The notes under the pieces were generated by a model. The model saw only the letters and a list, made by a program, of their open reading frames with translations, was not told the DNA's origin and did no database searches. This document shows, in pieces, positions 1 through 64,000 of a DNA stretch of 64,000 nt (the stretch's first letter is position 1; each line of letters begins with the position of its first letter). Location of the stretch: NCBI GenBank assembly GCA_040404065.1, contig JBBAJM010000001.1; one strand, 5' to 3'. Origin of the DNA: Candidatus Fonsibacter sp. (GTDB lineage Bacteria; Pseudomonadota; Alphaproteobacteria; Pelagibacterales; Pelagibacteraceae). The translations under genes and the position numbers were made by a program.

Positions 1-3000
1 ATTTTAGATAAAAATTTAGAAAAATTAATTAAAGCAGGAGCTTATAATAGAGAGGATGAACATGATGCTTGTGGCGTTGGTTTTGTTGCCTCTATTGATG
101 GAAAACCTAGAAGAGAAGTTGTTGAAAATGGAATTGAGGCTTTAAAAGCAGTTTGGCATAGAGGTGCGGTAGATAAAGATGGAAAAACAGGAGACGGAGC
201 CGGCATTCATGTTGAATTGGCAAAAGATTTTTTTGAAGAGCAAATAAAAATCACAGGACATCATACTCACAAAAATGATCAGCTTTGTGTGGGCATGATT
301 TTTTTACCTAGAAACGATTATGGCGCACAAGAGGCTTGTAGAACTATTGTTGAACATGAATTATTATCTAATAATTTTTATATTTTTGGCTGGAGACATG
401 TTCCGGTAAAAGCAAAGGTTCTTGGCATTAAAGCAAATGATACAAGACCTGAAATTGAGCAAATATTATTTTCGCCAATTAAAAAAACTGAATCAGAAGA
501 ATTAGAAAGAAATATATATATTGTAAGAAAAAAAATTGAGAACAGCATTACTCAATCGCAATTAAAAGATTTTTATATTTCATCTATTAGCTCAAGATCA
601 ATAATTTATAAAGGAATGTTTTTAGCTGAAAATTTATCAGATTTTTATCCGGACTTATTAGACAAAAGATTTATTTCTAGATTTTCAATTTTTCATCAAA
701 GATATTCAACGAATACTTTTCCAAGTTGGGAACTTGCTCAGCCGTTTAGAATTTTAGCTCACAATGGAGAGATTAATACTTTAAAGGGAAATATAAACTG
801 GATGAAGACACATGAACAAGGACTTCAGTCGGATCTTTATCCAAATATTGAAGACTTAAAACCAATTTTAAAATCAGGAAGCTCAGATACAGCTTGTCTT
901 GATGCTGTATTTGAATTGTTGACAAGATCTGGAAGATTATTGCCGCTTGTAAAAATGATGTTGATGCCTGAAGCATGGTCCAAAAGAAGTAAAATTATTC
1001 CGCAGGCTTATAGAGATATGTATAACTATTTAAATTCTGTGATTGAACCATGGGACGGACCAGCTGCAATTGCTGCAACAGATGGAAATTGGATTTTAGC
1101 CGCAACTGATAGAAATGGTTTAAGGCCTTTGAGATATACAATTACAAAAGATAAGATTTTATTTGCAGGATCTGAAACTGGTATGGTTCCAGTTCAAGAA
1201 GAAAATATTATTTACAGAGGCAGAGTTGGACCAGGACAAATGATCGCTGTTAATCTTGATGAAGGTGTTTATTACAATGATAAAAAAATTAAAGATTTAT
1301 TATCTAAAAATCCTATTTATAAAAAATTTAGTCAGAATTTAATCGAGATTAGTAAAAAGTTTAATAACTTAGAAGAATTCAATTCTTTTGAAGGAGATAA
1401 ATTAAGACAAAAACAATACGCAGCAGGAATATCTATTGAAGATTTGGAAATGATTTTACATCCAATGGTCGAAGATCAAAAAGAGGCAGTTGGTTCTATG
1501 GGGGATGATACTCCAGCAGCCGTTTTATCAGATGTTTACAGGCCATTATCCCACTTTTTTAGACAAAATTTTAGCCAAGTAACCAACCCTCCAATCGACT
1601 CTTTGAGAGAAAATAGAGTTATGTCTTTAAATACAAGAATTGGAAATTTACAAAATATTTTAGGGGAGGATCTGTTTAATAAAAAAAGTTATCTTTTAGA
1701 AAGCCCAGTATTATCTAATGCTCAATTTAAAAAATTATTCGAAGTTTTAAATGAAAAATATAAGGAAATAGATTGCACATTCGAAGCTGGAGATGATGAG
1801 GCTGACTTAAAAAAAGAATTAAAAAGAATTCAAGTCGAAGGCGAACTTGCGGTAAGAGAAGGTATTAAACATATAATTTTAACTGATGAAAATATTTCAA
1901 CAACAAGAATTGGAATACCAATTATTCTTGCAACGGGAGCCGTTCAAACTCATCTAGTTAATAATGGACTTAGAAAATTTACTTCTTTGAACGTAAAGTC
2001 TGCAGAATGTTTAGATGTTCATTATTTTGCAGTTTTAATTGGAGTTGGTGCAACAACGGTTAATCCTTATTTAGCACTGGATTGTATTTATCAAAGATAT
2101 CAAAAAAAGATTTTTGGAAAATTAAATTTTTCAGAATGTGTTACCAACTACATCAAAGCTGTGAATGACGGCTTGTTAAAAGTTATGTCTAAACTTGGGA
2201 TTTCTGTAATTAGTTCTTACAGAGGAGGATTAAATTTTAGTGGCTTAGGATTAAGTAGATCGTTAGTAGCAGAATATTTTCCTGGAATGTACTCAAAGAT
2301 TTCTGGAATTGGAGTTTTAGGTATTGAAAAAATGATCAGAACTCAACATCAAAAAGCATTTAGAGGAAACGTTATTAGTTTACCGATTGGTGGATTTTAT
2401 AAATTTAGAAAAGACGGGGAGCAGCATGCTAATCAAGCAATGACGATGCATATGTTGCAAACAGCGGTCGCAACCGATTCTTATGATTTGTATAAAAAAT
2501 ATTCAAAAATTATAAATGATCAACATCCTATTAATCTTAGAGACCTTTTAGATTTTAATTTAACTAAAAAACCAATTTCGATTGAAGAAGTTGAATCTAT
2601 TACAAATATTAGAAAAAGATTTGGAAGCGGAAGTATGTCGTTAGGAGCGCTTTCGAAAGAAGCGCATGAAACTTTGGCAATTGCTATGAACAGGATTGGT
2701 GGTGCATCATGTAGCGGAGAAGGAGGAGAGGATGCAAAAAGAGCAATACCAAGAGAGAATGGAGACAATGCAAATTCAAGAGTTAAACAAATCGCTTCAG
2801 CTAGATTTGGTGTAACAGCAGAATATTTAAACAACTGCGATGAAATAGAAATTAAAGTATCGCAAGGTGCAAAGCCAGGAGAAGGAGGGCAGTTACCTGG
2901 TTTTAAAGTTACAGCTGAAATTGCAACACTAAGACATTCAACCCCTGGAGTTACCTTAATCTCTCCACCTCCTCATCATGATATTTATTCAATTGAGGAT

Positions 3001-4506
3001 TTGTCGCAACTTATTTACGATTTAAAACAGATTAACCCTAAAGCAAAAATTGGGGTTAAGCTAGTTTCGTCAACAGGAATAGGCACTATTGCTGCAGGAG
3101 TTGCAAAAGCAAAAGCTGATGTGATTTTAATCAGCGGACATTCTGGAGGAACGGGAGCATCTCCATTAACGAGCGTTAAGTATGTCGGACTTCCTTGGGA
3201 AATTGGTTTAACGGAAGCTAATCAAATTTTAACTTTGAACGGTTTAAGACATGAAGTGATCCTGAGAACTGATGGGGGAATTAAAACTGGAAGAGATGTA
3301 GTAATGGCTGCCATGATGGGGGCTGACGATTTTGGAATAGCTACAACTTCATTAATAGCAATGGGCTGCATAATGGTTAGACAATGTCATTCCAATACAT
3401 GCCCAGTTGGAATTTGCACTCAAGACGAAGAACTTATAAAAAAATTTACAGGAACACCTGAAAAGGTTGTTAATCTATTTTCATTCGTTGCCGAGGAAGT
3501 AAGAGAAATTTTAGCAAGTCTTGGTTTTAAATCTTTAAATGAGATTGTTGGAAGAACAGATTTATTAAAACAAGTAAGCAGAGGATCTTCCAACTTGGAT
3601 GATTTAGATTTAAATCCTTTATTGGTTCAAGCAGATCCAGGCGAGAACCCAAGATACAGTTTAAAAAGAGAGAGAAAAGAAGTTCCAGATAGCTTGGATA
3701 AACAAATTATAAAAGATTCTTTATCTTTAATTGAAAAAGGTCAAAAATTTCAATTAAGTTATGCTGTAAAAAATACACATAGATCTGTCGGAACGAGATT
3801 AAGTTCAATTATTACAACACAATATAAGAATAAAAAATTATCCGAAGATCATATTTTAATTAAATTAAGAGGATCTGCTGGACAATCTTTAGGAGCTTTT
3901 GGGGTTTCTGGAATTAAATTAGAAGTAACAGGGGATGCAAATGATTATGTTGGAAAAGGATTATCAGGTGCAAAAATAATTATCAAGCCTGCATCAAATA
4001 GCGAAATACAAACTTCCAAAAATACAATTATTGGTAATACAGTGTTATATGGCGCAACATCTGGATTACTACTTGCTGCAGGACAAGCAGGAGAAAGATT
4101 TGCGGTTAGAAATTCAGGTGCCACAGCTGTTGTTGAAGGTTGCGGAACAAATGGTTGTGAATATATGACAGGTGGTAATGTTGTTATCTTAGGTGAAATT
4201 GGCGATAATTTTGCAGCAGGAATGACAGGTGGAATGGCATTTGTTTATGACCCTGAAAACAATTTTGAGAACTATGTAAATCCTGCCTCTGTTATCTGGC
4301 AAAGAATTGAGACGGATTATTGGAGTAAGTTTCTTTTAGATTTAATACAATTACATGCAAAAGAAACTCAATCAGCTTATTCAAAGAAAATTATTCAGCA
4401 GTGGAGTAATGAAAAGAGTAGTTTTTATCAAGTTTGCCCTAAAGAAATGTTAGATAAGTTAAAACACCCATTATCGAATAAGGCAGTTCATGAAAAAGCG
4501 GTTTAA
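1..4506 (+). CDS. gltB: Glutamate synthase large subunit (5'-partial; ORF open from base 1)
   Basis: Frame 1 is open from base 1 (ILDKNLEK...EHDACGVGF, glutamine-amidotransferase Cys at 70-72). Motifs HQRYSTNT, HNGEINT, EPWDGPA, QGAKPGEGGQLPG and the 3Fe-4S CHSNTCPVGIC are present. The ORF-track start at 217 is internal. Confidence 0.97.
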   Translation: MLDKNLEKLIKAGAYNREDEHDACGVGFVASIDGKPRREVVENGIEALKAVWHRGAVDKDGKTGDGAGIHVELAKDFFEEQIKITGHHTHKNDQLCVGMIFLPRNDYGAQEACRTIVEHELLSNNFYIFGWRHVPVKAKVLGIKANDTRPEIEQILFSPIKKTESEELERNIYIVRKKIENSITQSQLKDFYISSISSRSIIYKGMFLAENLSDFYPDLLDKRFISRFSIFHQRYSTNTFPSWELAQPFRILAHNGEINTLKGNINWMKTHEQGLQSDLYPNIEDLKPILKSGSSDTACLDAVFELLTRSGRLLPLVKMMLMPEAWSKRSKIIPQAYRDMYNYLNSVIEPWDGPAAIAATDGNWILAATDRNGLRPLRYTITKDKILFAGSETGMVPVQEENIIYRGRVGPGQMIAVNLDEGVYYNDKKIKDLLSKNPIYKKFSQNLIEISKKFNNLEEFNSFEGDKLRQKQYAAGISIEDLEMILHPMVEDQKEAVGSMGDDTPAAVLSDVYRPLSHFFRQNFSQVTNPPIDSLRENRVMSLNTRIGNLQNILGEDLFNKKSYLLESPVLSNAQFKKLFEVLNEKYKEIDCTFEAGDDEADLKKELKRIQVEGELAVREGIKHIILTDENISTTRIGIPIILATGAVQTHLVNNGLRKFTSLNVKSAECLDVHYFAVLIGVGATTVNPYLALDCIYQRYQKKIFGKLNFSECVTNYIKAVNDGLLKVMSKLGISVISSYRGGLNFSGLGLSRSLVAEYFPGMYSKISGIGVLGIEKMIRTQHQKAFRGNVISLPIGGFYKFRKDGEQHANQAMTMHMLQTAVATDSYDLYKKYSKIINDQHPINLRDLLDFNLTKKPISIEEVESITNIRKRFGSGSMSLGALSKEAHETLAIAMNRIGGASCSGEGGEDAKRAIPRENGDNANSRVKQIASARFGVTAEYLNNCDEIEIKVSQGAKPGEGGQLPGFKVTAEIATLRHSTPGVTLISPPPHHDIYSIEDLSQLIYDLKQINPKAKIGVKLVSSTGIGTIAAGVAKAKADVILISGHSGGTGASPLTSVKYVGLPWEIGLTEANQILTLNGLRHEVILRTDGGIKTGRDVVMAAMMGADDFGIATTSLIAMGCIMVRQCHSNTCPVGICTQDEELIKKFTGTPEKVVNLFSFVAEEVREILASLGFKSLNEIVGRTDLLKQVSRGSSNLDDLDLNPLLVQADPGENPRYSLKRERKEVPDSLDKQIIKDSLSLIEKGQKFQLSYAVKNTHRSVGTRLSSIITTQYKNKKLSEDHILIKLRGSAGQSLGAFGVSGIKLEVTGDANDYVGKGLSGAKIIIKPASNSEIQTSKNTIIGNTVLYGATSGLLLAAGQAGERFAVRNSGATAVVEGCGTNGCEYMTGGNVVILGEIGDNFAAGMTGGMAFVYDPENNFENYVNPASVIWQRIETDYWSKFLLDLIQLHAKETQSAYSKKIIQQWSNEKSSFYQVCPKEMLDKLKHPLSNKAVHEKAV

Positions 4507-5386
4507 ATCAATCAATCTAGTTTGTTTTGGTTTCGGTTTAACAGCTCAGTACTTTGTGCGAGAGCTTTTAAAAAATAAATACAAAGTCAATTTAATAACA
4601 ACTTCAAGATCTAAAGTTTTAAATAAAAAATTTGAGAATGTTGTTTATAAAAATTTTTATTTTGAGGATTATAAATTTGATAAAAAAATCACAAAATATA
4701 TTTTATCAGCAACTCATATTTTAATATCAGTACCACCAAAAGACAGAAGAGACCTTGTTGTTGAAAATTTTTATGACGAGATTGTTTCAAGTAAAAAAAT
4801 TAAATGGTTAGCGTATCTTTCATCCACAAGTGTTTATGGAAACCATAATAGCAAGTGGGTTAGTGAGAGTAGCAAATTATTAAGTAGAAACTACACAGGA
4901 ATTAATAGAATTGTAGCTGAGAATAATTGGCTTAAACTACATAGGCATCAATCAATTCCAACAAGAATATTTAGGTTGTCCGGAATTTATTCTACAGAAA
5001 GAAATATTTTTCTAAGATTAGCTAATGGTCAAGTTCGATATGTTAAAAAAAATAATCATTTTTTTTCAAGAATTCATGTTGCTGACATAGCCCAGGTTTT
5101 ATTTAAATCACTAACTTATTCAAAAGCAGGAGAGATTTATAATATTGCTGATAATAAGCCATGTCCTTATGAGCAGACTGTATTTTATGCCTGTAGTTTG
5201 ATGGGCATTAAAACTTTAAAACCTCTTTCGTTTAATGATTTAAAAGAAGGTGAGATGAAAGATTTTTATAAAGATTCAAAAAAAGTTAGTAATAAAAAAA
5301 TTAAAGAAGATTTAAAGGTAAAATTATATTTTCCAACATACAAAGAAGGTTTAAAAAATATTTTAAAGAATATTTTTAATAGCTAG
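4490..5386 (+). CDS. NAD(P)-dependent epimerase/dehydratase (extended SDR family)
   Basis: N-terminal Rossmann-like CFGFGLTA, YLSSTSVYG, RLSGIY, SRIHVADIA, YNIADN, SKKVSN, FPTYKEGL. Confidence 0.8.
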   Translation: MKKRFKSINLVCFGFGLTAQYFVRELLKNKYKVNLITTSRSKVLNKKFENVVYKNFYFEDYKFDKKITKYILSATHILISVPPKDRRDLVVENFYDEIVSSKKIKWLAYLSSTSVYGNHNSKWVSESSKLLSRNYTGINRIVAENNWLKLHRHQSIPTRIFRLSGIYSTERNIFLRLANGQVRYVKKNNHFFSRIHVADIAQVLFKSLTYSKAGEIYNIADNKPCPYEQTVFYACSLMGIKTLKPLSFNDLKEGEMKDFYKDSKKVSNKKIKEDLKVKLYFPTYKEGLKNILKNIFNS

Positions 5387-6115
5387 ATCCAATTTTTTAA
5401 GATCTGTAGCTCTTGATAAGCTATGCCCCCCATCTTCAATAATAGTTATTTTTATATTTTTACTTATTAAAGCTTTAGTTAATAAAAGTGAGTAATTCCA
5501 AGGTACAGAATTGTCATTAATTCCATGTATAAGTTCAATTGGGAAATTGCATTTAATTTTTTTATTTAAGACTAATAGTTTTTTTCCATCAAATATAAAT
5601 TTTTTTGTTATAGGATAAAAATTATTATGACTGCTTTTTAATTTATAAATTCTATTTTGTATTATTTTTTGTTTTTCAAAAGTATTGAATTTTTTCCACA
5701 TCAGTTCTTCAGTAAAATCAGGAGCAGGAGCAATACCAATAAAGGCCTTAATTCTTTTATGAAAGTATTTAATTAAGTGAATACCAACCCAAGCCCCCAT
5801 GCTTGAGCCAATTAAAATTATTCTATTTTTTTTGGCTATTTTTTCTATGATTGCTTTTGAATCTTCTATCCAATTTTTAATACTAAAGTCTGTAAATTTT
5901 CCCGATGATTTACCATGACCGCTATATTCAAATAATAATAAATTTATTTTATTTTTTTTACTAAATTTTTGTAAGTGTTTTGCCTTTTTACTTTTAATAT
6001 TTGACATAAGTCTATGAAGAAAAATAATTATAATTGGACTTTTTTTATTAATAAATTTGTAATGAATTTTTTGATTATTCTTTGTTAAAAAAAAATTTTG
6101 CTTTGGATTCTTCAT
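5363..6115 (-). CDS. Alpha/beta hydrolase
   Basis: Nucleophile elbow GSSMG, FEYSGHGKSSG, IAPAPDFTE, HGINDNSVP and GGHSLS (Ser-Asp-His triad candidates). Confidence 0.85.
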   Translation of the reverse strand: MKNPKQNFFLTKNNQKIHYKFINKKSPIIIIFLHRLMSNIKSKKAKHLQKFSKKNKINLLLFEYSGHGKSSGKFTDFSIKNWIEDSKAIIEKIAKKNRIILIGSSMGAWVGIHLIKYFHKRIKAFIGIAPAPDFTEELMWKKFNTFEKQKIIQNRIYKLKSSHNNFYPITKKFIFDGKKLLVLNKKIKCNFPIELIHGINDNSVPWNYSLLLTKALISKNIKITIIEDGGHSLSRATDLKKLDLAIKNIL

Positions 6116-6141
6116 TGTTAAAAGTATAGCATATTAATTTA

Positions 6142-7281
6142 ATGGACAAAAAAATTCGTTTATTACAAGTTATTCCGAAATTAGATATAGGTGGAGCAGA
6201 AACAGGCTGTATAGATATTGCAAAATTTATAGCTAATCAAAACTATTATTCAGCAATTTTATGTTCTGGAGGTAAGCAAATTAAAAATATAGACCAATCA
6301 AAAATAAAAATTTTTATATTTCCAGTTCATAGCAAAAACCCTTTATTAATTTTATTTAATATATTTGTAATTTTATTTATCGTTTTATTTCATAAAATTA
6401 ATATCATTCATGTTCGTAGTAGAGCGCCAGCCTGGTCTTGTTACTTTGCTAGCAAATTTTCCAATGTCTGTTTAATTTCTACTTTTCACGGAACTTATAA
6501 TTTTAATAATTTTTTTAAAAAATTTTATAATTCAATTATGTTAAGAGGAAATGCTGTTATTGCTGGTTCAAAATTTATTTTTGATCATATTAAAAAAAAT
6601 TATAACAGTTTTAAACAGCTATTTGTTGTTCCTAGAGGAATAGATATTAGTTATTTTGACCCAAAAAATTCAAATATTGAAGAATCAGATAAAGTTAGAA
6701 ATCGTTGGAATGTATCTGTTAATAATTTTTTAATTTTACTTCCCGGCAGATTAACTTCCTGGAAAGGTCAAGCATTCTTTTTAAAAACTTTGTTACTTCT
6801 TAAAGAAGAGAATTTGCTACAGAATATTAACGCGGTTATACTTGGGGATGATCAAGGAAGAATTCAGTATAAACGAAGTTTATTAAAATTTATTAATGAA
6901 CATAATTTGGAAAGTCAGGTTAAAATAATTTCTAATGAATCTTTTATGCCATCCGCTTATAACGCATGTGATTTAGTTTTGTCGGCTTCGGTTGAACCAG
7001 AAGCCTTTGGTAGAGTGGCAGTAGAAGCTCAAGCAATGGAAAAACCAATTCTTGCAAGCAATATTGGAGGTTCCGTTGAGACAGTAGTTGATGGTCAAAC
7101 AGGTTGGTTATTTAAATCTAATAATGAAAAAGATTTAGCAAATTTTATTGTTAATATTTCTAAAAAAGACAAAAGCTCCTTAAAAGAATTTGGATCAAAA
7201 GGGCGAAAGAACGTTAGCGGCAATTACACAGTTGATCAGATGTGTTCTAAAACACTAGAAATTTATAAATCCTTAGTTTAA
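6142..7281 (+). CDS. Glycosyltransferase family 4 (GT-B)
   Basis: GGAE N-terminal motif, HVRSRAPAW, PGRLTSWKGQ, and EAFGRVAVEAQAM (EX7E motif). Confidence 0.9.
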   Translation: MDKKIRLLQVIPKLDIGGAETGCIDIAKFIANQNYYSAILCSGGKQIKNIDQSKIKIFIFPVHSKNPLLILFNIFVILFIVLFHKINIIHVRSRAPAWSCYFASKFSNVCLISTFHGTYNFNNFFKKFYNSIMLRGNAVIAGSKFIFDHIKKNYNSFKQLFVVPRGIDISYFDPKNSNIEESDKVRNRWNVSVNNFLILLPGRLTSWKGQAFFLKTLLLLKEENLLQNINAVILGDDQGRIQYKRSLLKFINEHNLESQVKIISNESFMPSAYNACDLVLSASVEPEAFGRVAVEAQAMEKPILASNIGGSVETVVDGQTGWLFKSNNEKDLANFIVNISKKDKSSLKEFGSKGRKNVSGNYTVDQMCSKTLEIYKSLV

Positions 7282-7289
7282 TAAGAGGT

Positions 7290-9206
7290 ATGCTTAACAT
7301 TACACTTCTGGATGGAAAAAAACTTCAATTTCCAGGAAAAGTTAATGGGCATGAAATAGCAAAAACTATTAGCCCTTCGCTTGCAAAAAAAGCTTTAGTT
7401 ATAAAAGTAAATGATAGTTTCAAAGATTTAAGCACGGTCATTGAAAAAGATTCTACTATCCAAATTATTACCCTGGAAGATGATTACGGACTAGAAGTAA
7501 TAAGACATGATACTGCGCATGTACTTGCTATGGCAGTTCAAGAATTATTCAAAGATACTCAAGTTACTATCGGTCCAGTTATCGAAAATGGTTTTTATTA
7601 TGATTTTTCTAGAAAAAAACCTTTTACTGATGAGGATTTATTAAAGATCGAAGAAAAAATGAGAGAAATTATTGATCGAGACGAAACCACAACAAGAGAA
7701 GTCTGGGATAGAGAAAAAGCTATAGAGCATTTTAAAAAAAAAGGTGAATTATATAAAGCTGAAATAATAAAAAGTATTCCAACTAAAGAAGAAATTTCAA
7801 TTTATTTTCATGGTCAGTGGCATGATTTATGTAGAGGTCCGCATCTTTCTTCTACAGGTAAAATAGGAAAAGCATTTAAGCTAATGAAACTAGCAGGAGC
7901 TTATTGGCGAGGAGATTCAAAAAATGAAATGCTGCAAAGAATTTATGGAACATGCTGGAGAAATAAAAAAGAGTTAGATGAATATTTACATAGAATTGAA
8001 GAGACTGAAAAAAGAGATCATCGCAAACTTGGTAAAAGTATGAATTTATTTCATTTTCAAGAAGAAAGTCCCGGAGCTGTTTTTTGGCATGAAAGTGGTT
8101 GGCAGTTATTTCAGTCGTTAATTGATTTTATGCGACAAAAACAAAATGAAGCTGGTTATCGAGAAGTTAATACGCCTGATATTTTAGATAAAACATTATG
8201 GGAAAAATCTGGTCACTGGGAAAAATTTCAAGAACATATGTACACAACAACAACTCCGGATGAGAGAGTGTTCGCAATCAAGCCTATGAATTGTCCTGGT
8301 TGTGTTCAGATTTTTAATCAAGGATTAAAAAGTTACAGAGATTTACCTCTAAAATTATCAGAGTTTGGTAAAGTGCATCGTTACGAAAGTTCAGGATCTT
8401 TGCATGGACTAATGAGAGTTAGATCTTTTACTCAAGATGATGCTCATATTTTTTGCACAGAAAATCAAATTACAGAAGAATCATTAAAAGTTACCAAATT
8501 AATCTTAGATATTTATAAGGCGTTTGGTTTTGAAAATGTAATTTTAAAATATTCTGATCGTCCGGCAAAAAGAGTTGGAGATGATAAGCTTTGGGATAAA
8601 GCAGAAGCTGCATTACTAGAAGCTGTGAAAGCATCGAAATTAGATTATTCTATTAATAAAGGTGAAGGAGCATTTTATGGTCCTAAAATTGAATTTGTTT
8701 TAAGAGATACAATCGGTCGTGATTGGCAGTGTGGAACTTTGCAAGTAGATTTAAATTTACCTGGAAGATTAGGAGCTACTTATATTGACAAAGATGGAGT
8801 TAAAAAGAGTCCTGTTATGTTGCATCGAGCATTATTTGGATCACTTGAAAGATTTATAGGTATTTTAATCGAACATTATGCAGGCAAACTTCCGTTGTGG
8901 TTATCACCAAAACAAGTTGCTATACTTCCAATTTCTCAAGAATTTGATGATTATGCAAAAAAAGTATCAGCTGAACTTGATAAAAATAAAATAAGGAATA
9001 TTATCGATCTTAAGAATGAAAAAATTAACTACAAAATTAGAGAACACTCTTTATCTAAGACTCCAGTTTTAATGATTTGTGGATCTAAAGAACAAGAGAG
9101 TGAATCAATTACACTTCGAAGACTTGGACAAGAAAAACAAGATACATTACCTTTAAAAGAAGCTGTGAGTTTATTAGTTAAAGAATCTTCAGCACCAAAA
9201 ATCTAG
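7290..9206 (+). CDS. thrS: Threonyl-tRNA synthetase
   Basis: TGS domain, RHDTAH, DLCRGPH, RDHRKLG, KPMNCP, GAFYGPK, WQCGTLQVD, MLHRALFGSLERF. SD GAGG at 7285-7288. Confidence 0.98.
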   Translation: MLNITLLDGKKLQFPGKVNGHEIAKTISPSLAKKALVIKVNDSFKDLSTVIEKDSTIQIITLEDDYGLEVIRHDTAHVLAMAVQELFKDTQVTIGPVIENGFYYDFSRKKPFTDEDLLKIEEKMREIIDRDETTTREVWDREKAIEHFKKKGELYKAEIIKSIPTKEEISIYFHGQWHDLCRGPHLSSTGKIGKAFKLMKLAGAYWRGDSKNEMLQRIYGTCWRNKKELDEYLHRIEETEKRDHRKLGKSMNLFHFQEESPGAVFWHESGWQLFQSLIDFMRQKQNEAGYREVNTPDILDKTLWEKSGHWEKFQEHMYTTTTPDERVFAIKPMNCPGCVQIFNQGLKSYRDLPLKLSEFGKVHRYESSGSLHGLMRVRSFTQDDAHIFCTENQITEESLKVTKLILDIYKAFGFENVILKYSDRPAKRVGDDKLWDKAEAALLEAVKASKLDYSINKGEGAFYGPKIEFVLRDTIGRDWQCGTLQVDLNLPGRLGATYIDKDGVKKSPVMLHRALFGSLERFIGILIEHYAGKLPLWLSPKQVAILPISQEFDDYAKKVSAELDKNKIRNIIDLKNEKINYKIREHSLSKTPVLMICGSKEQESESITLRRLGQEKQDTLPLKEAVSLLVKESSAPKI

Positions 9207-9216
9207 GAGTATAGTT

Positions 9217-9777
9217 ATTAATCAAAATTTTCAAAATAACAGAAGTAATTTTAGGTCCAACAGTTCTTCAAATCGCGGACCAAAAGTAAACGATAGAATT
9301 AGAGCAACCGATGTTCAGCTAATTGGAAGTGATGGTCAAAATATTGGAATCGTTTCTTTAAATGATGCGCTAATGACTGCAAAGGAGCAGGGTTTAGATT
9401 TAATTGAAATTGCTCCAAATGCAAAACCACCTGTTTGTAAAATAACTGATTTTGGGAAATATAAATATGAATTGCAAAAAAAAGCAAGCCAAGCAAAAAA
9501 GAAACAAAAAGTAGTAACTCTTAAAGAAATTAAAATGAGACCAGGAACGGATGTTCATGATTATAATTTTAAAATGAAAGCAACTGAGAAATTTTTAGCT
9601 AAAGGAGATAAAGTAAAATTTACAATTAAATTCAAAGGAAGAGAAATGCAGCATTTACAATTGGCCAAAGATCTAGCAGGTAGAATTGTGAGCGACTTAA
9701 AAATAACTGGCAAAGTTGAACAAGCTCCAAAAATGGAAGGCAAGCAAATGACTTTCATTATTCAGCCGCTAAAATAG
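9217..9777 (+). CDS. infC: Translation initiation factor IF-3 (non-AUG ATT start)
   Basis: The frame is open upstream of the ORF-track ATG (9373) and encodes the IF3 N-domain (KVNDRIRATDVQLIGSDGQNIG). AGGAG at 9205-9209 lies 7 nt before ATT at 9217. C-domain KEIKMRP...KGDKVK...FKGRE. Confidence 0.93.
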   Translation: MNQNFQNNRSNFRSNSSSNRGPKVNDRIRATDVQLIGSDGQNIGIVSLNDALMTAKEQGLDLIEIAPNAKPPVCKITDFGKYKYELQKKASQAKKKQKVVTLKEIKMRPGTDVHDYNFKMKATEKFLAKGDKVKFTIKFKGREMQHLQLAKDLAGRIVSDLKITGKVEQAPKMEGKQMTFIIQPLK

Positions 9778-9800
9778 CAGTTTCTTCACCTTCATACTTA

Positions 9801-9829
9801 TTGTTTTTCATCTTTAATATTAGTATAAA
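9801..9829 (+). promoter_or_regulatory. Putative sigma70 promoter for rpmI-rplT-pheS-pheT
   Basis: TTGTTT (9801-9806), 17-nt spacer, TATAAA (9824-9829), ending 17 nt before the rpmI ATG. Confidence 0.5.
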
Positions 9830-9846
9830 CCGCAGGTATTTATTTT

Positions 9847-10053
9847 ATGTATAAGATTAAAACTAAGAGCTCAGCTAAAAAAAGATTTAGAATTACAGCA
9901 ACAGGTAAAGTAAAAATGCCACAAGCGGGAAAGAGACACGGCATGATTAAAAGAAGTAATTCACAAATTCGAAAACAAAGAGGAATGGCAATTATGTCAA
10001 AGTCTGACGCGAAGATTGTTAAATCCTACATGCCAAACAGTTTAAGAGGTTAA
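9847..10053 (+). CDS. rpmI: 50S ribosomal protein L35
   Basis: [18 protein letters not shown]...AGKRHGM; located between infC and rplT. Confidence 0.96.
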
Positions 10054-10056
10054 CTT

Positions 10057-10413
10057 ATGTCACGAGTTAAACGAGGGGTAGCAAGTCACGCAAAACATAA
10101 AAAAGTTTTAAAAGCTGCTAAGGGTTTTTACGGAAGAAGAAAAAACACAATTAGAACTGCTAAACAATCAGTAGAAAAATCTTTACAATATTCGTACAGA
10201 GATAGAAGAACTAAAAAAAGAAATTTTAGGTCGCTTTGGATACAAAGAATTAATGCTGGCGTTAGAGAACAAGGTTTAACATATTCTAAATTTATTAGTG
10301 GTCTTATTAAATCAAAAATTTCTATTGATAGAAAAATTTTAGCAGATTTAGCCTACCAAAATCCAGAGGCTTTTAAATCCATCGTAAAAAAGGTACAGTC
10401 TAGCCTAAACTAG
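10057..10413 (+). CDS. rplT: 50S ribosomal protein L20
   Basis: MSRVKRG...AKGFYGRR...[21 protein letters not shown]. Confidence 0.98.
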
Positions 10414-10446
10414 AAAAACTAGTTCCATAAATACTAGTAGATCACC

Positions 10447-11514
10447 ATGGATGAAATTTTACATTTAGAAAAAGAATTTAAATCTAAAATAGATCAATCT
10501 GAGAATCTTCATAAAATTGAACAGGTAAAATCGGAAGCTTTCGGTAAAAACGGAAAGATAGGAGAACTTTTTAAAAAAATTACAACTCTTCAAGGAGAAG
10601 ATAGAAAAAATTTTGCTTCAAATCTAAATAAATTAAAAGATAATATTAACAATCTTATTAATTCTAAAATAAATCTTTTTGAACAAACAGAGATTAATAA
10701 AAAATTATCAGAAGATAGAATCGATGTTACTTTACCAGGAAGACCCATCACTTTTGGGAAAATTCATCCAGTCACGCAAGTTATCGATGAAGTAACAGCT
10801 ATTTTTGGAGAGATAGGATTTTCAGTAGCAGAAGGGCCTGATGTAGAAAATGAGTATAATAATTTTACAGCATTAAATACCCCACCCCACCATCCAGCAA
10901 GAGACATGCATGATACTTTTTATTTAGGTCAAAACAAAGAAATTTTGTTACGAACACATACTTCCCCAGTTCAAATAAGAACTATGTTGTCTGGAAAACC
11001 ACCATTCAAAATTATTGCACCTGGAAGAACTTATAGATGCGATAGTGATCAAACGCACACTCCTATGTTTCATCAAGTCGAAGGTTTGCATATAGATAAA
11101 AATGTAAACATGGGACATCTAAAAGGAGTTCTTGATTATTTTATTAGAAAATTTTTTGAAGTAGATAAAATTAAGATGAGATTTAGACCTAGTCACTTTC
11201 CTTTTACTGAGCCATCAGCAGAAGTTGACATTGGCTATGAATTAAAAGATGGGAAAATTGTTATTGGTGAGGGGGATAAATGGCTTGAAATATTGGGCTG
11301 TGGAATGGTTCATCCTAATGTTTTAAAAAATTGCAAAGTAAATACTTCAATGTATCAGGGTTATGCTTTTGGCATCGGAATTGATAGATTGGCCATGCTT
11401 AAGTATGGAATAAATGATCTAAGATCTTTTTTTGAAACAGATGTTAGATGGCTAGAACATTATGGATTTGATCCATTAGATATACCTGCAAATTATAGAG
11501 GCTTTAGCAGATGA
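10447..11514 (+). CDS. pheS: Phenylalanyl-tRNA synthetase alpha subunit
   Basis: [53 protein letters not shown]. Confidence 0.98.
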
Positions 11515-13904
11515 AAATAACTTCTTCTTGGTTAAAGGATCATCTAAAGACAAGCGCAAATATCGAAAAGATTGTTTCAACTTTAAATAATATAGGACTC
11601 GAAGTTGAAAGCGTTGGGGCAACAGATAAAAATAATTTCTTTTTAGTAGCAAAAATTATTAAAGCAGAAAAACATCCAAACGCAGATAAATTAAAATTAT
11701 GTGATGTTGATATTGGATCTGGAAAAATACTAAAAGTTGTTTGTGGAGCTTCGAATGCTAGAGATGGTTTGTTGACTGTTTATGCTAAACCAGGAGCCAT
11801 TATTCCTAAAAATCAACTTAAAATTAAAGTTACTAATATTAGAGGAGTCGACTCTTATGGAATGCTTTGTTCAGAATCTGAACTAGGATTATCTGATGAG
11901 AGCCAAGGAATTATTGAATTAGATTCAAAAAAATTTAAAGTCGGAAATAGTTATTTTAAAAATAATAGTGAACCAGCAATTGATATATCTATAACACCTA
12001 ATAGATCTGACTGTTTAGGAGTAAGAGGCATTGCAAGAGATTTATCAACAGCAGGCCTTGGAAAATTAATTGAACTGCAGCAAACTAAATTAAAAACTAA
12101 TATTAAAAATCCATTTAAAGTTATTATTCAATCTAATTCCGGATGTTCTTCATTTACTCATTGCTACATTGAAGGAATAAAAAATTCTGAAAGTCCAAAA
12201 TGGTTAAAAGATAAATTAATTGCAGTCGGAATGAATCCTATCTCAGCAGTTGTTGATATTACAAATTACATTATGCTTGATTTAAATAGACCTCTACACG
12301 CGTATGACGCTGATAAAATAGAAAGAAAAGTTATTGTGCGTTCTTCAAAAAAAGGAGAAAAATTTTTAGCCTTAGATAATAATAATTATTCACTAGAAGA
12401 TGGCGCATGTCTAATTACTAATGAGAAAGAAATTCTTGGTTTAGGAGGGGTGATTGGAGGAGAAAGCTCTTCAATTTCTTTAGATACAAAAAATATTTTT
12501 TTAGAATCGGCTTTATTTGATCCTGCTAAAATATCTAAAGCTGCAAAAAAATTAGGCATCAATTCTGATGCTAAGTTTAGATTTGAAAGAGGAGTTGATC
12601 CTAACACTATGGAATATGGTTTAAAACTTGCAGCCCAAATAATTAATAAGCTATGTGGTGGAAAAATAAGTAATTTAGTTGCTTCTGGAGAAGGCAATTT
12701 TAAAAATAAGCAAATTAAATTCAATTCTAAAAAATTTGAAAAAATAATAGGAAGTAAAATTTCAACAGCTGAAATTAATAAAATTTTAAATAATTTAGGT
12801 TTTAAATTTAAAGAAAGCAAAAATGTATATTCCATAATCGTCCCAACTTGGCGCCCAGATATTAATGAAGAAGTTGATATAGTTGAGGAGTTAATAAGAA
12901 TAAGAGGGTATGATAAAATTCAACTTATCAATCCAGAAGTTGATAGTTCAAAAAATATTTTAACAGGAAAACAAAAATTGCAGCGATTTGCTCAAAGATC
13001 TATAGCGAACAAAGGTTTTATGGAGACAGTTACTTATTCTTTTACAAGCTCAAAAATTGATTCTTTATTTGATTTACATAATAAAAATTTATTAATTACC
13101 AACCCAATTTCTAATGATTTGAATGCTTTAAGATCTTCAATTTTTTCAAATCTTTTAATTCATGCAAAAAATAACATTCATAGAAATTTTGAAGATCAGA
13201 AAATTTTTGAATGTGGACCAGTATTTTTTGGTTCAAAACCTGGAGAACAAATAGTAGTTATTGGAGGAATTCAAATTGGAAAAATTTATAGAAAAAATTG
13301 GTTAGAAAAAGATAAAGACGTTGACGTGTTCGAGATTAAAGACATTGTTTATAAAACACTGATAGAGCTTGGAATTGATGAACAAGAACTGTCAATTATT
13401 CAAGAATCTGAATCATATTATCACCCAGGTAGGTCAGGAAAGTTTTTTTTAAGCTCAAATAAACAATCGCCACTTGCTAATTTTGGAGAAATTAATCCTA
13501 AAATTATTAAAGAACTAGATATAAAATATGGACCAGTTTTTGGTTTTCAAATTTTTTTAAATAATATTCCAGTTATTAATAAGCAAAATACAGAAAAGAA
13601 ATTTAAATATTTAGTTTCTAATTTTCAAAAGATAGAAAGAGATTTTGCCTTTATTATTGATAAAAAATTTGAAGCAGAAAAAATTATTAATGCATTGTTT
13701 AATGTGGATAAAAAATTAATTAAAAAAATTAGAATATTCGACGTATTTCAAGGAGGAAATATTGAAAAAAATAAAAAATCAGTAGCATTAAACTTGGTAA
13801 TTCAGTCACAAGATAAAACATTAAATGATAAAGAAATTGATGAGTTGAGTAATAAAATAATTCAAACCATGCAAAAATCTTTTGATGCAACATTAAGATC
13901 CTAA
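11511..13904 (+). CDS. pheT: Phenylalanyl-tRNA synthetase beta subunit
   Basis: [48 protein letters not shown]; ATGA overlap with pheS. Confidence 0.97.
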
Positions 13905-15716
13905 ATGTCTGCACAAGAAAATATAAGAAATTTTGCAATTATTGCCCATATTGACCACGGTAAATCTACTTTCGCGGATAGATTAATTCAAAAATGCGGA
14001 GGCCTTACAGAACGTGAGATGACAACTCAAGTTTTGGATTCAATGGATTTAGAGAAAGAAAGGGGAATTACTATAAAAGCTCAAACAGTTAGATTGAATT
14101 ATAAATCAAAAAAAGATGGTAAAAATTACATATTAAATATTATTGATACGCCAGGACATGTTGATTTTAGTTATGAAGTAAATAGGTCACTTGCTTCATG
14201 TGAAGGATCATTGCTTATTGTTGATAGTACTCAAGGCGTTGAAGCTCAAACTTTAGCTAATGTTTATCAGGCTATGGATAATCATCATGAGATTATAACA
14301 GTTTTAAATAAAATAGATTTACCAGCATCAGATGTTGAGAGAGTAAAAAAACAAATAGAAGATGTTATAGGAATTGACACATCGGACGCTCTAACTGCGT
14401 CCGGAAAAACAGGAGAAGGGGTAGATGAAATATTAGAAGCAATTGTTGAAAGACTTCCTGCTCCAAAAGGAAATAAAGATTTACCTTTAAAAGCATTGCT
14501 AGTTGATAGCTGGTACGACAGTTATTTGGGAGTGGTTATATTGGTTAGAATACTAGATGGAGCAATTAAAAAAGGAATGGAAATTTTATTGATGTCGACA
14601 AACACAAGACATCCAGTTGAAAGAGTCGGCGTGTTCACTCCTAAAGCAGAAAATAAAGAATATTTAGGTCCTGGAGAAATTGGTTTTATTGTTACGGGCA
14701 TCAAAGATCTTTCGGATACTAAAATTGGAGATACGATAACGGATTATACTAATCCTATAAAAGATCCGTTACCAGGATTTAAACCAAGCAAGCCGGTTGT
14801 ATTTTGCGGATTATTTCCAGTTGATAGCACAGAATACAATTTATTAAGAGATAGTCTTGCAAAATTAAAATTAAACGATTCTAGTTTCGTTTATGAGCCA
14901 GAAAATTCTGCTGCTTTAGGATTGGGTTTTAGATGTGGTTTTTTAGGACTTCTTCATCTTGAAATTATTGTACAAAGATTAGACCGCGAATATAATTTAA
15001 ACTTAATTACCACAACACCAGGAGTTGTTTATAAAATTAATAAAATTGATGGAACGATTATGGATCTTCAAAATCCTGCTAGTATGCCAGAACCAAATTT
15101 TATTAAATCTATTAATGAACCATGGATTAACGCAACGATAATTCTTCCAGAAGAATATCTAGGTTCAATTATGAAATTATGTGAAGAAAAAAGAGGAAAA
15201 CAAAAAAGTTTAAGTTATTCAGGAAATCGTGCGGTCTTGTCTTATGAGTTGCCATTAAATGAAGTTGTTTTTGATTTTTACGACAAGATAAAATCTATTT
15301 CCAGTGGCTATGCGAGTTTTGATTATGAGCTAAGCGATTATAGAGAGGGTGATCTAATTAAATTATCCATACTAGTAAATGATGAGATGGTTGATGCGTT
15401 ATCTATGATTATTCATAAAGATTTTGCTTTAAGACAAGGAAGATTAATGTGCGAAAGATTAAAAGATTTAATACCAAGGCATCAATTTCAAATACCAATT
15501 CAAGCGGCCATTGGTGGAAAAATTATAGCAAGAGAAACAATATCTGGTTATAGAAAAGATGTTATTAGTAGAATTCATGGTGGTGGAGCAAGAGATAGAA
15601 AGAAAAAACTATTAGAAAAACAAAAAAAAGGAAAAGCCCGAATGAGACAGTTTGGAAGCGTTGATATTCCCCAAGAAGCTTTTATTGAAGTTCTTAAGAT
15701 AAACAAAAATGAATAA
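13905..15716 (+). CDS. lepA: Elongation factor 4 (LepA)
   Basis: [44 protein letters not shown], and C-terminal [10 protein letters not shown]. Confidence 0.98.
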
Positions 15717-15734
15717 TTACTAAATTAATTTTTT

Positions 15735-16562
15735 TTAAGCAATCCATTCTCTATATTTGATTTGATTTTCTCTAAGAATTTTAGGATAGGTTTCGTCAAT
15801 ATCTACCTTCCTTAGATTGATTGTTTTTCTTCCGTAAACATCTGTTAAATTTTTAATTCTTTCTTTAATTATTTTTTCATCATTTAAATCTTTAATATTA
15901 TAGTTTTTTGGTCCAAGGACATGATCTAATTCTTGGGTATTTATTGAAATTTTATTTGAAATTGTTTGACTATTCATTAAAAAAGAAAAATGCCATCCAC
16001 CATTAAATTCAACATAACGTTTTATTTTTCTATCAAATCTCCACCAAGGATAATTTTTTACTCTAAATTGCCTTACAGTTTGAGCTGATGTAAAAAATTT
16101 ATATTTACAACTTTTTGTACCGGGCCATTTATTTTTCCATTTCAAACCCTTATATAAATGAATATTAAATTTATAATAATACATATTCTGTAAGAATACC
16201 GTTGAGTCAAAATTAATAAATTTTTTGTTATCTAAATTAGGGATCTCATCAACATCAGAAATTAATATGATGTCATTAGGTTCTAAATTTTTCAATCCTA
16301 ATTTGATTTGATTTCTTTGAAAGTTTTCATATACCCAGTTATCACCATGATGTTCTGGAAAATTTTTAATAAAAAAGTATTGAATTTTTGATTCATATTT
16401 CTTGAAATTTTTAATATCAAATAATTTTTTTTTCTCAGCCCCATTAAAAAATTTATTACCTTCTACTATTATAAATTTATCAACTTGATCATATAAGGTT
16501 GCTAATCTAATCTCTAGAACTTCGTTTTCTCCACAGAAACCAAAACAATCAAAAATTTTCAT
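15735..16562 (-). CDS. Glycosyltransferase family 17-like (beta-1,4-N-acetylglucosaminyltransferase-like) protein
   Basis: KIFDCF...ENEVLEIRL...VDKFIIVE, ENFQRN, IILISDVDEIP (DxD) and GGWHFS pattern typical of GT17 homologues. The family call is from motif recognition only. Confidence 0.75.
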   Translation of the reverse strand: MKIFDCFGFCGENEVLEIRLATLYDQVDKFIIVEGNKFFNGAEKKKLFDIKNFKKYESKIQYFFIKNFPEHHGDNWVYENFQRNQIKLGLKNLEPNDIILISDVDEIPNLDNKKFINFDSTVFLQNMYYYKFNIHLYKGLKWKNKWPGTKSCKYKFFTSAQTVRQFRVKNYPWWRFDRKIKRYVEFNGGWHFSFLMNSQTISNKISINTQELDHVLGPKNYNIKDLNDEKIIKERIKNLTDVYGRKTINLRKVDIDETYPKILRENQIKYREWIA

Positions 16563-16621
16563 TATAAAAAATAAAGTATATTATTTAGTATATTTCAAAA
16601 ATGAGATAAAGAAAAAGAAAA

Positions 16622-16711
16622 GGAGAGATGGCCGAGTGGTTGAAGGCGCCCGCTTGGAAAGCGTGTATACTGTTAAAGGTATCAAGGGTTCGAATCCCTT
16701 TCTCTCCGCCA
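16622..16711 (+). tRNA. tRNA-Ser(GGA)
   Basis: Acceptor GGAGAGA/TCTCTCC, discriminator G, encoded CCA, anticodon loop TT-GGA-AA, long variable arm, T-arm AAGGG-TTCGAAT-CCCTT. Confidence 0.96.
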
Positions 16712-16785
16712 AAATTAAGAAATTATTATAAAAATTTAAAAAATTTCTTGATGTAAAGAAAAATTAATTTATTAAATATATCTAC

Positions 16786-17406
16786 ATGAGCCCTACTGTA
16801 AATTTTGAAATTTTGAAAGCAATGCCAGTTACTAAGGCGCCTTTTCCTTATCTCGTCGTTCCAGGATTTGTAAAGAATGAAGCAATAGCGGACATAGAAT
16901 CTGATTATCCAAAAGTTAGTGTTGCAGGAAGTCTCCCTTTAACCTCATTAAGTTACGGAGAAAATTTTAAACGTTTTATGAAAGATATAAGTAGTGAAGA
17001 AATGACTGCTATTATGACCGAAAAATTTGGTATTAATTTAACTAATAGGCCCACAACTATAACTGTGCGTGCCCGTTGTCGTGCTACAGACGGTAAAATT
17101 CACACTGATAGTAAAAGTAAGTTAATTACTGTTCTGATTTATATGAATGATAAGTGGGAAAAGCCAGGCGGGCGTTTACGTCTTTTACGTTCACCAGATA
17201 ATCTTAATGATGCTTTTTTAGAAGTTCCTCCAGCCCAAGGAACATTGATCGCATTTCTTAACCAGTCAAACTCTTGGCACGGTCACGAAAGTTTTGAAGG
17301 TGAGCGTAGAGTTATACAATTAAATTGGGTGCGAGATAAAGGCGTTGTTTGGTATGAGCAATTACGTCATCGCGTTAGTGCATTCTTTAAACAGCTTAAG
17401 CATTAG
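16786..17406 (+). CDS. 2-oxoglutarate/Fe(II)-dependent oxygenase superfamily protein
   Basis: HxD (IHTD), GGRLRL, distal His (SWHG) and 2OG-binding Arg (RRVIQLNW). Atypical CGT-rich Arg codon usage. Confidence 0.85.
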   Translation: MSPTVNFEILKAMPVTKAPFPYLVVPGFVKNEAIADIESDYPKVSVAGSLPLTSLSYGENFKRFMKDISSEEMTAIMTEKFGINLTNRPTTITVRARCRATDGKIHTDSKSKLITVLIYMNDKWEKPGGRLRLLRSPDNLNDAFLEVPPAQGTLIAFLNQSNSWHGHESFEGERRVIQLNWVRDKGVVWYEQLRHRVSAFFKQLKH

Positions 17407-17430
17407 ACTTCAGTACCTAGAGAAGTTTTT
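17407..17430 (+). terminator. Weak putative intrinsic terminator between the converging oxygenase and serine hydrolase
   Basis: ACTTC-N10-GAAGT followed by TTTT immediately after the oxygenase stop codon. Confidence 0.3.
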
Positions 17431-17434
17431 CGAG

Positions 17435-18541
17435 TTAAGAATTAATTCGGTAGAATTCTTTTAATAGATTTATAATTCTTTGGTCTAAACCCATAGTGGG
17501 ATTAATTTTATTTGTGACATATGCAACACCTATTCCCAATAATGGGTCGGCGAAACCTAGTGAGCCACCCCAGCCATTATGACCAAAAGATTCTTTGTTC
17601 TTTCCAAATAACCATCCACCTCGAAGTATCAAACCTACATTAGACCACCTAATTGGTAGCATTAAGCTTTGGTCAATTCTTCCAATACTTTCGGTTAGAC
17701 ATTTTTTAATCGATGTTTTGGATAATAAAATATTTCTTTCTAATATTAAATCATTGACAAAAACATCATAAATTTTGGCAATTGATTTAGCGTTTCCATG
17801 CCCATTCATGGAAGGGACCTCAGCAATTTGCCAATCTTTTTTATTATAGAAGCTTATTTCGTGCCCAGGGTTATTAAAGGCATTAAATTCAGATGTTATT
17901 TTACTTTCAGTTTGGTCTTGATAAAGAAAAGCAATATTTGATAATTGATTTTTTGGAGTTCCAATAAAAAAATCTAACTCTAGTTTCTTTGATAGAAATT
18001 CAGAGACTAATTCACCTAAACTTTTTTTTGTTATCTTTTTTATTATTTCACCGATTAAAAATCCATGTGTCTTTGCATGATAATAAGTTTTTTCTCCAGG
18101 TTTATGATCCGGCTCTTGATTTTCTAAAATAGATATTATTTTATTCCAATCCAAAAGATCTTGCTGTGTTATTTTTTTTTTAAATCTATAGAGACCAGAT
18201 TGATGAGATAGAATATGTTTTAATTTAATTTCTTTTTTATTACTTTGTTTAAAAGTAGGCCAATAATAAGAAACAGGTTTTTCTAAATCTAAAATATTTT
18301 GGTCAATTAAAATTGAGACAATAATTTCATAAATGCCTTTTGTTACTGAAAATACATTTGCGATAGTATTTTCTTCCCATTTTTTATTATCTCTATTTTG
18401 AAAACCACCCCATAAATCTATTAAGGGTTTTCCTTCCTTATATATTGCAAATGATGCCCCAATTTCTTGATTGTTTAAGAAATAATCTTCAAATATTTTT
18501 TTAACAGAGTTATATTTTTCTTCACAGTAGCCATTTACCAT
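17435..18541 (-). CDS. Beta-lactamase-like serine hydrolase (class C/EstA-type esterase family), no obvious signal peptide
   Basis: SxxK motif (FSVTK), LSHQSGL, YYHAKTHG, FGHNGWGGS, YVTN. Confidence 0.85.
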   Translation of the reverse strand: MVNGYCEEKYNSVKKIFEDYFLNNQEIGASFAIYKEGKPLIDLWGGFQNRDNKKWEENTIANVFSVTKGIYEIIVSILIDQNILDLEKPVSYYWPTFKQSNKKEIKLKHILSHQSGLYRFKKKITQQDLLDWNKIISILENQEPDHKPGEKTYYHAKTHGFLIGEIIKKITKKSLGELVSEFLSKKLELDFFIGTPKNQLSNIAFLYQDQTESKITSEFNAFNNPGHEISFYNKKDWQIAEVPSMNGHGNAKSIAKIYDVFVNDLILERNILLSKTSIKKCLTESIGRIDQSLMLPIRWSNVGLILRGGWLFGKNKESFGHNGWGGSLGFADPLLGIGVAYVTNKINPTMGLDQRIINLLKEFYRINS

Positions 18542-18543
18542 TT

Positions 18544-19833
18544 TTAAAATGATAAATTGAAAGCAAAGTTTTTTCCAAGGCTAGCTTTAAGATCCTGACA
18601 AAATCTAGCAGCTTCTGCTCCATCTATTATTCTATGATCGTACGAAAGAGATACAGGCATCATTGCCCTTGGTATAAATTGTCCATCTATAAATATTTGT
18701 TTTGTTTCTGTTTTTCCAATTCCAATAATTGCTACTTCAGGATTATTTATAATTGGGGTAAAAAAACTTCCTCCAATCCCACCTAAGCTCGATATTGTCA
18801 TTGATCCTCCAAAAAATTCTTTTTTATCTATTTTGAGTTCTTTGCTTAATTTGCCAATCTTTCTAAGCTCATTACTTAAGGTTAGAAGATCTTTTTGATC
18901 AACATTTCTAATCTTTGGAACCATTAAGCCATGCGGAGTATCAACTGCAATTCCAATATGGAAATATTTTTTATAGATAATGTTTTCATTTCTCGATTCT
19001 AATGAACAATTAAAATTAGGGTATTTTCTCATCGCATTCACTAATGCTTTCATAATAAAGGCAAGAGGAGTTATTGTGATTTTTTCTTTTGTATTAAGAT
19101 TTATTAAATTTTTTCTAAAACTCTCCATATCTGTAACATCAACCTCATCAAATTGAGTTACGTGAGGAATTTCATTCCAAGCCTTAACTAAATGAGGTCC
19201 TGATAATCTTTTAATCCTTGGGATTTTTTGAATATCAATTTCTCCAAATTCTTCATGTTCAAATGGAAGTTTTTCTTCTTTTATCTCTACTTTTTTTATC
19301 ACCTCTTCTTTTAAGATTCTTGTGTTAAGAGCGCCCTTGATAAATTGCTTAACATCCTCTTCAACAACCCTTCCTTTTCTTGCGCTTCCATCTACTAATC
19401 GAAGGTCAACGCCTAACTCTCTAGCAAACTTTTTTATTTTTGGACTTGCACTTTTTGTATAATTATTTTCATTTTTAACAGGAGCAATACGAACTGTTTG
19501 TGTTTCTGTATTTTGACTTGAAACTGGAGTATTTAAATTTTCATTAGATTTATTATTATTTTTTGTATTTTTTTCTTCAATTTTTTCATTAGAGGATAAT
19601 TCAATTTGCCCTATTATGTCTCCCTGAGAAACTCTATCTCCAACTTTAACTTTTATATTTTTTATTTTTCCAGAAAATTGTGAGGGAACTTCAACGCTTG
19701 ATTTATCGCTTTCTAAAGTAACAAGGCCATCATTTTTTTTTATGTTTTGTTCTGGTTTTGCCAAAATTTCTATAATTTCTACATTTTTAAAATCACCAAT
19801 ATTTGGAACAATTAGATCAGCGGTTTCGGACAT
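18544..19833 (-). CDS. aceF: Pyruvate dehydrogenase E2, dihydrolipoamide acetyltransferase (one lipoyl domain)
   Basis: Lipoyl motif LESDKSSVEVP, E3/E1-binding ASPKIKKFARELGVDL, catalytic TISSLGGIGG and DHRIIDG. Confidence 0.95.
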   Translation of the reverse strand: MSETADLIVPNIGDFKNVEIIEILAKPEQNIKKNDGLVTLESDKSSVEVPSQFSGKIKNIKVKVGDRVSQGDIIGQIELSSNEKIEEKNTKNNNKSNENLNTPVSSQNTETQTVRIAPVKNENNYTKSASPKIKKFARELGVDLRLVDGSARKGRVVEEDVKQFIKGALNTRILKEEVIKKVEIKEEKLPFEHEEFGEIDIQKIPRIKRLSGPHLVKAWNEIPHVTQFDEVDVTDMESFRKNLINLNTKEKITITPLAFIMKALVNAMRKYPNFNCSLESRNENIIYKKYFHIGIAVDTPHGLMVPKIRNVDQKDLLTLSNELRKIGKLSKELKIDKKEFFGGSMTISSLGGIGGSFFTPIINNPEVAIIGIGKTETKQIFIDGQFIPRAMMPVSLSYDHRIIDGAEAARFCQDLKASLGKNFAFNLSF

Positions 19834-19838
19834 TTTAA

Positions 19839-22800
19839 CTATAATTTTGTTGGGATCGGCTTATTGGGATCAATTTTATATTTTTTCATTGCATCAGTGG
19901 CTACTTTTGAGGCAATTTTCTGTTCTTTGGCTAAAGTACTCAAAGTTGAAAATACAATAAATTCTTTATTTACTTCAAAGAATTTTCTTAAATTCTTTCT
20001 AGTGTCGCTTCTTCCAAAACCGTCAGTGCCCAAAGTTACATAAGTTCCTGGCACATAATTTCTAATTCCCTCAGATAAGGTTCTAATATAGTCAGTTGCG
20101 GCTATAAAAGGCCCCGTTCTTTTCTCAAAACATTTTTCTATATAAGTTTTTTCAGGTTTTTTATCTGGATGTAGTAAATTTTTTCTTTCAACTTCTATCG
20201 CATTTCTTCTAAGCTCAGTAAAACTTGTTACGCTCCAAACATCTGAATCAATTCCATAATCAGAACTTAATATTTCGGCCGCTTTAATAACTTCGTTTAA
20301 AATTGCTCCCGATCCTAGTAATTGAACTTTAGTTTTTCCTTTATTGTTTATTTCTTTAAAGAGATACATTCCCTTTAAGATATCTTCTTTTTTAATACTT
20401 TTCGGCATCGCTGGATGTTTATAATTCTCATTTAAAGTTGTTATATAATAATAAATACTTTCTTGTTTCTCATGCATTCTCTTTAATCCATCTTCAAAAA
20501 TTGCAGCTAATTCAAATGCAAATGTTGGATCGTAACTTACACAATTTGGAATCATAGAGGCCATTACTAAACTATGGCCATCTTGATGTTGCAGACCTTC
20601 ACCAGCCAATGTTGTTCTTCCAGATGTTGCTCCAATTAAAAATCCTCTACATCGAGAATCTCCTGCTGCCCAAGCAAAGTCGCCAATTCTTTGAAATCCA
20701 AACATTGAATAAAAAAGATAGATTGGAATCATTTCAATATTATGATTTGAGTAAGCAGTTCCTGCCGCTAACCAAGAAGACACAGCCCCAGCTTCTGTAA
20801 TTCCTTCTTCTAAAACTTGTCCTTTTTTATCTTCGCGGTAAGAACTTAATTGTTCCGAATCTACAGGTTCGTATTTTTGACCTTCGTGAGCATAAATTCC
20901 AATTTTTTGAAAGAAGCCCTCCATTCCGAATGTTCTAGCTTCATCTGGAATAATAGGAACTAATCTTGATGAATATTCTTTGTCTCTTAAAATTTTAGTA
21001 AGCATATTAACAAGAGCCATAGTCGTTGATAGTTCTCTATCTCCTGAATCCACATAAGAGGATTCAAAAATTTCTGGAGCTGGAGCTTTTAAAGCTTTTG
21101 TTTCTGTTCTTCGCGAAGGAATAAAACCACCAAGTTCTCTTCTTTTTTCTTTGAGATATTGAATTTCTTCTGATTTCTCATCAGGTTTATAGAATTCTAA
21201 ATTTTCAACCTGCTTATCTGTAATGGGAATATTAAATCTATCTCTTAAATAATGCATATCATTAACATCTAATTTTTTTTGTTGGTGGGTTGTATTAATG
21301 CTTTCTCCGCTTTTTCCCATTCCATAACCTTTAATAGTTTTTGCTATAATTACTGTAGGAGATCCTTTGTGATTTTGAGCCGCATGATAAGCAGCATAGA
21401 CTTTGTGAGGATCGTGACCGCCTCTATTTAGTTTCCAAATATCATCATCGGTCATATTTGAAACTAACTCTCTTAATTCTGGATACTTTCCAAAGAAATG
21501 ACTTCTAACATAAGCACCGCCTTTTGCTTTAAATGCCTGGTACTCTCCATCAACGCATTCCTCCATCCTTTTCATTAAAAGTCCTGTTTTGTCTTTTTCA
21601 AGAAGTGGATCCCAGTAAGATCCCCAAACAACTTTAATAACGTTCCATCCCGCTCCTCTGAATAATCCTTCCATTTCCTGAATTATTTTTCCATTACCTC
21701 TTACGGGTCCATCTAATCTTTGAAGATTGCAATTGATTACAAATATTAAATTATCTAATTTTTCTCTAGATGCTAATCCAATCGCTCCTGTTGATTCAGG
21801 TTCGTCCATTTCTCCATCGCCTAAAAAAGCCCAAACCTTTCTATTTTGATCTTCTATCAAAGATCTATTTTGTAAATATTTCATAAATCTTGCTTGATAA
21901 ATTGCAGTGATAGGACCAAGACCCATAGAGACAGTTGGAAATTGCCAGTAGTTAGGCATTAACCATGGATGCGGATATGAGGATAATCCTCCACCATCAA
22001 CTTCTTGTCTAAAATTTTCTAATTGTTTTTCTGTTAACCTTCCTTCCAAAAATGATCTAGCATAAATTCCAGGAGACGCATGACCTTGAAAATATATTAA
22101 ATCGCCAAGAAATTTTTCATTTTGAGCTCTCCAAAAATGATTAAAACCAACGTCATATAAAGTTGCGGCAGAAGCAAAAGTTGCTATATGACCTCCAAGC
22201 TCAGGAAGTTTTTTGTTAGCCCGAACAACCATGCAGGCTGCATTCCACCTAATTAAGGATCTGATTTTATTTTCTATTACTTGATCACCCGGAGACTTTC
22301 GTTCCATTTCCCTGGGGATTGTATTGATGTAAGGTGTTTTTTGATTATATGGTAAATTAGAACCAGAAATATACGCTTGATTAATCAATTTACCCAAAAG
22401 ATAATTAGCTCTTTTTGGACCATCTCTTTCAACAATACTGTTTAACGAATCAATCCATTCAGCGGTTTCTTGTGGATCCACATCGCCAACTGAATCTTGA
22501 TCAGAAAAATAATTAGTAAATTTTTTATATTCAACTTTTGTTTCAAAAGATTGTTTATGTTCTTCTTTTTTAACCTCTTCTGTAAAATTTATTTTTTTTA
22601 AAACTTTTTCAGCTTCTTGAATGATTTTTTCTGTTTCAGGTAATATAGATTTATTATCTTTAGCTACAGGTGCACTTTTAATGTCGTCATTAGTTAACGT
22701 GGCTATTAATGATCCTTTTGAGACTTTATCTCCAACTTTAACTTTTAAATTTGAGATCTTTCCATCAAAAGGGGATGGAACTTCTACGCTAGATTTATCG

Positions 22801-22919
22801 CTTTCCAATGTAAGTATGGGATCATTCTTTTTAATTTGATCACCTTCTTTTACTAATACTTCTATGATTTCAACGTTCTTAAAATCCCCTATATCAGGAA
22901 CCTTAATTTCTAAATTCAT
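19839..22919 (-). CDS. aceE: Pyruvate dehydrogenase E1, homodimeric type, with fused N-terminal lipoyl domain
   Basis: Residues ~1-76 are a lipoyl domain (LESDKSSVEVP). After a linker come DVDPQET...W, GGHIATFAS, YFQGHASPG, PTVSMGLGP, the ThDP motif GDGEMDEPES...N, EARTFGME and EGLQHQDG. Confidence 0.96.
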   Translation of the reverse strand: MNLEIKVPDIGDFKNVEIIEVLVKEGDQIKKNDPILTLESDKSSVEVPSPFDGKISNLKVKVGDKVSKGSLIATLTNDDIKSAPVAKDNKSILPETEKIIQEAEKVLKKINFTEEVKKEEHKQSFETKVEYKKFTNYFSDQDSVGDVDPQETAEWIDSLNSIVERDGPKRANYLLGKLINQAYISGSNLPYNQKTPYINTIPREMERKSPGDQVIENKIRSLIRWNAACMVVRANKKLPELGGHIATFASAATLYDVGFNHFWRAQNEKFLGDLIYFQGHASPGIYARSFLEGRLTEKQLENFRQEVDGGGLSSYPHPWLMPNYWQFPTVSMGLGPITAIYQARFMKYLQNRSLIEDQNRKVWAFLGDGEMDEPESTGAIGLASREKLDNLIFVINCNLQRLDGPVRGNGKIIQEMEGLFRGAGWNVIKVVWGSYWDPLLEKDKTGLLMKRMEECVDGEYQAFKAKGGAYVRSHFFGKYPELRELVSNMTDDDIWKLNRGGHDPHKVYAAYHAAQNHKGSPTVIIAKTIKGYGMGKSGESINTTHQQKKLDVNDMHYLRDRFNIPITDKQVENLEFYKPDEKSEEIQYLKEKRRELGGFIPSRRTETKALKAPAPEIFESSYVDSGDRELSTTMALVNMLTKILRDKEYSSRLVPIIPDEARTFGMEGFFQKIGIYAHEGQKYEPVDSEQLSSYREDKKGQVLEEGITEAGAVSSWLAAGTAYSNHNIEMIPIYLFYSMFGFQRIGDFAWAAGDSRCRGFLIGATSGRTTLAGEGLQHQDGHSLVMASMIPNCVSYDPTFAFELAAIFEDGLKRMHEKQESIYYYITTLNENYKHPAMPKSIKKEDILKGMYLFKEINNKGKTKVQLLGSGAILNEVIKAAEILSSDYGIDSDVWSVTSFTELRRNAIEVERKNLLHPDKKPEKTYIEKCFEKRTGPFIAATDYIRTLSEGIRNYVPGTYVTLGTDGFGRSDTRKNLRKFFEVNKEFIVFSTLSTLAKEQKIASKVATDAMKKYKIDPNKPIPTKL

Positions 22920-23008
22920 AGAGTTTATTATATTTAAATGTTTTTTATAAAACTATAAAAAGTTTGGCTTAAATATTGGATTATCAGAGTATTGGGAAGG
23001 TCAAATTT

Positions 23009-23084
23009 TGGTGCCCACAGCCGGAATCGAACTGGCCACCTCTTCCTTACCATGGAAGTGCTCTACCAACTAAGCTATGTGGGC
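23009..23084 (-). tRNA. tRNA-Thr(GGT)
   Basis: Reverse complement reads GCCCACA...CTTCC-AT-GGT-AA-GGAAG...TTCGATT...TGTGGGC-A-CCA, 76 nt. Confidence 0.95.
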
Positions 23085-23203
23085 TTATTTAATTTTTTAA
23101 TTTGTAATTTATAGTTGTTTTTAAGTAAAACTTTTTAGTCTGAATAATTTTTATCAAAATTATCACTAAATCAGCTGAAAACATGCTTTATATCTTCAGA
23201 ATC

Positions 23204-23263
23204 TTGACAACGGGCTATTATACCTATTAAACACGAGTCTCACTTTGAATAATAGTATTCAAA
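23204..23263 (+). promoter_or_regulatory. Putative csp promoter (-35 TTGACA) and 5'-UTR hairpin
   Basis: Perfect TTGACA at 23204-23209; the -10 is ambiguous (TATTAA at 15-nt spacing or TAAACA at 18). Perfect 8-bp hairpin TTTGAATA-ATAG-TATTCAAA at 23244-23263. Confidence 0.45.
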
Positions 23264-23300
23264 TTGAACAACATAATAACGAAAGTAAATATAAAGTAAG

Positions 23301-23510
23301 ATGAGTAGTATAAAAGGTAAAGTAAAGTGGTTTAACGGTAGCAAAGGCTACGGTTTTATAGAGAGAGACGACAAACAAAAAGACGTATTCGTTCATATGT
23401 CAGCTGTTAAAGATGCAGGTATCGATTATTTGGATGAAGGAGATGTTCTTACATTTGATATCGAAGATGGAAAAAAAGGTCCATCAGCTGTAAATTTAAA
23501 AAAAGTTTAA
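23301..23510 (+). CDS. Cold-shock protein (CspA family)
   Basis: KGKVKWFN, RNP1 KGYGFI, RNP2 VFVHMS, GKKGPSAVNL. Confidence 0.97.
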   Translation: MSSIKGKVKWFNGSKGYGFIERDDKQKDVFVHMSAVKDAGIDYLDEGDVLTFDIEDGKKGPSAVNLKKV

Positions 23511-23543
23511 AATCTAGATTTTTTTGATGGAAGAGGCTCACCC

Positions 23544-23738
23544 ATGGGTATTCATTATGATTACAAGTCTAAACGTGGAGAAAGAGCTATGCTTAAAGAA
23601 GCGAAGAGAAAAGAACGTCTTGCTTTAAAAAAAGCTAAAAGAGCCTCAACCATACCTGCAGCAAAAGAACCAGAACAAGAAATGCACGATATTAATAAGC
23701 CTATTACTTTGGATGATTTAACAAATCCAAATAAATAG
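23544..23738 (+). CDS. Small basic hypothetical protein (64 aa)
   Basis: SD GAGG 7 nt before ATG; Lys/Arg-rich helical N-half; fills the gap after csp. Confidence 0.7.
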   Translation: MGIHYDYKSKRGERAMLKEAKRKERLALKKAKRASTIPAAKEPEQEMHDINKPITLDDLTNPNK

Positions 23739-23754
23739 TCCGCGTTTGAACTTG

Positions 23755-23865
23755 ATGCTTAATAATCAAAAAGATTTAAAAAAAGAACGTCTTTCAGAAG
23801 CCCTTAGAGAGAATTTAAAAAAAAGGAAAGAATTTTTAAAAAAAATTAAAGAAAGAAAAGCATGA
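23755..23865 (+). CDS. Small hypothetical protein (36 aa, [36 protein letters not shown]), missed by the ORF track
   Basis: Open frame from ATG 23755 to TGA 23863-23865 with an ATGA overlap onto the dcd start. The RLxxALRxNLKxRK pattern resembles small proteins I recall upstream of murA in alphaproteobacteria (not verified). Confidence 0.7.
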
Positions 23866-24416
23866 GTGTTTTATCTGATCATTGGATAAAAAAAATGTCC
23901 TTAGAAAAAAAAATGATAAGTCCTTTTGTTCAGAAACAACAAAGGAAAAATAAAATTTCTTACGGACTTTCTTCTTATGGTTATGACGCGAGAGTTTCTA
24001 ATGAGTTTAAGATATTTACAAATATAGATTCAGCATTTGTAGATCCTAAAAAATTTTCAAAAAATAGTTTTGTTACAAGAAAAACTGATGTCTGTATAAT
24101 ACCTCCCAATTCATTTGCTCTAGCTAGAACCGTTGAATATTTTAAAATTCCAAGAGATGTTTTGGTAATTTGTCTTGGAAAAAGCACTTATGCAAGATGC
24201 GGAATTATTGTTAATGTTACCCCCTTAGAACCAGAGTGGGAAGGACATGTAACTCTTGAGTTTTCAAATACAACTACATTGCCTGCAAAAATTTACGCTA
24301 ATGAAGGAGCTTGCCAGTTTGTTTTTTTAAAAGGTGATCAAGAACCAGAAACTTCATATGCTGATAAAAAGGGAAAATATATGAAGCAAAAAGGTGTCAC
24401 TCTTCCGAAAATTTAA
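23862..24416 (+). CDS. dcd: dCTP deaminase
   Basis: [43 protein letters not shown]. Confidence 0.96.
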
Positions 24417-24418
24417 AT

Positions 24419-25681
24419 ATGCAAAAACTATTAATTAAGGGAGGAAAGAAACTCTCTGGTGAAGTAGTTATTTCAGGTTCTAAAAATGCAAGCCTTCCCA
24501 TCGTTATATCTTCCTTGTTATTTGATGATTCAGTACAGTTTGAAAATGTTCCTAAAGTTAAAGATATCTATACTTTAGTTAATTTAATCAAGGTTTTAGG
24601 AAGAGAAGTCGAATTTGATGAAAATAAAGAAATATTAAAAATATCAAAAAAAAATAAAGATAAATATTTTGCTCCATATTCGATCATGAAAACCATGAGA
24701 GCTGGCGTTTTAGTTTTAGCTCCATTATTAGCAAAATTTGGAAAAGCTAGAGTTTCTTTGCCAGGAGGATGTTCCATAGGAGCAAGACCTGTGAATTTAC
24801 ATTTAGAAGCATTAAAAAAACTTGGTGCAAAAATTAATGTAAAGAACGGCTATATTGATGCGAGCGCACCCAAAGGTTTGTCAGGTGCCAACATTAGATT
24901 TCCTTCAATTTCAGTAGGAGCAACAGAGAGCATTATTATAGCAGCAGTCCTTGCTAAAGGAGTAACAAAAATTAGTAATGCTGCACTTGAGCCAGAAATT
25001 ATAGATTTAATAAAATTTTTAAATAAATGTGGAGCAGAAATACAATATAATTCCAAAAGAAAAATTATTATAAAAGGAGTAAAATTTTTATGTCCAATAA
25101 GACATAAAATTATTCCAGACAGAATAGAAGCTGCAACTTATGCGATTGCGGCCCTTATAACTAATGGAAAGTTATTAATTAAAAATGTTAATAACGAACA
25201 TTTAGAAAATATATTTAGCGTTTTAAGAAAAATAGGGGCCAATATTAAAACTTTTAAAGATTCTTTTATTATTTTTAGAAAGCATCAATTAAAACCATTT
25301 AAAATTATTACAAAACCTTATCCTGGATTTCCAACTGATATGCAGGCACAATTTATGGCTTTGGCTACTCAGATTAAAGGATCGTCAGTAATTAATGAAG
25401 AGATATTTGAAAATAGATTTCTTCACGTTTCAGAATTAATGAGAATGGGCGCTGATATTGAAATAAAAAAACAAAAAGCCATAATAAAAGGAATTAAAAA
25501 TTTAAATGGCGCTGAAGTAATGGCTACAGATCTAAGGGCATCTGTAAGTTTAGTTTTGGCAGCATTATCTGCAAAAGGCACCACAACAATTAATAGGATT
25601 TATCATTTAGATAGAGGCTATAGTAAATTAGAAAAAAAACTTAATTTATGTGGCGCTAATGTTAGAAGAATAAATGATTAA
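24419..25681 (+). CDS. murA: UDP-N-acetylglucosamine 1-carboxyvinyltransferase
   Basis: SGSKNASLP, MRA, LPGGCSIGARP (active-site Cys), SVGATE, PDRIEA, GFPTDMQAQ, DLRAS. Confidence 0.98.
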   Translation: MQKLLIKGGKKLSGEVVISGSKNASLPIVISSLLFDDSVQFENVPKVKDIYTLVNLIKVLGREVEFDENKEILKISKKNKDKYFAPYSIMKTMRAGVLVLAPLLAKFGKARVSLPGGCSIGARPVNLHLEALKKLGAKINVKNGYIDASAPKGLSGANIRFPSISVGATESIIIAAVLAKGVTKISNAALEPEIIDLIKFLNKCGAEIQYNSKRKIIIKGVKFLCPIRHKIIPDRIEAATYAIAALITNGKLLIKNVNNEHLENIFSVLRKIGANIKTFKDSFIIFRKHQLKPFKIITKPYPGFPTDMQAQFMALATQIKGSSVINEEIFENRFLHVSELMRMGADIEIKKQKAIIKGIKNLNGAEVMATDLRASVSLVLAALSAKGTTTINRIYHLDRGYSKLEKKLNLCGANVRRIND

Positions 25682-26120
25682 CGAAAATATTTCTAAGTTA
25701 AAATTATTGGCAGAAGATATTCAGGATTTGCATGTTTTTTCAGCTTATCTGCAAGACTCCGTAATTGTTGCAAACGATATAAAATTTTTACCAAAAACTA
25801 AAAAGCTGATTTGCGTATTTAATCGATTTATGTGGGAAGATGCTGAAAAAGGAATTTTTAGAAAAAATAAAAGGATACGTAGCGCTCTTGTTTTTGATAA
25901 TGTTTTAAAAGTTAAATCAAAAGGAATTAATCCAAGAAAAAAGACTAAGATACTCGAGTTTCTAGCGATCAAAACGGAGATTAAAGATAATTATTTTGAT
26001 ATAAGATTAATTTTTTCTGGAGATAATATTTTATTAGTTAAAGCTGAAGAAATAGATTCGTCTTTAGAAGATTTTGGAAAAACCTGGGAAACCAGTTATA
26101 AACCAAGGCATAAGATTTAG
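25674..26120 (+). CDS. DUF2948-family protein
   Basis: LLAEDIQDL.V.SA.LQD...NRFMWE pattern and the alphaproteobacterial murA-DUF2948-hisD position. Confidence 0.8.
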   Translation: MINENISKLKLLAEDIQDLHVFSAYLQDSVIVANDIKFLPKTKKLICVFNRFMWEDAEKGIFRKNKRIRSALVFDNVLKVKSKGINPRKKTKILEFLAIKTEIKDNYFDIRLIFSGDNILLVKAEEIDSSLEDFGKTWETSYKPRHKI

Positions 26121-26121
26121 T

Positions 26122-27408
26122 ATGAAAGTTATAAAATTTAATAAAAATAGATTTTTAAAAGATTTAGATTTTATTTCTCGAAATAGAAAATCTAATTTTT
26201 CTAACAAAGCTAATATTGTAAAAAAAATTCTTAGTGATGTTAAAACTAAAGGAGACAATGCTGTTGTTTATTATCAAAAGAAATTTGACAGAAGCTCAGT
26301 TTCTAAAAAAAATATTATTTTAACAGATAAAGAAATTAATAAAGTTATAAAAGATTTAGATTCTTCAGTAAAAAGTTCTATCAAACTTGCATTTGAAAGA
26401 GTTAAAGACTTTCATAAAAGACAATCAATCAAGAGTTATAAATATTTTGACAAATATAAAAATGAATTAGCTTATAAAGTTTCTCCATTAAATAGAGTTG
26501 GAATATATATTCCAGGAGGAACGGCTAGTTATCCAAGCTCAGTTATTATGAACGCTGTTCCAGCGATTGTTGCTGGTGTAAAAAACATTACTTTATGTAT
26601 GCCTACACCAAATAATAAAATTAATGCGGGTGTTGTTTATGCAGCTAAAATATGTGGAGTAAAAAAAATTTATAAAATAGGGGGCGCCCAAGCAATAGGA
26701 GCTTTTGCTTATGGAACAAATACCGTTACGAAAGTTGATAAAATTGTAGGACCTGGCAATATTTTTGTAACTACAGCTAAAAAAGAGGTTTTCGGTGAGG
26801 TAGGTATAGATATGGTCGCGGGACCTTCAGAGATTACAGTAGTTGCAAACGAGGATAACGATTCAACATTAACAGCTATAGATTTATTATCACAAGCTGA
26901 ACACGATGAGTTATCCCAGACAATATTAGTAACAACAAATTTAAAATTTGGCCTAGAGGTTAAAAATAAAGTTTACAAATTTTTAGATGTTTTGCCTAGA
27001 AAGCAAATAGCCAAAAAAGCAATTAATGATAATAGCGCGATTATAGTTTGTAAAAACTTTAAAGAAGTTGTTAGCGCTGTAAACGATATAGCACCAGAGC
27101 ACCTTGAGATTAAAACTAAAAATAATTCATTTTTGGCAAAACAAATTAAAAATGCTGGATCAATTTTTTTAGGAGAAAATTCACCAGAAGCCATAGGAGA
27201 TTATTTAGCAGGACCAAATCATGTTTTGCCAACAGCTGGATCAGCAAGATTTGCTTCAGGGTTATCTGTTTATGATTTTTATAAAAAAACATCAGTTATT
27301 AAAATGAGTAAACAAGGTCTTGAAAAGATAGGAAGATCAGCTATACACCTAGCAAATTACGAGGGTTTATTTGCGCACTCTCAATCAATTAGAATTAGGA
27401 TTAGTTAA
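26122..27408 (+). CDS. hisD: Histidinol dehydrogenase
   Basis: [61 protein letters not shown] 26122 is preferred over 26074, which overlaps DUF2948. Confidence 0.96.
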
Positions 27409-27410
27409 AT

Positions 27411-27629
27411 ATGGCAAAAGAAGAAATGTTGGAATTCAAGGGATTGGTAACTGAGTTGTTACCCAATGCCATGTTTAGAGTGAAATTAGAAAATAATCAT
27501 GAAGTATTGGCTCATACAGCTGGAAAAATGAGAAAGAACAGAATTAGAGTTTTAGCTGGAGATGAAGTTATGGTTGAAGTTACCCCATATGATTTAACTA
27601 AAGGCAGGATTATTTTTAGATTTAAATAA
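27411..27629 (+). CDS. infA: Translation initiation factor IF-1
   Basis: [25 protein letters not shown]...[14 protein letters not shown]. Confidence 0.98.
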
Positions 27630-28207
27630 TGAATGAAACAAAACATAGTTTTGTTTTAGCCTCTGCATCACCAAGAAGAATAGAGCTTCTTAATAATATA
27701 AAAATCTTTCCAAAAATAATTTATTCTACAGAGATTAATGAAGATATAAATAGTAAAGAAAATCCTAAAAATTATTGTATTAGAGTTGCAAAAAATAAGG
27801 CTCTTAAAGCTTTAGAAAAATATCCAGAAGAATTTGTTTTATCAGCTGACACTATAGTATTTTGTAGTAATAAAATTTTTTTAAAACCAAAAGACAAAGA
27901 AGAAGCTAAAAAATTTTTAACATTCTTTTCAGGACGAAAACACAATGTTTTGACATGTGTATGTTTGGCAAAAAAGAACTTAATTAAAGTTAAAAAGGTT
28001 ACAACAAAAATTACTTTTAAAAGATTAACTAAGCAGGAGATCGAAGAATATTTATTAACAAATGAGTGGAAAGATAAAGCCGGAGCTTATGCCATACAAG
28101 GCTATGCTGAAAAATTTATTAAAAGAATTAATGGTTCGTATTCAAATGTAGTTGGTTTGCCTTTGTTTGAAACTTACAATTTGCTTAATTCACAAGGTTT
28201 AATTTAA
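27629..28207 (+). CDS. maf: Maf/YhdE-family nucleoside triphosphate pyrophosphatase
   Basis: LASASPRR.ELL, SADTIV, DKAGAYAIQG, GSYSNVVGLP. Confidence 0.93.
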   Translation: MNETKHSFVLASASPRRIELLNNIKIFPKIIYSTEINEDINSKENPKNYCIRVAKNKALKALEKYPEEFVLSADTIVFCSNKIFLKPKDKEEAKKFLTFFSGRKHNVLTCVCLAKKNLIKVKKVTTKITFKRLTKQEIEEYLLTNEWKDKAGAYAIQGYAEKFIKRINGSYSNVVGLPLFETYNLLNSQGLI

Positions 28208-28254
28208 TATTTTAATTGATTAATAAATTGTTTTGTGAAAAAAACATGCCCAGT

Positions 28255-28330
28255 GGTCTGGTAGCTCAGTTGGTAGAGCAGAGCCCTGAAAAGGCTTGTG
28301 TCGCTGGTTCAATTCCAGCTCAGACCACCA
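28255..28330 (+). tRNA. tRNA-Phe(GAA)
   Basis: Acceptor GGTCTGG/TCAGACC, A73, CCA; anticodon arm GAGCC-CT-GAA-AA-GGCTT; 76 nt. Confidence 0.96.
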
Positions 28331-28338
28331 TTTTTTAA

Positions 28339-28367
28339 TTGCAATTTCATTCTCAGATTGATAATCA
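28339..28367 (+). promoter_or_regulatory. Putative sigma70 promoter for the His-rich uORF / tRNA-His-hisS-hisZ-hisG unit
   Basis: TTGCAA (28339-28344), 17-nt spacer, TAATCA (28362-28367). An alternative -10 is GATAAT at 28360-28365. Confidence 0.35.
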
Positions 28368-28380
28368 ACCTCTAATTGAA

Positions 28381-28443
28381 ATGATTAAAAAATATATATC
28401 TACTCACAGACACCATCCTCATGCTGAGCATGCGCTTAGCTAA
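28381..28443 (+). CDS. Putative histidine leader peptide (20 aa, MIKKYISTHRHHPHAEHALS), missed by the ORF track
   Basis: ATG 28381 to TAA 28441-28443, with 5 His codons (CAC, CAC, CAT, CAT, CAT) within codons 9-17. It ends 47 nt upstream of tRNA-His-hisS-hisZ-hisG and forms a GC-rich patch in an AT-rich spacer. Confidence 0.7.
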   Translation: MIKKYISTHRHHPHAEHALS

Positions 28444-28490
28444 TAGAATTATATATTTAAAAACAAAATAATATTATAAACAAAAAACAT

Positions 28491-28567
28491 GCAGCTGTAG
28501 CTCAGTTGGTTAGAGCGCTGGTTTGTGGAACCAGATGTCGGTGGTTCGAATCCACCCAGCTGTACCA
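28491..28567 (+). tRNA. tRNA-His(GTG), G-1-less type
   Basis: Acceptor GCAGCTG/CAGCTGT, A73, CCA; anticodon arm CTGGT-TT-GTG-GA-ACCAG; the base at -1 is T. Confidence 0.96.
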
Positions 28568-28572
28568 AATTA

Positions 28573-30009
28573 ATGAATAAAAAAACTTTTAAACCTAGCA
28601 GTGAATTACCCGCAGGTTTTGTAGATAGACAAGAAGAAGAGTTATTAGCGAGAGATCTTTTAATATCTAATATTAAAAAGATCATGGCTAAATATGGCTT
28701 TCAATATCTTGAAACACCTAGTTTTGAGTTTACCGATAGTATTGGTAAATTTTTGCCTGACAAAGATAGACCATCGGAGGGAGTTTTTTCTTTTGAGGAT
28801 GACAAAAAATGGCTTTCGTTACGATATGATTTAACAGCTCCACTAGCTAGATATGCAGCTAAAAACTTTAATAATTTACCAAGACCTTTTAAAAGGTATC
28901 AACTAGGAACAGTTTGGAGAAATGAAAAGCCAGGTCCTGGAAGATTTAGAGAATTTTTGCAATTTGATGCAGACTATATAGGAACAAGCAATTTATTTGC
29001 TGACGCAGAGTTGTGTTGTTTAATTTCAGAAATTTTAAGTACCTGCGGTTTAACAAAAAAAGAATTTATAATTAAAATATCTAATCGTAAATTAACAAAA
29101 GGATTATTAGAAAAGCTAAAAATCAACGATGAAAATAAACAATCAATAGTACTAAGAGCTATTGATAAGTTGGATAGAGTTGGATTAGAGGGTGTGCAAT
29201 ATCTTTTAGGAAAAGGCAGAAAAGATAAATCTGGAGATTTCACAAAAGGAGCCGAGTTAGATGAATCTCAAATTAAAGACATCATTAATTTTTTAAGCAT
29301 TAAAGATCTTTCGGATAATAATTTTGAAAAAATAGAAAAGATAGCTGGAGATAACCAGACTATATTAGACGGAGTGAATGAGCTCATTTTAATAAAGAAA
29401 TATTTTTCATTATTAAAATTCGATAATTTTAAATTTGATCCAACTGTTGTTAGGGGACTTGAATATTATACAGGTCCTATTTTTGAGGCTAATCTTACAT
29501 TCGGCGTTACAAACAACAAAGGTGAGGTAATTGAATTTGGATCAATAGGAGGCGGAGGTAGATATGATGATCTTGTAAAACGTTTTAATAATCAAGATTG
29601 CCCTTCAACTGGTATTTCAGTTGGTCTTGATCGTTTAATTTATGCAATTCTTCAAAAAAATAAAATTAAAGCAGAAAAAGAAACGCCAGTTTTGATATGT
29701 GTTTTCGATGAAAAGTATATGGATTACTATGTAAAAATTTTAAATTTGTTAAGAACAAAAAATATTAGCGCTGAAATTTATTCAGGAAGCGCCAATATAA
29801 AATCACAATTAAAATATGCCGACAAACGAGGATGCAATTACGTTATTTTATGTGGCGAAGATGAGGTAAGCAAAAATTTAGTTACAATTAAAAATTTAGA
29901 AATAGGCAAACAAATGTCAGATTCTTTAAAAGACAGGGATGACTGGAGAGAATCTTCTAGCTCTCAAAAAACAGTAGCTTTAGATCAACTTTTAAATGAG
30001 ATTAAATAA
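28573..30009 (+). CDS. hisS: Histidyl-tRNA synthetase
   Basis: LRYDLTAPLAR, motif 2 WRNEKPGPGRFREF.Q.DAD, VRGLEYYTG, GGGGRYD, GISVGLDRL. The ORF-track start (28525) lies inside tRNA-His, so ATG 28573 is used. Confidence 0.96.
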   Translation: MNKKTFKPSSELPAGFVDRQEEELLARDLLISNIKKIMAKYGFQYLETPSFEFTDSIGKFLPDKDRPSEGVFSFEDDKKWLSLRYDLTAPLARYAAKNFNNLPRPFKRYQLGTVWRNEKPGPGRFREFLQFDADYIGTSNLFADAELCCLISEILSTCGLTKKEFIIKISNRKLTKGLLEKLKINDENKQSIVLRAIDKLDRVGLEGVQYLLGKGRKDKSGDFTKGAELDESQIKDIINFLSIKDLSDNNFEKIEKIAGDNQTILDGVNELILIKKYFSLLKFDNFKFDPTVVRGLEYYTGPIFEANLTFGVTNNKGEVIEFGSIGGGGRYDDLVKRFNNQDCPSTGISVGLDRLIYAILQKNKIKAEKETPVLICVFDEKYMDYYVKILNLLRTKNISAEIYSGSANIKSQLKYADKRGCNYVILCGEDEVSKNLVTIKNLEIGKQMSDSLKDRDDWRESSSSQKTVALDQLLNEIK

Positions 30010-31097
30010 TGAAACAGGGTTTAGAAAAAAAGCGATTAAAAGAGGATCTTTCTAAAAAAATATTAAGCAATTTTAAGAAAAACAAATTTATTTTTACAGA
30101 TTTGGATCTGTTAATTGATACTAATTTATTAACCGAGCGATCAGGAGAGCAATTTAAAAAATTTACATTAACTTACAAAGATTTATTTGGAAAAGAAATT
30201 AGCTTGCGTCCTGATTTAACCGTTTCAACAGCATTAAAATATATTCAGGAAAAAAAGAATAAAGAAGAAAAGTATTGTTACTACGGAAGCGCTTATCGAT
30301 TAGACAAAGAAGGAGATTTAAAAGTTTTTGATCAAATAGGTTGTGAAATTATTAATTCAAATAGTGATAAATCAGAAAATATTTTGATTAATTCCATATT
30401 AGAACCATTAAAAAAAATCAAGAAGCTAGAAGTTATTTTAGGTGACGTTGGATTATTTAAAGTTTTAGTAGAATCCTTAGAACTTCCGTCTAGATGGAAA
30501 TTAAGATTAGTAAAAAATTTTTCTAGAAAAGAATATTTTGAGGATATGTTGAAAAGATTAGAAACAAATTATGATCTTGATCAAAAAGCAATTAAATTAG
30601 ATACAAAAAGACTTCAAGATTTAGAAAAACTAGATCCAAATGAAATAATTGGTGGAAGGACAGTTTCTGAAATTATTAAACGTTTTAATAAAAAGATTAA
30701 AGATCCAAGGGATAGTTATAAAGGAAAAAAGAATGTTAATATTATTAGAGATTTTTTAAACATTAATACCTCAATTCAGAAGGCAGAAAGTGCAATATTA
30801 TTTTTTTTCTCAAAAAATAAATTAAACAATTTATCTATTAAAAGTTATTTAAAAAAAATTAGCAGAATAAATAAAGAAATAGGAAAAAAATATTCTATTA
30901 ATTTTAAAACAAATTTTGGAAGAAATACTGATTATTATACCGGCATAGTCTTTTTAGCCTGTGTAAAAAAGAACTCTAAAATTATCGAATTAGCAAGAGG
31001 TGGAGAGTATAATGGTCTGCTTAGAACTCTTGGTTATAAGAAAAATATATCAGCTATAGGTGGAGCAATTAATTTAAATGAATTAATAAATTTGTAA
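30009..31097 (+). CDS. hisZ: ATP phosphoribosyltransferase regulatory subunit HisZ
   Basis: HisRS-like paralog (LRPDLTV, YYGSAYR, QIGCE, YYTGIVF, GGEYNGL) located between hisS and a short hisG. Confidence 0.88.
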   Translation: MKQGLEKKRLKEDLSKKILSNFKKNKFIFTDLDLLIDTNLLTERSGEQFKKFTLTYKDLFGKEISLRPDLTVSTALKYIQEKKNKEEKYCYYGSAYRLDKEGDLKVFDQIGCEIINSNSDKSENILINSILEPLKKIKKLEVILGDVGLFKVLVESLELPSRWKLRLVKNFSRKEYFEDMLKRLETNYDLDQKAIKLDTKRLQDLEKLDPNEIIGGRTVSEIIKRFNKKIKDPRDSYKGKKNVNIIRDFLNINTSIQKAESAILFFFSKNKLNNLSIKSYLKKISRINKEIGKKYSINFKTNFGRNTDYYTGIVFLACVKKNSKIIELARGGEYNGLLRTLGYKKNISAIGGAINLNELINL

Positions 31098-31101
31098 AAT
31101 T

Positions 31102-31770
31102 ATGTCTAAAATAAAAATAGGATTGCCAAGCAAAGGAAGATTAAAAGATGAATCTTTAGCTTTTTTAAAAAGCAAGAATCTAGAAGTGATGAATTCTTTT
31201 GGAGAAAGAAACTATTTCTTTAATATTAAAAATAACAGTGAAATAGATGGAGTTTTTTTACACGCTAGAGAAATAATCGAAAGAATTAATGACGGCACTT
31301 TAGATATTGGTATTTCAGGGCTAGATCTACTTAAGGAGTTGCCAGACGTTTATTCACAAAATGTAAAAATTTTTAAAAAACTTAATTTTGGTTTTGCTGA
31401 TTTAGTAGTAGCTATACCAAAAGATTGGTTAGATGTTCAGAATATGGCTGACTTAGAAGAGGTAAGCTTTGAATTTAGAGAAAAGTACGGACGTCGAATG
31501 CGAGTTGCTACTAAATATCCAAATTTAACTGAATCTTTCTTTTTATCGAAAGGAGTAAGTCAGTTTCGAGTTGTTCCAAGTTTAGGAGCAACAGAGTCTT
31601 ATCCATTCACTGGCTCTTCTGAATTGATTACGGACATAACCTCTACAGGCTCAACTTTAAAAGCTAATAATTTAAGAATTATAAATGATGGGACTATATT
31701 AAAAAGTTCTGCCTGTATTTTTGTTTCTAAAAAAATTGCGAATAGTAAGTTTTTGAATTTTTTAAAATAG
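31102..31770 (+). CDS. hisG: ATP phosphoribosyltransferase, short form
   Basis: IGLPSKGRL, LDIGISGLDL, RVATKYPNL, GATE...DITSTGSTLKANNL; 222 aa, so it lacks the C-terminal regulatory domain. Confidence 0.95.
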   Translation: MSKIKIGLPSKGRLKDESLAFLKSKNLEVMNSFGERNYFFNIKNNSEIDGVFLHAREIIERINDGTLDIGISGLDLLKELPDVYSQNVKIFKKLNFGFADLVVAIPKDWLDVQNMADLEEVSFEFREKYGRRMRVATKYPNLTESFFLSKGVSQFRVVPSLGATESYPFTGSSELITDITSTGSTLKANNLRIINDGTILKSSACIFVSKKIANSKFLNFLK

Positions 31771-31772
31771 TC

Positions 31773-31806
31773 AAAAAAAAACCCCAGATTTTTAGTCCGG
31801 GGTTTT
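31773..31806 (-). terminator. Intrinsic terminator of groEL (probably bidirectional with hisG)
   Basis: The minus strand reads ACCCCGGA-CTAAAAA-TCTGGGGT followed by a run of about 8 more T (fully paired with one G.U). The plus strand has one A.C mismatch and TTTT. Confidence 0.85.
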
Positions 31807-31842
31807 GAATTTTTTTAGAAAGTTTACTTAGAAAGAATGGAA

Positions 31843-33540
<1,698 letters not shown>

Positions 33541-33837
33541 TTATTTTTTCTTAGACATGATGCCCATGATGTCAGACTCTTTCATGATGCTATATTCCAC
33601 GCCGTCAATTTTAACTTCTGTTCCTGACCATTTTCCAAATAGAACAAGGTCTCCAACTTTAACTTCCATTGGTAAAATTTTTCCGTCTTCAGTTTTTGCT
33701 CCAGGTCCAACAGCAATAACTTTTCCTTCAGAAGGTTTTTCTTTTGCTGAGTCTGGTATAATTATTCCACCTGCTGTTTTTTCTTCTCCATCCAAGGGCT
33801 GAACAAGAACGCGATCGTGTAAAGGTCTAAAGTTCAT
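33541..33837 (-). CDS. groES: Co-chaperonin GroES
   Basis: [43 protein letters not shown]; SD GGAG upstream. Confidence 0.99.
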
Positions 33838-33903
33838 TAATTTAATTCTCCGTAAAATTAGTTGTTAGTTAAAATATAACTTCGTACAACAATGTACCTG
33901 ACG

Positions 33904-33934
33904 CTATATGATGACTGATCTATTAAATTTCAAG
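33904..33934 (-). promoter_or_regulatory. Putative RpoH (sigma32)-type promoter of groESL
   Basis: The minus strand reads CTTGAA-N16-ATCATAT, similar to the alphaproteobacterial RpoH consensus CTTGAA-N15/16-CCTATAT. Confidence 0.5.
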
Positions 33935-34039
33935 GGGTGCATAGTACAATAAAATAGCTAAAACACTATATTTTATTAGTTTTTTTTAACCTAATTTATA
34001 TGGAAGATCTAAAATTATACTTTATAAAGTACAGCTCTT

Positions 34040-35401
34040 ATGAGCTTAAACAACGACTTAGCTAAAGATCAAAATCAAAAGACTAATTATAAGCCTAATG
34101 ATCTAGAGGCATTCTGGATGCCTTTTACCGCTAATCAAGATTTTAAAGCAGACCCAAGAATAATTTCAAAATCTAAAGGTATGTACTATTACACTCCAAA
34201 TGGAGATAAAATTTTAGATGCAGTCGCAGGTTTGTGGTGTTGTAACGCGGGGCACAACAGAGAAGAGATTGTAAAAGCAATTCAAGAGCAAGCCGCTGAG
34301 TTAGATTTCGTTCCTTCTTTTCAAGCGGGTCATTATAAAGCTTTTGAATTAAGTAATAAGTTAACAGATATTTCACCAGAAAATTTAAACCATGTTTTTT
34401 ATAGTAACTCTGGTTCAGAGGCAGTTGAAACAGCTTTAAAAATTGCTTTAGCTTATTTTAGAGCAATTGGACAACCATCAAAAAGAATTTTAATAGGTCG
34501 TGAAAGAGGTTATCATGGAACAGGTTTTGGAGGATTGTCAGTAGGAGGTATAGTTAATAACAAAAAGCAATTTGAAAGATTTTTACCAGATGTTTATCAT
34601 CTTCCTCACACACATAATCTTGAACATAATTCATATTCTAAAGGACAGCCAGCATGGGGAGCTCATTTAGCTGATGATTTATTAAAACAAATTGAAAAGC
34701 ATGGCGCAGCTAATATTGCAGCAGTTATTGTTGAACCAGTTGCTGGTTCAACAGGAGTTTTAATTCCACCGGTCGGTTATTTAGAAAAATTAAGAAAGAT
34801 TTGTACTGATAATGATATTATCTTAATATTTGATGAAGTGATCACTGGATTTGGAAGATTAGGAAAGTCATTTGCTGCAGATTTTTTTAATATTGAACCT
34901 GACTTAATGACTATAGCAAAAGGATTGACTAGTGGCACCGTACCAATGGCCGCAACTTTTGTTTCAGATAAAATTTACAAAACTTTTATGAATGGAGATC
35001 CTAAAACTATTGAATTTTTTCATGGATATACTTATTCAGCACACCCATTAGCGTGTGCCGCTGCAATTGCAACACTTGATTTATATAAGAAAGAAAATTT
35101 ATTAGTTAGAGCATCAGAAATTGCAAAATACTGGGAAGATGCTTTACATTCGTTAAAAGGTACTAGGCATATAATTGATATAAGGAATCTTGGACTAATA
35201 GGAGCCGTAGAAGTAGAACCAATTTCAGGCAAACCATCAAGAAGAGCATACAATGTTCTTTGTGAAGCTTTTAAAGATCAAAAATTATTTGTAAGAGTGA
35301 CGGGAGACATTATTGCATTATCCCCTTCTTTAATTATAAAAAAACAAGAAATAGATTTAATTGTAGAAAAATTAAAAAAGACAATTAATTCTACCCAATA
35401 A
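34040..35401 (+). CDS. Class III PLP aminotransferase (omega-amino acid:pyruvate / beta-alanine type)
   Basis: FWMPFTAN, DAVAGLWC, NSGSEA, GYHG, EPVAGSTG, FDEVITGFGR, IAKG (PLP Lys), HGYTYSAHP. Confidence 0.9.
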   Translation: MSLNNDLAKDQNQKTNYKPNDLEAFWMPFTANQDFKADPRIISKSKGMYYYTPNGDKILDAVAGLWCCNAGHNREEIVKAIQEQAAELDFVPSFQAGHYKAFELSNKLTDISPENLNHVFYSNSGSEAVETALKIALAYFRAIGQPSKRILIGRERGYHGTGFGGLSVGGIVNNKKQFERFLPDVYHLPHTHNLEHNSYSKGQPAWGAHLADDLLKQIEKHGAANIAAVIVEPVAGSTGVLIPPVGYLEKLRKICTDNDIILIFDEVITGFGRLGKSFAADFFNIEPDLMTIAKGLTSGTVPMAATFVSDKIYKTFMNGDPKTIEFFHGYTYSAHPLACAAAIATLDLYKKENLLVRASEIAKYWEDALHSLKGTRHIIDIRNLGLIGAVEVEPISGKPSRRAYNVLCEAFKDQKLFVRVTGDIIALSPSLIIKKQEIDLIVEKLKKTINSTQ

Positions 35402-35412
35402 TATTTAAATTT

Positions 35413-36261
35413 ATGAATAATCCTGTTTTTTTAAGAGGGTTAAATAAAATTTATTCAAGTTTTAATATATTCTTCGTTGATCTTTGGGGTGTAATTCATA
35501 ATGGTGTGCAATGCTATTCTGAGGCTCTAAAAGCATTAAAAAATATAAAAAAAAATAAGAAAATTATACTTATCTCAAATGCACCAAGGCCAAATTACGA
35601 TGTTCAAAAATTTCTAAAAAAAATTAATTTTAGTAAAAGTTTTTATAATTTATTAATTACATCAGGCGATGTAACTCGCTCTTATTTGAAGAATAATTAT
35701 AAAAATAAGTCATTTTATCATCTTGGACCAAAAAGAGACGAAAGTTTATTTAGTAATTTAAGTTTAAAAAAAACTTCATTAAATAAAGCGGATTTTGTGA
35801 TTTGCACAGGTGTTAACAATAACAAAGACAGTATTAAAAAATATTATTCAATTTTAAAAAAAATAAATAATAGAAAATTAAAAATGATTTGTGCAAATCC
35901 AGATTTAATTGTTCATAGAGGAGATAATGTTGAGTATTGTGCAGGTTCTATTGCCAAGCTATATGAAAAAATGGGTGGTAAAGTTCAGTACTTTGGAAAA
36001 CCTTATAAATATTTTTATGAGTATATTTTTAAGATTTTAAAAAAAAAATATAAAAAAAAAATTAAAAAAAATAAAATACTTGCGATAGGTGATAATTTAA
36101 ATACTGATATTTTAGGCGCAAACAATCTCAATGTTAAGAATTTATTTATAGCAGGTGGTATTCATAAATCTGAATGGAATAATCATAGTATTAATCTTGC
36201 TAAATTTGTGTTCAATAAAAATTTTAAGATTAATTATTTTCAGAATGAACTGACTTGGTAG
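35413..36261 (+). CDS. HAD-superfamily class IIA hydrolase (TIGR01459-like)
   Basis: DLWGVIHNG, ISNAPRP, CANPDL.V.RG, GKP, AIGDNLNTDI.GA; sits upstream of ribF as in other alphaproteobacteria. Confidence 0.88.
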   Translation: MNNPVFLRGLNKIYSSFNIFFVDLWGVIHNGVQCYSEALKALKNIKKNKKIILISNAPRPNYDVQKFLKKINFSKSFYNLLITSGDVTRSYLKNNYKNKSFYHLGPKRDESLFSNLSLKKTSLNKADFVICTGVNNNKDSIKKYYSILKKINNRKLKMICANPDLIVHRGDNVEYCAGSIAKLYEKMGGKVQYFGKPYKYFYEYIFKILKKKYKKKIKKNKILAIGDNLNTDILGANNLNVKNLFIAGGIHKSEWNNHSINLAKFVFNKNFKINYFQNELTW

Positions 36262-37194
36262 ATGAAAATTTATAATAATACTAATTCTGTTAATAAAAAA
36301 TTTTTAAATTCTTTTTTAGCAATAGGAAATTTTGATGGTATTCATCTTGGTCATCAAGCACTTCTAAAAAAAGCTTATAATTTTTCAAGAAAGTTTAAAA
36401 AAAGATTTGGAATTTTTACTTTTGACCCGTTACCAAAAGATTTTTTTAGTAAGACTGATAATAGAATTTTAAATACTAATGATAAAGTAGATTTTATAAA
36501 AAAATTTTGTAAAGATTTTATTATTAAGCAAGATTTTAATTATAATTTTTCTAAGATTAGCCATGAAAACTTTGTTAAAAATATTCTTTTTAATAAATTA
36601 AAAGTTTCCAATATATTTGTAGGTGAGGATTTTAAGTTTGGATTTAAAAGAAAAGGCAATATTTCTTTTTTAAAACGAGTTTCACGAAAATATAATTTTA
36701 AAATATTTGTAATTAACTTTAGAAAATTTAGAAATCAGAAGATTTCTTCATCTAAAATTAGAGACCTTATTCAATCCGGAAAAATTAGTTTAGTTAATAA
36801 AATGTTAGGCAGGCCATGGCTGGTTTCTGGAATGGTTATTAAAGGAAAAAAGATTGGAAGAAGAATAGGATTTCCAACGGCAAATATTAAAATTTTTAAT
36901 CAAATTAAGCCATTATTTGGGGTTTATGCTGTGAAAATAATTTTTAATAAAGGAACTTATAACGGAATTGCAAATTATGGAGTAAGACCAACTTTTGGCA
37001 AATCTGATCCAGTTTTAGAGGTTAATATTTTTGGAAAAAATCATAATTTTTATAATAAGAATGTTAAAGTTTTATTTATTGATTTTATTAGAAAAGAGAA
37101 AAAATTTGAGAATAGTCAGATGTTAATTCGTCAAATTAAGAAAGATATTAAAATTGCTAAAATTAGTTTAAAAAAAAAATATGTCAGAAATTAA
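36262..37194 (+). CDS. ribF: Riboflavin kinase / FAD synthetase
   Basis: IGNFDGIHLGHQ, TFDPLP, VGEDFKFG, ISSSKIR, GFPTANI, YGVRPTF, FIRKEKKF. Confidence 0.95.
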   Translation: MKIYNNTNSVNKKFLNSFLAIGNFDGIHLGHQALLKKAYNFSRKFKKRFGIFTFDPLPKDFFSKTDNRILNTNDKVDFIKKFCKDFIIKQDFNYNFSKISHENFVKNILFNKLKVSNIFVGEDFKFGFKRKGNISFLKRVSRKYNFKIFVINFRKFRNQKISSSKIRDLIQSGKISLVNKMLGRPWLVSGMVIKGKKIGRRIGFPTANIKIFNQIKPLFGVYAVKIIFNKGTYNGIANYGVRPTFGKSDPVLEVNIFGKNHNFYNKNVKVLFIDFIRKEKKFENSQMLIRQIKKDIKIAKISLKKKYVRN

Positions 37195-39925
37195 AATAAA
37201 TCTGCCTGCAACCTCATTTCCCATGAAGGCTAATTTGCCTGCAAAAGAGCCAGAGATAATTAAATTATGGGAGCAAATTAATCTTTACCAAGAATTAAGA
37301 TCTAATAGCAAAGGTCGAGAAAAATTTATTTTGCATGATGGCCCTCCCTATGCAAATGGACATATTCATATTGGAACAGCATTAAACAAAATTTTAAAAG
37401 ATATTGTTGTAAGATTTAATCAGATGACTGGGAAAGATGCACCTTATGTTCCAGGATGGGACTGCCATGGCCTACCGATAGAATGGAAAGTAGAAGAAGA
37501 GTATAAAAAAAAGGGAAAAAATAAAGATGCAGTCCCAGTTAATGAATTTAGAAAAGAATGCAGAGAGTTTGCGGAACATTGGATCGATATTCAAAAGCAA
37601 GAATTTAGCAGATTAGGTGTTAATGGGGACTGGAAGAATTACTACACTACCATGAGTAAATCTTCCGAGGCTCAAATAACAAGAGAAATTAGTAAATTTA
37701 TAGTTAATGGAGGATTGTACAGAGGGTTCAAACCAGTTTTATGGTCAGTAGTTGAGTCAACAGCATTAGCTGATGCAGAAGTTGAATATTATGATCATGT
37801 CTCAAATACAATTTATGCAAAATTTTTAATTAAATCTGGACCTGAAAAATTTATTAATAGCAGTGTAGTTATTTGGACGACAACTCCTTGGACTATTCCT
37901 TGTAACAGAGCTTTAGCTTTTAATAATAAAATTAATTACTCGCTTGTAAAAATTAATAATAATGAAAAAATTATTGTAGCAGAAAAATTATTAAACAAAG
38001 TTTTATCAGATTGTGCGATTAAGCAGTATGAAGTTATAGAAAATTTTTCAGGATTAGAATTAAAAAATATTATTTGTTACCATCCATTCAAAGACATCGG
38101 ATATACTTTTGATGTTCCAATGCTTGATGCAGCTTTTGTAAATTTAGAGCAAGGCACAGGAATTGTTCATTGTGCACCAAGTCATGGACCAGATGATTAT
38201 TATTTGTGTTTAAATAATAATATTCAAGCCTTCGATACAATTGATGACAAGGGACATTATACAAAAAATATTATTAAATTTACGGGAATTCATATTTTTA
38301 AAGCAGATGAAATAATTATTAATGAGTTGTCTAATTTATCCAAATTGTTAGGTAGGGATAAATTAAAGCATAGCTACCCGCATTCATGGAGATCTAAAGC
38401 ACCATTAGTTCATAGAGCCACACCGCAATGGTTTATTTCTATGGAAACAAATGATCTTAGAAAAAAATCTATAACGGCAATTGGTAATACAAAATTTTAT
38501 CCAGCCGTAGGACAAAATAGATTAAAATCAATGATCGAAACAAGACCTGATTGGTGCGTTTCTAGACAAAGAGTTTGGGGTGTGCCTTTACCAATATTTA
38601 TTTCAAAAAAAACAGGAAAACCTTTAACTGATGAAAGAATATTAGAGAATATATCAAAAATATTCGAGGACGAAGGTAGCGATTCTTGGTTTGTAAGAAA
38701 TCCACAAGATTTTTTAGGAAAAGATTATAACGCTGCAGATTATGAGCAAGTCAAAGATATCGTCGAGGTTTGGTTTGATAGTGGATCTACCCATAGTTAT
38801 GTCTTGGACAAAAGACCCGAACTTTCTTGGCCAGCAAATCTTTATTTAGAAGGATCAGATCAACACAGAGGATGGTTCCACTCTTCTTTGCTAGAATCTT
38901 GTGGCACCAGAGGAATGGCTCCATTTCAGAGTATTTTATGTCATGGATTTGTTGTTGATGGAAAAGGTCAAAAAATGTCTAAATCTTTGGGAAATGTAGT
39001 TGCACCAGAAGAAGTAATTAAAAATTTTGGTGCAGACATACTTAGATTGTGGGTTGTTGCGTCAGATTATTCAGAAGATTTAAAAATTGATAAAGCGATT
39101 TTAAATCAACATGCTGAGTCTTACAGAAAAATTAGAAATACTCTTAGATTTCTTTTAGGCAATCTAAATGATAAATTATTAAATGATGATTTTTCTAAAA
39201 TAGAATATTTAAAATTATCATCATTAGAAAAATATGTTTTAACTCAGATTTATGATTTAGATTTACGATTTAGAGATTATATAAAATCTTACAATTTTCA
39301 TAAAATATATGTTGAGTTATTAAATTTTTGTACTTTAGATTTATCAGCTTTTTATTTTGATATAAAAAAAGATATTCTTTATTGTGATAGTCGGGATAGC
39401 AAAAGAAGAAATTACTGTTTAGAAGTATTAAATGTTCTTACTAATTTTTTACTCAAATGGTTCTCGCCAATTCTAGCGTTTACAGCAGAAGAGGCTTATC
39501 AGGTAATTCAAAATAAAGATTCTAAGAGTATTCATTTGCAAGATTTTCCAATTATACCTTTGGTTTGGAGTAATTCTGAGGTTAAAGATAAGTGGAGCGG
39601 AATAAAAAAAATAAAACAAGTTGTTAACGCAGCCATAGAAGATGTTAGAAATAAAAAAATTATTGGTTCTAGTTTAGAAGCTAATGTTTTTGTTTATTTA
39701 AAAGATGAATATTTAAATCTTATTAAAGAAGAAGACTTGAGTGAGATTTTTATATGTTCAGAAGCTAAGGCGTTAAATTACAACAATCTAAATGATCTTT
39801 TTTCTTTAAAAGATATTGAAGGCGTGGCTGTTAGAATATCTAAAGCTCAAGGAAAAAAATGTCCTCGTTGTTGGAAAATTTTAGAAAATCCATGCGATAG
39901 AGATATTTGTGGATTAAAAAATTGA
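37181..39925 (+). CDS. ileS: Isoleucyl-tRNA synthetase (type 1)
   Basis: HDGPPYANG-HIGH-like HIHIGT, PGWDCHGLP, WTTTPWT, DWCVSRQR.WG, EGSDQHRGWF, KMSKS, C-terminal CPRCW. Confidence 0.98.
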   Translation: MSEIKINLPATSFPMKANLPAKEPEIIKLWEQINLYQELRSNSKGREKFILHDGPPYANGHIHIGTALNKILKDIVVRFNQMTGKDAPYVPGWDCHGLPIEWKVEEEYKKKGKNKDAVPVNEFRKECREFAEHWIDIQKQEFSRLGVNGDWKNYYTTMSKSSEAQITREISKFIVNGGLYRGFKPVLWSVVESTALADAEVEYYDHVSNTIYAKFLIKSGPEKFINSSVVIWTTTPWTIPCNRALAFNNKINYSLVKINNNEKIIVAEKLLNKVLSDCAIKQYEVIENFSGLELKNIICYHPFKDIGYTFDVPMLDAAFVNLEQGTGIVHCAPSHGPDDYYLCLNNNIQAFDTIDDKGHYTKNIIKFTGIHIFKADEIIINELSNLSKLLGRDKLKHSYPHSWRSKAPLVHRATPQWFISMETNDLRKKSITAIGNTKFYPAVGQNRLKSMIETRPDWCVSRQRVWGVPLPIFISKKTGKPLTDERILENISKIFEDEGSDSWFVRNPQDFLGKDYNAADYEQVKDIVEVWFDSGSTHSYVLDKRPELSWPANLYLEGSDQHRGWFHSSLLESCGTRGMAPFQSILCHGFVVDGKGQKMSKSLGNVVAPEEVIKNFGADILRLWVVASDYSEDLKIDKAILNQHAESYRKIRNTLRFLLGNLNDKLLNDDFSKIEYLKLSSLEKYVLTQIYDLDLRFRDYIKSYNFHKIYVELLNFCTLDLSAFYFDIKKDILYCDSRDSKRRNYCLEVLNVLTNFLLKWFSPILAFTAEEAYQVIQNKDSKSIHLQDFPIIPLVWSNSEVKDKWSGIKKIKQVVNAAIEDVRNKKIIGSSLEANVFVYLKDEYLNLIKEEDLSEIFICSEAKALNYNNLNDLFSLKDIEGVAVRISKAQGKKCPRCWKILENPCDRDICGLKN

Positions 39926-39926
39926 T

Positions 39927-40406
39927 ATGCTGAGTAAAAAAAAATTATATTTATTTATCTCTATATTTATTTTATTTGCAATAGATAGAGTTTCAAAAAT
40001 CTTAATTTTAAAAAATCTTTCAAACAATTCTTCTTCAGAAATTTATATTAATTCTTTTCTTAATTTTTCTTTAGCCTGGAACAATGGAATTGGTTTTGGA
40101 ATATTACAGATAGAACATTTTTTTTTTTACATGATCATCTCAATAATAATAACTATGATTAATTTTGCTCTTATTTATTGGATGTTGGCTTCATCAAATT
40201 ATTTAGAGTCAATTTTCGTATCTATAATTCTAGGAGGATCTCTCGGAAATTTATTTGATAGATATTATTATAATGCAGTCCCAGATTTTATAGATCTTCA
40301 CTATGAGAGTTTTCACTGGTTTACTTTTAATATTGCTGATATTTTTATAACTATTGGAATTATTGGTTTAGTAATAATTGATCTTTTTAAAATAAAAAAG
40401 AAATGA
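39927..40406 (+). CDS. lspA: Lipoprotein signal peptidase II
   Basis: WNNGIGFG, GGSLGNLFDR, VPDFID, FNIADI; follows ileS. Confidence 0.95.
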   Translation: MLSKKKLYLFISIFILFAIDRVSKILILKNLSNNSSSEIYINSFLNFSLAWNNGIGFGILQIEHFFFYMIISIIITMINFALIYWMLASSNYLESIFVSIILGGSLGNLFDRYYYNAVPDFIDLHYESFHWFTFNIADIFITIGIIGLVIIDLFKIKKK

Positions 40407-40738
40407 AAAAAAAATTAAGTTTATTCATATTAATAGTCTTATTAAGTTCTTGTGAGAATGTAAGAAAAGGAATGGGAGTTCAAAAAGATGTTCCCGATGA
40501 ATTCTTAATTGAAAAAAGAAGCCCACTAGTAATGCCTCCTAATTTTGATTTATTGCCCCCCGATTCTGTTACTGCTCTAGACAACAAACAAGATGTAAAA
40601 AAAGATGAGAAAGATAGTTTAAAAGAAATGTTTAATAAAAATTTAGAGAGCAAGGAAAAAGAAAAGAATATTGAATCTAATAAGAAAGAAATTAGTACTG
40701 GATCTTTAGAAAAAAGTATTCTTGATAAGGTTAGATAG
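40403..40738 (+). CDS. DUF3035-like lipoprotein
   Basis: Lipobox LLSSC and PDEFLIEKRSPLVMPPNFDLLPP motif. Confidence 0.75.
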   Translation: MKKKLSLFILIVLLSSCENVRKGMGVQKDVPDEFLIEKRSPLVMPPNFDLLPPDSVTALDNKQDVKKDEKDSLKEMFNKNLESKEKEKNIESNKKEISTGSLEKSILDKVR

Positions 40739-40742
40739 TTTA

Positions 40743-41930
40743 ATGAAAATTAACTTCTTTAATACCGTCAATAAAATTAGCGCGTCTCACAAAAAAAATA
40801 TTAACACATGCTTTAATATTTTTAATGATTTAATTAAAAATAAAGAAAATTTTTTTTTAGATACTTTATCGGATAATTATCAAAAAAATATTCATTTAAA
40901 AAAATTAATTTTAAAAAAAAAATTAAATAAAAATATCCTAATTATAGGAATGGGCGGTTCTGTTCTTGGCTCAAAAATGATTTCTTCTTTCTTTGGTTTA
41001 GATAAAAATTATTTTTTTTTAGATAACTTAAATAAAGAATTAATTAACGACTTAATAAAAAAAGATTTAACTAAATTTTCAATTTTTGTCATATCAAAAT
41101 CTGGAACAACTTTAGAAACTTTATCAAATTGTAATATTATTTTAGATAATTTTAAAAAGAAAAAGAAAGATATATCTAAAAATTTTATAATTATTTCCGA
41201 AAGAAATAATGAATTATTTAATTTTGCAAAAAAGAATGACCTCAATTTTTTTGAGCACAATATTAATTTAAGCGGTAGGTATTCTGTTTTATCCGAGACA
41301 GGTTTATTAATGTTTAATCTTGATTATAAAAAAATTATTCATGGAATTAATTTAGTTTTAAAGAAAGATTTAAAAGATTTTTTAATTAAAAATACAGCAT
41401 CCTTGCTAGCTTTAGTTAAAGGGCCTAAAATAGATACTCATGTTTCGCTTATTTATTCAAAAGAATTATTAAATTACGGTTATTGGCATCAACAGTTATT
41501 AGCAGAAAGCATTGGAAAAAACGGTAGGGATTTTACTCCTATTATATCGGAGTGCCCGAAAGATCATCATAGTATTATGCAGCTTTATTTAGACGGAAAA
41601 AAAAATAAATTTTTTACATTTATTAAAATGATCAATAATAAAAATGATAATTCTATAAAAGACTATTTTAACCAAGGATTAAAAACGGGTAATACCATAA
41701 ATAAGATTATAGATGCACAATTCAATGCAACAATTAATGTTTTTAAAAAAAAATTAATTCCATTTAGAGTTATTCTTGTTGATGCAAATAAACCCACAGA
41801 AAGCCTTATTTCTTTATTGACCTACTCTATGTTAGAAACCGCCATTTTGTGCAAAGCTTTAAATGTTAATCCCTTTAATCAACCTGCTGTGCAATTGATA
41901 AAAACAGAAACTTATTCTATTTTAAGTTAA
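40743..41930 (+). CDS. pgi: Glucose-6-phosphate isomerase-like SIS protein (short form)
   Basis: IGMGGS.LG, SKSGTTLET, GRYSV, QQLLAES.GK, DHHS.MQL, FNQPAV..IK. ATG 40743 is preferred over TTG 40722. Confidence 0.8.
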   Translation: MKINFFNTVNKISASHKKNINTCFNIFNDLIKNKENFFLDTLSDNYQKNIHLKKLILKKKLNKNILIIGMGGSVLGSKMISSFFGLDKNYFFLDNLNKELINDLIKKDLTKFSIFVISKSGTTLETLSNCNIILDNFKKKKKDISKNFIIISERNNELFNFAKKNDLNFFEHNINLSGRYSVLSETGLLMFNLDYKKIIHGINLVLKKDLKDFLIKNTASLLALVKGPKIDTHVSLIYSKELLNYGYWHQQLLAESIGKNGRDFTPIISECPKDHHSIMQLYLDGKKNKFFTFIKMINNKNDNSIKDYFNQGLKTGNTINKIIDAQFNATINVFKKKLIPFRVILVDANKPTESLISLLTYSMLETAILCKALNVNPFNQPAVQLIKTETYSILS

Positions 41931-42488
41931 ATTTAATTTTGCAAAATAAATTTTTGAGACTCCATAAATTCTTTCCTCAATAATATTTAGCTCATCATTT
42001 ACAATATTATTTTCAGAGTTTGTATGAATAACTAATATATTGTTCTTATTAATAATTTTTTTTAGATCATTTATTATATCGTCAATATTTTTGACCTTAA
42101 AAGGAGGATCTAAGAATATTAAATTAGGTTTAATTTTGTTAAATAAATTATTGTTCTTAATTAACAAAACATCCTCATTAATAGCAACGGCACTCTCACT
42201 TAGGATATTCAAAACATTAAGATTTTTTTTCAAAATTATAAATGCTTCTGAACTTTTTTCAAAAAAAAAAACTTTCTCCACCTCTCTTGATAAACATTCT
42301 AACCCAAAAGAGCCAGATCCAGAAAAAAGATCTAAAACTATAGAATTTTTAAATTGAAATTGAATTTTATTAGAATGCTGCAGTATATTAAAAATACTTT
42401 CTTTTACTCTATCTCTCAAAGGTCTTGTAATTAATTTACTAGGAAAAAGTATTTTTTTTCCTTTATATTTTCCTGATATGATCCTCAT
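41922..42488 (-). CDS. rsmD: 16S rRNA m2G966 methyltransferase
   Basis: MRIISGKYKG, TRP...RVKESIFN, LDLFSGSG..GLE..SR, FLDPPF. Confidence 0.93.
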   Translation of the reverse strand: MRIISGKYKGKKILFPSKLITRPLRDRVKESIFNILQHSNKIQFQFKNSIVLDLFSGSGSFGLECLSREVEKVFFFEKSSEAFIILKKNLNVLNILSESAVAINEDVLLIKNNNLFNKIKPNLIFLDPPFKVKNIDDIINDLKKIINKNNILVIHTNSENNIVNDELNIIEERIYGVSKIYFAKLNLT

Positions 42489-43203
42489 ATAGTTCCATTT
42501 CTTTTTCTTCTGCTTTCTCTATTTTTCCAGGTAGTAATTTTTTAAGTTTAAAGGGTCCATATTCTAAGCGAATAAGTTTGTTAACTTTAAGATTGATAGC
42601 GGAACATAAATTTCTGATTTCATTATTTTTACCTTCTTGCATCTGGAATTCTAGCCAAGAATTTGCATTCCCTTCTTTTAAAAATTTATATTCAAAAGGA
42701 GCATACCGCACATTTTTTATTTTTATTCCTTTACTAATTTTATTAAGAGCATTTTCATCAATGTATCCATAAACTCTAACTTTATATTTTCTAATAAATT
42801 TATTTTTAGGTAATTCTAGATTTCTAATAATTTCACCATCGTCCGTTAATAACAAAAGTCCTTCAGAATTAATATCTAGCCTGCCAACAGTTTTTATTTT
42901 TTTTAGATTAAAAGGCAAAAGCTCATATATAATTGGCCTGTCATCCTGTTTATTTCTGGATGTAATGTAATTTATTGGTTTATAAAATTTCCATACTTCC
43001 ATTTTTTTATAAAGATTAATTTTTTGATTATTTAATATTATTTCGTCTTGATCGTTTACAAAAGTAATAGGAGATTTAATAATTTCTTTATTAACAATAA
43101 TTTTATTTTTTAAAATTAATTGCTCTATTTCTCGTCTTGAGCCATATCCTTTGGACGATAAAAATTTAGCTATTCTAGTTTTTTTTTGGTAATCATTATT
43201 CAT
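42463..43203 (-). CDS. rRNA pseudouridine synthase, RsuA/RluB family
   Basis: S4 domain RIAKFL...SRR, KP.NYITS, VGRLDINSEGLLLLT (catalytic Asp), EGKNNEIR. Confidence 0.9.
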   Translation of the reverse strand: MNNDYQKKTRIAKFLSSKGYGSRREIEQLILKNKIIVNKEIIKSPITFVNDQDEIILNNQKINLYKKMEVWKFYKPINYITSRNKQDDRPIIYELLPFNLKKIKTVGRLDINSEGLLLLTDDGEIIRNLELPKNKFIRKYKVRVYGYIDENALNKISKGIKIKNVRYAPFEYKFLKEGNANSWLEFQMQEGKNNEIRNLCSAINLKVNKLIRLEYGPFKLKKLLPGKIEKAEEKEMELYEDHIRKI

Positions 43204-43204
43204 A

Positions 43205-43666
43205 ATGAATGGTCAGATTGATATTTATACTAATTTACTTTTAAAATTATCAAAAAAAGCTCTTAAGTTGGGAGAACTTCCGGTTAGCGCAATTGTTGTT
43301 AATCCAATTACAAAGAAAGTCATATCAGCTTGCATAAATCAGACTAAAAATAAGAAAAACCCTATTTTGCATGCCGAGATTAACGCTATTACAAAAGCTT
43401 TAAAATTATCAAATTTAGAAAGATTAGATAAATTTGATCTTTATTGTTCATTAGAACCCTGCGCTATGTGCACCTCTGCTATTTCTCTTTCTAGAATTAG
43501 AAGAGTCTATTTTTGTTTGGAGGACAAAAAATCTGGAGGTTTTATTAGCGGTCCTAAATTGATTTATTCTAAAAATTTACATCATAAACCCAAATTTTAT
43601 TATGGTTTTAAAGAGACAGCTTTTTTAGCTTTAATGAAAAATTTTTTTAAAAAAAAACGTAATTAA
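43205..43666 (+). CDS. tadA: tRNA adenosine(34) deaminase
   Basis: GELPVSAIVV, HAE, LEPCAMC zinc motif. Confidence 0.85.
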   Translation: MNGQIDIYTNLLLKLSKKALKLGELPVSAIVVNPITKKVISACINQTKNKKNPILHAEINAITKALKLSNLERLDKFDLYCSLEPCAMCTSAISLSRIRRVYFCLEDKKSGGFISGPKLIYSKNLHHKPKFYYGFKETAFLALMKNFFKKKRN

Positions 43667-44928
43667 TTATTGATGGCTCTCCAGCCAATATCTTTTCTAA
43701 AGTATTTATCTTTCCAGTTAATTTTTTTTAACATTTTAATACATACGTTTCTTGCTGACCTAAGGTCTTTATTTAAAGCTGTAGAATTTAAAACTCTACC
43801 TCCAGAAGAATAAATTTTATTATTTTTTTTGAATGTAGCAGCATGGAATATATATTGATTATTATTAATCTTTATATTTTCTAAATTTTTTATTTCAGAT
43901 ATTTGATCTTTTTTATTTGGATATCCTTTTGATGACGCAACAATTGTCATTGCTTTTTTCTTGCTCCAATTAATAGCGATTTTATTTATTTGCTTGTTCT
44001 TACAAGCTAATATTATTTTTAATAAATCTGTTTTTAATCTCATCATTAATACTTGGCACTCAGGATCTCCTAATCGAATATTATATTCAATAAGTTTAGG
44101 TTGGTTATCTTTAATAATAAGACCAGCATATAAAACACCTACAAAGGGACATCCCATTTTTTTTAGTCCTTTTAATGTAGGTTCGATAATTTGTTTTTTT
44201 ATTTTTTCTTCTACCTGTTCATTAATAATATTTGAAGGAGAATAAGCACCCATTCCTCCAGTATTAGGACCTGTGTCACCTTCACCTATTCTTTTGTGAT
44301 CTTGAGCGGTTCCAAAGAATTTATAACTTTTGCCATCTGACAATATAAAATAACTAGCTTCTTCACCTGATAAAAATTCTTCAACAACAAATTTTTTTGA
44401 ACTTTTAAATTTACCTTTATTAATTGCTTTACATTTTTGTAGAGCTGCTTTTTTATTCTTACAAATAAAAACCCCTTTTCCCGAGGCTAGTCCATCAGCT
44501 TTTATAACTATAGGAGTATTCATATTATCAATATATTTTTTAACTCCTTTCATACTATTAAAAGATTTATAATCTGCAGTAGGTATTTTATATTTTTTAC
44601 AAAGTAATTTTGTAAAAGATTTAGATTTTTCTAGTCTCGAAGCAGCTTTAGATGGACCAAAAATAAAAAAACCCTTTTTTTCTAAGTAATCTTTAATTCC
44701 ATTTACCAAAGGGACTTCAGGACCAACAAATACTATTTTTGTATTATTATTTTTTAAAAAATTTGAAATATCTTTAAAATTTAAAACATCAATATTAACA
44801 TTTTGAGCTATTTTGCTAGTTCCAGCATTACCCGGAAAACAAAATATTTTATTTATTTTTTTTGATTGTCTAAGTTTAAAACAAACAGAATGTTCTCTTC
44901 CACCGCTTCCTATAACAGCTATGTTCAT
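43663..44928 (-). CDS. purD: Phosphoribosylamine-glycine ligase
   Basis: IGSGGREH, PGNAG, VGPEVPL, KADGLASGKGV, QDHKR, DTGPNTGGMGAY, EYN.RLGDPE. Confidence 0.97.
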   Translation of the reverse strand: MNIAVIGSGGREHSVCFKLRQSKKINKIFCFPGNAGTSKIAQNVNIDVLNFKDISNFLKNNNTKIVFVGPEVPLVNGIKDYLEKKGFFIFGPSKAASRLEKSKSFTKLLCKKYKIPTADYKSFNSMKGVKKYIDNMNTPIVIKADGLASGKGVFICKNKKAALQKCKAINKGKFKSSKKFVVEEFLSGEEASYFILSDGKSYKFFGTAQDHKRIGEGDTGPNTGGMGAYSPSNIINEQVEEKIKKQIIEPTLKGLKKMGCPFVGVLYAGLIIKDNQPKLIEYNIRLGDPECQVLMMRLKTDLLKIILACKNKQINKIAINWSKKKAMTIVASSKGYPNKKDQISEIKNLENIKINNNQYIFHAATFKKNNKIYSSGGRVLNSTALNKDLRSARNVCIKMLKKINWKDKYFRKDIGWRAINN

Positions 44929-44955
44929 ATAATAATATAGGTATATAAATTGATA

Positions 44956-46143
44956 ATGAAAAATATTCCAGAATTTTCTGTCTCAGAAATAACATCTTTA
45001 ACAAAAAATATTTTAGAGGAGAATTTCGAAAGAATTAGAGTCAGAGGTGAGGTTTCTAAAATAAAAGAAAGTAAGGGTCATCTTTATTTTTCATTAAAAG
45101 ATGAAAACTTTCTATTGAATGCTATTTGCTGGTCGAGTTCGGTGCCATTTTTACAAATTTTTCCAGAAGAAGGAATGGAAGTAGTTGCTGAAGGAAAAAT
45201 TACAACCTATGCGAAAAGTAGCATTTCTAGTTACCAAATTAAAGTTGATCAGATTGAACTACAAGGCGAAGGTGCAATACTAAAATTGATTGAGCAAAGA
45301 AAAAAAAAATTACAGGCTGAAGGTTATTTTAATGAAGAGCACAAAAAGCCCATACCATTTATTCCTGATAAAATTGGAATAATTACCTCCCCAACTGGAG
45401 CTGTAATAATGGATATTATTAATAGGGTAAAGCATAGGTATCCAACTCATCTTTTAATTTATCCAATTTCTGTTCAAGGAAATAAGTCGGCGGGGGAAAT
45501 TGTTGAGGGAATAAATTTTTTTAACAAAAATATTGAAGTTAATACTATAATAATTGCACGAGGAGGAGGTGGAGCCGAAGATTTACTTTCATTTAACGAT
45601 GAGAGTGTAGTTAAAGCCGCATTCTCTAGTAAAATACCAATCATATCAGCAATTGGCCATGAAACTGATTTTACTCTTTTGGATTTTGTCGCTGATTATA
45701 GAGCATCAACACCAACAGCTGCTGCTGAGAAAGCCGTTCCAGAAAAAAGTAATTTAATCGAAAAGATTCGGGGATTAAAGAAACAATTAATTTCTAATTT
45801 TAGTTTATTATTACAAGAAAAAGATAAATCTATTTACCAATTAGTAAAATTTTTAGATATTAAGAATTTAAAGAATTTTATCAAAGATAAGAAAGATAAA
45901 ATTAAACTTATTGATAAATCTCTTTTAAATTTATTAAAAAATAAATTTAAATATTTAGATTTAAATTTAAATGGTGTTTTTTCTAGGTTAAGTAGTTTAG
46001 ACACCAATAAAATTTTAAAAAGAGGTTTTTCAATTGTAAGGGATTTAAATAGTAATATTGTTTATAAAAAAAATAAAATTAACAAAAATGATGATGTTGT
46101 AATTGAATTATCGGATGGAAAAATAAAAGCTAAAATTACTTAA
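44956..46143 (+). CDS. xseA: Exodeoxyribonuclease VII large subunit
   Basis: FSVSEIT, V.GEVS, GHLYFSLKD, ITSPTGAVI.DI, ARGGGGAEDL..FN, SAIGHETD, TPTAAAE. Confidence 0.95.
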   Translation: MKNIPEFSVSEITSLTKNILEENFERIRVRGEVSKIKESKGHLYFSLKDENFLLNAICWSSSVPFLQIFPEEGMEVVAEGKITTYAKSSISSYQIKVDQIELQGEGAILKLIEQRKKKLQAEGYFNEEHKKPIPFIPDKIGIITSPTGAVIMDIINRVKHRYPTHLLIYPISVQGNKSAGEIVEGINFFNKNIEVNTIIIARGGGGAEDLLSFNDESVVKAAFSSKIPIISAIGHETDFTLLDFVADYRASTPTAAAEKAVPEKSNLIEKIRGLKKQLISNFSLLLQEKDKSIYQLVKFLDIKNLKNFIKDKKDKIKLIDKSLLNLLKNKFKYLDLNLNGVFSRLSSLDTNKILKRGFSIVRDLNSNIVYKKNKINKNDDVVIELSDGKIKAKIT

Positions 46144-46152
46144 AAATATTTT

Positions 46153-46344
46153 ATGAAAGAAGCAAAATTAAAATTTAAACCAGGAAATTTTGAAATTATT
46201 TCACAAGGAGATTATGTTACATGCAAAGTATCTGGGAAAAAAATAAACCTTTCCGAGCTTAGATATTGGAATGTCGAATTGCAAGAGCCTTACTTTTCTT
46301 ATGTCGAAGCAACTGAAAGATTTAAAGAGTTAAACAAAAAATAG
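46153..46344 (+). CDS. DUF2093-family small protein
   Basis: F.II..GDYV.C.VSG..I.L.ELRYWNVELQEPY pattern. Confidence 0.75.
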   Translation: MKEAKLKFKPGNFEIISQGDYVTCKVSGKKINLSELRYWNVELQEPYFSYVEATERFKELNKK

Positions 46345-47136
46345 ATGTATTTTTTAATTTTATTTTTTTTACTTTTTCCTTTTCAATTAGCAAATGCTTT
46401 TGAATTGAATAACGAAATAACTCAAGGCGCACTTATCGTTGGCAAAGAGCTACCTGACAGATCTATTTATGTTAATAAAAAACAAATAAAAATATCAAAA
46501 GATGGAATTTTTGTTTTTGGTATTAATTACAATCAAACAGGAAGTGTTGTTATTGATTCAATAGATCGAGATAACAAAATTACCTCTATGACTTATAAAA
46601 TAAAAAAAAGACAGTACAAGATTCAGAAAATAGAAGGCCTAGATGAAAAAATGGTCACTCCTGATTATGAATCTTTAAAAATAATTAAAAAAGAAAATGA
46701 ACTAATTAAAAATGCTCAATTAGTTAACTCAGATTTTACATTTTTTTATTCAGGCTTTAGCAAACCAGTAGATGGGCCAATTTCAGGAGTTTATGGAAGT
46801 CAAAGAATATTAAATGGGAAACCTCGCTCACCTCATTTTGGGATTGATTTTTCAGTTCCTAGAGGAACAGAGATTAAATCTCCAGCAGATGGATATGTAA
46901 GTCTTGCTGAGAAAGGTTTTTATTTTACAGGAGGAAGCATTGTTTTAGATCATGGACATGGTGTGTCTACAATTTATGCTCATTTAGACGAAATATTAGT
47001 AAAAAAAAACGAATTTATTAAAAAGGGTCAGGTAATCGGAAAAGTTGGCTCAACTGGAAGAGCAACAGGACCTCATTTGCATTTTGGAGTTAATTGGTTT
47101 GATACTAAAATTGATCCGCAGCTAATTTTAAAATAG
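46345..47136 (+). CDS. M23-family metallopeptidase (peptidoglycan hydrolase), secreted
   Basis: Signal peptide; HxxxD (HFGID) and HxH (PHLHF); SGVYGSQR, GRATGPH. Confidence 0.9.
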   Translation: MYFLILFFLLFPFQLANAFELNNEITQGALIVGKELPDRSIYVNKKQIKISKDGIFVFGINYNQTGSVVIDSIDRDNKITSMTYKIKKRQYKIQKIEGLDEKMVTPDYESLKIIKKENELIKNAQLVNSDFTFFYSGFSKPVDGPISGVYGSQRILNGKPRSPHFGIDFSVPRGTEIKSPADGYVSLAEKGFYFTGGSIVLDHGHGVSTIYAHLDEILVKKNEFIKKGQVIGKVGSTGRATGPHLHFGVNWFDTKIDPQLILK

Positions 47137-47140
47137 TATT

Positions 47141-48016
47141 TTATTTCCATCTATCGTGTAACCAAAGCCAGTGAGCTGGATCTTTTTTAATGAATTCTTC
47201 AATTTTATGATTCATGTCTTTAGTTATGTTAAAAATATCTTTCTCGTAATTGTTTGTTTTATTTATTGATAATGGCTCTTCAACAAAAAACTCAAAGTTA
47301 GTATTTTTAATTCTTTTTATAAAAACGGGAACAAGCAAAGCATCATATTTAATTGCTAGTTGAGCTGGCATCGTAGTTGTTGTTGCGGGTTTATTGAAGA
47401 AAGGAATATGAATGCTTGAAGATAGTCTTTGATCCATTAGTAAAGCTAAAGGATTATTTGCTGATATGTGTTTAATCAATTTTTTAGTTCCTTTTGAACC
47501 TTTTTCTATTTGAATAGGAGCGATATATTTTTTTCTAATAAATTCCATAACCGGATTTAAAAAAATATTATTAAGAGGCCTATAAATAGCTCCGATATTA
47601 AAGCCTAATTCTTTTAAACATCTGCCCATTAATTCAAAATTTGCAAAGTGACCTGAGAAAAAAATGATTGGGTGTTTATTATTTTTTAATTTTTCAATAT
47701 TTTTTGGGTCTATGAAAGTAATTTTATTTTTTTTTTCGTCAATAACACTAAATTTATTTAGATGAACATATTCACCAAATATTCTTCCTATATTTTTCCA
47801 CATATTACTTATCAATATGTTAATTTCATTTTCAGAAATGTTTGGAAATGCAATTTGAATATTTTTTTTTGCTATTGTTTTGTTTCTAAATAAAGGACCA
47901 AAATATTTACCGATAAATTCACCTAAATTAGATGACAATTTTAAGCCAATAATTTTAAAAATTAGAAAAAAAAATATTACTAAAATGAATTCTATAAAAT
48001 ATCTAATAATTTTCAT
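47141..48016 (-). CDS. Lipid A biosynthesis lauroyl/myristoyl acyltransferase (LpxL/HtrB family)
   Basis: N-terminal TM, HFANFE acyltransferase motif, IYRPLNN, LMDQ, W.WLH.RWK. Confidence 0.88.
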   Translation of the reverse strand: MKIIRYFIEFILVIFFFLIFKIIGLKLSSNLGEFIGKYFGPLFRNKTIAKKNIQIAFPNISENEINILISNMWKNIGRIFGEYVHLNKFSVIDEKKNKITFIDPKNIEKLKNNKHPIIFFSGHFANFELMGRCLKELGFNIGAIYRPLNNIFLNPVMEFIRKKYIAPIQIEKGSKGTKKLIKHISANNPLALLMDQRLSSSIHIPFFNKPATTTTMPAQLAIKYDALLVPVFIKRIKNTNFEFFVEEPLSINKTNNYEKDIFNITKDMNHKIEEFIKKDPAHWLWLHDRWK

Positions 48017-49002
48017 TAAAATAGTAGTCTAATTTCTTTTTCTAATAATTCTTTATTACTGAATAAAGTATTCAATTTAGTATAATAAATATTTTGTTTA
48101 TATTTATTTTCAATCCTTACATAATCTTTTTCAGTAGTAATCAAATCGCATACATTATTTTTAGCTTCATTGAATAAAGTTTTGTAATTTTCTTCTGTAA
48201 ATTGAAAGTGATCCGGATAAGTAATTTGTTTTCTAATTTTTATATTATTCTCTAATAAAATATCGAAAAAACTATCTGGATTTCCAATTCCTGAAAAAGC
48301 TATAAAATTTCTATTTTTTAAAGCATCAATATTTTCAATCTTATTTTCTGCATAGATAATATGCACATTATTATTGATTTTTTTTAATGTTTCCTCGATC
48401 TTTTCATTTTTTTTGCCTTTAATAATTATAAAATTAGCTCTTCGAACTGATGAAACAGGCTCTCTAAGTGGGCCAGAGGGTATTAAATTTTTATTTCCAA
48501 GCCAATTTTTTGAATCAAAACAAAGTATATTTATATTTTTTAATATTGATAAGTCTTGAAAGCCATCATCCATAATAACAGCATCGTATCCTAATTTTAT
48601 AATATTATTTATAGCTTGTGATCTATCGTCAGCAATATATACGTGTCCAAATTTGTTTAATAGTAGAGGTTCGTCACCTATATTCGCTGAATTTTGATTT
48701 GGATAATTTAGTTTATTTAAATGAACATTCTCTTTATTCTTTCGACCGTAACCTTTTGTAAGAAAACAAACTTTTTTATAACGGCTTAATATTTTGAATA
48801 TTTCAATTGCAGCAGATGTTTTCCCAGTTCCTCCAATATAAATATTTCCCACGCAGATTATAGGAATATTAAATTTATGTTGAACAGCAGTTATTTTTTT
48901 TATTAAGATTATAAAATAATAAATAATTGATAGCGGATACAATAGTATAGATAAAAAAGAATTTTTTTTTTTATCCCAAAATTTTGGCTTCATAAAATAC
49001 AT
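48016..49002 (-). CDS. lpxK: Tetraacyldisaccharide 4'-kinase
   Basis: PIICVGNIYIGGTGKT, GYG, GDEPLL, MDDGFQD, P.GPLREP, ITTEKD. Confidence 0.95.
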   Translation of the reverse strand: MYFMKPKFWDKKKNSFLSILLYPLSIIYYFIILIKKITAVQHKFNIPIICVGNIYIGGTGKTSAAIEIFKILSRYKKVCFLTKGYGRKNKENVHLNKLNYPNQNSANIGDEPLLLNKFGHVYIADDRSQAINNIIKLGYDAVIMDDGFQDLSILKNINILCFDSKNWLGNKNLIPSGPLREPVSSVRRANFIIIKGKKNEKIEETLKKINNNVHIIYAENKIENIDALKNRNFIAFSGIGNPDSFFDILLENNIKIRKQITYPDHFQFTEENYKTLFNEAKNNVCDLITTEKDYVRIENKYKQNIYYTKLNTLFSNKELLEKEIRLLF

Positions 49003-49005
49003 TGA

Positions 49006-50244
49006 TTAACTAATTATATATTTATCTAATTCTTTAATTGTTGTTAAAAAAATTTCATTACCCATTTTAGTTATCTTGTCTTTAATATTTGTATTTTTAT
49101 AATTATTAAATTTTTCATCTAATTGATTCGTAAGTTCTGACTCAGATTTAATTTTAAATGCAGCATTTTCTTTATTTAGGTAATTATATATCTCAGTAAA
49201 ATTGTATATATAGGGTCCGTAAAAAATTATTGAATTGTTGTAAGCTACTTCAATAGGATTTTGTCCTCCATGATTTATTAACGATCCTCCAATAAAAACA
49301 TATTTAGATAATTTTAAGAATTCTTGTGCAGAGCCATAAGAATTTACAATTACGATATCCGTATCATCTTTAAAATTAGATATAGAATCTGTTATTAAAA
49401 AATTTAACTTAAGTTTTTCAGTTAATGCTTTAATTTCCAAAACTCTATTGATATGCCTCGGAATGATTATAGTTAATAAATTAGGATATTTTTTTTTTAA
49501 ATTAATATGTGAATTTATACATATTTCTTCTTCACCATTGTGAGTGCTAAGAGCGATAAATATTATTTTTTTAGATAAGGTTGGATTAGAAAAATCTTTA
49601 GAATTATATTCTTCAGAACGAGTTAATTTAAGATTTCCTATAAACTGTATATTGTTAGTCTTAAAATAATTAAAATAGCTTTGACTTTCCTCGCTTTGAC
49701 AAAGAACTAGATTGAAACAATTTATTATATTTTTCATATTCGTTTTAAAAAATTTCCACCTATTAAAAGACTTTTTGGATAGTCTTGCATTTAGAAGAAT
49801 TATTGGAATATTACTATCTCTAGCTTTGAAGATTTGATTAGGCCAGATTTCAGATTCAGTAAAAAAAATTACATCTGGTCTCCATTTAGAGAAGAATTTA
49901 TTAATTATTTGAGGAGTATCAAAAGGTGCGAATTGGTGAATAATATTTGAGACATTGTTGTATTTTTTTTGAAACACATCATTTGATCCTATAGTAGAAG
50001 TAGTAACCAGAATTTGGGTATTTTTTTTTAAATAATGATCAATAATTGGAAATATACTTTTAAGTTCACCTATGCTCGAGCAATGAAACCAAATTAAAAA
50101 TTTATCTGTTTTAAATTGAGAGGATATGCACAATTTTTCCTTATATCTTGTAGGGCTTTTTTTTTTTTTTAACAATCTTAAAAATAAATATAAGTATAAA
50201 AAATAATTTATTATAAAGGTTAAAAAAATATAAATCTTTTTCAT
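49006..50244 (-). CDS. waaA: Kdo transferase
   Basis: IWFHCSSIGE, LVTTST, P.DTP, ESEIWPN, NARLS.KS, STHNGEE, IPRH, GGQNPIE. Confidence 0.92.
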   Translation of the reverse strand: MKKIYIFLTFIINYFLYLYLFLRLLKKKKSPTRYKEKLCISSQFKTDKFLIWFHCSSIGELKSIFPIIDHYLKKNTQILVTTSTIGSNDVFQKKYNNVSNIIHQFAPFDTPQIINKFFSKWRPDVIFFTESEIWPNQIFKARDSNIPIILLNARLSKKSFNRWKFFKTNMKNIINCFNLVLCQSEESQSYFNYFKTNNIQFIGNLKLTRSEEYNSKDFSNPTLSKKIIFIALSTHNGEEEICINSHINLKKKYPNLLTIIIPRHINRVLEIKALTEKLKLNFLITDSISNFKDDTDIVIVNSYGSAQEFLKLSKYVFIGGSLINHGGQNPIEVAYNNSIIFYGPYIYNFTEIYNYLNKENAAFKIKSESELTNQLDEKFNNYKNTNIKDKITKMGNEIFLTTIKELDKYIIS

Positions 50245-50254
50245 AGGGTAAGAT

Positions 50255-51988
50255 TTAATTTAAGGTCTGTTTATCGTATAAATTTTTGTAAACTGTAGAA
50301 TTTTTGACTAATTCTGAATGATTCCCCTCATCAATAATTTTTCCTTTGTTTAATATATAAATTTTATCACAATTAATTATTGAAGAAAATTTATGACTAA
50401 TTATTAATGTTGTTTTATTTTTAGTAAGATTATCTAGCGCATATCTAATTTTTTCTTCAGCTTCAGAATCCAAAGAAGAAGTTGCTTCATCAAGTAAAAT
50501 TATGGGTGAGTTTTTTAAAATTGCTCTAGCTATTGAAATTCTTTGTTTTTGTCCACCTGATAATTTAACTCCATTTTCACCTACGATCGTATTGTAGCCA
50601 TTTTTTAAAGAATTTATAAAATCATCTATAGCAGCAAATTTGGCAGCATTCTTGATCTCATCATCAGTCGCAAGAATGTTTGCATATGCAATATTATTTT
50701 TTATTGTATCATCAAAAAGAACCGTATCTTGACTCACAATAGAAATATTTTTTCTTAAAGAAGATAATCTAATCTTATTAATTTCTTGATTATCGATAAG
50801 GATACTTCCTTCTTTTAGATTATAAAATCTCGGTATTAAGTTTAAAATAGTTGTTTTTCCGGAGCCACTAGTTCCAATAATTGCAGTTTTAGAACTTCCG
50901 GCAATGCTAATATTTATTTTATCAATAACTTTTGATCCGTCTGGGTAGGTAAAGCTAACATCTTTAAATACTATCTCTCCAGAGGAAAGATTTAGTTCAG
51001 GAAGAGTAACATCATCTGATATTTGATCTTTTTGATCAATTAAATCGTATATTCTCTTCGCAGCAGAAACACCTTCTTGTATGCCAACATTAATTCCAGC
51101 TAGGGCTCTTACTGGCTGATAAGCAAGCATTAGTGCTGCTAAAAAAGAAACAAATTGACCCATAGTTATTGCTCCCTGCATGCTTCTATAACCAGCAAAA
51201 AAAACTACTGAAGCAATAGCAAATGCAGTAATCATTTCCATTGTAGGACCGGTTCCAAGGCGCACCTGTTCTACTTTTCTCATTTTCTTAAATCTATCTT
51301 CTATAAAATTAGATATTTTAATTTGTTCATCTTTTTCTCTTTGATAAATTTTTACAAGCCAAGATCCTCTGATAATTTCAGATAAAAATTTACTTAAATT
51401 TTCAGTAGCTTCAAAACTTAGGCTAGCTTTTTTTCCCATTTTTTTTCCAAATTTTCTCGAGAAAAAAGCGGCTATAGGAATAATAACCAAAGCTAAGATG
51501 CTTAATTGCCAATCATGGTAAAACATGAGAATTATTAACGCTAGTAAAGTTAATATTTCTTTTATTGAGCTTATAACTATTCCGGATATTACGTTAAACA
51601 AAACTTGGGTATCGTTTATAAAGTTAGAAATAAATTTACCAGAATGTTTTCCAACAATATAAGAAATATCAGAGGTTAATATTCTTTTAGCCATTAAAAT
51701 TTGAATATTCTCTACAACTTTCATTCCTATTTTTATTGTTACAATTCTTACAGCAAATGTTGAAAGGCCTTTTAAAACAAAAACTATAATTATCGCTAAA
51801 GGAATCATATAGAGCATGGTCTTATTTTGGTTCAAAAATATTTCTTTTATAGCAGGATCCAATAACCACGCACTTGCAGCAGTTGTTACTGCTGAAATGA
51901 TCATGAAAAATAGACAAATAAAAATTAGATTTAAATATTTTTTTATCTGAGTGTGAAAAATTCTATTAATAAGCTCATTGTTATTCAT
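50255..51988 (-). CDS. msbA: Lipid A flippase ABC transporter (MsbA-like)
   Basis: Six-TM N-domain, Walker A GTSGSGKT, LSGGQKQR, LLDEATSSLD; lies in an operon with waaA and lpxK. Confidence 0.88.
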   Translation of the reverse strand: MNNNELINRIFHTQIKKYLNLIFICLFFMIISAVTTAASAWLLDPAIKEIFLNQNKTMLYMIPLAIIIVFVLKGLSTFAVRIVTIKIGMKVVENIQILMAKRILTSDISYIVGKHSGKFISNFINDTQVLFNVISGIVISSIKEILTLLALIILMFYHDWQLSILALVIIPIAAFFSRKFGKKMGKKASLSFEATENLSKFLSEIIRGSWLVKIYQREKDEQIKISNFIEDRFKKMRKVEQVRLGTGPTMEMITAFAIASVVFFAGYRSMQGAITMGQFVSFLAALMLAYQPVRALAGINVGIQEGVSAAKRIYDLIDQKDQISDDVTLPELNLSSGEIVFKDVSFTYPDGSKVIDKINISIAGSSKTAIIGTSGSGKTTILNLIPRFYNLKEGSILIDNQEINKIRLSSLRKNISIVSQDTVLFDDTIKNNIAYANILATDDEIKNAAKFAAIDDFINSLKNGYNTIVGENGVKLSGGQKQRISIARAILKNSPIILLDEATSSLDSEAEEKIRYALDNLTKNKTTLIISHKFSSIINCDKIYILNKGKIIDEGNHSELVKNSTVYKNLYDKQTLN

Positions 51989-51991
51989 TAA

Positions 51992-53311
51992 TTATTTTCC
52001 TCCAATAATTATATTATTAATTCTTATTGTTGGAGAATTTATTCTAGATTTGAATTCAAGATCATTAGCTAATATCATTTCTTTAAACATATTCTTGATA
52101 TTTCCTGCGACAGTAATTTCGCTTATTGGATAAGTTATTTCTCCATTTTCTATCAAAAAACCAGAACCTCCTTTGCTAAAATCTCCTGTAACACTATTAA
52201 AGCCTGAGCCAAATAACTCTGTTATGCAAACACCTCTTTTTATATCTTTTATCAAATCTGTTTTTGTTACTTTCCCATTCTCAAAATAACAGTTGGTTGC
52301 ACCGCCGCATCTGCCATTAGTTTTTTTTCTTAGCATTTTTCCAGAATAAGTATCTAAAAGAATTTCATTAAGCTTGCCTGCATTAATTAATCTTAATTTT
52401 TTGCAATTTACTCCTTCTGAGTCAAAATTTTTTGACCCTAGTCCTTTTTTTATTAGCGGATCATCAATTACATTAATATTTTCTTGAAACAAAATTTCTC
52501 CTATATCCCCTTTAATAAAACTTACTTTTCTAGCTAAATTGTGTCCAGAAATAGACGATAGTAAATGAGATAAAAAACTCGAGGATACTCTTGGTTCAAA
52601 TACGGCTGGACCTGTAAAAGAATTTATTTTTTGGGGATTTAGTCTGGAGTGCGCTCTTTTCGCTGCTAATTTTCCAATACTTTTTGGTTCTGGAAGATCG
52701 TTAAAAAATCTTTTTGATGAATATTCATAATCTCTTTCCATGCTATCATTTTCTTTTGCCAGCACATCGCATGAAATATTAAAAACGGATGATTTTCGTC
52801 CTCCTGAAAAACCATTGGAGTTTTTTAATAAAAAATTTGATTTTACTTCTGAGAAAGAAACGCCATTTGAGTTAAATATTTTTTCTTGAACTAGTGCCTC
52901 ATGCTCACATTCGGATACGTAATTTTTTTTGTTTTCATAAGGAATTATTGAATCATCGAATAAGTCTAGATTATTAGAATCTTTATCTAAAAATTGATCT
53001 TGGGGAAGACCACAGTATTGATCTTCAGGAGTATTTTTTGCCATCTCGTAGCATCTAACAATTGCTTTCTTAATATTATCTTTTGTTAAATTTGATGTAG
53101 AAATAGAAGACTTTTTTTGATTAATGTATGCAGTGAGGCCAATACTAATATCTTCAGACCTTGTAAATTCTTCAATTTTATTATTTCTTTGTAACATATC
53201 TTCCGAAATTGAATGACCCACAACCACCTCAGAGTTTGTTGTGCCAATTTTTTTTAATTCATCAATGCAATACTCGCCAAGATTATTTAAAAATGAACTG
53301 TCTTTAAGCAT
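51992..53311 (-). CDS. pmbA: Metalloprotease subunit PmbA/TldE
   Basis: FDSEGV, ELFGSGFNSVTGDFS.G..GF.IENGEI.YP.SEITVAGN. Confidence 0.88.
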   Translation of the reverse strand: MLKDSSFLNNLGEYCIDELKKIGTTNSEVVVGHSISEDMLQRNNKIEEFTRSEDISIGLTAYINQKKSSISTSNLTKDNIKKAIVRCYEMAKNTPEDQYCGLPQDQFLDKDSNNLDLFDDSIIPYENKKNYVSECEHEALVQEKIFNSNGVSFSEVKSNFLLKNSNGFSGGRKSSVFNISCDVLAKENDSMERDYEYSSKRFFNDLPEPKSIGKLAAKRAHSRLNPQKINSFTGPAVFEPRVSSSFLSHLLSSISGHNLARKVSFIKGDIGEILFQENINVIDDPLIKKGLGSKNFDSEGVNCKKLRLINAGKLNEILLDTYSGKMLRKKTNGRCGGATNCYFENGKVTKTDLIKDIKRGVCITELFGSGFNSVTGDFSKGGSGFLIENGEITYPISEITVAGNIKNMFKEMILANDLEFKSRINSPTIRINNIIIGGK

Positions 53312-54170
53312 TATAAGTTTCTAAGAAAAATATTAAAAATATTAAAAGTCCAAAAAAATTATTACTGTTAAATACTTTTTGAATCTTTTCCCTATCATTA
53401 GAGTTGGTTTTTTTAATTAATAATACTTGATAAATTAAATGTGCAGATGAAGTTATTATTAAGATAAAATAAAGAAAAGATCTATCTGTTAAAGCACCTA
53501 AAGCAATTAATAAAATTATTAAAGAAATGTAGCAAAAAAAAAGGAAGTTCTTTATGTCGTGTTTAAATTTAATTGCTGTAGATTTGATCTTTATTTTTAA
53601 ATCGTCGCGTCTATCTTGTAGTGCGTAAATTGTATCGTATCCTAAAGTCCAAAATATCGCCGCCACATATAAGATGATTGTTTCAATTTTTAAGTTTTCA
53701 AAGAACACTGACCAGGCAAGTAGCACTCCCCAATTAAATGTAAAACCAAGAAATAGTTGAGGCCAAAATGTTATTCTTTTCATAAAAGGATAAGTTAAAA
53801 TTAATAATCCAGATGATAAACCTAATATTCTAGAAAAATTATTAAACTGAAACAATATTACGATTGCAGGAATTAAAAGTAGCAGAATAATAATCCAAGC
53901 AGTTTTTACACTTATTTTTTTAGAAGCTATTAAACGTTTTTTGGTTCTTTGAACTTTGCTATCTATATTTTTATCTACGATGTCATTATAAACGCAACCA
54001 GCACTTCTCATTACTATAGAGCCTATAAAAAATAAAATTAAGTACTTAATAAATAAATTATCATTTACAGTAAACCATTGGGTCATTGCCAAACTCCAAG
54101 CACATGGCCAGAATAATAAAAAGATTCCAATGGGTTTATTTAATCTTAATAATTCAGCAAATTGGTACAT
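53304..54170 (-). CDS. ubiA: 4-hydroxybenzoate polyprenyltransferase
   Basis: LRLNKPIG..LL.WP, MRSAGC.YNDIVD..ID..V.RT..R, YPFMKR, YDTIYA.QD. Confidence 0.95.
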   Translation of the reverse strand: MYQFAELLRLNKPIGIFLLFWPCAWSLAMTQWFTVNDNLFIKYLILFFIGSIVMRSAGCVYNDIVDKNIDSKVQRTKKRLIASKKISVKTAWIIILLLLIPAIVILFQFNNFSRILGLSSGLLILTYPFMKRITFWPQLFLGFTFNWGVLLAWSVFFENLKIETIILYVAAIFWTLGYDTIYALQDRRDDLKIKIKSTAIKFKHDIKNFLFFCYISLIILLIALGALTDRSFLYFILIITSSAHLIYQVLLIKKTNSNDREKIQKVFNSNNFFGLLIFLIFFLETYNA

Positions 54171-54207
54171 TTTGTAAAAATTGAGTAATTTAGTTACAAT
54201 AACAGTT

Positions 54208-54927
54208 ATGTCTTTAAAAGTAAGAATTTATTTGAATAAAAAGCTAGATCTAGATTTAGATTTAATTCTAGAAAAAGAAGATAGTCATTATTTAAAAAAT
54301 GTGATGCGTTTAAGAGAAGGGGATAATGTTTTTTTATTTAATTCTCAAGATGGAGAATTCGAGGGAAGAATTATTAGCTCTGATAAAAATAATACAAAAG
54401 TTAAACTAGTAGCAAAGATTAAAAATACAGGAAAACAATCAAATATATCTCTAATATTTTCTTTAATTAAAAGTTCAAAGTTGAATTATTTAATTCAAAA
54501 ATGCACAGAAGTAGGCGTTAAAGAATTTATTCCAGTTATCTCTGAAAAGTCAGTCGCTAAGAATTTAAACATAAAAAGAGTTGAAAAAATTATCAAAGAA
54601 ACTTGCGAACAATCTAATCAGCTATTATTGCCAGTTATTCATGAAGTTGGAAAATTAGAAAAAAAATTACAATCTTTTGATAAGAATTCTGTAATTTTTT
54701 TTGCGGACACTAACTCTTCTAATAAAAAGATAGATGAAGTTTTAAAAGAAAATAAAAATAATAAATTTTACTTATTGATAGGTCCTGAAGGTGATTTTTC
54801 ATTAAAAGAAAGGGACTTGCTAAGTAAAATGAGTAATTGTTTACCTATTTCATTAGGTCAAAATATTTTAAGATCGGAAACAGCTGCAGTTGCAGGTCTT
54901 GTTTTATTAAATTCTCAGATTAATTAA
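54208..54927 (+). CDS. rsmE: 16S rRNA m3U1498 methyltransferase
   Basis: HYL.NVMRL, IQKCTEVGV, E.CEQS, IGPEGDFS..E, LGQNILRSETA. ATG 54208 is preferred; TTG 54181 is possible. Confidence 0.93.
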   Translation: MSLKVRIYLNKKLDLDLDLILEKEDSHYLKNVMRLREGDNVFLFNSQDGEFEGRIISSDKNNTKVKLVAKIKNTGKQSNISLIFSLIKSSKLNYLIQKCTEVGVKEFIPVISEKSVAKNLNIKRVEKIIKETCEQSNQLLLPVIHEVGKLEKKLQSFDKNSVIFFADTNSSNKKIDEVLKENKNNKFYLLIGPEGDFSLKERDLLSKMSNCLPISLGQNILRSETAAVAGLVLLNSQIN

Positions 54928-56351
54928 TTTTTAGTTCCACCAACAGTGATGCTATCAATCAAGATAGTTGGTTGACCAACGCCAACAGGTACCCATTGTC
55001 CATTTTTTCCACAAGTGCCAACACCAGCATCTAGTTCCATGTCATTTCCAACCATCTTAACTTTTGTAAGAACGTCAGGACCATTGCCAATAAGAGTTGC
55101 TCCTTTTAAAGGTCTTCCAATTTTTCCATTTTTAATTTCATAAGCTTCAGTGCATGAAAAAACAAACTTACCATTTGTGATGTCTACTTGACCCCCTCCA
55201 AATGCAACAGCATAGATACCGTTATCAACTGATTTAATTATTTCTTCGGGATGGTACTTTCCAGAAAGCATATAAGTGTTTGTCATACGTGGCATTGGTA
55301 TATGTTCAAAACTTTCTCTTCTACCATTTCCAGTTGGTTGAACATTCATCAATCTTGCGTTCAATCTGTCTTGTATATAATTTTTTAATATTCCTTTTTC
55401 TATTAATACAGTTTTATTTGTCGGTGTTCCTTCATCATCGATAGTTATAGAGCCTCTTCTATTTTCAATTGTTCCATCATCAACAACGGTTACTTGTTCA
55501 TCAGCTATTTTTTGTCCCATTAAATTTGAGAATGCAGAAGTTTTTTTTCTATTAAAATCTCCTTCTAAACCATGTCCAATTGCTTCATGAAGAAGAATTC
55601 CAGGCCAACCAGGTCCTAACACTACTTTCATTTCTCCAGCCGGGGCATCAACACTTTCAAGATTAACTAATGCTTGTTTTAGAGCGATATCGCAAACTTT
55701 TTTCCAATTTAAATCAGTAATATATTCATCTAATATTTTTCTTCCGCCAGTGCCATAACTTCCTGTTTCTTTTCTTCCATTTTTTTCAACCATTACCGAA
55801 ACATTAAATCGAACAAGAGGTCTTTTGTCGGAATAACTTTGATTGTCAGGTCTGATAATTTCTATTTGCTGATATTCAGAAAATATAGAGCTAGAAACTT
55901 GTTTAACGTGTGGATTTTTTGATCTTAAGTATTTGTCTATGTTATTTAATAGATCTATTTTTTCAGAAAAATTTTTTGCTTCTATAGGATTAACGTCAGC
56001 ATACAGATGTTTGTTAGTTTTTTTAGGTCCAGAACTTAATTTTCCAGAAAAATTTTTGCTTGCATCTAAAATTATTTTTGCAGATTGTTTTAAAGATTCT
56101 TCTGTCAGTTCATTTGAATGTGAGTAGGTAGTAATATCGTTGTTAACAGATCTTAACCCATAACCTTTGCTAGAGTCGTAGCTTGTGTTTTTAATTTTAC
56201 CATCATCCAATAATAACGACTCCGAAACTGTCGATTCCAGGAATAGTTCACCGTCATCACACTTAAAAAGAGTATCGTTGACTATTGTTTCTGCTGATTT
56301 TCTTGAAATTGAATTTTCCTGTGAAAAAAACTCATTTAAATCTGGGTTCAT
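54924..56351 (-). CDS. tldD: Metalloprotease TldD
   Basis: GPGWPGILLHEAIGHGLEGDFNRK (HExxxH), DDEGTP, GNGRRES, PRMTNT, CGKNGQ.VPVGVGQPT. Confidence 0.96.
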   Translation of the reverse strand: MNPDLNEFFSQENSISRKSAETIVNDTLFKCDDGELFLESTVSESLLLDDGKIKNTSYDSSKGYGLRSVNNDITTYSHSNELTEESLKQSAKIILDASKNFSGKLSSGPKKTNKHLYADVNPIEAKNFSEKIDLLNNIDKYLRSKNPHVKQVSSSIFSEYQQIEIIRPDNQSYSDKRPLVRFNVSVMVEKNGRKETGSYGTGGRKILDEYITDLNWKKVCDIALKQALVNLESVDAPAGEMKVVLGPGWPGILLHEAIGHGLEGDFNRKKTSAFSNLMGQKIADEQVTVVDDGTIENRRGSITIDDEGTPTNKTVLIEKGILKNYIQDRLNARLMNVQPTGNGRRESFEHIPMPRMTNTYMLSGKYHPEEIIKSVDNGIYAVAFGGGQVDITNGKFVFSCTEAYEIKNGKIGRPLKGATLIGNGPDVLTKVKMVGNDMELDAGVGTCGKNGQWVPVGVGQPTILIDSITVGGTKN

Positions 56352-56439
56352 TTTTAGATAAATTGTCGCAAATTTTTTCTATATATTTGTGATAATAATA
56401 TAGTTAAATAACTATATTTACATAGTATATCTTTAATTA

Positions 56440-57276
56440 ATGACAAAAAATTTTTTAAACAAATTTTATTTATCTTTAGCGTTAGTCGCTACGACTAATA
56501 CAGCATTTGCTCGAGAGAACTGGCAGTTTGGATATGAGGAATCCGTTACTTCTGTCATGGATGATATTATTCATCTTCATGACAAAATCATACTGCCAAT
56601 TATTGTTGCAATATCTGCTTTTGTGCTTTTTTTGTTAATTTATAGTTTAATTAAATTTAGATCATCTAAAAACCCAATTCCTTCAAAAACTTCTCACAAT
56701 ACATTAATTGAAGTTTTGTGGACTTTAATACCCTGTATAATCTTGGTTGTTATAGCCGTTCCATCTTTCAGATTGTTATACAAACAGGATATTATTCCTA
56801 AGTCAGATGTTACTTTAAAAGTTACGGGTTATCAGTGGTACTGGGGATATGAATATCCTGATGAAAAAATATCTTTTGAAGCAAACATGGTTGAGACCAA
56901 AAATTTAAAACCAAATCAGCCAAGGCTTTTAGAGGCAGATAATTATGTAGTTCTTCCAGTGAATAAAGTTGTAAAAGTTTTAATAACAGCCAACGATGTT
57001 TTGCATGCTTGGGCTATGCCTTCTTTTGGGGTAAATAGAGAAGCAGTTCCAGGAAGAATTAACGAAACTTGGTTTAAGGCACAAAAAGAGGGAATTTATT
57101 ATGGTCAGTGTTTAGAATTGTGCGGAACAAAACATGCTTTTATGCCTATTGTTGTAAAAATAGTTTCGGAAAAAGAATATAATGAATGGCTTAAAGTGGC
57201 AAAAGTAAAGTTTGCAAAATATCCTGAAAATAATATTTTTGCAGAAAATAATTTTACAGAAAAAACAATAAAATAA
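56440..57276 (+). CDS. coxB: Cytochrome c oxidase subunit II
   Basis: Two TM helices, GYQWYWGYEY, CuA ligands HAW...C.E.C...H..M. Confidence 0.96.
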   Translation: MTKNFLNKFYLSLALVATTNTAFARENWQFGYEESVTSVMDDIIHLHDKIILPIIVAISAFVLFLLIYSLIKFRSSKNPIPSKTSHNTLIEVLWTLIPCIILVVIAVPSFRLLYKQDIIPKSDVTLKVTGYQWYWGYEYPDEKISFEANMVETKNLKPNQPRLLEADNYVVLPVNKVVKVLITANDVLHAWAMPSFGVNREAVPGRINETWFKAQKEGIYYGQCLELCGTKHAFMPIVVKIVSEKEYNEWLKVAKVKFAKYPENNIFAENNFTEKTIK

Positions 57277-58866
<1,590 letters not shown>

Positions 58867-58874
58867 TTAAAAAA

Positions 58875-59795
58875 GTGTATAAAGCTACATTTGCTAATTA
58901 TCAAAATAATAAAAATCTTTTAGTTTTAAAAAATTTTTATAATTTAATGAAGCCAAGAGTAATGTCTTTGGTTGTTTTCACTGCATTAGTTGGTCTTTTG
59001 ATTTCTAATACAAAAGTAAATTTTTTAAGTTCTTCACTAGCACTTTTTTTTGTAGCTTTAGGTGCAGGAGCCGCAGGAGCTCTTAATATGTGGTACGACT
59101 CCGAAATTGATGCCGTAATGTCCCGCACTTGTTTAAGACCAATACCACTTGGGAAAATATCAAATAACCAAGCGTTATATTTTGGAATTTCTTTATCAGT
59201 AATATCTATTTGGGGACTTTATGTTTTTTCAAATATTCTATCTGCTATAATTTTAGCTATTACTATTGGTTTTTATATTTTTATTTACACAATTTGGCTT
59301 AAACGCAGAAGCGTTCAGAATATTGTAATAGGAGGAGCAGCAGGTGCTTTTCCGCCAGTAATAGGATGGTCTATTGCTAATAATAATTTGTCAATTGAGC
59401 CAATAGTATTGTTTTTAATTATATTTTTCTGGACCCCGTCTCATTTTTGGTCTTTGTCTTTATATAAATCCGAAGATTACAAAAAAGCGAAAATACCAAT
59501 GCTACCAGTGGTTTCAGGAGTAAATTTTACAAAAAAAAATATTTTTGCATATGCGCTTATATTATTCCCTATAACTATACTTCCATTTTATTTTAAATTT
59601 GCTGGTTTTGTTTATTTAATACCAACTGTTTTCTTAGGATTATTTTATATTTTTTTAACATTCAAGTTGTTAAACGCTAATAATAAGAAAACTATAGGAA
59701 TGCTATCTAAAAAAATATTTGGTTTTTCCATTTTATATCTATTCTTATTATTTGCTTTATTGCTGACAGAAAGTTTTATTAAATTTGTTAAATGA
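58875..59795 (+). CDS. ctaB: Protoheme IX farnesyltransferase (heme O synthase), GTG start
   Basis: MKPRVMSLVVFT, NMWYDSEID..M.RT..RPIP.G, QNIVIGGAAGA.PP.IGW, WTPSHFW. Confidence 0.95.
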   Translation: MYKATFANYQNNKNLLVLKNFYNLMKPRVMSLVVFTALVGLLISNTKVNFLSSSLALFFVALGAGAAGALNMWYDSEIDAVMSRTCLRPIPLGKISNNQALYFGISLSVISIWGLYVFSNILSAIILAITIGFYIFIYTIWLKRRSVQNIVIGGAAGAFPPVIGWSIANNNLSIEPIVLFLIIFFWTPSHFWSLSLYKSEDYKKAKIPMLPVVSGVNFTKKNIFAYALILFPITILPFYFKFAGFVYLIPTVFLGLFYIFLTFKLLNANNKKTIGMLSKKIFGFSILYLFLLFALLLTESFIKFVK

Positions 59796-59899
59796 ATAAA
59801 AAATATATTACTGTAATTATATTATTATTATTAGTTGTTTTTTTTTTTATTTTTACAATAATAAATGTAGGAAATGGTATCCTAGTTAGACCTCTATGA
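59792..59899 (+). CDS. Small single-TM protein in the cox operon (35 aa, [35 protein letters not shown]), missed by the ORF track
   Basis: ATGA overlaps at both ends (ctaB stop and ctaG start), basic N-terminus plus hydrophobic helix. The C-terminal G.G.L.RPL matches, from memory, the small ORF between ctaB and ctaG in rhizobial cox operons. Confidence 0.8.
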   Translation: MNKKYITVIILLLLVVFFFIFTIINVGNGILVRPL

Positions 59900-60444
59900 A
59901 TTTTCAGGTAAATAAAAGAATAAAACCTTTTTATTTAGTTATTATCTTCTTTGTTATGCTTGGACTATCCTTTGCCTCCGTTCCACTTTATGAGTTATTC
60001 TGTAAGGCTACCGGCTTTGGAGGAACCACAAAAGTTTCTAAGCAAATTCCAAATGTTATTGTCAATCACGTTATTTTAACCAGATTTGATACTAACGTTG
60101 CAAAAGGATTATTTTGGGATTTTAAAACAGAAAAAACTAAAGAAAATATTAAACCGGGACAAGTTTCTATTGTGAAATTTAAAGTTAAAAATTTGGGAAA
60201 TGAAACCTCAACAGCAGTAGCAACTTTTAACGTCATGCCAGATTCTGCTGGTCAGTATTTTAATAAAATTAGTTGTTTTTGTTTTGAACAACAAACTTTA
60301 AAACCAAAAGAAACAAAGGAGTTCGAAATGGCTTATTTTATTGATCCAAAGATAGTTGATGACTTGTCTGCTAAGGAAATTAAGGATATTACTTTATCTT
60401 ATACTTTTTTTGATGTAGCTAACTTTAAAAAGGATAAAAACTAA
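59896..60444 (+). CDS. ctaG: Cytochrome c oxidase assembly copper chaperone Cox11/CtaG
   Basis: [29 protein letters not shown] (CFCF). Confidence 0.96.
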
Positions 60445-61238
60445 TGTCAGATGACCATAAAAAAGGGCACGACTACCACTTGGTTGATCCAAGTGTTTGG
60501 CCAATAACTTCTTCTTTTGCCGCTTTAGTTTTAGCCTTTGGTGCAGTTTATTATATGCACTCAAAATCTATTTGGCTTCTATTAATTGGATTAGGTTTGA
60601 CTCTTTATTCAATGTTTATGTGGTTTAGAGATGTTGTTATTGAGGGTGAATATAAAGGTGATCATACACCAGTTGTTCAGATCGGTTTAAGATATGGAAT
60701 GACATTATTTATAATGTCTGAAGTAATGTTCTTTGTTGCTTGGTTTTGGGCCTTCTTTGATGCAAGTTTATTTCCTTCACAGGTACTAGGATCGGTCTGG
60801 CCACCTAAAGGCATTAATGCTCTTGATCCTTGGCACATACCATTAGTTAATACATTAATTTTACTTTTATCTGGAACAACAGTTACTTGGGCGCATCATG
60901 CTCTTTTGGAAAATGACAGAAAAGGATTGTTAAGCGGTTTATTATTAACAGTTATATTAGGTTCTATTTTCACTTGTTTTCAAGCCTACGAATATATCCA
61001 TGCAGATTTTAAATTAAGCACAGGGATTTATGGATCAACTTTTTACATGGCAACCGGCTTTCATGGCTTTCACGTTATTGTGGGAACAATCTTTTTAACA
61101 GTTTGCTATTTTAGAGCTAAAGCGGGACATTATAAGCCTGATCATCATTTTGGATTTGAAGCAGCTGCTTGGTATTGGCATTTCGTCGATGTGGTTTGGC
61201 TATTCTTATTTGCTTCAATATATATCTGGGGAAGTTAA
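60444..61238 (+). CDS. coxC: Cytochrome c oxidase subunit III
   Basis: [48 protein letters not shown]. Confidence 0.98.
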
Positions 61239-61250
61239 TAGATATTTTTT

Positions 61251-61898
61251 TTGAAAATAAAGTCATTAGACATTTTTTTTATATTTTTTGTTTTGGTTCT
61301 TTTTTCGTTAGGAACTTGGCAAATTATTAGACTTAATTACAAGAATAATTTATTAAAAAACTTAGAAAATAATTTAAGGAAAAATTCTATTAATTTTAAT
61401 TTAGAAATTAATAAAGAATACACTAAAGTTATATTAAAAAAGAAATCATTAAAACCAGAAGTATTTTTATACCATCTAAATAAAGGAGAAATCAATTTTA
61501 AAGTTATAGTTGCTTACGAAGTTAACAATTCACTTGTAGTTTTAGTTGATAAAGGCTGGGTTAAAAAAGATAAAATTAATTTAATAAAAAAAAGTTTTTT
61601 TTACGAAGATGTTATTGAGGGGTATACACAAAAAATAAGAGAAAAAGGTATGTTTACACCAGACAATAATATCAAAGAAGATTTTATATACTTTGTTGAC
61701 GTTGATCTTTTAAAGAGGATCTTAAATAAGAATATTTATCCATTATTAATTGTTCAAACTTCAAAAACAAATAAAGATATGGTTGCTAATAATTACGAAA
61801 TTCAATTATCAAATAATCATTTGCAATATGCTATAACGTGGTATGGCTTAGGATTAGTAACTGTAATTTTTTTTTTATTTTATAGGAAAAAAGTTTAA
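61251..61898 (+). CDS. SURF1/Shy1-family cytochrome oxidase assembly protein (TTG start)
   Basis: LG.WQ..RL..K, VLVDKGWV, NNHLQYAITWY; two TM segments. Confidence 0.88.
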   Translation: MKIKSLDIFFIFFVLVLFSLGTWQIIRLNYKNNLLKNLENNLRKNSINFNLEINKEYTKVILKKKSLKPEVFLYHLNKGEINFKVIVAYEVNNSLVVLVDKGWVKKDKINLIKKSFFYEDVIEGYTQKIREKGMFTPDNNIKEDFIYFVDVDLLKRILNKNIYPLLIVQTSKTNKDMVANNYEIQLSNNHLQYAITWYGLGLVTVIFFLFYRKKV

Positions 61899-63298
61899 TG
61901 AAATATATTAGCACAAGAAATAACAAAAAAACTTATAGTTTTATAGATACTTTTTTAAACGGCCTTGCTCATGATGGAGGTCTTTATATTCCAAAAAATA
62001 TACCACACCTTTCAAAATCGACTTTGCAAAAATTTTCTAAATTAAATTATAATGATTTAGCTTATGAGATTATTAAGATTTATACCGGTGACACTTTTTC
62101 AAAAACTGAATTAAAAAAAATTATTAAAAAATCTTATAAAAATTTCGACGGTAAAAATGTAATAAAATTTTCAAGGGTTAAAAATTTTAATTTGATAGAA
62201 TTGTATCATGGACCGACGCTAGCCTTTAAAGATATTGCCATGCAGGTCATAGGCAATATGTACGAAGTTATTCTTAATAAAAATAAGAATAGAGTTAATT
62301 TAGTGACAGCAACCTCAGGGGATACGGGCGCCGCAGCAATCGATGCTGTCAAAAATAAAAAAAACATAAGAATTTTTGTTCTACATCCAAAAGGAAAAGT
62401 TTCTGTAACGCAAAGAAAACTAATGACGACAGTTAATGCCAAAAATGTTTTCAATATTGCAGTGCAAGGCTCATTTGATGACTGTCAAACATTAGTTAAA
62501 TCAATGTTTAATGATTTGAACTTTAGAAGAACAATTAATATGTCAGGTGTTAACTCAATAAACTGGGCCAGAATTGTTGTTCAGATAGTTTATTATTTCT
62601 ATTCCCATTTTCGTTTATCTGATAAAAAGAAAAAGAGTGTTTTTTCAGTTCCCACAGGAAACTTCGGGGATATTTATGCCGGGTATATAGCTTACAAAAT
62701 GGGATTGCCCATATCTAAATTAATTATTGCAACGAACGAAAACGATCTTTTACATAAATTTCTTAAAAATGGAGTTTATAAACCATCAAAAGTTAAATTT
62801 AGTATTTCACCAAGTATGGATATACAAGTTGCGAGCAACTTTGAGAGACTTATCTCCTCTTATTATAAGAATAATTCTAAAAAAATATCAGCGTTTATGA
62901 ATCAATTAAATAAAGCTGGCTTTTATAAAATAGAAAAAAAAATTTTAGAAAGAATAAAGAATATTTTTTATTCTAAATCCGTTAACGCTAAAGACACTAC
63001 GGATCTTATTATGTCAGTTTATAATAATAATCATAAAATATTGGATCCTCATTCTTCAGTAGGCTTAAAAGCTTTAGAAGATTATTATTCCAATAATAAT
63101 ACCAAATCTGAAAATTTGTTTTGTTTAGAAACGGCTCACCCAGGTAAATTTAAAGAGACTATTTATAAAATTTTAAAAAGAAAACCTATAGTTCCTATAG
63201 GAATAAATCGAAGTCTTAAAAAAAAAGAATTCTACAAAGTGCTACCTAATAACTTAAATAAAATAAAAGATTATATTAAAACTAATCGTTTGCGATAG
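61898..63298 (+). CDS. thrC: Threonine synthase
   Basis: MKYISTR, GLAHDGGLY.P, ELYHGPTLAFKD (PLP Lys), ATSGDTG, VNSINWARI, VPTGNFG, ETAHP.KF. Confidence 0.97.
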   Translation: MKYISTRNNKKTYSFIDTFLNGLAHDGGLYIPKNIPHLSKSTLQKFSKLNYNDLAYEIIKIYTGDTFSKTELKKIIKKSYKNFDGKNVIKFSRVKNFNLIELYHGPTLAFKDIAMQVIGNMYEVILNKNKNRVNLVTATSGDTGAAAIDAVKNKKNIRIFVLHPKGKVSVTQRKLMTTVNAKNVFNIAVQGSFDDCQTLVKSMFNDLNFRRTINMSGVNSINWARIVVQIVYYFYSHFRLSDKKKKSVFSVPTGNFGDIYAGYIAYKMGLPISKLIIATNENDLLHKFLKNGVYKPSKVKFSISPSMDIQVASNFERLISSYYKNNSKKISAFMNQLNKAGFYKIEKKILERIKNIFYSKSVNAKDTTDLIMSVYNNNHKILDPHSSVGLKALEDYYSNNNTKSENLFCLETAHPGKFKETIYKILKRKPIVPIGINRSLKKKEFYKVLPNNLNKIKDYIKTNRLR

Positions 63299-63716
63299 CA
63301 GCGTTTCTTGCAAGCAAGTCTACTCTATTGTTATATTTGTTAATGGAGTGTGCTTTCACCCAATGCCAATCAACTTCTTTTTCATTAATTATAGCATCTA
63401 ATTTAATCCAGAGATCCTTATTTTTTACATCTTTCTTATTCGCGTTTTTCCAATTGTTTAATTTCCAATTATGAATCCATTTTTCAATCCCATCTTTTAC
63501 ATATTTAGAGTCGGTATAGATTTTTATTTTTTTATTTTGTATAATATTTTCCAAAGCATTTATAGCGGCTGTTAATTCCATTCTATTGTTGGTAGAATCT
63601 TTTTCCGATCCAAATATTTCCTCTTCTTTTTCATTCTGAATAATTACGGCGGCCCAACCACCTTTTCCTGGGTTACCTAAACAAGATCCGTCTGTATAAA
63701 TAATTACTTCATTCAT
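63282..63716 (-). CDS. rnhA: Ribonuclease HI
   Basis: IYTDGSC.GNPG.GGW, TNNRMEL.A, TDS.YV..GI..WI, VKN.DLW, W.WVKAH...N..VD. Confidence 0.97.
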   Translation of the reverse strand: MNEVIIYTDGSCLGNPGKGGWAAVIIQNEKEEEIFGSEKDSTNNRMELTAAINALENIIQNKKIKIYTDSKYVKDGIEKWIHNWKLNNWKNANKKDVKNKDLWIKLDAIINEKEVDWHWVKAHSINKYNNRVDLLARNAAIAND

Positions 63717-64000
63717 TAAATAAAATATTCGTTAAAACTTTTAATAGTTGAATGAAACTCTAATTTTTTAAAATATTCAAAAGGATCTTTAATTTTAACG
63801 TCCGCTTTATTATCGGTATTATAAAAGTCATATAGTCTAGTTAGAAAAAATCTCATCGCAGCGCCCATAGATAGGATAGGTAAGTATTTTTTTTCATCCA
63901 CACTTAGTTTTCTTATTGAAGAATAGCCATCTATAAGATTTTTGGCCTTGGTCATATTAAATGTAGAGTTATTATCAAAGCAAATTGAGTTTAAGCAGAT
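63716..64000 (-). CDS. thrB: Homoserine kinase type II (ThrB), C-terminal part; gene starts beyond the window end
   Basis: The frame is open to base 64000: ICLNSICFD...FNMTKAKNLIDGYSSIR.LS..E...LP.L..GAAMRFFLTRL.D...KDP.EY. thrB-rnhA adjacency is typical of alphaproteobacteria. Confidence 0.88.
   Translation of the reverse strand: MCLNSICFDNNSTFNMTKAKNLIDGYSSIRKLSVDEKKYLPILSMGAAMRFFLTRLYDFYNTDNKADVKIKDPFEYFKKLEFHSTIKSFNEYFI

Follow-up and report, generated by a model that had tools for sequence, protein, structure and literature searches.

The pyruvate dehydrogenase (PDH) complex is the textbook case of substrate channelling by lipoyl arms on an E2 core. [quoted passage not shown] In Zymomonas mobilis and many Alphaproteobacteria, the E1 beta subunit (NF008854) carries a lipoyl domain at its N-terminus, and the E2 of these complexes retains its own lipoyl domain. 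In Neisseria meningitidis and in Ralstonia/Cupriavidus (PdhL), an extra arm is found on E3 next to an AceE-type E1. Actinobacterial OdhA combines an E2o catalytic domain with E1o without a lipoyl domain and uses the arms of AceF in trans (10.1101/2020.07.24.212647), and a full LB-PS-E2-E1o fusion has been described in Thermoleophilia (Bruch et al., bioRxiv 10.1101/2020.07.24.212647).

The PDH of SAR11 bacteria, which live in marine and fresh waters, shared with the E. coli type the E1 body, the binding and catalytic domains of E2, the aceE-aceF order and the shared E3. However, the AceE of E. coli has no lipoyl domain and every arm is on AceF, whereas the SAR11 E1 always had one or two arms and its E2 none or one functional arm. 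With the NF008854-type E1 beta it had in common the lipoyl domain at the E1 N-terminus and the alphaproteobacterial host, but those enzymes are alpha2beta2 heterotetramers while the SAR11 AceE is of the homodimeric type. The Neisseria/Ralstonia type was similar in having an AceE-type E1 and an extra arm on a peripheral subunit other than E2, although that arm is located on E3 rather than on E1. OdhA and the Thermoleophilia fusion were precedents for a lipoyl-less acyltransferase core and for polypeptides that combine E1 with lipoyl domains, but in them a 2-oxoglutarate E1o is fused to the E2 catalytic domain. In SAR11, only a lipoyl domain and a linker were fused to E1p, E2 had a gene of its own, and it was E2p that could lack the lipoyl domain. 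A full-text literature search found no paper on an AceE-borne lipoyl domain or on the SAR11 PDH architecture, and we know of no PDH complex in which an arm on E1 is combined with a lipoyl-less E2.

Domain layout of the aceE-aceF locus

The window, that is, the whole analysed stretch of 64,000 nucleotides from Candidatus Fonsibacter sp., contained the aceE gene at 19839..22919 on the minus strand. According to the ORF list and the translation, it was a single unbroken frame of 1026 aa that encoded a lipoyl domain, a linker and a homodimeric-type pyruvate dehydrogenase E1. The earlier note had pointed to positions 22500-22919, which correspond to AceE residues 1-140 and thus to the lipoyl domain and nearly all of the linker. 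Its description of a complete lipoyl domain with an intact lysine, joined to E1 by a charged linker of about 60 residues without a stop or frameshift, agreed with our results. Namely, residues 4-75 (22695..22910, minus strand) matched Pfam PF00364 (Biotin_lipoyl) with an E value of 2.9e-21 and 75.5 bits against a gathering cutoff of 22.1, and the modifiable lysine of the DK hairpin motif was Lys42 (codon 22794-22796) within LESDKSSVEVP. The charged, Lys/Glu-rich flexible linker comprised 66 residues (79-144; 22488..22685, minus strand) and had no match in the Pfam scan. In the AF2 model, the lipoyl domain had an all-beta fold (pLDDT 70-88), the linker was disordered (pLDDT below 50 except for a weak helix at 94-109) and the E1 body was predicted confidently.

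Residues 145-1026 (19842..22487, minus strand) formed a canonical E1p body with PDH_E1_M, Transketolase_N and Transketolase_C_1 domains and the ThDP-binding GDG...N motif (GDGEMDEPES...NCNLQRLDG). The NCBIfam model TIGR00759 (aceE) was matched at full length by residues 145-1024 with 1468 bits (cutoff 859.9), while TIGR03186, the AceE-like 2-oxoglutarate exception family, gave 1296.8 bits, under its cutoff of 1408.3. Relative to the cutoffs, TIGR00759 was the better match, identifying the protein as a homodimeric-type pyruvate dehydrogenase E1. Residues 6-883 of the E. coli E1p structure 1L8A aligned with AceE 145-1023 (1155 bits), and AceE residues 145-200 were collinear with 1L8A 6-60, which makes them the putative counterpart of the N-terminal E2-binding region of E. 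coli E1p. Since 1L8A residue 6 aligned to AceE residue 145, the add-on of 144 residues preceded a canonical E1 that was complete and comprised this N-terminal segment as well. The Pfam search found no PF00198 (2-oxoacid_dh catalytic domain) in AceE, which therefore was not an E2-E1 fusion of the OdhA type. Moreover, AceE matched the NF008854 profile only at positions 3-138, its lipoyl part, with 25.5 bits against a cutoff of 454. No match to NF008854 reached the cutoff in any genome searched, and an ancestral PDH with a lipoyl-bearing E1 beta was not found in the sister family of the order. A tRNA-Thr(GGT) gene (23009..23084; ARAGORN, Rfam RF00005), separate from the enzyme, preceded the start of aceE by 89 nt on the same minus strand.

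The aceF gene (18544..19833, minus strand), encoding an E2p of 429 aa, started 5 nt past the aceE stop. Its product had the complete set of E2p domains, all encoded on the minus strand: a lipoyl domain (PF00364, residues 7-77; 19603-19815), a PSBD (E3_binding, PF02817; 19348-19449) and a catalytic domain (PF00198; 18577-19230) with the DHRxxDG motif. The lipoyl domains of AceE and AceF, which had been called closely similar from inspection of the sequence, were 70% identical over 69 residues (BLASTP, E value 9e-29). Four proteins of the genome matched PF00364, namely AceE, AceF, a SucB-like ORF of 404 aa and a BCCP-like ORF of 146 aa. The genome also encoded lipB, lipA and a single lpdA adjoining sucB. 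The sole E3 was a protein of 466 aa that spanned TIGR01350 positions 1-461; no PF00364 domain was found on this polypeptide, that is, it was not an E3 with an N-terminal lipoyl domain of the Neisseria/Ralstonia type.

Distribution and conservation of the E1 lipoyl domain

The suggestion that the fusion may be shared across SAR11 was borne out. When genomes were sampled across the order, the AceE N-terminal query was matched from residue 1-6 in 173 of 180 genomes of the Pelagibacteraceae, and aceE was absent altogether from the sister family of the order. In a further count, an aceE match was present in 138 of 151 genomes of the family, from 12 genera, and nearly all matches began at query residues 1-8. 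Two unpublished genomes (G015 and G175) were counted in tallies only, and no claim was built on them. Every AceE with an assembled N-terminus had the lipoyl domain. Seemingly unfused SAR11 E1s were artefacts: two were cut by contig ends (G146, G042), and in G166 a frameshift in aceE placed the lipoyl domain in the neighbouring frame. Some SAR11 E1s had two lipoyl domains.

Outside SAR11, the fusion was found in none of the bacterial genomes searched. Among 1.84 billion representatives, long or N-terminally extended AceE homologues from outside SAR11 had no PF00364 match; three of the extended ones had GC-rich junk extensions from mis-called starts. In a phylum sample of 400 genomes, 165 of which had aceE, there was no upstream lipoyl domain in the 12 aceE genes with a long open frame among the matches listed (45 others were left out). 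A scan of GTDB species genomes gave full-length N-terminal matches from Pelagibacterales/Pelagibacteraceae records only, and none of the other 70 matches began before query residue 85, most of them starting at 132-146.

Such a fusion could in theory be an artefact of chimeric assembly, of a wrongly called start or of read-through from one gene into the next, and a few relatives were indeed frameshifted at this locus (aceE of G166; aceF of G004 and G072), with nothing of this kind in the window itself. We gave practically no credence to this explanation. The single unbroken frame of the window recurred in more than 170 genomes, many SAR11 genomes with the fusion were single contigs, and independent metagenome assemblies contained it as well: protein clusters with up to 1539 members came from JGI, ENA and NCBI, and PF00364 occurred together with PDH_E1_N in more than 10 ESM-Atlas clusters. 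The objection of an assembly chimera, raised in the earlier note, failed.

The E1 lipoyl domain was conserved. The lipoyl lysine was kept in all 56 SAR11 E1 domains compared, the motif ESDKSS[V/M] was invariant, and the 56 sequences had 21 invariant columns. In three genera, the E1 lipoyl domain had dN/dS values of 0.035, 0.137 and 0.045; those of the E1 core were lower (0.020, 0.041 and 0.034) and those of the fast-evolving linker higher (0.20, 0.59 and 0.32). The values were rough in two of the three genera, where dS was near saturation. Linker length was about 48-67 aa across the compared loci. The sequences identified the E1 and E2 lipoyl domains as old paralogues, because a diagnostic residue separated them (VPD in 56 of 56 E1 domains versus VPN in 36 of 39 E2 domains) and because dS between the two domains within one genome was saturated. 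Recent gene conversion between them was rejected, as almost every genome had a dS of 1 or more and the two domains of the window shared no exact DNA match longer than 21 nt.

E2 variation and the probable acyl carrier

The E2 subunit was more variable, in ways that the earlier note had missed, as it had the two-domain E1s. About 108 of 141 genomes encoded an AceF of 412-455 aa. The single lipoyl domain noted for AceF was correct for the genome of the window, but the description did not extend to the 11 other genomes of its genus, whose AceF of 513-520 aa had a second, degenerate lipoyl-like domain. This second domain, found in two genera, had E, D or N at the position of the lysine in all 13 cases, and the E2s with "two" domains therefore had one functional lipoyl domain and one without the lysine.

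In 12 genomes of six genera, E2 had no lipoyl domain at all. These proteins of about 300 aa, which depart from the canonical E2p in this respect while keeping the PSBD and the catalytic domain, consisted of Met, 6-9 residues, the binding domain and the catalytic domain with an intact DHRxxDG motif. Pfam gave only PF02817 and PF00198 at E values up to 1, and the genes started at most 30 nt from the aceE stop. In whole-genome scans of five of these genomes, PF00364 above the cutoff was found only in AceE, SucB-like and BCCP-like proteins. Several of the genomes were MAGs or SAGs, 83-95% complete, in which a second E2 could be unassembled; no second E2 was found in G139, which was 99% complete. 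Metagenome clusters of lipoyl-less E2 also existed (e.g., one with 161 members), alongside 417-aa alleles that were 89-95% identical.

On both the E1 and the E2 trees (FastTree or quick IQ-TREE), the lipoyl-less state corresponded to five changes, at least three of which were forced by well-supported branches. In the poorly resolved 74-column domain tree, the E2 lipoyl domains of different genera clustered together, separate from the E1 domains. This grouping pointed to losses rather than regains, and the alternative that E2 had reacquired its domain from E1 was rejected on the same tree, with its weak resolution. As far as the sequences tell, the E1 arm is constant across the family, while the E2 arm is optional and was deleted several times, which would leave the E1 arm as the sole acyl carrier in those lineages.

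It might be argued that the arm on E1 is redundant or only an accessory and adds reach or capacity, like the extra domains of AceF in E. coli, the real carrier being on E2 or, where E2 has none, borrowed from SucB. Most genomes did retain one functional E2 domain, E. coli needs only one of its three, and SucB-like lipoyl proteins were present in the genomes with lipoyl-less E2. We nevertheless regarded this as unlikely: the arm that was always present was that of E1, the E2 domain was lost even between alleles 94-95% identical, and E1p is selective for its cognate lipoyl domain, whereas the SucB domain was only about 30-35% identical to that of AceE. A regulatory or structural role, with the E1 domain acting as an autoinhibitory pseudo-substrate, an adaptor recruiting E3 or E2, or a redox sensor, had some plausibility from the lysine-less domains of AceF. 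However, the E1 domain kept its lysine and the whole ESDKSS motif without exception, and the lineages with lipoyl-less E2 would be left without any PDH carrier; this role seemed very improbable. Likewise, the possibility that the domain is dispensable and never lipoylated was contradicted, if indirectly, by the invariant lysine, the purifying selection and the lipoyl-less E2s. In our reading, the E1 arm is probably a working, and probably the principal, acyl carrier of the SAR11 PDH.

Proposed mechanism and significance

We considered it likely that an AceE-type E1 with a tethered, lipoylatable arm as carrier, together with an optional E2 arm, is the best overall explanation. According to a stronger reading, which we favoured with less assurance, PDH in SAR11 has its primary arm on E1, in several lineages its sole arm, and an E2 core without a lipoyl domain suffices; the docked E1 would then supply the substrate carrier to the E2 core non-covalently. 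In the proposed mechanism, the lipoylatable domain would be held at the E1 N-terminus by a flexible tether, about 50-70 residues long, immediately before the counterpart of the E. coli E1p segment that binds the PSBD of E2. Lys42 would be lipoylated by LipB and LipA, and the arm would be reductively acetylated by the E1 active site of the same or a neighbouring dimer, pass its acetyl group on to the catalytic core of the E2 that anchors E1, and be reoxidised by the single E3 of the genome. Such an arm may also allow the intramolecular reductive acetylation or the smaller complex that the earlier note had suggested. Because it leaves E1 beside its E2 anchor, the arm may occupy approximately the place of the innermost E2 lipoyl domain of the E. 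coli complex. Where E2 has no arm, the complex could in principle also use the lipoyl domain of SucB, or its activity could be lower.

An E1 arm that is kept family-wide, and is evidently enough without an E2 arm, suggests that the attachment point of the carrier is evolutionarily flexible. If the stronger reading is true, E1 occupancy would determine how many arms the complex has, and the arm would be placed beside the contact of E1 with the PSBD. SAR11 would also offer a natural system for the effect of arm number and attachment point on active-site coupling, for the recognition of the lipoyl domain by E1 in cis or in trans, and for the minimal size of a functional complex. With respect to annotation, SAR11 genes for lipoyl-less E2s of about 300 aa should not be labelled as truncated or as pseudogenes. 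SAR11 bacteria are among the most abundant in the ocean and depend on pyruvate and small organic acids, and a large carbon flux should therefore pass through their version of PDH.

The aceE-aceF pair and the fused lipoyl domain

The aceE gene, encoding pyruvate dehydrogenase E1 (E1p), was located at 19839-22919 (-) as a single unbroken ORF of 1026 residues, in agreement with the earlier note, which had described a fusion free of stops and frameshifts. The lipoyl domain with an intact lysine reported at its N-terminus was recovered by Pfam as Biotin_lipoyl (PF00364, residues 4-75, E 2.9e-21), with Lys42 as the lipoyl lysine in the motif LESDKSSVEVP. The charged linker, previously put at ~60 aa, measured 66 residues and was rich in Lys and Glu; together with the lipoyl domain it formed a 144-residue add-on ahead of E1. 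The homodimeric-type E1 body occupied residues 145-1024 (NCBIfam TIGR00759, 1468 bits; cutoff 859.9), and AceE scored below the cutoff of the NCBIfam 'AKGDH_not_PDH' exception model. As had been expected for a usual E1 start after the linker, residue 6 of E. coli E1p (1L8A) paired with AceE residue 145 and the alignment continued to the end. Since this alignment spanned 1L8A from residue 6 onward, the window AceE is, as judged by homology, a complete E1 that includes the E2-binding-type segment; in E. coli E1p, the N-terminal segment binds E2. In an AlphaFold2 model with 25 homologues as input, residues 1-78 formed a beta domain (pLDDT 70-88), residues 79-148 were essentially disordered, and the E1 body was modelled confidently (pTM 0.76).

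The aceF gene, encoding E2, was at 18544-19833 (-) and started 5 nt past the aceE stop. [quoted passage not shown] The lipoyl domain was 70% identical to that of AceE, which upheld the close likeness noticed before. The aceE start was preceded, at a distance of 89 nt, by a tRNA-Thr(GGT) gene of the same orientation (23009-23084, -), and transcription of aceEF may either include this tRNA or begin just past it.

Distribution of the fusion within and outside SAR11

The window genome had a size of 1.23 Mb and was 99.8% complete, and its closest named relatives in a GTDB species scan were 'Candidatus Pelagibacterales' and 'Pelagibacteraceae' records, Baltic and lake MAGs among them. An aceE match was found in 138 of 151 family genomes (12 genera, 68-92% identity), beginning at query residues 1-8 in nearly all of them. 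In an order-level sample the N-terminal 330 residues of AceE were matched in 173/180 family genomes, so the suggestion that the fusion was common to SAR11 held. The unpublished genomes G015 and G175 were counted in tallies only. Apparently unfused E1s were not real exceptions: those of G146 and G042 were cut off where the contig ended, and that of G166 was broken by a frameshift. Lipoyl-AceE proteins from JGI, ENA and NCBI were also numerous in a collection of 5.8 billion proteins, where one cluster had 1539 members, and more than 10 ESM Atlas clusters combined PF00364 with PDH_E1_N. An assembly artefact as the source of the fusion was rejected, since the same fusion occurred family-wide and in proteins from all three sources.

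In the sister family of the same order, no aceE was found in the 16-20 genomes searched (G025-G040 among them), and no E1-beta-with-lipoyl match in the three genomes tested; the only lipoyl protein found there was SucB-like. In the GTDB species scan, none of the 70 non-SAR11 matches began before query residue 85, and most began at 132-146. Among 400 genomes sampled across the phylum, 165 had aceE, and the 12 with long upstream frames had no lipoyl domain there. PF00364 was likewise absent from the long AceE homologues of a representative library of 1.84 billion proteins. Thus, these bacterial searches found no other case of the fusion outside SAR11. A 592-aa partial lipoyl-AceE (P0004) labelled 'Candidatus Nanopelagicales bacterium' at NCBI was 67% identical to the SAR11 N-terminus and probably came from a mis-binned freshwater SAR11 contig.

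A second AceE of ~890 aa, unfused and sharing 53-56% identity with its paralogue in the window, was encoded in some SAR11 genomes (G062, G046 at locus L050, G041, G056, G153 and G163). In G062 it was located (L049:2489-5152, -) immediately upstream of genes for a TRAP transporter (DctP, DctQ), and its surroundings contained no E2 gene. This paralogue may be a 2-oxoacid decarboxylase or dehydrogenase acting on an imported substrate.

Lipoyl domains on E1 and E2 among relatives

Lipoyl domains were counted in ~55 aceEF loci with an HMM built from SAR11 lipoyl domains. E1 carried one domain in most genomes and two in two genera; Pfam confirmed the doubled form in metagenome proteins 1106-1128 aa long. 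The lysine was kept in 56/56 E1 domains. The earlier interpretation of an unusual architecture where E1 has its own arm was supported. The domain content of E2 was far more variable. Most genomes had one E2 lipoyl domain, and 'two' were present in the window's genus and one other; in 13/13 cases the inner one had Glu, Asp or Asn (EDEENAY, EDDDSAY and similar) in place of the lipoyl lysine (AceF of G016 at L011:3872-5410; other loci L002-L010, L043, L044, L047, L048 and L059). Because of this replacement, the inner domain, conserved in both genera, cannot be lipoylated; the window's AceF had lost it. Frameshifts parted the lipoyl region from the remainder of aceF in G004 (L006) and G072 (L059) and of aceE in G166 (L019), representing either MAG/SAG assembly errors or genes losing the domain.

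In 12 genomes from six genera, E2 had ~300 residues and consisted of Met plus 6-9 residues followed by the binding and catalytic domains, and its gene began no more than 30 nt from the aceE stop. Pfam found only PF02817 and PF00198 in these short E2s, with no lipoyl domain at E up to 1, and the DHRxxDG catalytic motif was unbroken. The short E2s formed metagenome clusters of their own (one with 161 members) alongside 417-aa alleles that were 89-95% identical over the shared part, which indicates that the deletion is real, recent in places, and tolerated.

A genome-wide PF00364 scan of five genomes with lipoyl-less E2 (one 99% complete) found only AceE, SucB-like and BCCP-like proteins above the cutoff. 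The main rival explanation is that the E1 arm was merely accessory and that SucB arms were borrowed where E2 had none. We consider this improbable, since the losses were asymmetric (the E2 arm was lost and the E1 arm kept) and E1p is known to be selective for its cognate lipoyl domain. The comparison of loci shows the E1 arm as the invariant element and the E2 arm as the dispensable one.

The lipoyl-less state required five changes on both the E1-core and E2 trees; well-supported branches made at least three of these unavoidable. In a poorly resolved domain tree (74 columns), E2 domains of three genera clustered together rather than with the E1 domains of their own genera, which argues for repeated loss over regain. 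The two domains are old paralogues: E1 domains were 70% identical among themselves, E2 domains 68%, and the one group to the other 64%, and a diagnostic residue told them apart (VPD in 56/56 E1 domains, VPN in 36/39 E2 domains). Recent gene conversion was not seen, since the E1 and E2 domains of one genome had reached saturation at synonymous sites and those of the window shared no exact DNA stretch longer than 21 nt. The NG86 dN/dS values in three genera, rough because dS was near saturation in two of them, were 0.035, 0.137 and 0.045 for the E1 lipoyl domain, 0.020, 0.041 and 0.034 for the E1 core, and 0.20, 0.59 and 0.32 for the linker.

Proposed working of the E1 arm

From the comparative data we infer indirectly that the E1 arm is lipoylated and turned over. 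Lys42 would be lipoylated (the window genome encoded LipB and LipA), the arm would be reductively acetylated by the E1 active site and deliver its acetyl to the core of E2, onto which E1 is docked, and a shared E3 would reoxidise the arm. The only dihydrolipoamide dehydrogenase gene of the genome adjoined sucB (G000:C1:241782-244361, outside the window and ~140 kb from aceEF), and its product must therefore, on gene content, serve both the pyruvate dehydrogenase and SucB-type complexes. Since the tether joined E1 directly ahead of the homologue of the E. coli E1p segment that binds E2, the arm would emerge beside the contact between E1 and the peripheral-subunit-binding domain (PSBD) of E2. 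In canonical complexes, the innermost E2 lipoyl domain lies near this contact, and such proximity may explain why a shift of the arm across a non-covalent interface works.

Lipoyl domains outside E2 are known on the E1-beta of heterotetrameric pyruvate dehydrogenases (Zymomonas and many Alphaproteobacteria) and on E3 in Neisseria and Ralstonia. The former type is backed by the NF008854 model (E1-beta with lipoyl), which matched the window AceE in the lipoyl part alone. In actinobacterial OdhA, an acyltransferase core without its own lipoyl domain uses AceF arms in trans, and an LB-PS-E2-E1o fusion has been noted in Thermoleophilia (bioRxiv 10.1101/2020.07.24.212647). A full-text literature search of incomplete coverage found no paper on the lipoyl domain of an AceE-type E1 or on a pyruvate dehydrogenase E2 without one; the architecture had clearly been 'seen' already by automatic database annotation. 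The SAR11 layout is a variation on a known machine rather than a new kind of system, and the surprise for specialists would be that the constant arm sits on E1 and that E2 can go without.

Follow-up and report, generated by a model that had tools for sequence, protein, structure and literature searches.

A conserved short ORF with clustered histidine codons as a candidate histidine-sensing leader of the tRNA-His-hisS-hisZ-hisG unit in SAR11 bacteria

SAR11 ranks with the most numerous bacteria of both oceans and lakes, and its streamlined genomes encode very few protein regulators. In the freshwater branch of this group (LD12/Candidatus Fonsibacter), the 160-nt spacer between tRNA-Phe and tRNA-His contains a short open frame with a cluster of His codons, and the question raised by this locus is whether the frame is a leader ORF through which the histidine genes behind it are controlled. 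We analysed a stretch of 64,000 nt from Candidatus Fonsibacter sp. (GCA_040404065.1 JBBAJM010000001.1), called the window hereafter, for which an unannotated His-rich leader peptide had been predicted; the relatives of its HisS place it in freshwater SAR11 (LD12). The sequence itself showed the position of the ORF, its 20 codons with five His, and the distance of 47 nt from its stop to tRNA-His(GTG) exactly as predicted (ATG ATT AAA AAA TAT ATA TCT ACT CAC AGA CAC CAT CCT CAT GCT GAG CAT GCG CTT AGC TAA), and the expected succession of tRNA-His, hisS, hisZ and hisG downstream was confirmed by ARAGORN, Rfam and Pfam (Table 1). On the same strand, hisD, infA and maf are found upstream of the spacer. 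When ten versions of the leader peptide were looked up by exact match in a collection of 15 billion proteins, none of them was present.

Table 1 Features of the leader locus in the window (positions counted from the first nucleotide of the window).
Feature	Position	Strand	Remarks
tRNA-Phe(GAA)	28255-28330	+	ARAGORN; Rfam tRNA 68.6 bits; upstream neighbour in LD12 only
-35-like hexamer TTGCAA	28339-28344	+	conserved in the LD12 alignment; pattern match
Extended -10-like TGaTAATCA	28359-28367	+	inside block ATTGATAATCAACC; alternatively GATAAT, 28360-28365
Leader ORF	28381-28443	+	20 codons plus stop, MIKKYISTHRHHPHAEHALS*; unannotated
His-codon cluster	28405-28431	+	5 CAY in 9 codons: 28405, 28411, 28414, 28420, 28429
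Hairpin B	28423-28440	+	GCUGAGC 28423-29, loop AUGC 28430-33, GCUUAGC 28434-40; 7 bp
AU-rich linker	28444-28490	+	47 nt, stop codon to tRNA-His; almost pure A/U; strongly conserved in LD12
tRNA-His(GTG)	28491-28567	+	CCA encoded; ARAGORN; Rfam tRNA 73.4 bits
hisS, histidyl-tRNA synthetase	28573-30009	+	Pfam tRNA-synt_His and HGTP_anticodon
hisZ, ATP phosphoribosyltransferase regulatory subunit	30009-31097	+	Pfam tRNA-synt_His only; 362 aa
hisG, ATP phosphoribosyltransferase, short form	31102-31770	+	Pfam HisG
Bidirectional intrinsic terminator, canonical	31778-31806		G+C stem between A-run and U-run; closes the operon

The CCA of tRNA-His is separated from the hisS ATG by 5 nt in the window and by 3-6 nt in 69/69 loci checked, and no Shine-Dalgarno (SD) sequence precedes hisS (28564-28575). 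Excision of the tRNA would leave the hisS mRNA essentially leaderless, an arrangement that recalls the tRNA punctuation of mitochondria. Many database entries of HisS are 494 aa (LD12) or 460 aa (marine) long as opposed to 478 or 444 aa (28525-30009 in the window; P0001, P0004 and others); they are 16 spurious residues too long because gene callers start at a GTG inside tRNA-His. In tRNA-His, G-1 is not encoded (T is found at position -1), and the acceptor stem carries a G1-U72 pair with A73 before the CCA (28490-28567); we take it to be the atypical tRNA-His type described for a group of alphaproteobacteria. Further downstream, the hisS stop and the hisZ start share one nucleotide (TAATG, 30007-30011), which suggests translational coupling, and the gap between hisZ and hisG is 4 nt.

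On the other side of the leader ORF, a run of six T (28331-28336) follows directly 3' of the tRNA-Phe CCA, and this run, combined with the stems of the tRNA itself, might terminate transcription of tRNA-Phe; even so, RNA contigs cross it. In several LD12 genomes (L001, L003, L005 and others), an ATG inside tRNA-Phe opens a 65-codon frame that joins the leader ORF in phase (MPSGLVAQLVEQ...MIKKYIST...). Because this longer frame reads through the tRNA gene, it was taken as an artefact.

Is the cluster of His codons expected by chance? The frequency of His codons in the six frames of the window is 1.97%, from which at least five His codons are expected in ~3.5e-7 of nine-codon stretches, or ~0.04 times per whole window, a figure that excludes the extra condition of adjoining His genes. 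Exactly one such stretch exists in the six frames, and it is the cluster of the leader ORF. Of the 496 ATG ORFs in the window with a length of 10-40 aa, the leader is the only one with five His in nine residues. The unusual His density that had been claimed for this His locus is thus a property of this ORF alone in the window.

The comparison with relatives covered 62 sequences, namely the window and 61 loci from LD12 and a marine SAR11 sister clade (~70% HisS identity), a locus being counted if at least 150 nt were present upstream of tRNA-His. An ATG ORF of 19-27 codons, ending 44-66 nt before tRNA-His, was found in 62/62 sequences, and the order leader, tRNA-His, hisS, hisZ, hisG was conserved. 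In the 51 distinct ORFs there was no in-frame stop in 1208 codons, as opposed to 105 and 132 stops in the other two frames. All 21 LD12 loci with the spacer keep the ORF without any indel; with the window included, five His codons are present in 19 of these 22 sequences, four in one and three in two. Counts as low as 2-3 occur in some genomes, a point against control through His codons.

The His codons became easy to compare when the leaders were anchored at a hairpin near the end of the ORF (hairpin B). The codon directly 5' of this hairpin is His in 51/51 distinct leaders (CAT in 38, CAC in 13), the codon at position -3 is His in 45/51 (CAC in 29, CAT in 16), and one of positions -5, -4 and -2 is usually His too, the counts for His at the anchored positions being 51/51, 45/51 and 34/51 distinct leaders. 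The CAY codons are unpaired in the predicted structures and their third base is free to be C or T, a signature of selection on the codon or the amino acid and not on base pairing. The N-terminal halves of the peptides are unrelated between subgroups (MIKKYIST.., MIKNLKIT.., MIIKKTISTLR.., MIKKQKKPCLF..). As the original prediction had it, the 61 further loci retain a short ORF with His codons alternating between CAC and CAT. Its other expectation, poor conservation outside the His codons, held between clades and failed within LD12, where conservation extends over all 160 nt of the spacer. Spacer identity is 83-87% between LD12 subclades in which the four-fold sites of hisS are only 38-44% identical (saturated), and as judged from this comparison the entire LD12 spacer is under purifying selection.

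The surroundings of the leader differ between the clades. In the marine clade, a cold-shock gene and a hairpin are located upstream in place of tRNA-Phe, and in one marine subgroup tRNA-Phe is ~545 nt away. One marine locus (L024, 1-252) gave a partial, sub-threshold Rfam match to the cspA thermoregulator, covering the cold-shock gene region (48.6 bits; gathering score 78). Of the marine metagenome contigs with hisS (among L033-L106), roughly half begin ~20-150 nt from its start, in or just before tRNA-His, and the assemblies seem to break at the conserved tRNA. Two loci that appeared to be exceptions without the ORF (L047 and L068) were rejected as such, as linear ARAGORN finds no tRNA there.

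With these data, a chance ORF within a conserved promoter or spacer region can be weighed. Short ORFs are plentiful in AT-rich spacers, and the conservation of the LD12 spacer at the DNA level would preserve such a frame together with everything else. However, the His cluster is unique, its CAY codons are conserved, in-frame stops are absent, and the ORF is kept in clades in which the sequence upstream of the His cluster is unrelated. A chance ORF is very unlikely, to the point of being excluded for practical purposes.

Beside the His codons, the other conserved feature of the leader is hairpin B, which the original prediction had omitted. It abuts the last conserved His codon (28420), the stop codon is located directly 3' of it, and the local segment folds with an energy of -10.4 kcal/mol. 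Across the loci, the hairpin has 6-7 bp and ends 0-6 nt before the stop codon, and in one subgroup each arm is one base shorter (GCUGGC/GCUAGC). In 47 sequences, 92.7% of the cells were paired and the changes were only one-sided and wobble-compatible; no double compensatory change was found among these 47 sequences, and we regard the formal covariation support for hairpin B as weak. The codons give a further indication. Inside the hairpin, Ala is always GCT and Leu is always CTT (invariant columns), and the codon between them is GAG, AAG, AGG or GGG (E/K/R/G), that is, RRG opposite UU. From the fixed codons and this kind of variation, we conclude that selection here is on RNA pairing and is indifferent to the peptide.

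Marine loci have a second hairpin (hairpin A) with His codons in its loop and 5' arm. Here, compensated pairs were found, one from C-G to U-A (CACUCU/AGAGUG to CAUUCU/AGAAUG, Val to Met) and one from G-C to A-U (GCAAAA/UUUUGC to ACAAAA/UUUUGU, Ala to Thr/Val). Two further pairings were considered and dropped. The LD12 arm GCUGAGC is complementary to GCUCAGU in the D-arm of the tRNA, but by eye the marine arms are not. The other pairing was between the AAGGAG box of marine loci and CUCU/CUCC in the His region, and the AKHHFAH subgroup does not have it.

The hairpins raise the possibility that the element is a non-coding structured RNA or a protein-binding operator, for autoregulation by HisRS or another protein or as a processing signal of the tRNA precursor, and that the open frame is only a by-product. 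Such an element would account for the RNA-level constraint on two hairpins and for the conservation of the LD12 spacer outside the ORF, and there is precedent in operator RNAs that control aminoacyl-tRNA synthetase genes, such as E. coli thrS. It would not account for an AT-rich frame that is free of stops while the two other frames have 105 and 132, for an ATG kept at a fixed distance from the promoter-like -10, or for unpaired CAY codons that are conserved with free third positions. Moreover, the hairpins bear no likeness to either the anticodon arm or the acceptor arm of tRNA-His and match no Rfam family. Taken on these grounds, a purely non-coding element appears unlikely, with little weight left to it.

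Upstream of the ATG, the LD12 sequences share the conserved TTTGCAATTT, then ~10 variable nt (counted from the end of TTGCAA, the variable part is 15-17 nt), and then ATTGATAATCAACC, which is invariant in 22/22 LD12 sequences. In the window, TTGCAA is followed after 17 nt by TGaTAATCA, and this -10-like element ends 13 nt before the ATG (13-15 nt in LD12). For the marine loci, the geometry was scored by a script, except in six loci that were read by eye: TTG(C/A)A(A/T) is followed after 16-17 nt by TAnnnn, often TG-extended, which in most loci ends 6-8 nt before the ATG. By pattern match, LD12 and the marine clade thus share the geometry TTGnnn-16/17-TGnTAnnnn. If these elements are used as a promoter, the LD12 transcript would have a 5' UTR of ~6-8 nt and would be near-leaderless. 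For the marine loci, the shorter distance between the -10-like element and the ATG predicts a leaderless transcript that starts at or next to the AUG.

No SD sequence precedes the leader ORF. Since SD-like motifs upstream of the long ORFs in the window are at background level (17% vs 13%), the missing SD is no argument against translation of the leader. Lake and marine metatranscriptome contigs contain the leader, contiguous with tRNA-His and the start of hisS, and RNA contigs extend from the upstream genes through the leader. The RNA data are assembled contigs, in which the ends follow strain variation and the depth is flat, and they speak for presence and continuity only.

An ORF with a promoter-like element of its own and a hairpin at its 3' end could also be an independent small gene for a His-rich micropeptide, either metal-binding or trans-acting, whose hairpin stabilises or ends a short transcript while another promoter, located in the linker, serves tRNA-His-hisS. 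HxHHxH-like motifs are capable of metal binding, peTrpL is reportedly an example of a trans-acting leader peptide, and the linker is strongly conserved with TATAAA- and TATTTA-like boxes. The peptides do not behave as expected for such a function, however: the spacing and number of His vary (HxHxxH, HHxxH, HxHHxHxxH, HHHxH), and apart from His, conservation is confined to the residues that the RNA hairpin dictates. In addition, the ORF always accompanies hisS-hisZ-hisG, with or without a tRNA between. As for the second promoter, there is no TTG -35 at constant spacing in the linker, and the TATAAA/TATTTA boxes are at clade-dependent distances from the tRNA; we rejected it as a feature of the locus and kept it only as part of this rival. 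A stand-alone His-rich micropeptide is, as far as these patterns indicate, unlikely, though it deserves some weight.

If the ORF is a leader, how could it act on the genes behind it? The blocks ATATTTAAAA and TTATAAACAA of the LD12 linker are common to the marine loci, where their spacings and their distances to the tRNA differ. A scan of 27500-29000 found no terminator-like site between the leader ORF and tRNA-His, and the sequence directly 3' of hairpin B is UAAUAGAAUU, not a U-tract. The genome does use canonical terminators, as is seen from the one after hisG. Inspection of the A/U-only linker and of the tRNA turned up no conserved sequence that could pair with either arm of hairpin B as an antiterminator. 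With regard to Rho, C exceeds G only ~2:1 in the leader, a composition that points to a weak loading signal. The Rfam search of 27000-30000 at E<=10 returned tRNAs only, with neither the His leader (RF00514 His_leader) nor a T-box; six marine loci searched at E<=1 likewise gave no RF00514 and no T-box, only tRNAs plus one partial, sub-threshold match to a cspA leader.

A small feature of the marine linker is found in its last ~15 nt before tRNA-His, where a strong SD-like AAGGAG is located 5-7 nt before an AUG (L023-L100). The G of this AUG is the first base of tRNA-His, and the AUG opens a mini-ORF of three codons, AUG CAG CAG UAG. In LD12, the AUG before tRNA-His is present and AGGAG is absent.

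A more distant syntenic clade, known from marine contigs with a HisS that is ~50% identical, shows a different arrangement of the same elements. The order there is maf, tRNA-Phe, tRNA-His ... hisS-hisZ-hisG, with groEL behind hisG on the opposite strand; the two tRNA genes are next to each other, and between them and hisS there is a transporter gene in divergent orientation. Directly before hisS, this clade has a leader of 11 codons with the pattern MxxxxHHHxHI (MITLLHHHYHI, MLIIKHHHSHI, MFIIKHHCLHI, MFKFKHHHYHI and MIVFTHHHIHI), preceded by a promoter-like pattern, TTGACW-17-CAWTTC-6/7-ATG. A 9-bp hairpin follows immediately 3' of the leader stop, and in five sequences double compensatory changes were found in four of its pairs. 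After this covarying hairpin, the contigs L107-L114 have a conserved AACCCC(C)U-run block and then a second hairpin next to the hisS SD. A long-range closing helix (upstream AUAGGG) combined with the U-run was predicted in L110 only and not in the others, and it was set aside. Because the distant leader adjoins hisS without tRNA-His, the association of a His leader with hisS-hisZ-hisG is older than the placement of tRNA-His between them.

This arrangement bears on a narrower version of the sensor, in which a His-sensing leader acts only on hisS-hisZ-hisG and the tRNA comes from read-through or from its own promoter, for example with Rho loaded on the leader and terminating in early hisS. Since the leader of the distant clade is directly before hisS, with tRNA-His elsewhere, the ancestral target would be hisS-hisZ-hisG; a constitutive supply of the tRNA would also be safer for the cell, and there are the RNA contigs that run from the upstream genes through the leader. 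Against it, no termination site in hisS was seen in the sequence, the Rho-loading signal is weak, and every locus has a gap of 3-6 nt between the tRNA and the hisS start, so that both products are tied to one precursor. We consider a target restricted to hisS-hisZ-hisG to be improbable.

The reading that we prefer is that the ORF is the leader ORF of the whole tRNA-His-hisS-hisZ-hisG unit, controlled by ribosome stalling at the His codons. We hold it to be probable and give about the same weight to the sensing of His-tRNA, whereas the output step can only be sketched. The proposed course of events is as follows. Transcription would begin at a sigma-70-like promoter with an extended -10 just upstream of the ORF, 6-8 nt before the ATG in the window and at or next to the ATG in the marine relatives, and the leader ORF would be translated without an SD. 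A shortage of charged tRNA-His would stall the ribosome on the His-codon cluster. Because the last conserved His codon abuts hairpin B, the mRNA channel of a ribosome waiting there would contain the 5' arm, and the hairpin would stay open. With ample His-tRNA, the ribosome would reach the stop codon behind hairpin B and be released, after which the hairpin could form again. Whether hairpin B is open or closed would then set the passage of RNA polymerase through the AU-rich linker into tRNA-His, hisS, hisZ and hisG, possibly by hairpin-dependent pausing, by weak factor-assisted termination in the linker, or by Rho. Since RNase P would subsequently sever leader and tRNA, any control must be co-transcriptional. 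The cell may have no other tRNA-His gene, in which case strong attenuation would be costly and the control cannot be tight.

Among the hallmarks of a leader-peptide attenuator, the locus has a short ORF before its cognate operon and a conserved His-codon cluster in a variable peptide, and it lacks an intrinsic terminator and a mutually exclusive antiterminator. The original prediction of sensing through a His-codon leader is therefore upheld for the anatomy and for the conserved ORF and CAY cluster, but scanning and inspection gave no classical terminator/antiterminator. The further idea, that the sensed tRNA, its synthetase and HisZ/HisG share one leader, has the conserved gene order on its side, so that the placement of the sensed tRNA in the unit is anatomically right; here too, no classical switch was found. 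The most far-reaching version is that one leaderless His-codon sensor couples the tRNA, the synthetase and the committed biosynthetic enzyme without a classical switch, and that excision of the tRNA yields a leaderless hisS mRNA. We put this version forward tentatively, as a possibility with the chances somewhat against it.

The locus can be compared with several known systems. T-box leaders of hisS and his genes in Firmicutes likewise take the charging of tRNA-His as input and have targets of the same type, but they bind uncharged tRNA directly and need no ORF, and no T-box was matched here. In E. coli, a leader peptide rich in the cognate amino acid, pheM, controls the aminoacyl-tRNA synthetase operon pheST through a classical terminator/antiterminator; the leader here resembles it in the position of a cognate-amino-acid-rich ORF before a synthetase operon and differs in that pheM-pheST has the classical switch and no tRNA gene in the unit. 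Enterobacterial hisL (RF00514) shares with the present leader a short ORF with a His-codon cluster before histidine genes, presumed ribosome stalling, and a hairpin near the regulatory codons. However, hisL has seven His in a row whereas here 3-5 are dispersed, and here there is no match to RF00514 at E<=10, no U-tract terminator and no antiterminator. The ORF described here also runs through its hairpin, its start is predicted to be leaderless or near-leaderless, and the unit begins with a tRNA gene and a synthetase whereas that of hisL is hisG-I.

The closest gene context in the literature is that of bacilli, in which hisZ and a hisS paralogue are preceded by His leader peptides (Naville and Gautheret 2010, PMC2965389). 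There, too, a His-codon ORF precedes genes of the hisS/hisZ family, and the likeness noted is one of gene context; those leaders belong to another phylum, were found through premature terminators, of which there are none here, and have no tRNA gene in the unit. The closest architecture is that of mycobacteria, in which leaderless polycysteine short ORFs act on how the following gene is translated (Canestrari et al., bioRxiv 10.1101/834739). Like the present leader, they are a first cistron, rich in the codons of one amino acid, in an operon that matches it; they are leaderless, as is predicted for the marine leaders, and stalled ribosomes alter the downstream RNA structure, as is proposed here. 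The difference is in what follows, as the next gene here is tRNA-His, and hisS, without an SD, begins 5 nt after the tRNA. Since a tRNA has no ribosome-binding site, the output must be transcriptional or co-transcriptional.

In the literature that combines Pelagibacter or SAR11 with leader peptides, histidine, attenuators or leaderless transcripts, we found no description of this leader, and a 2009 survey of structured RNAs in Pelagibacter ubique mentions neither hisS nor histidine. As read from its sequence features, the locus is unusual in its predicted leaderless or near-leaderless start, the lack of a canonical terminator, the cognate tRNA in the unit and the tRNA-hisS junction of 3-6 nt. 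The missing terminator makes it a test case for non-canonical attenuation, and the junction makes it one for tRNA-punctuated, leaderless translation in bacteria. If our preferred reading of a His-codon leader acting on the whole unit is true, this would be, as far as the searched literature shows, the first leader peptide before the cognate tRNA gene itself, in a closed homeostatic loop in which the sensed molecule is a product of the unit that it regulates. For SAR11, a conserved ribosome-based histidine sensor would then be a cheap layer of regulation that gene callers miss.
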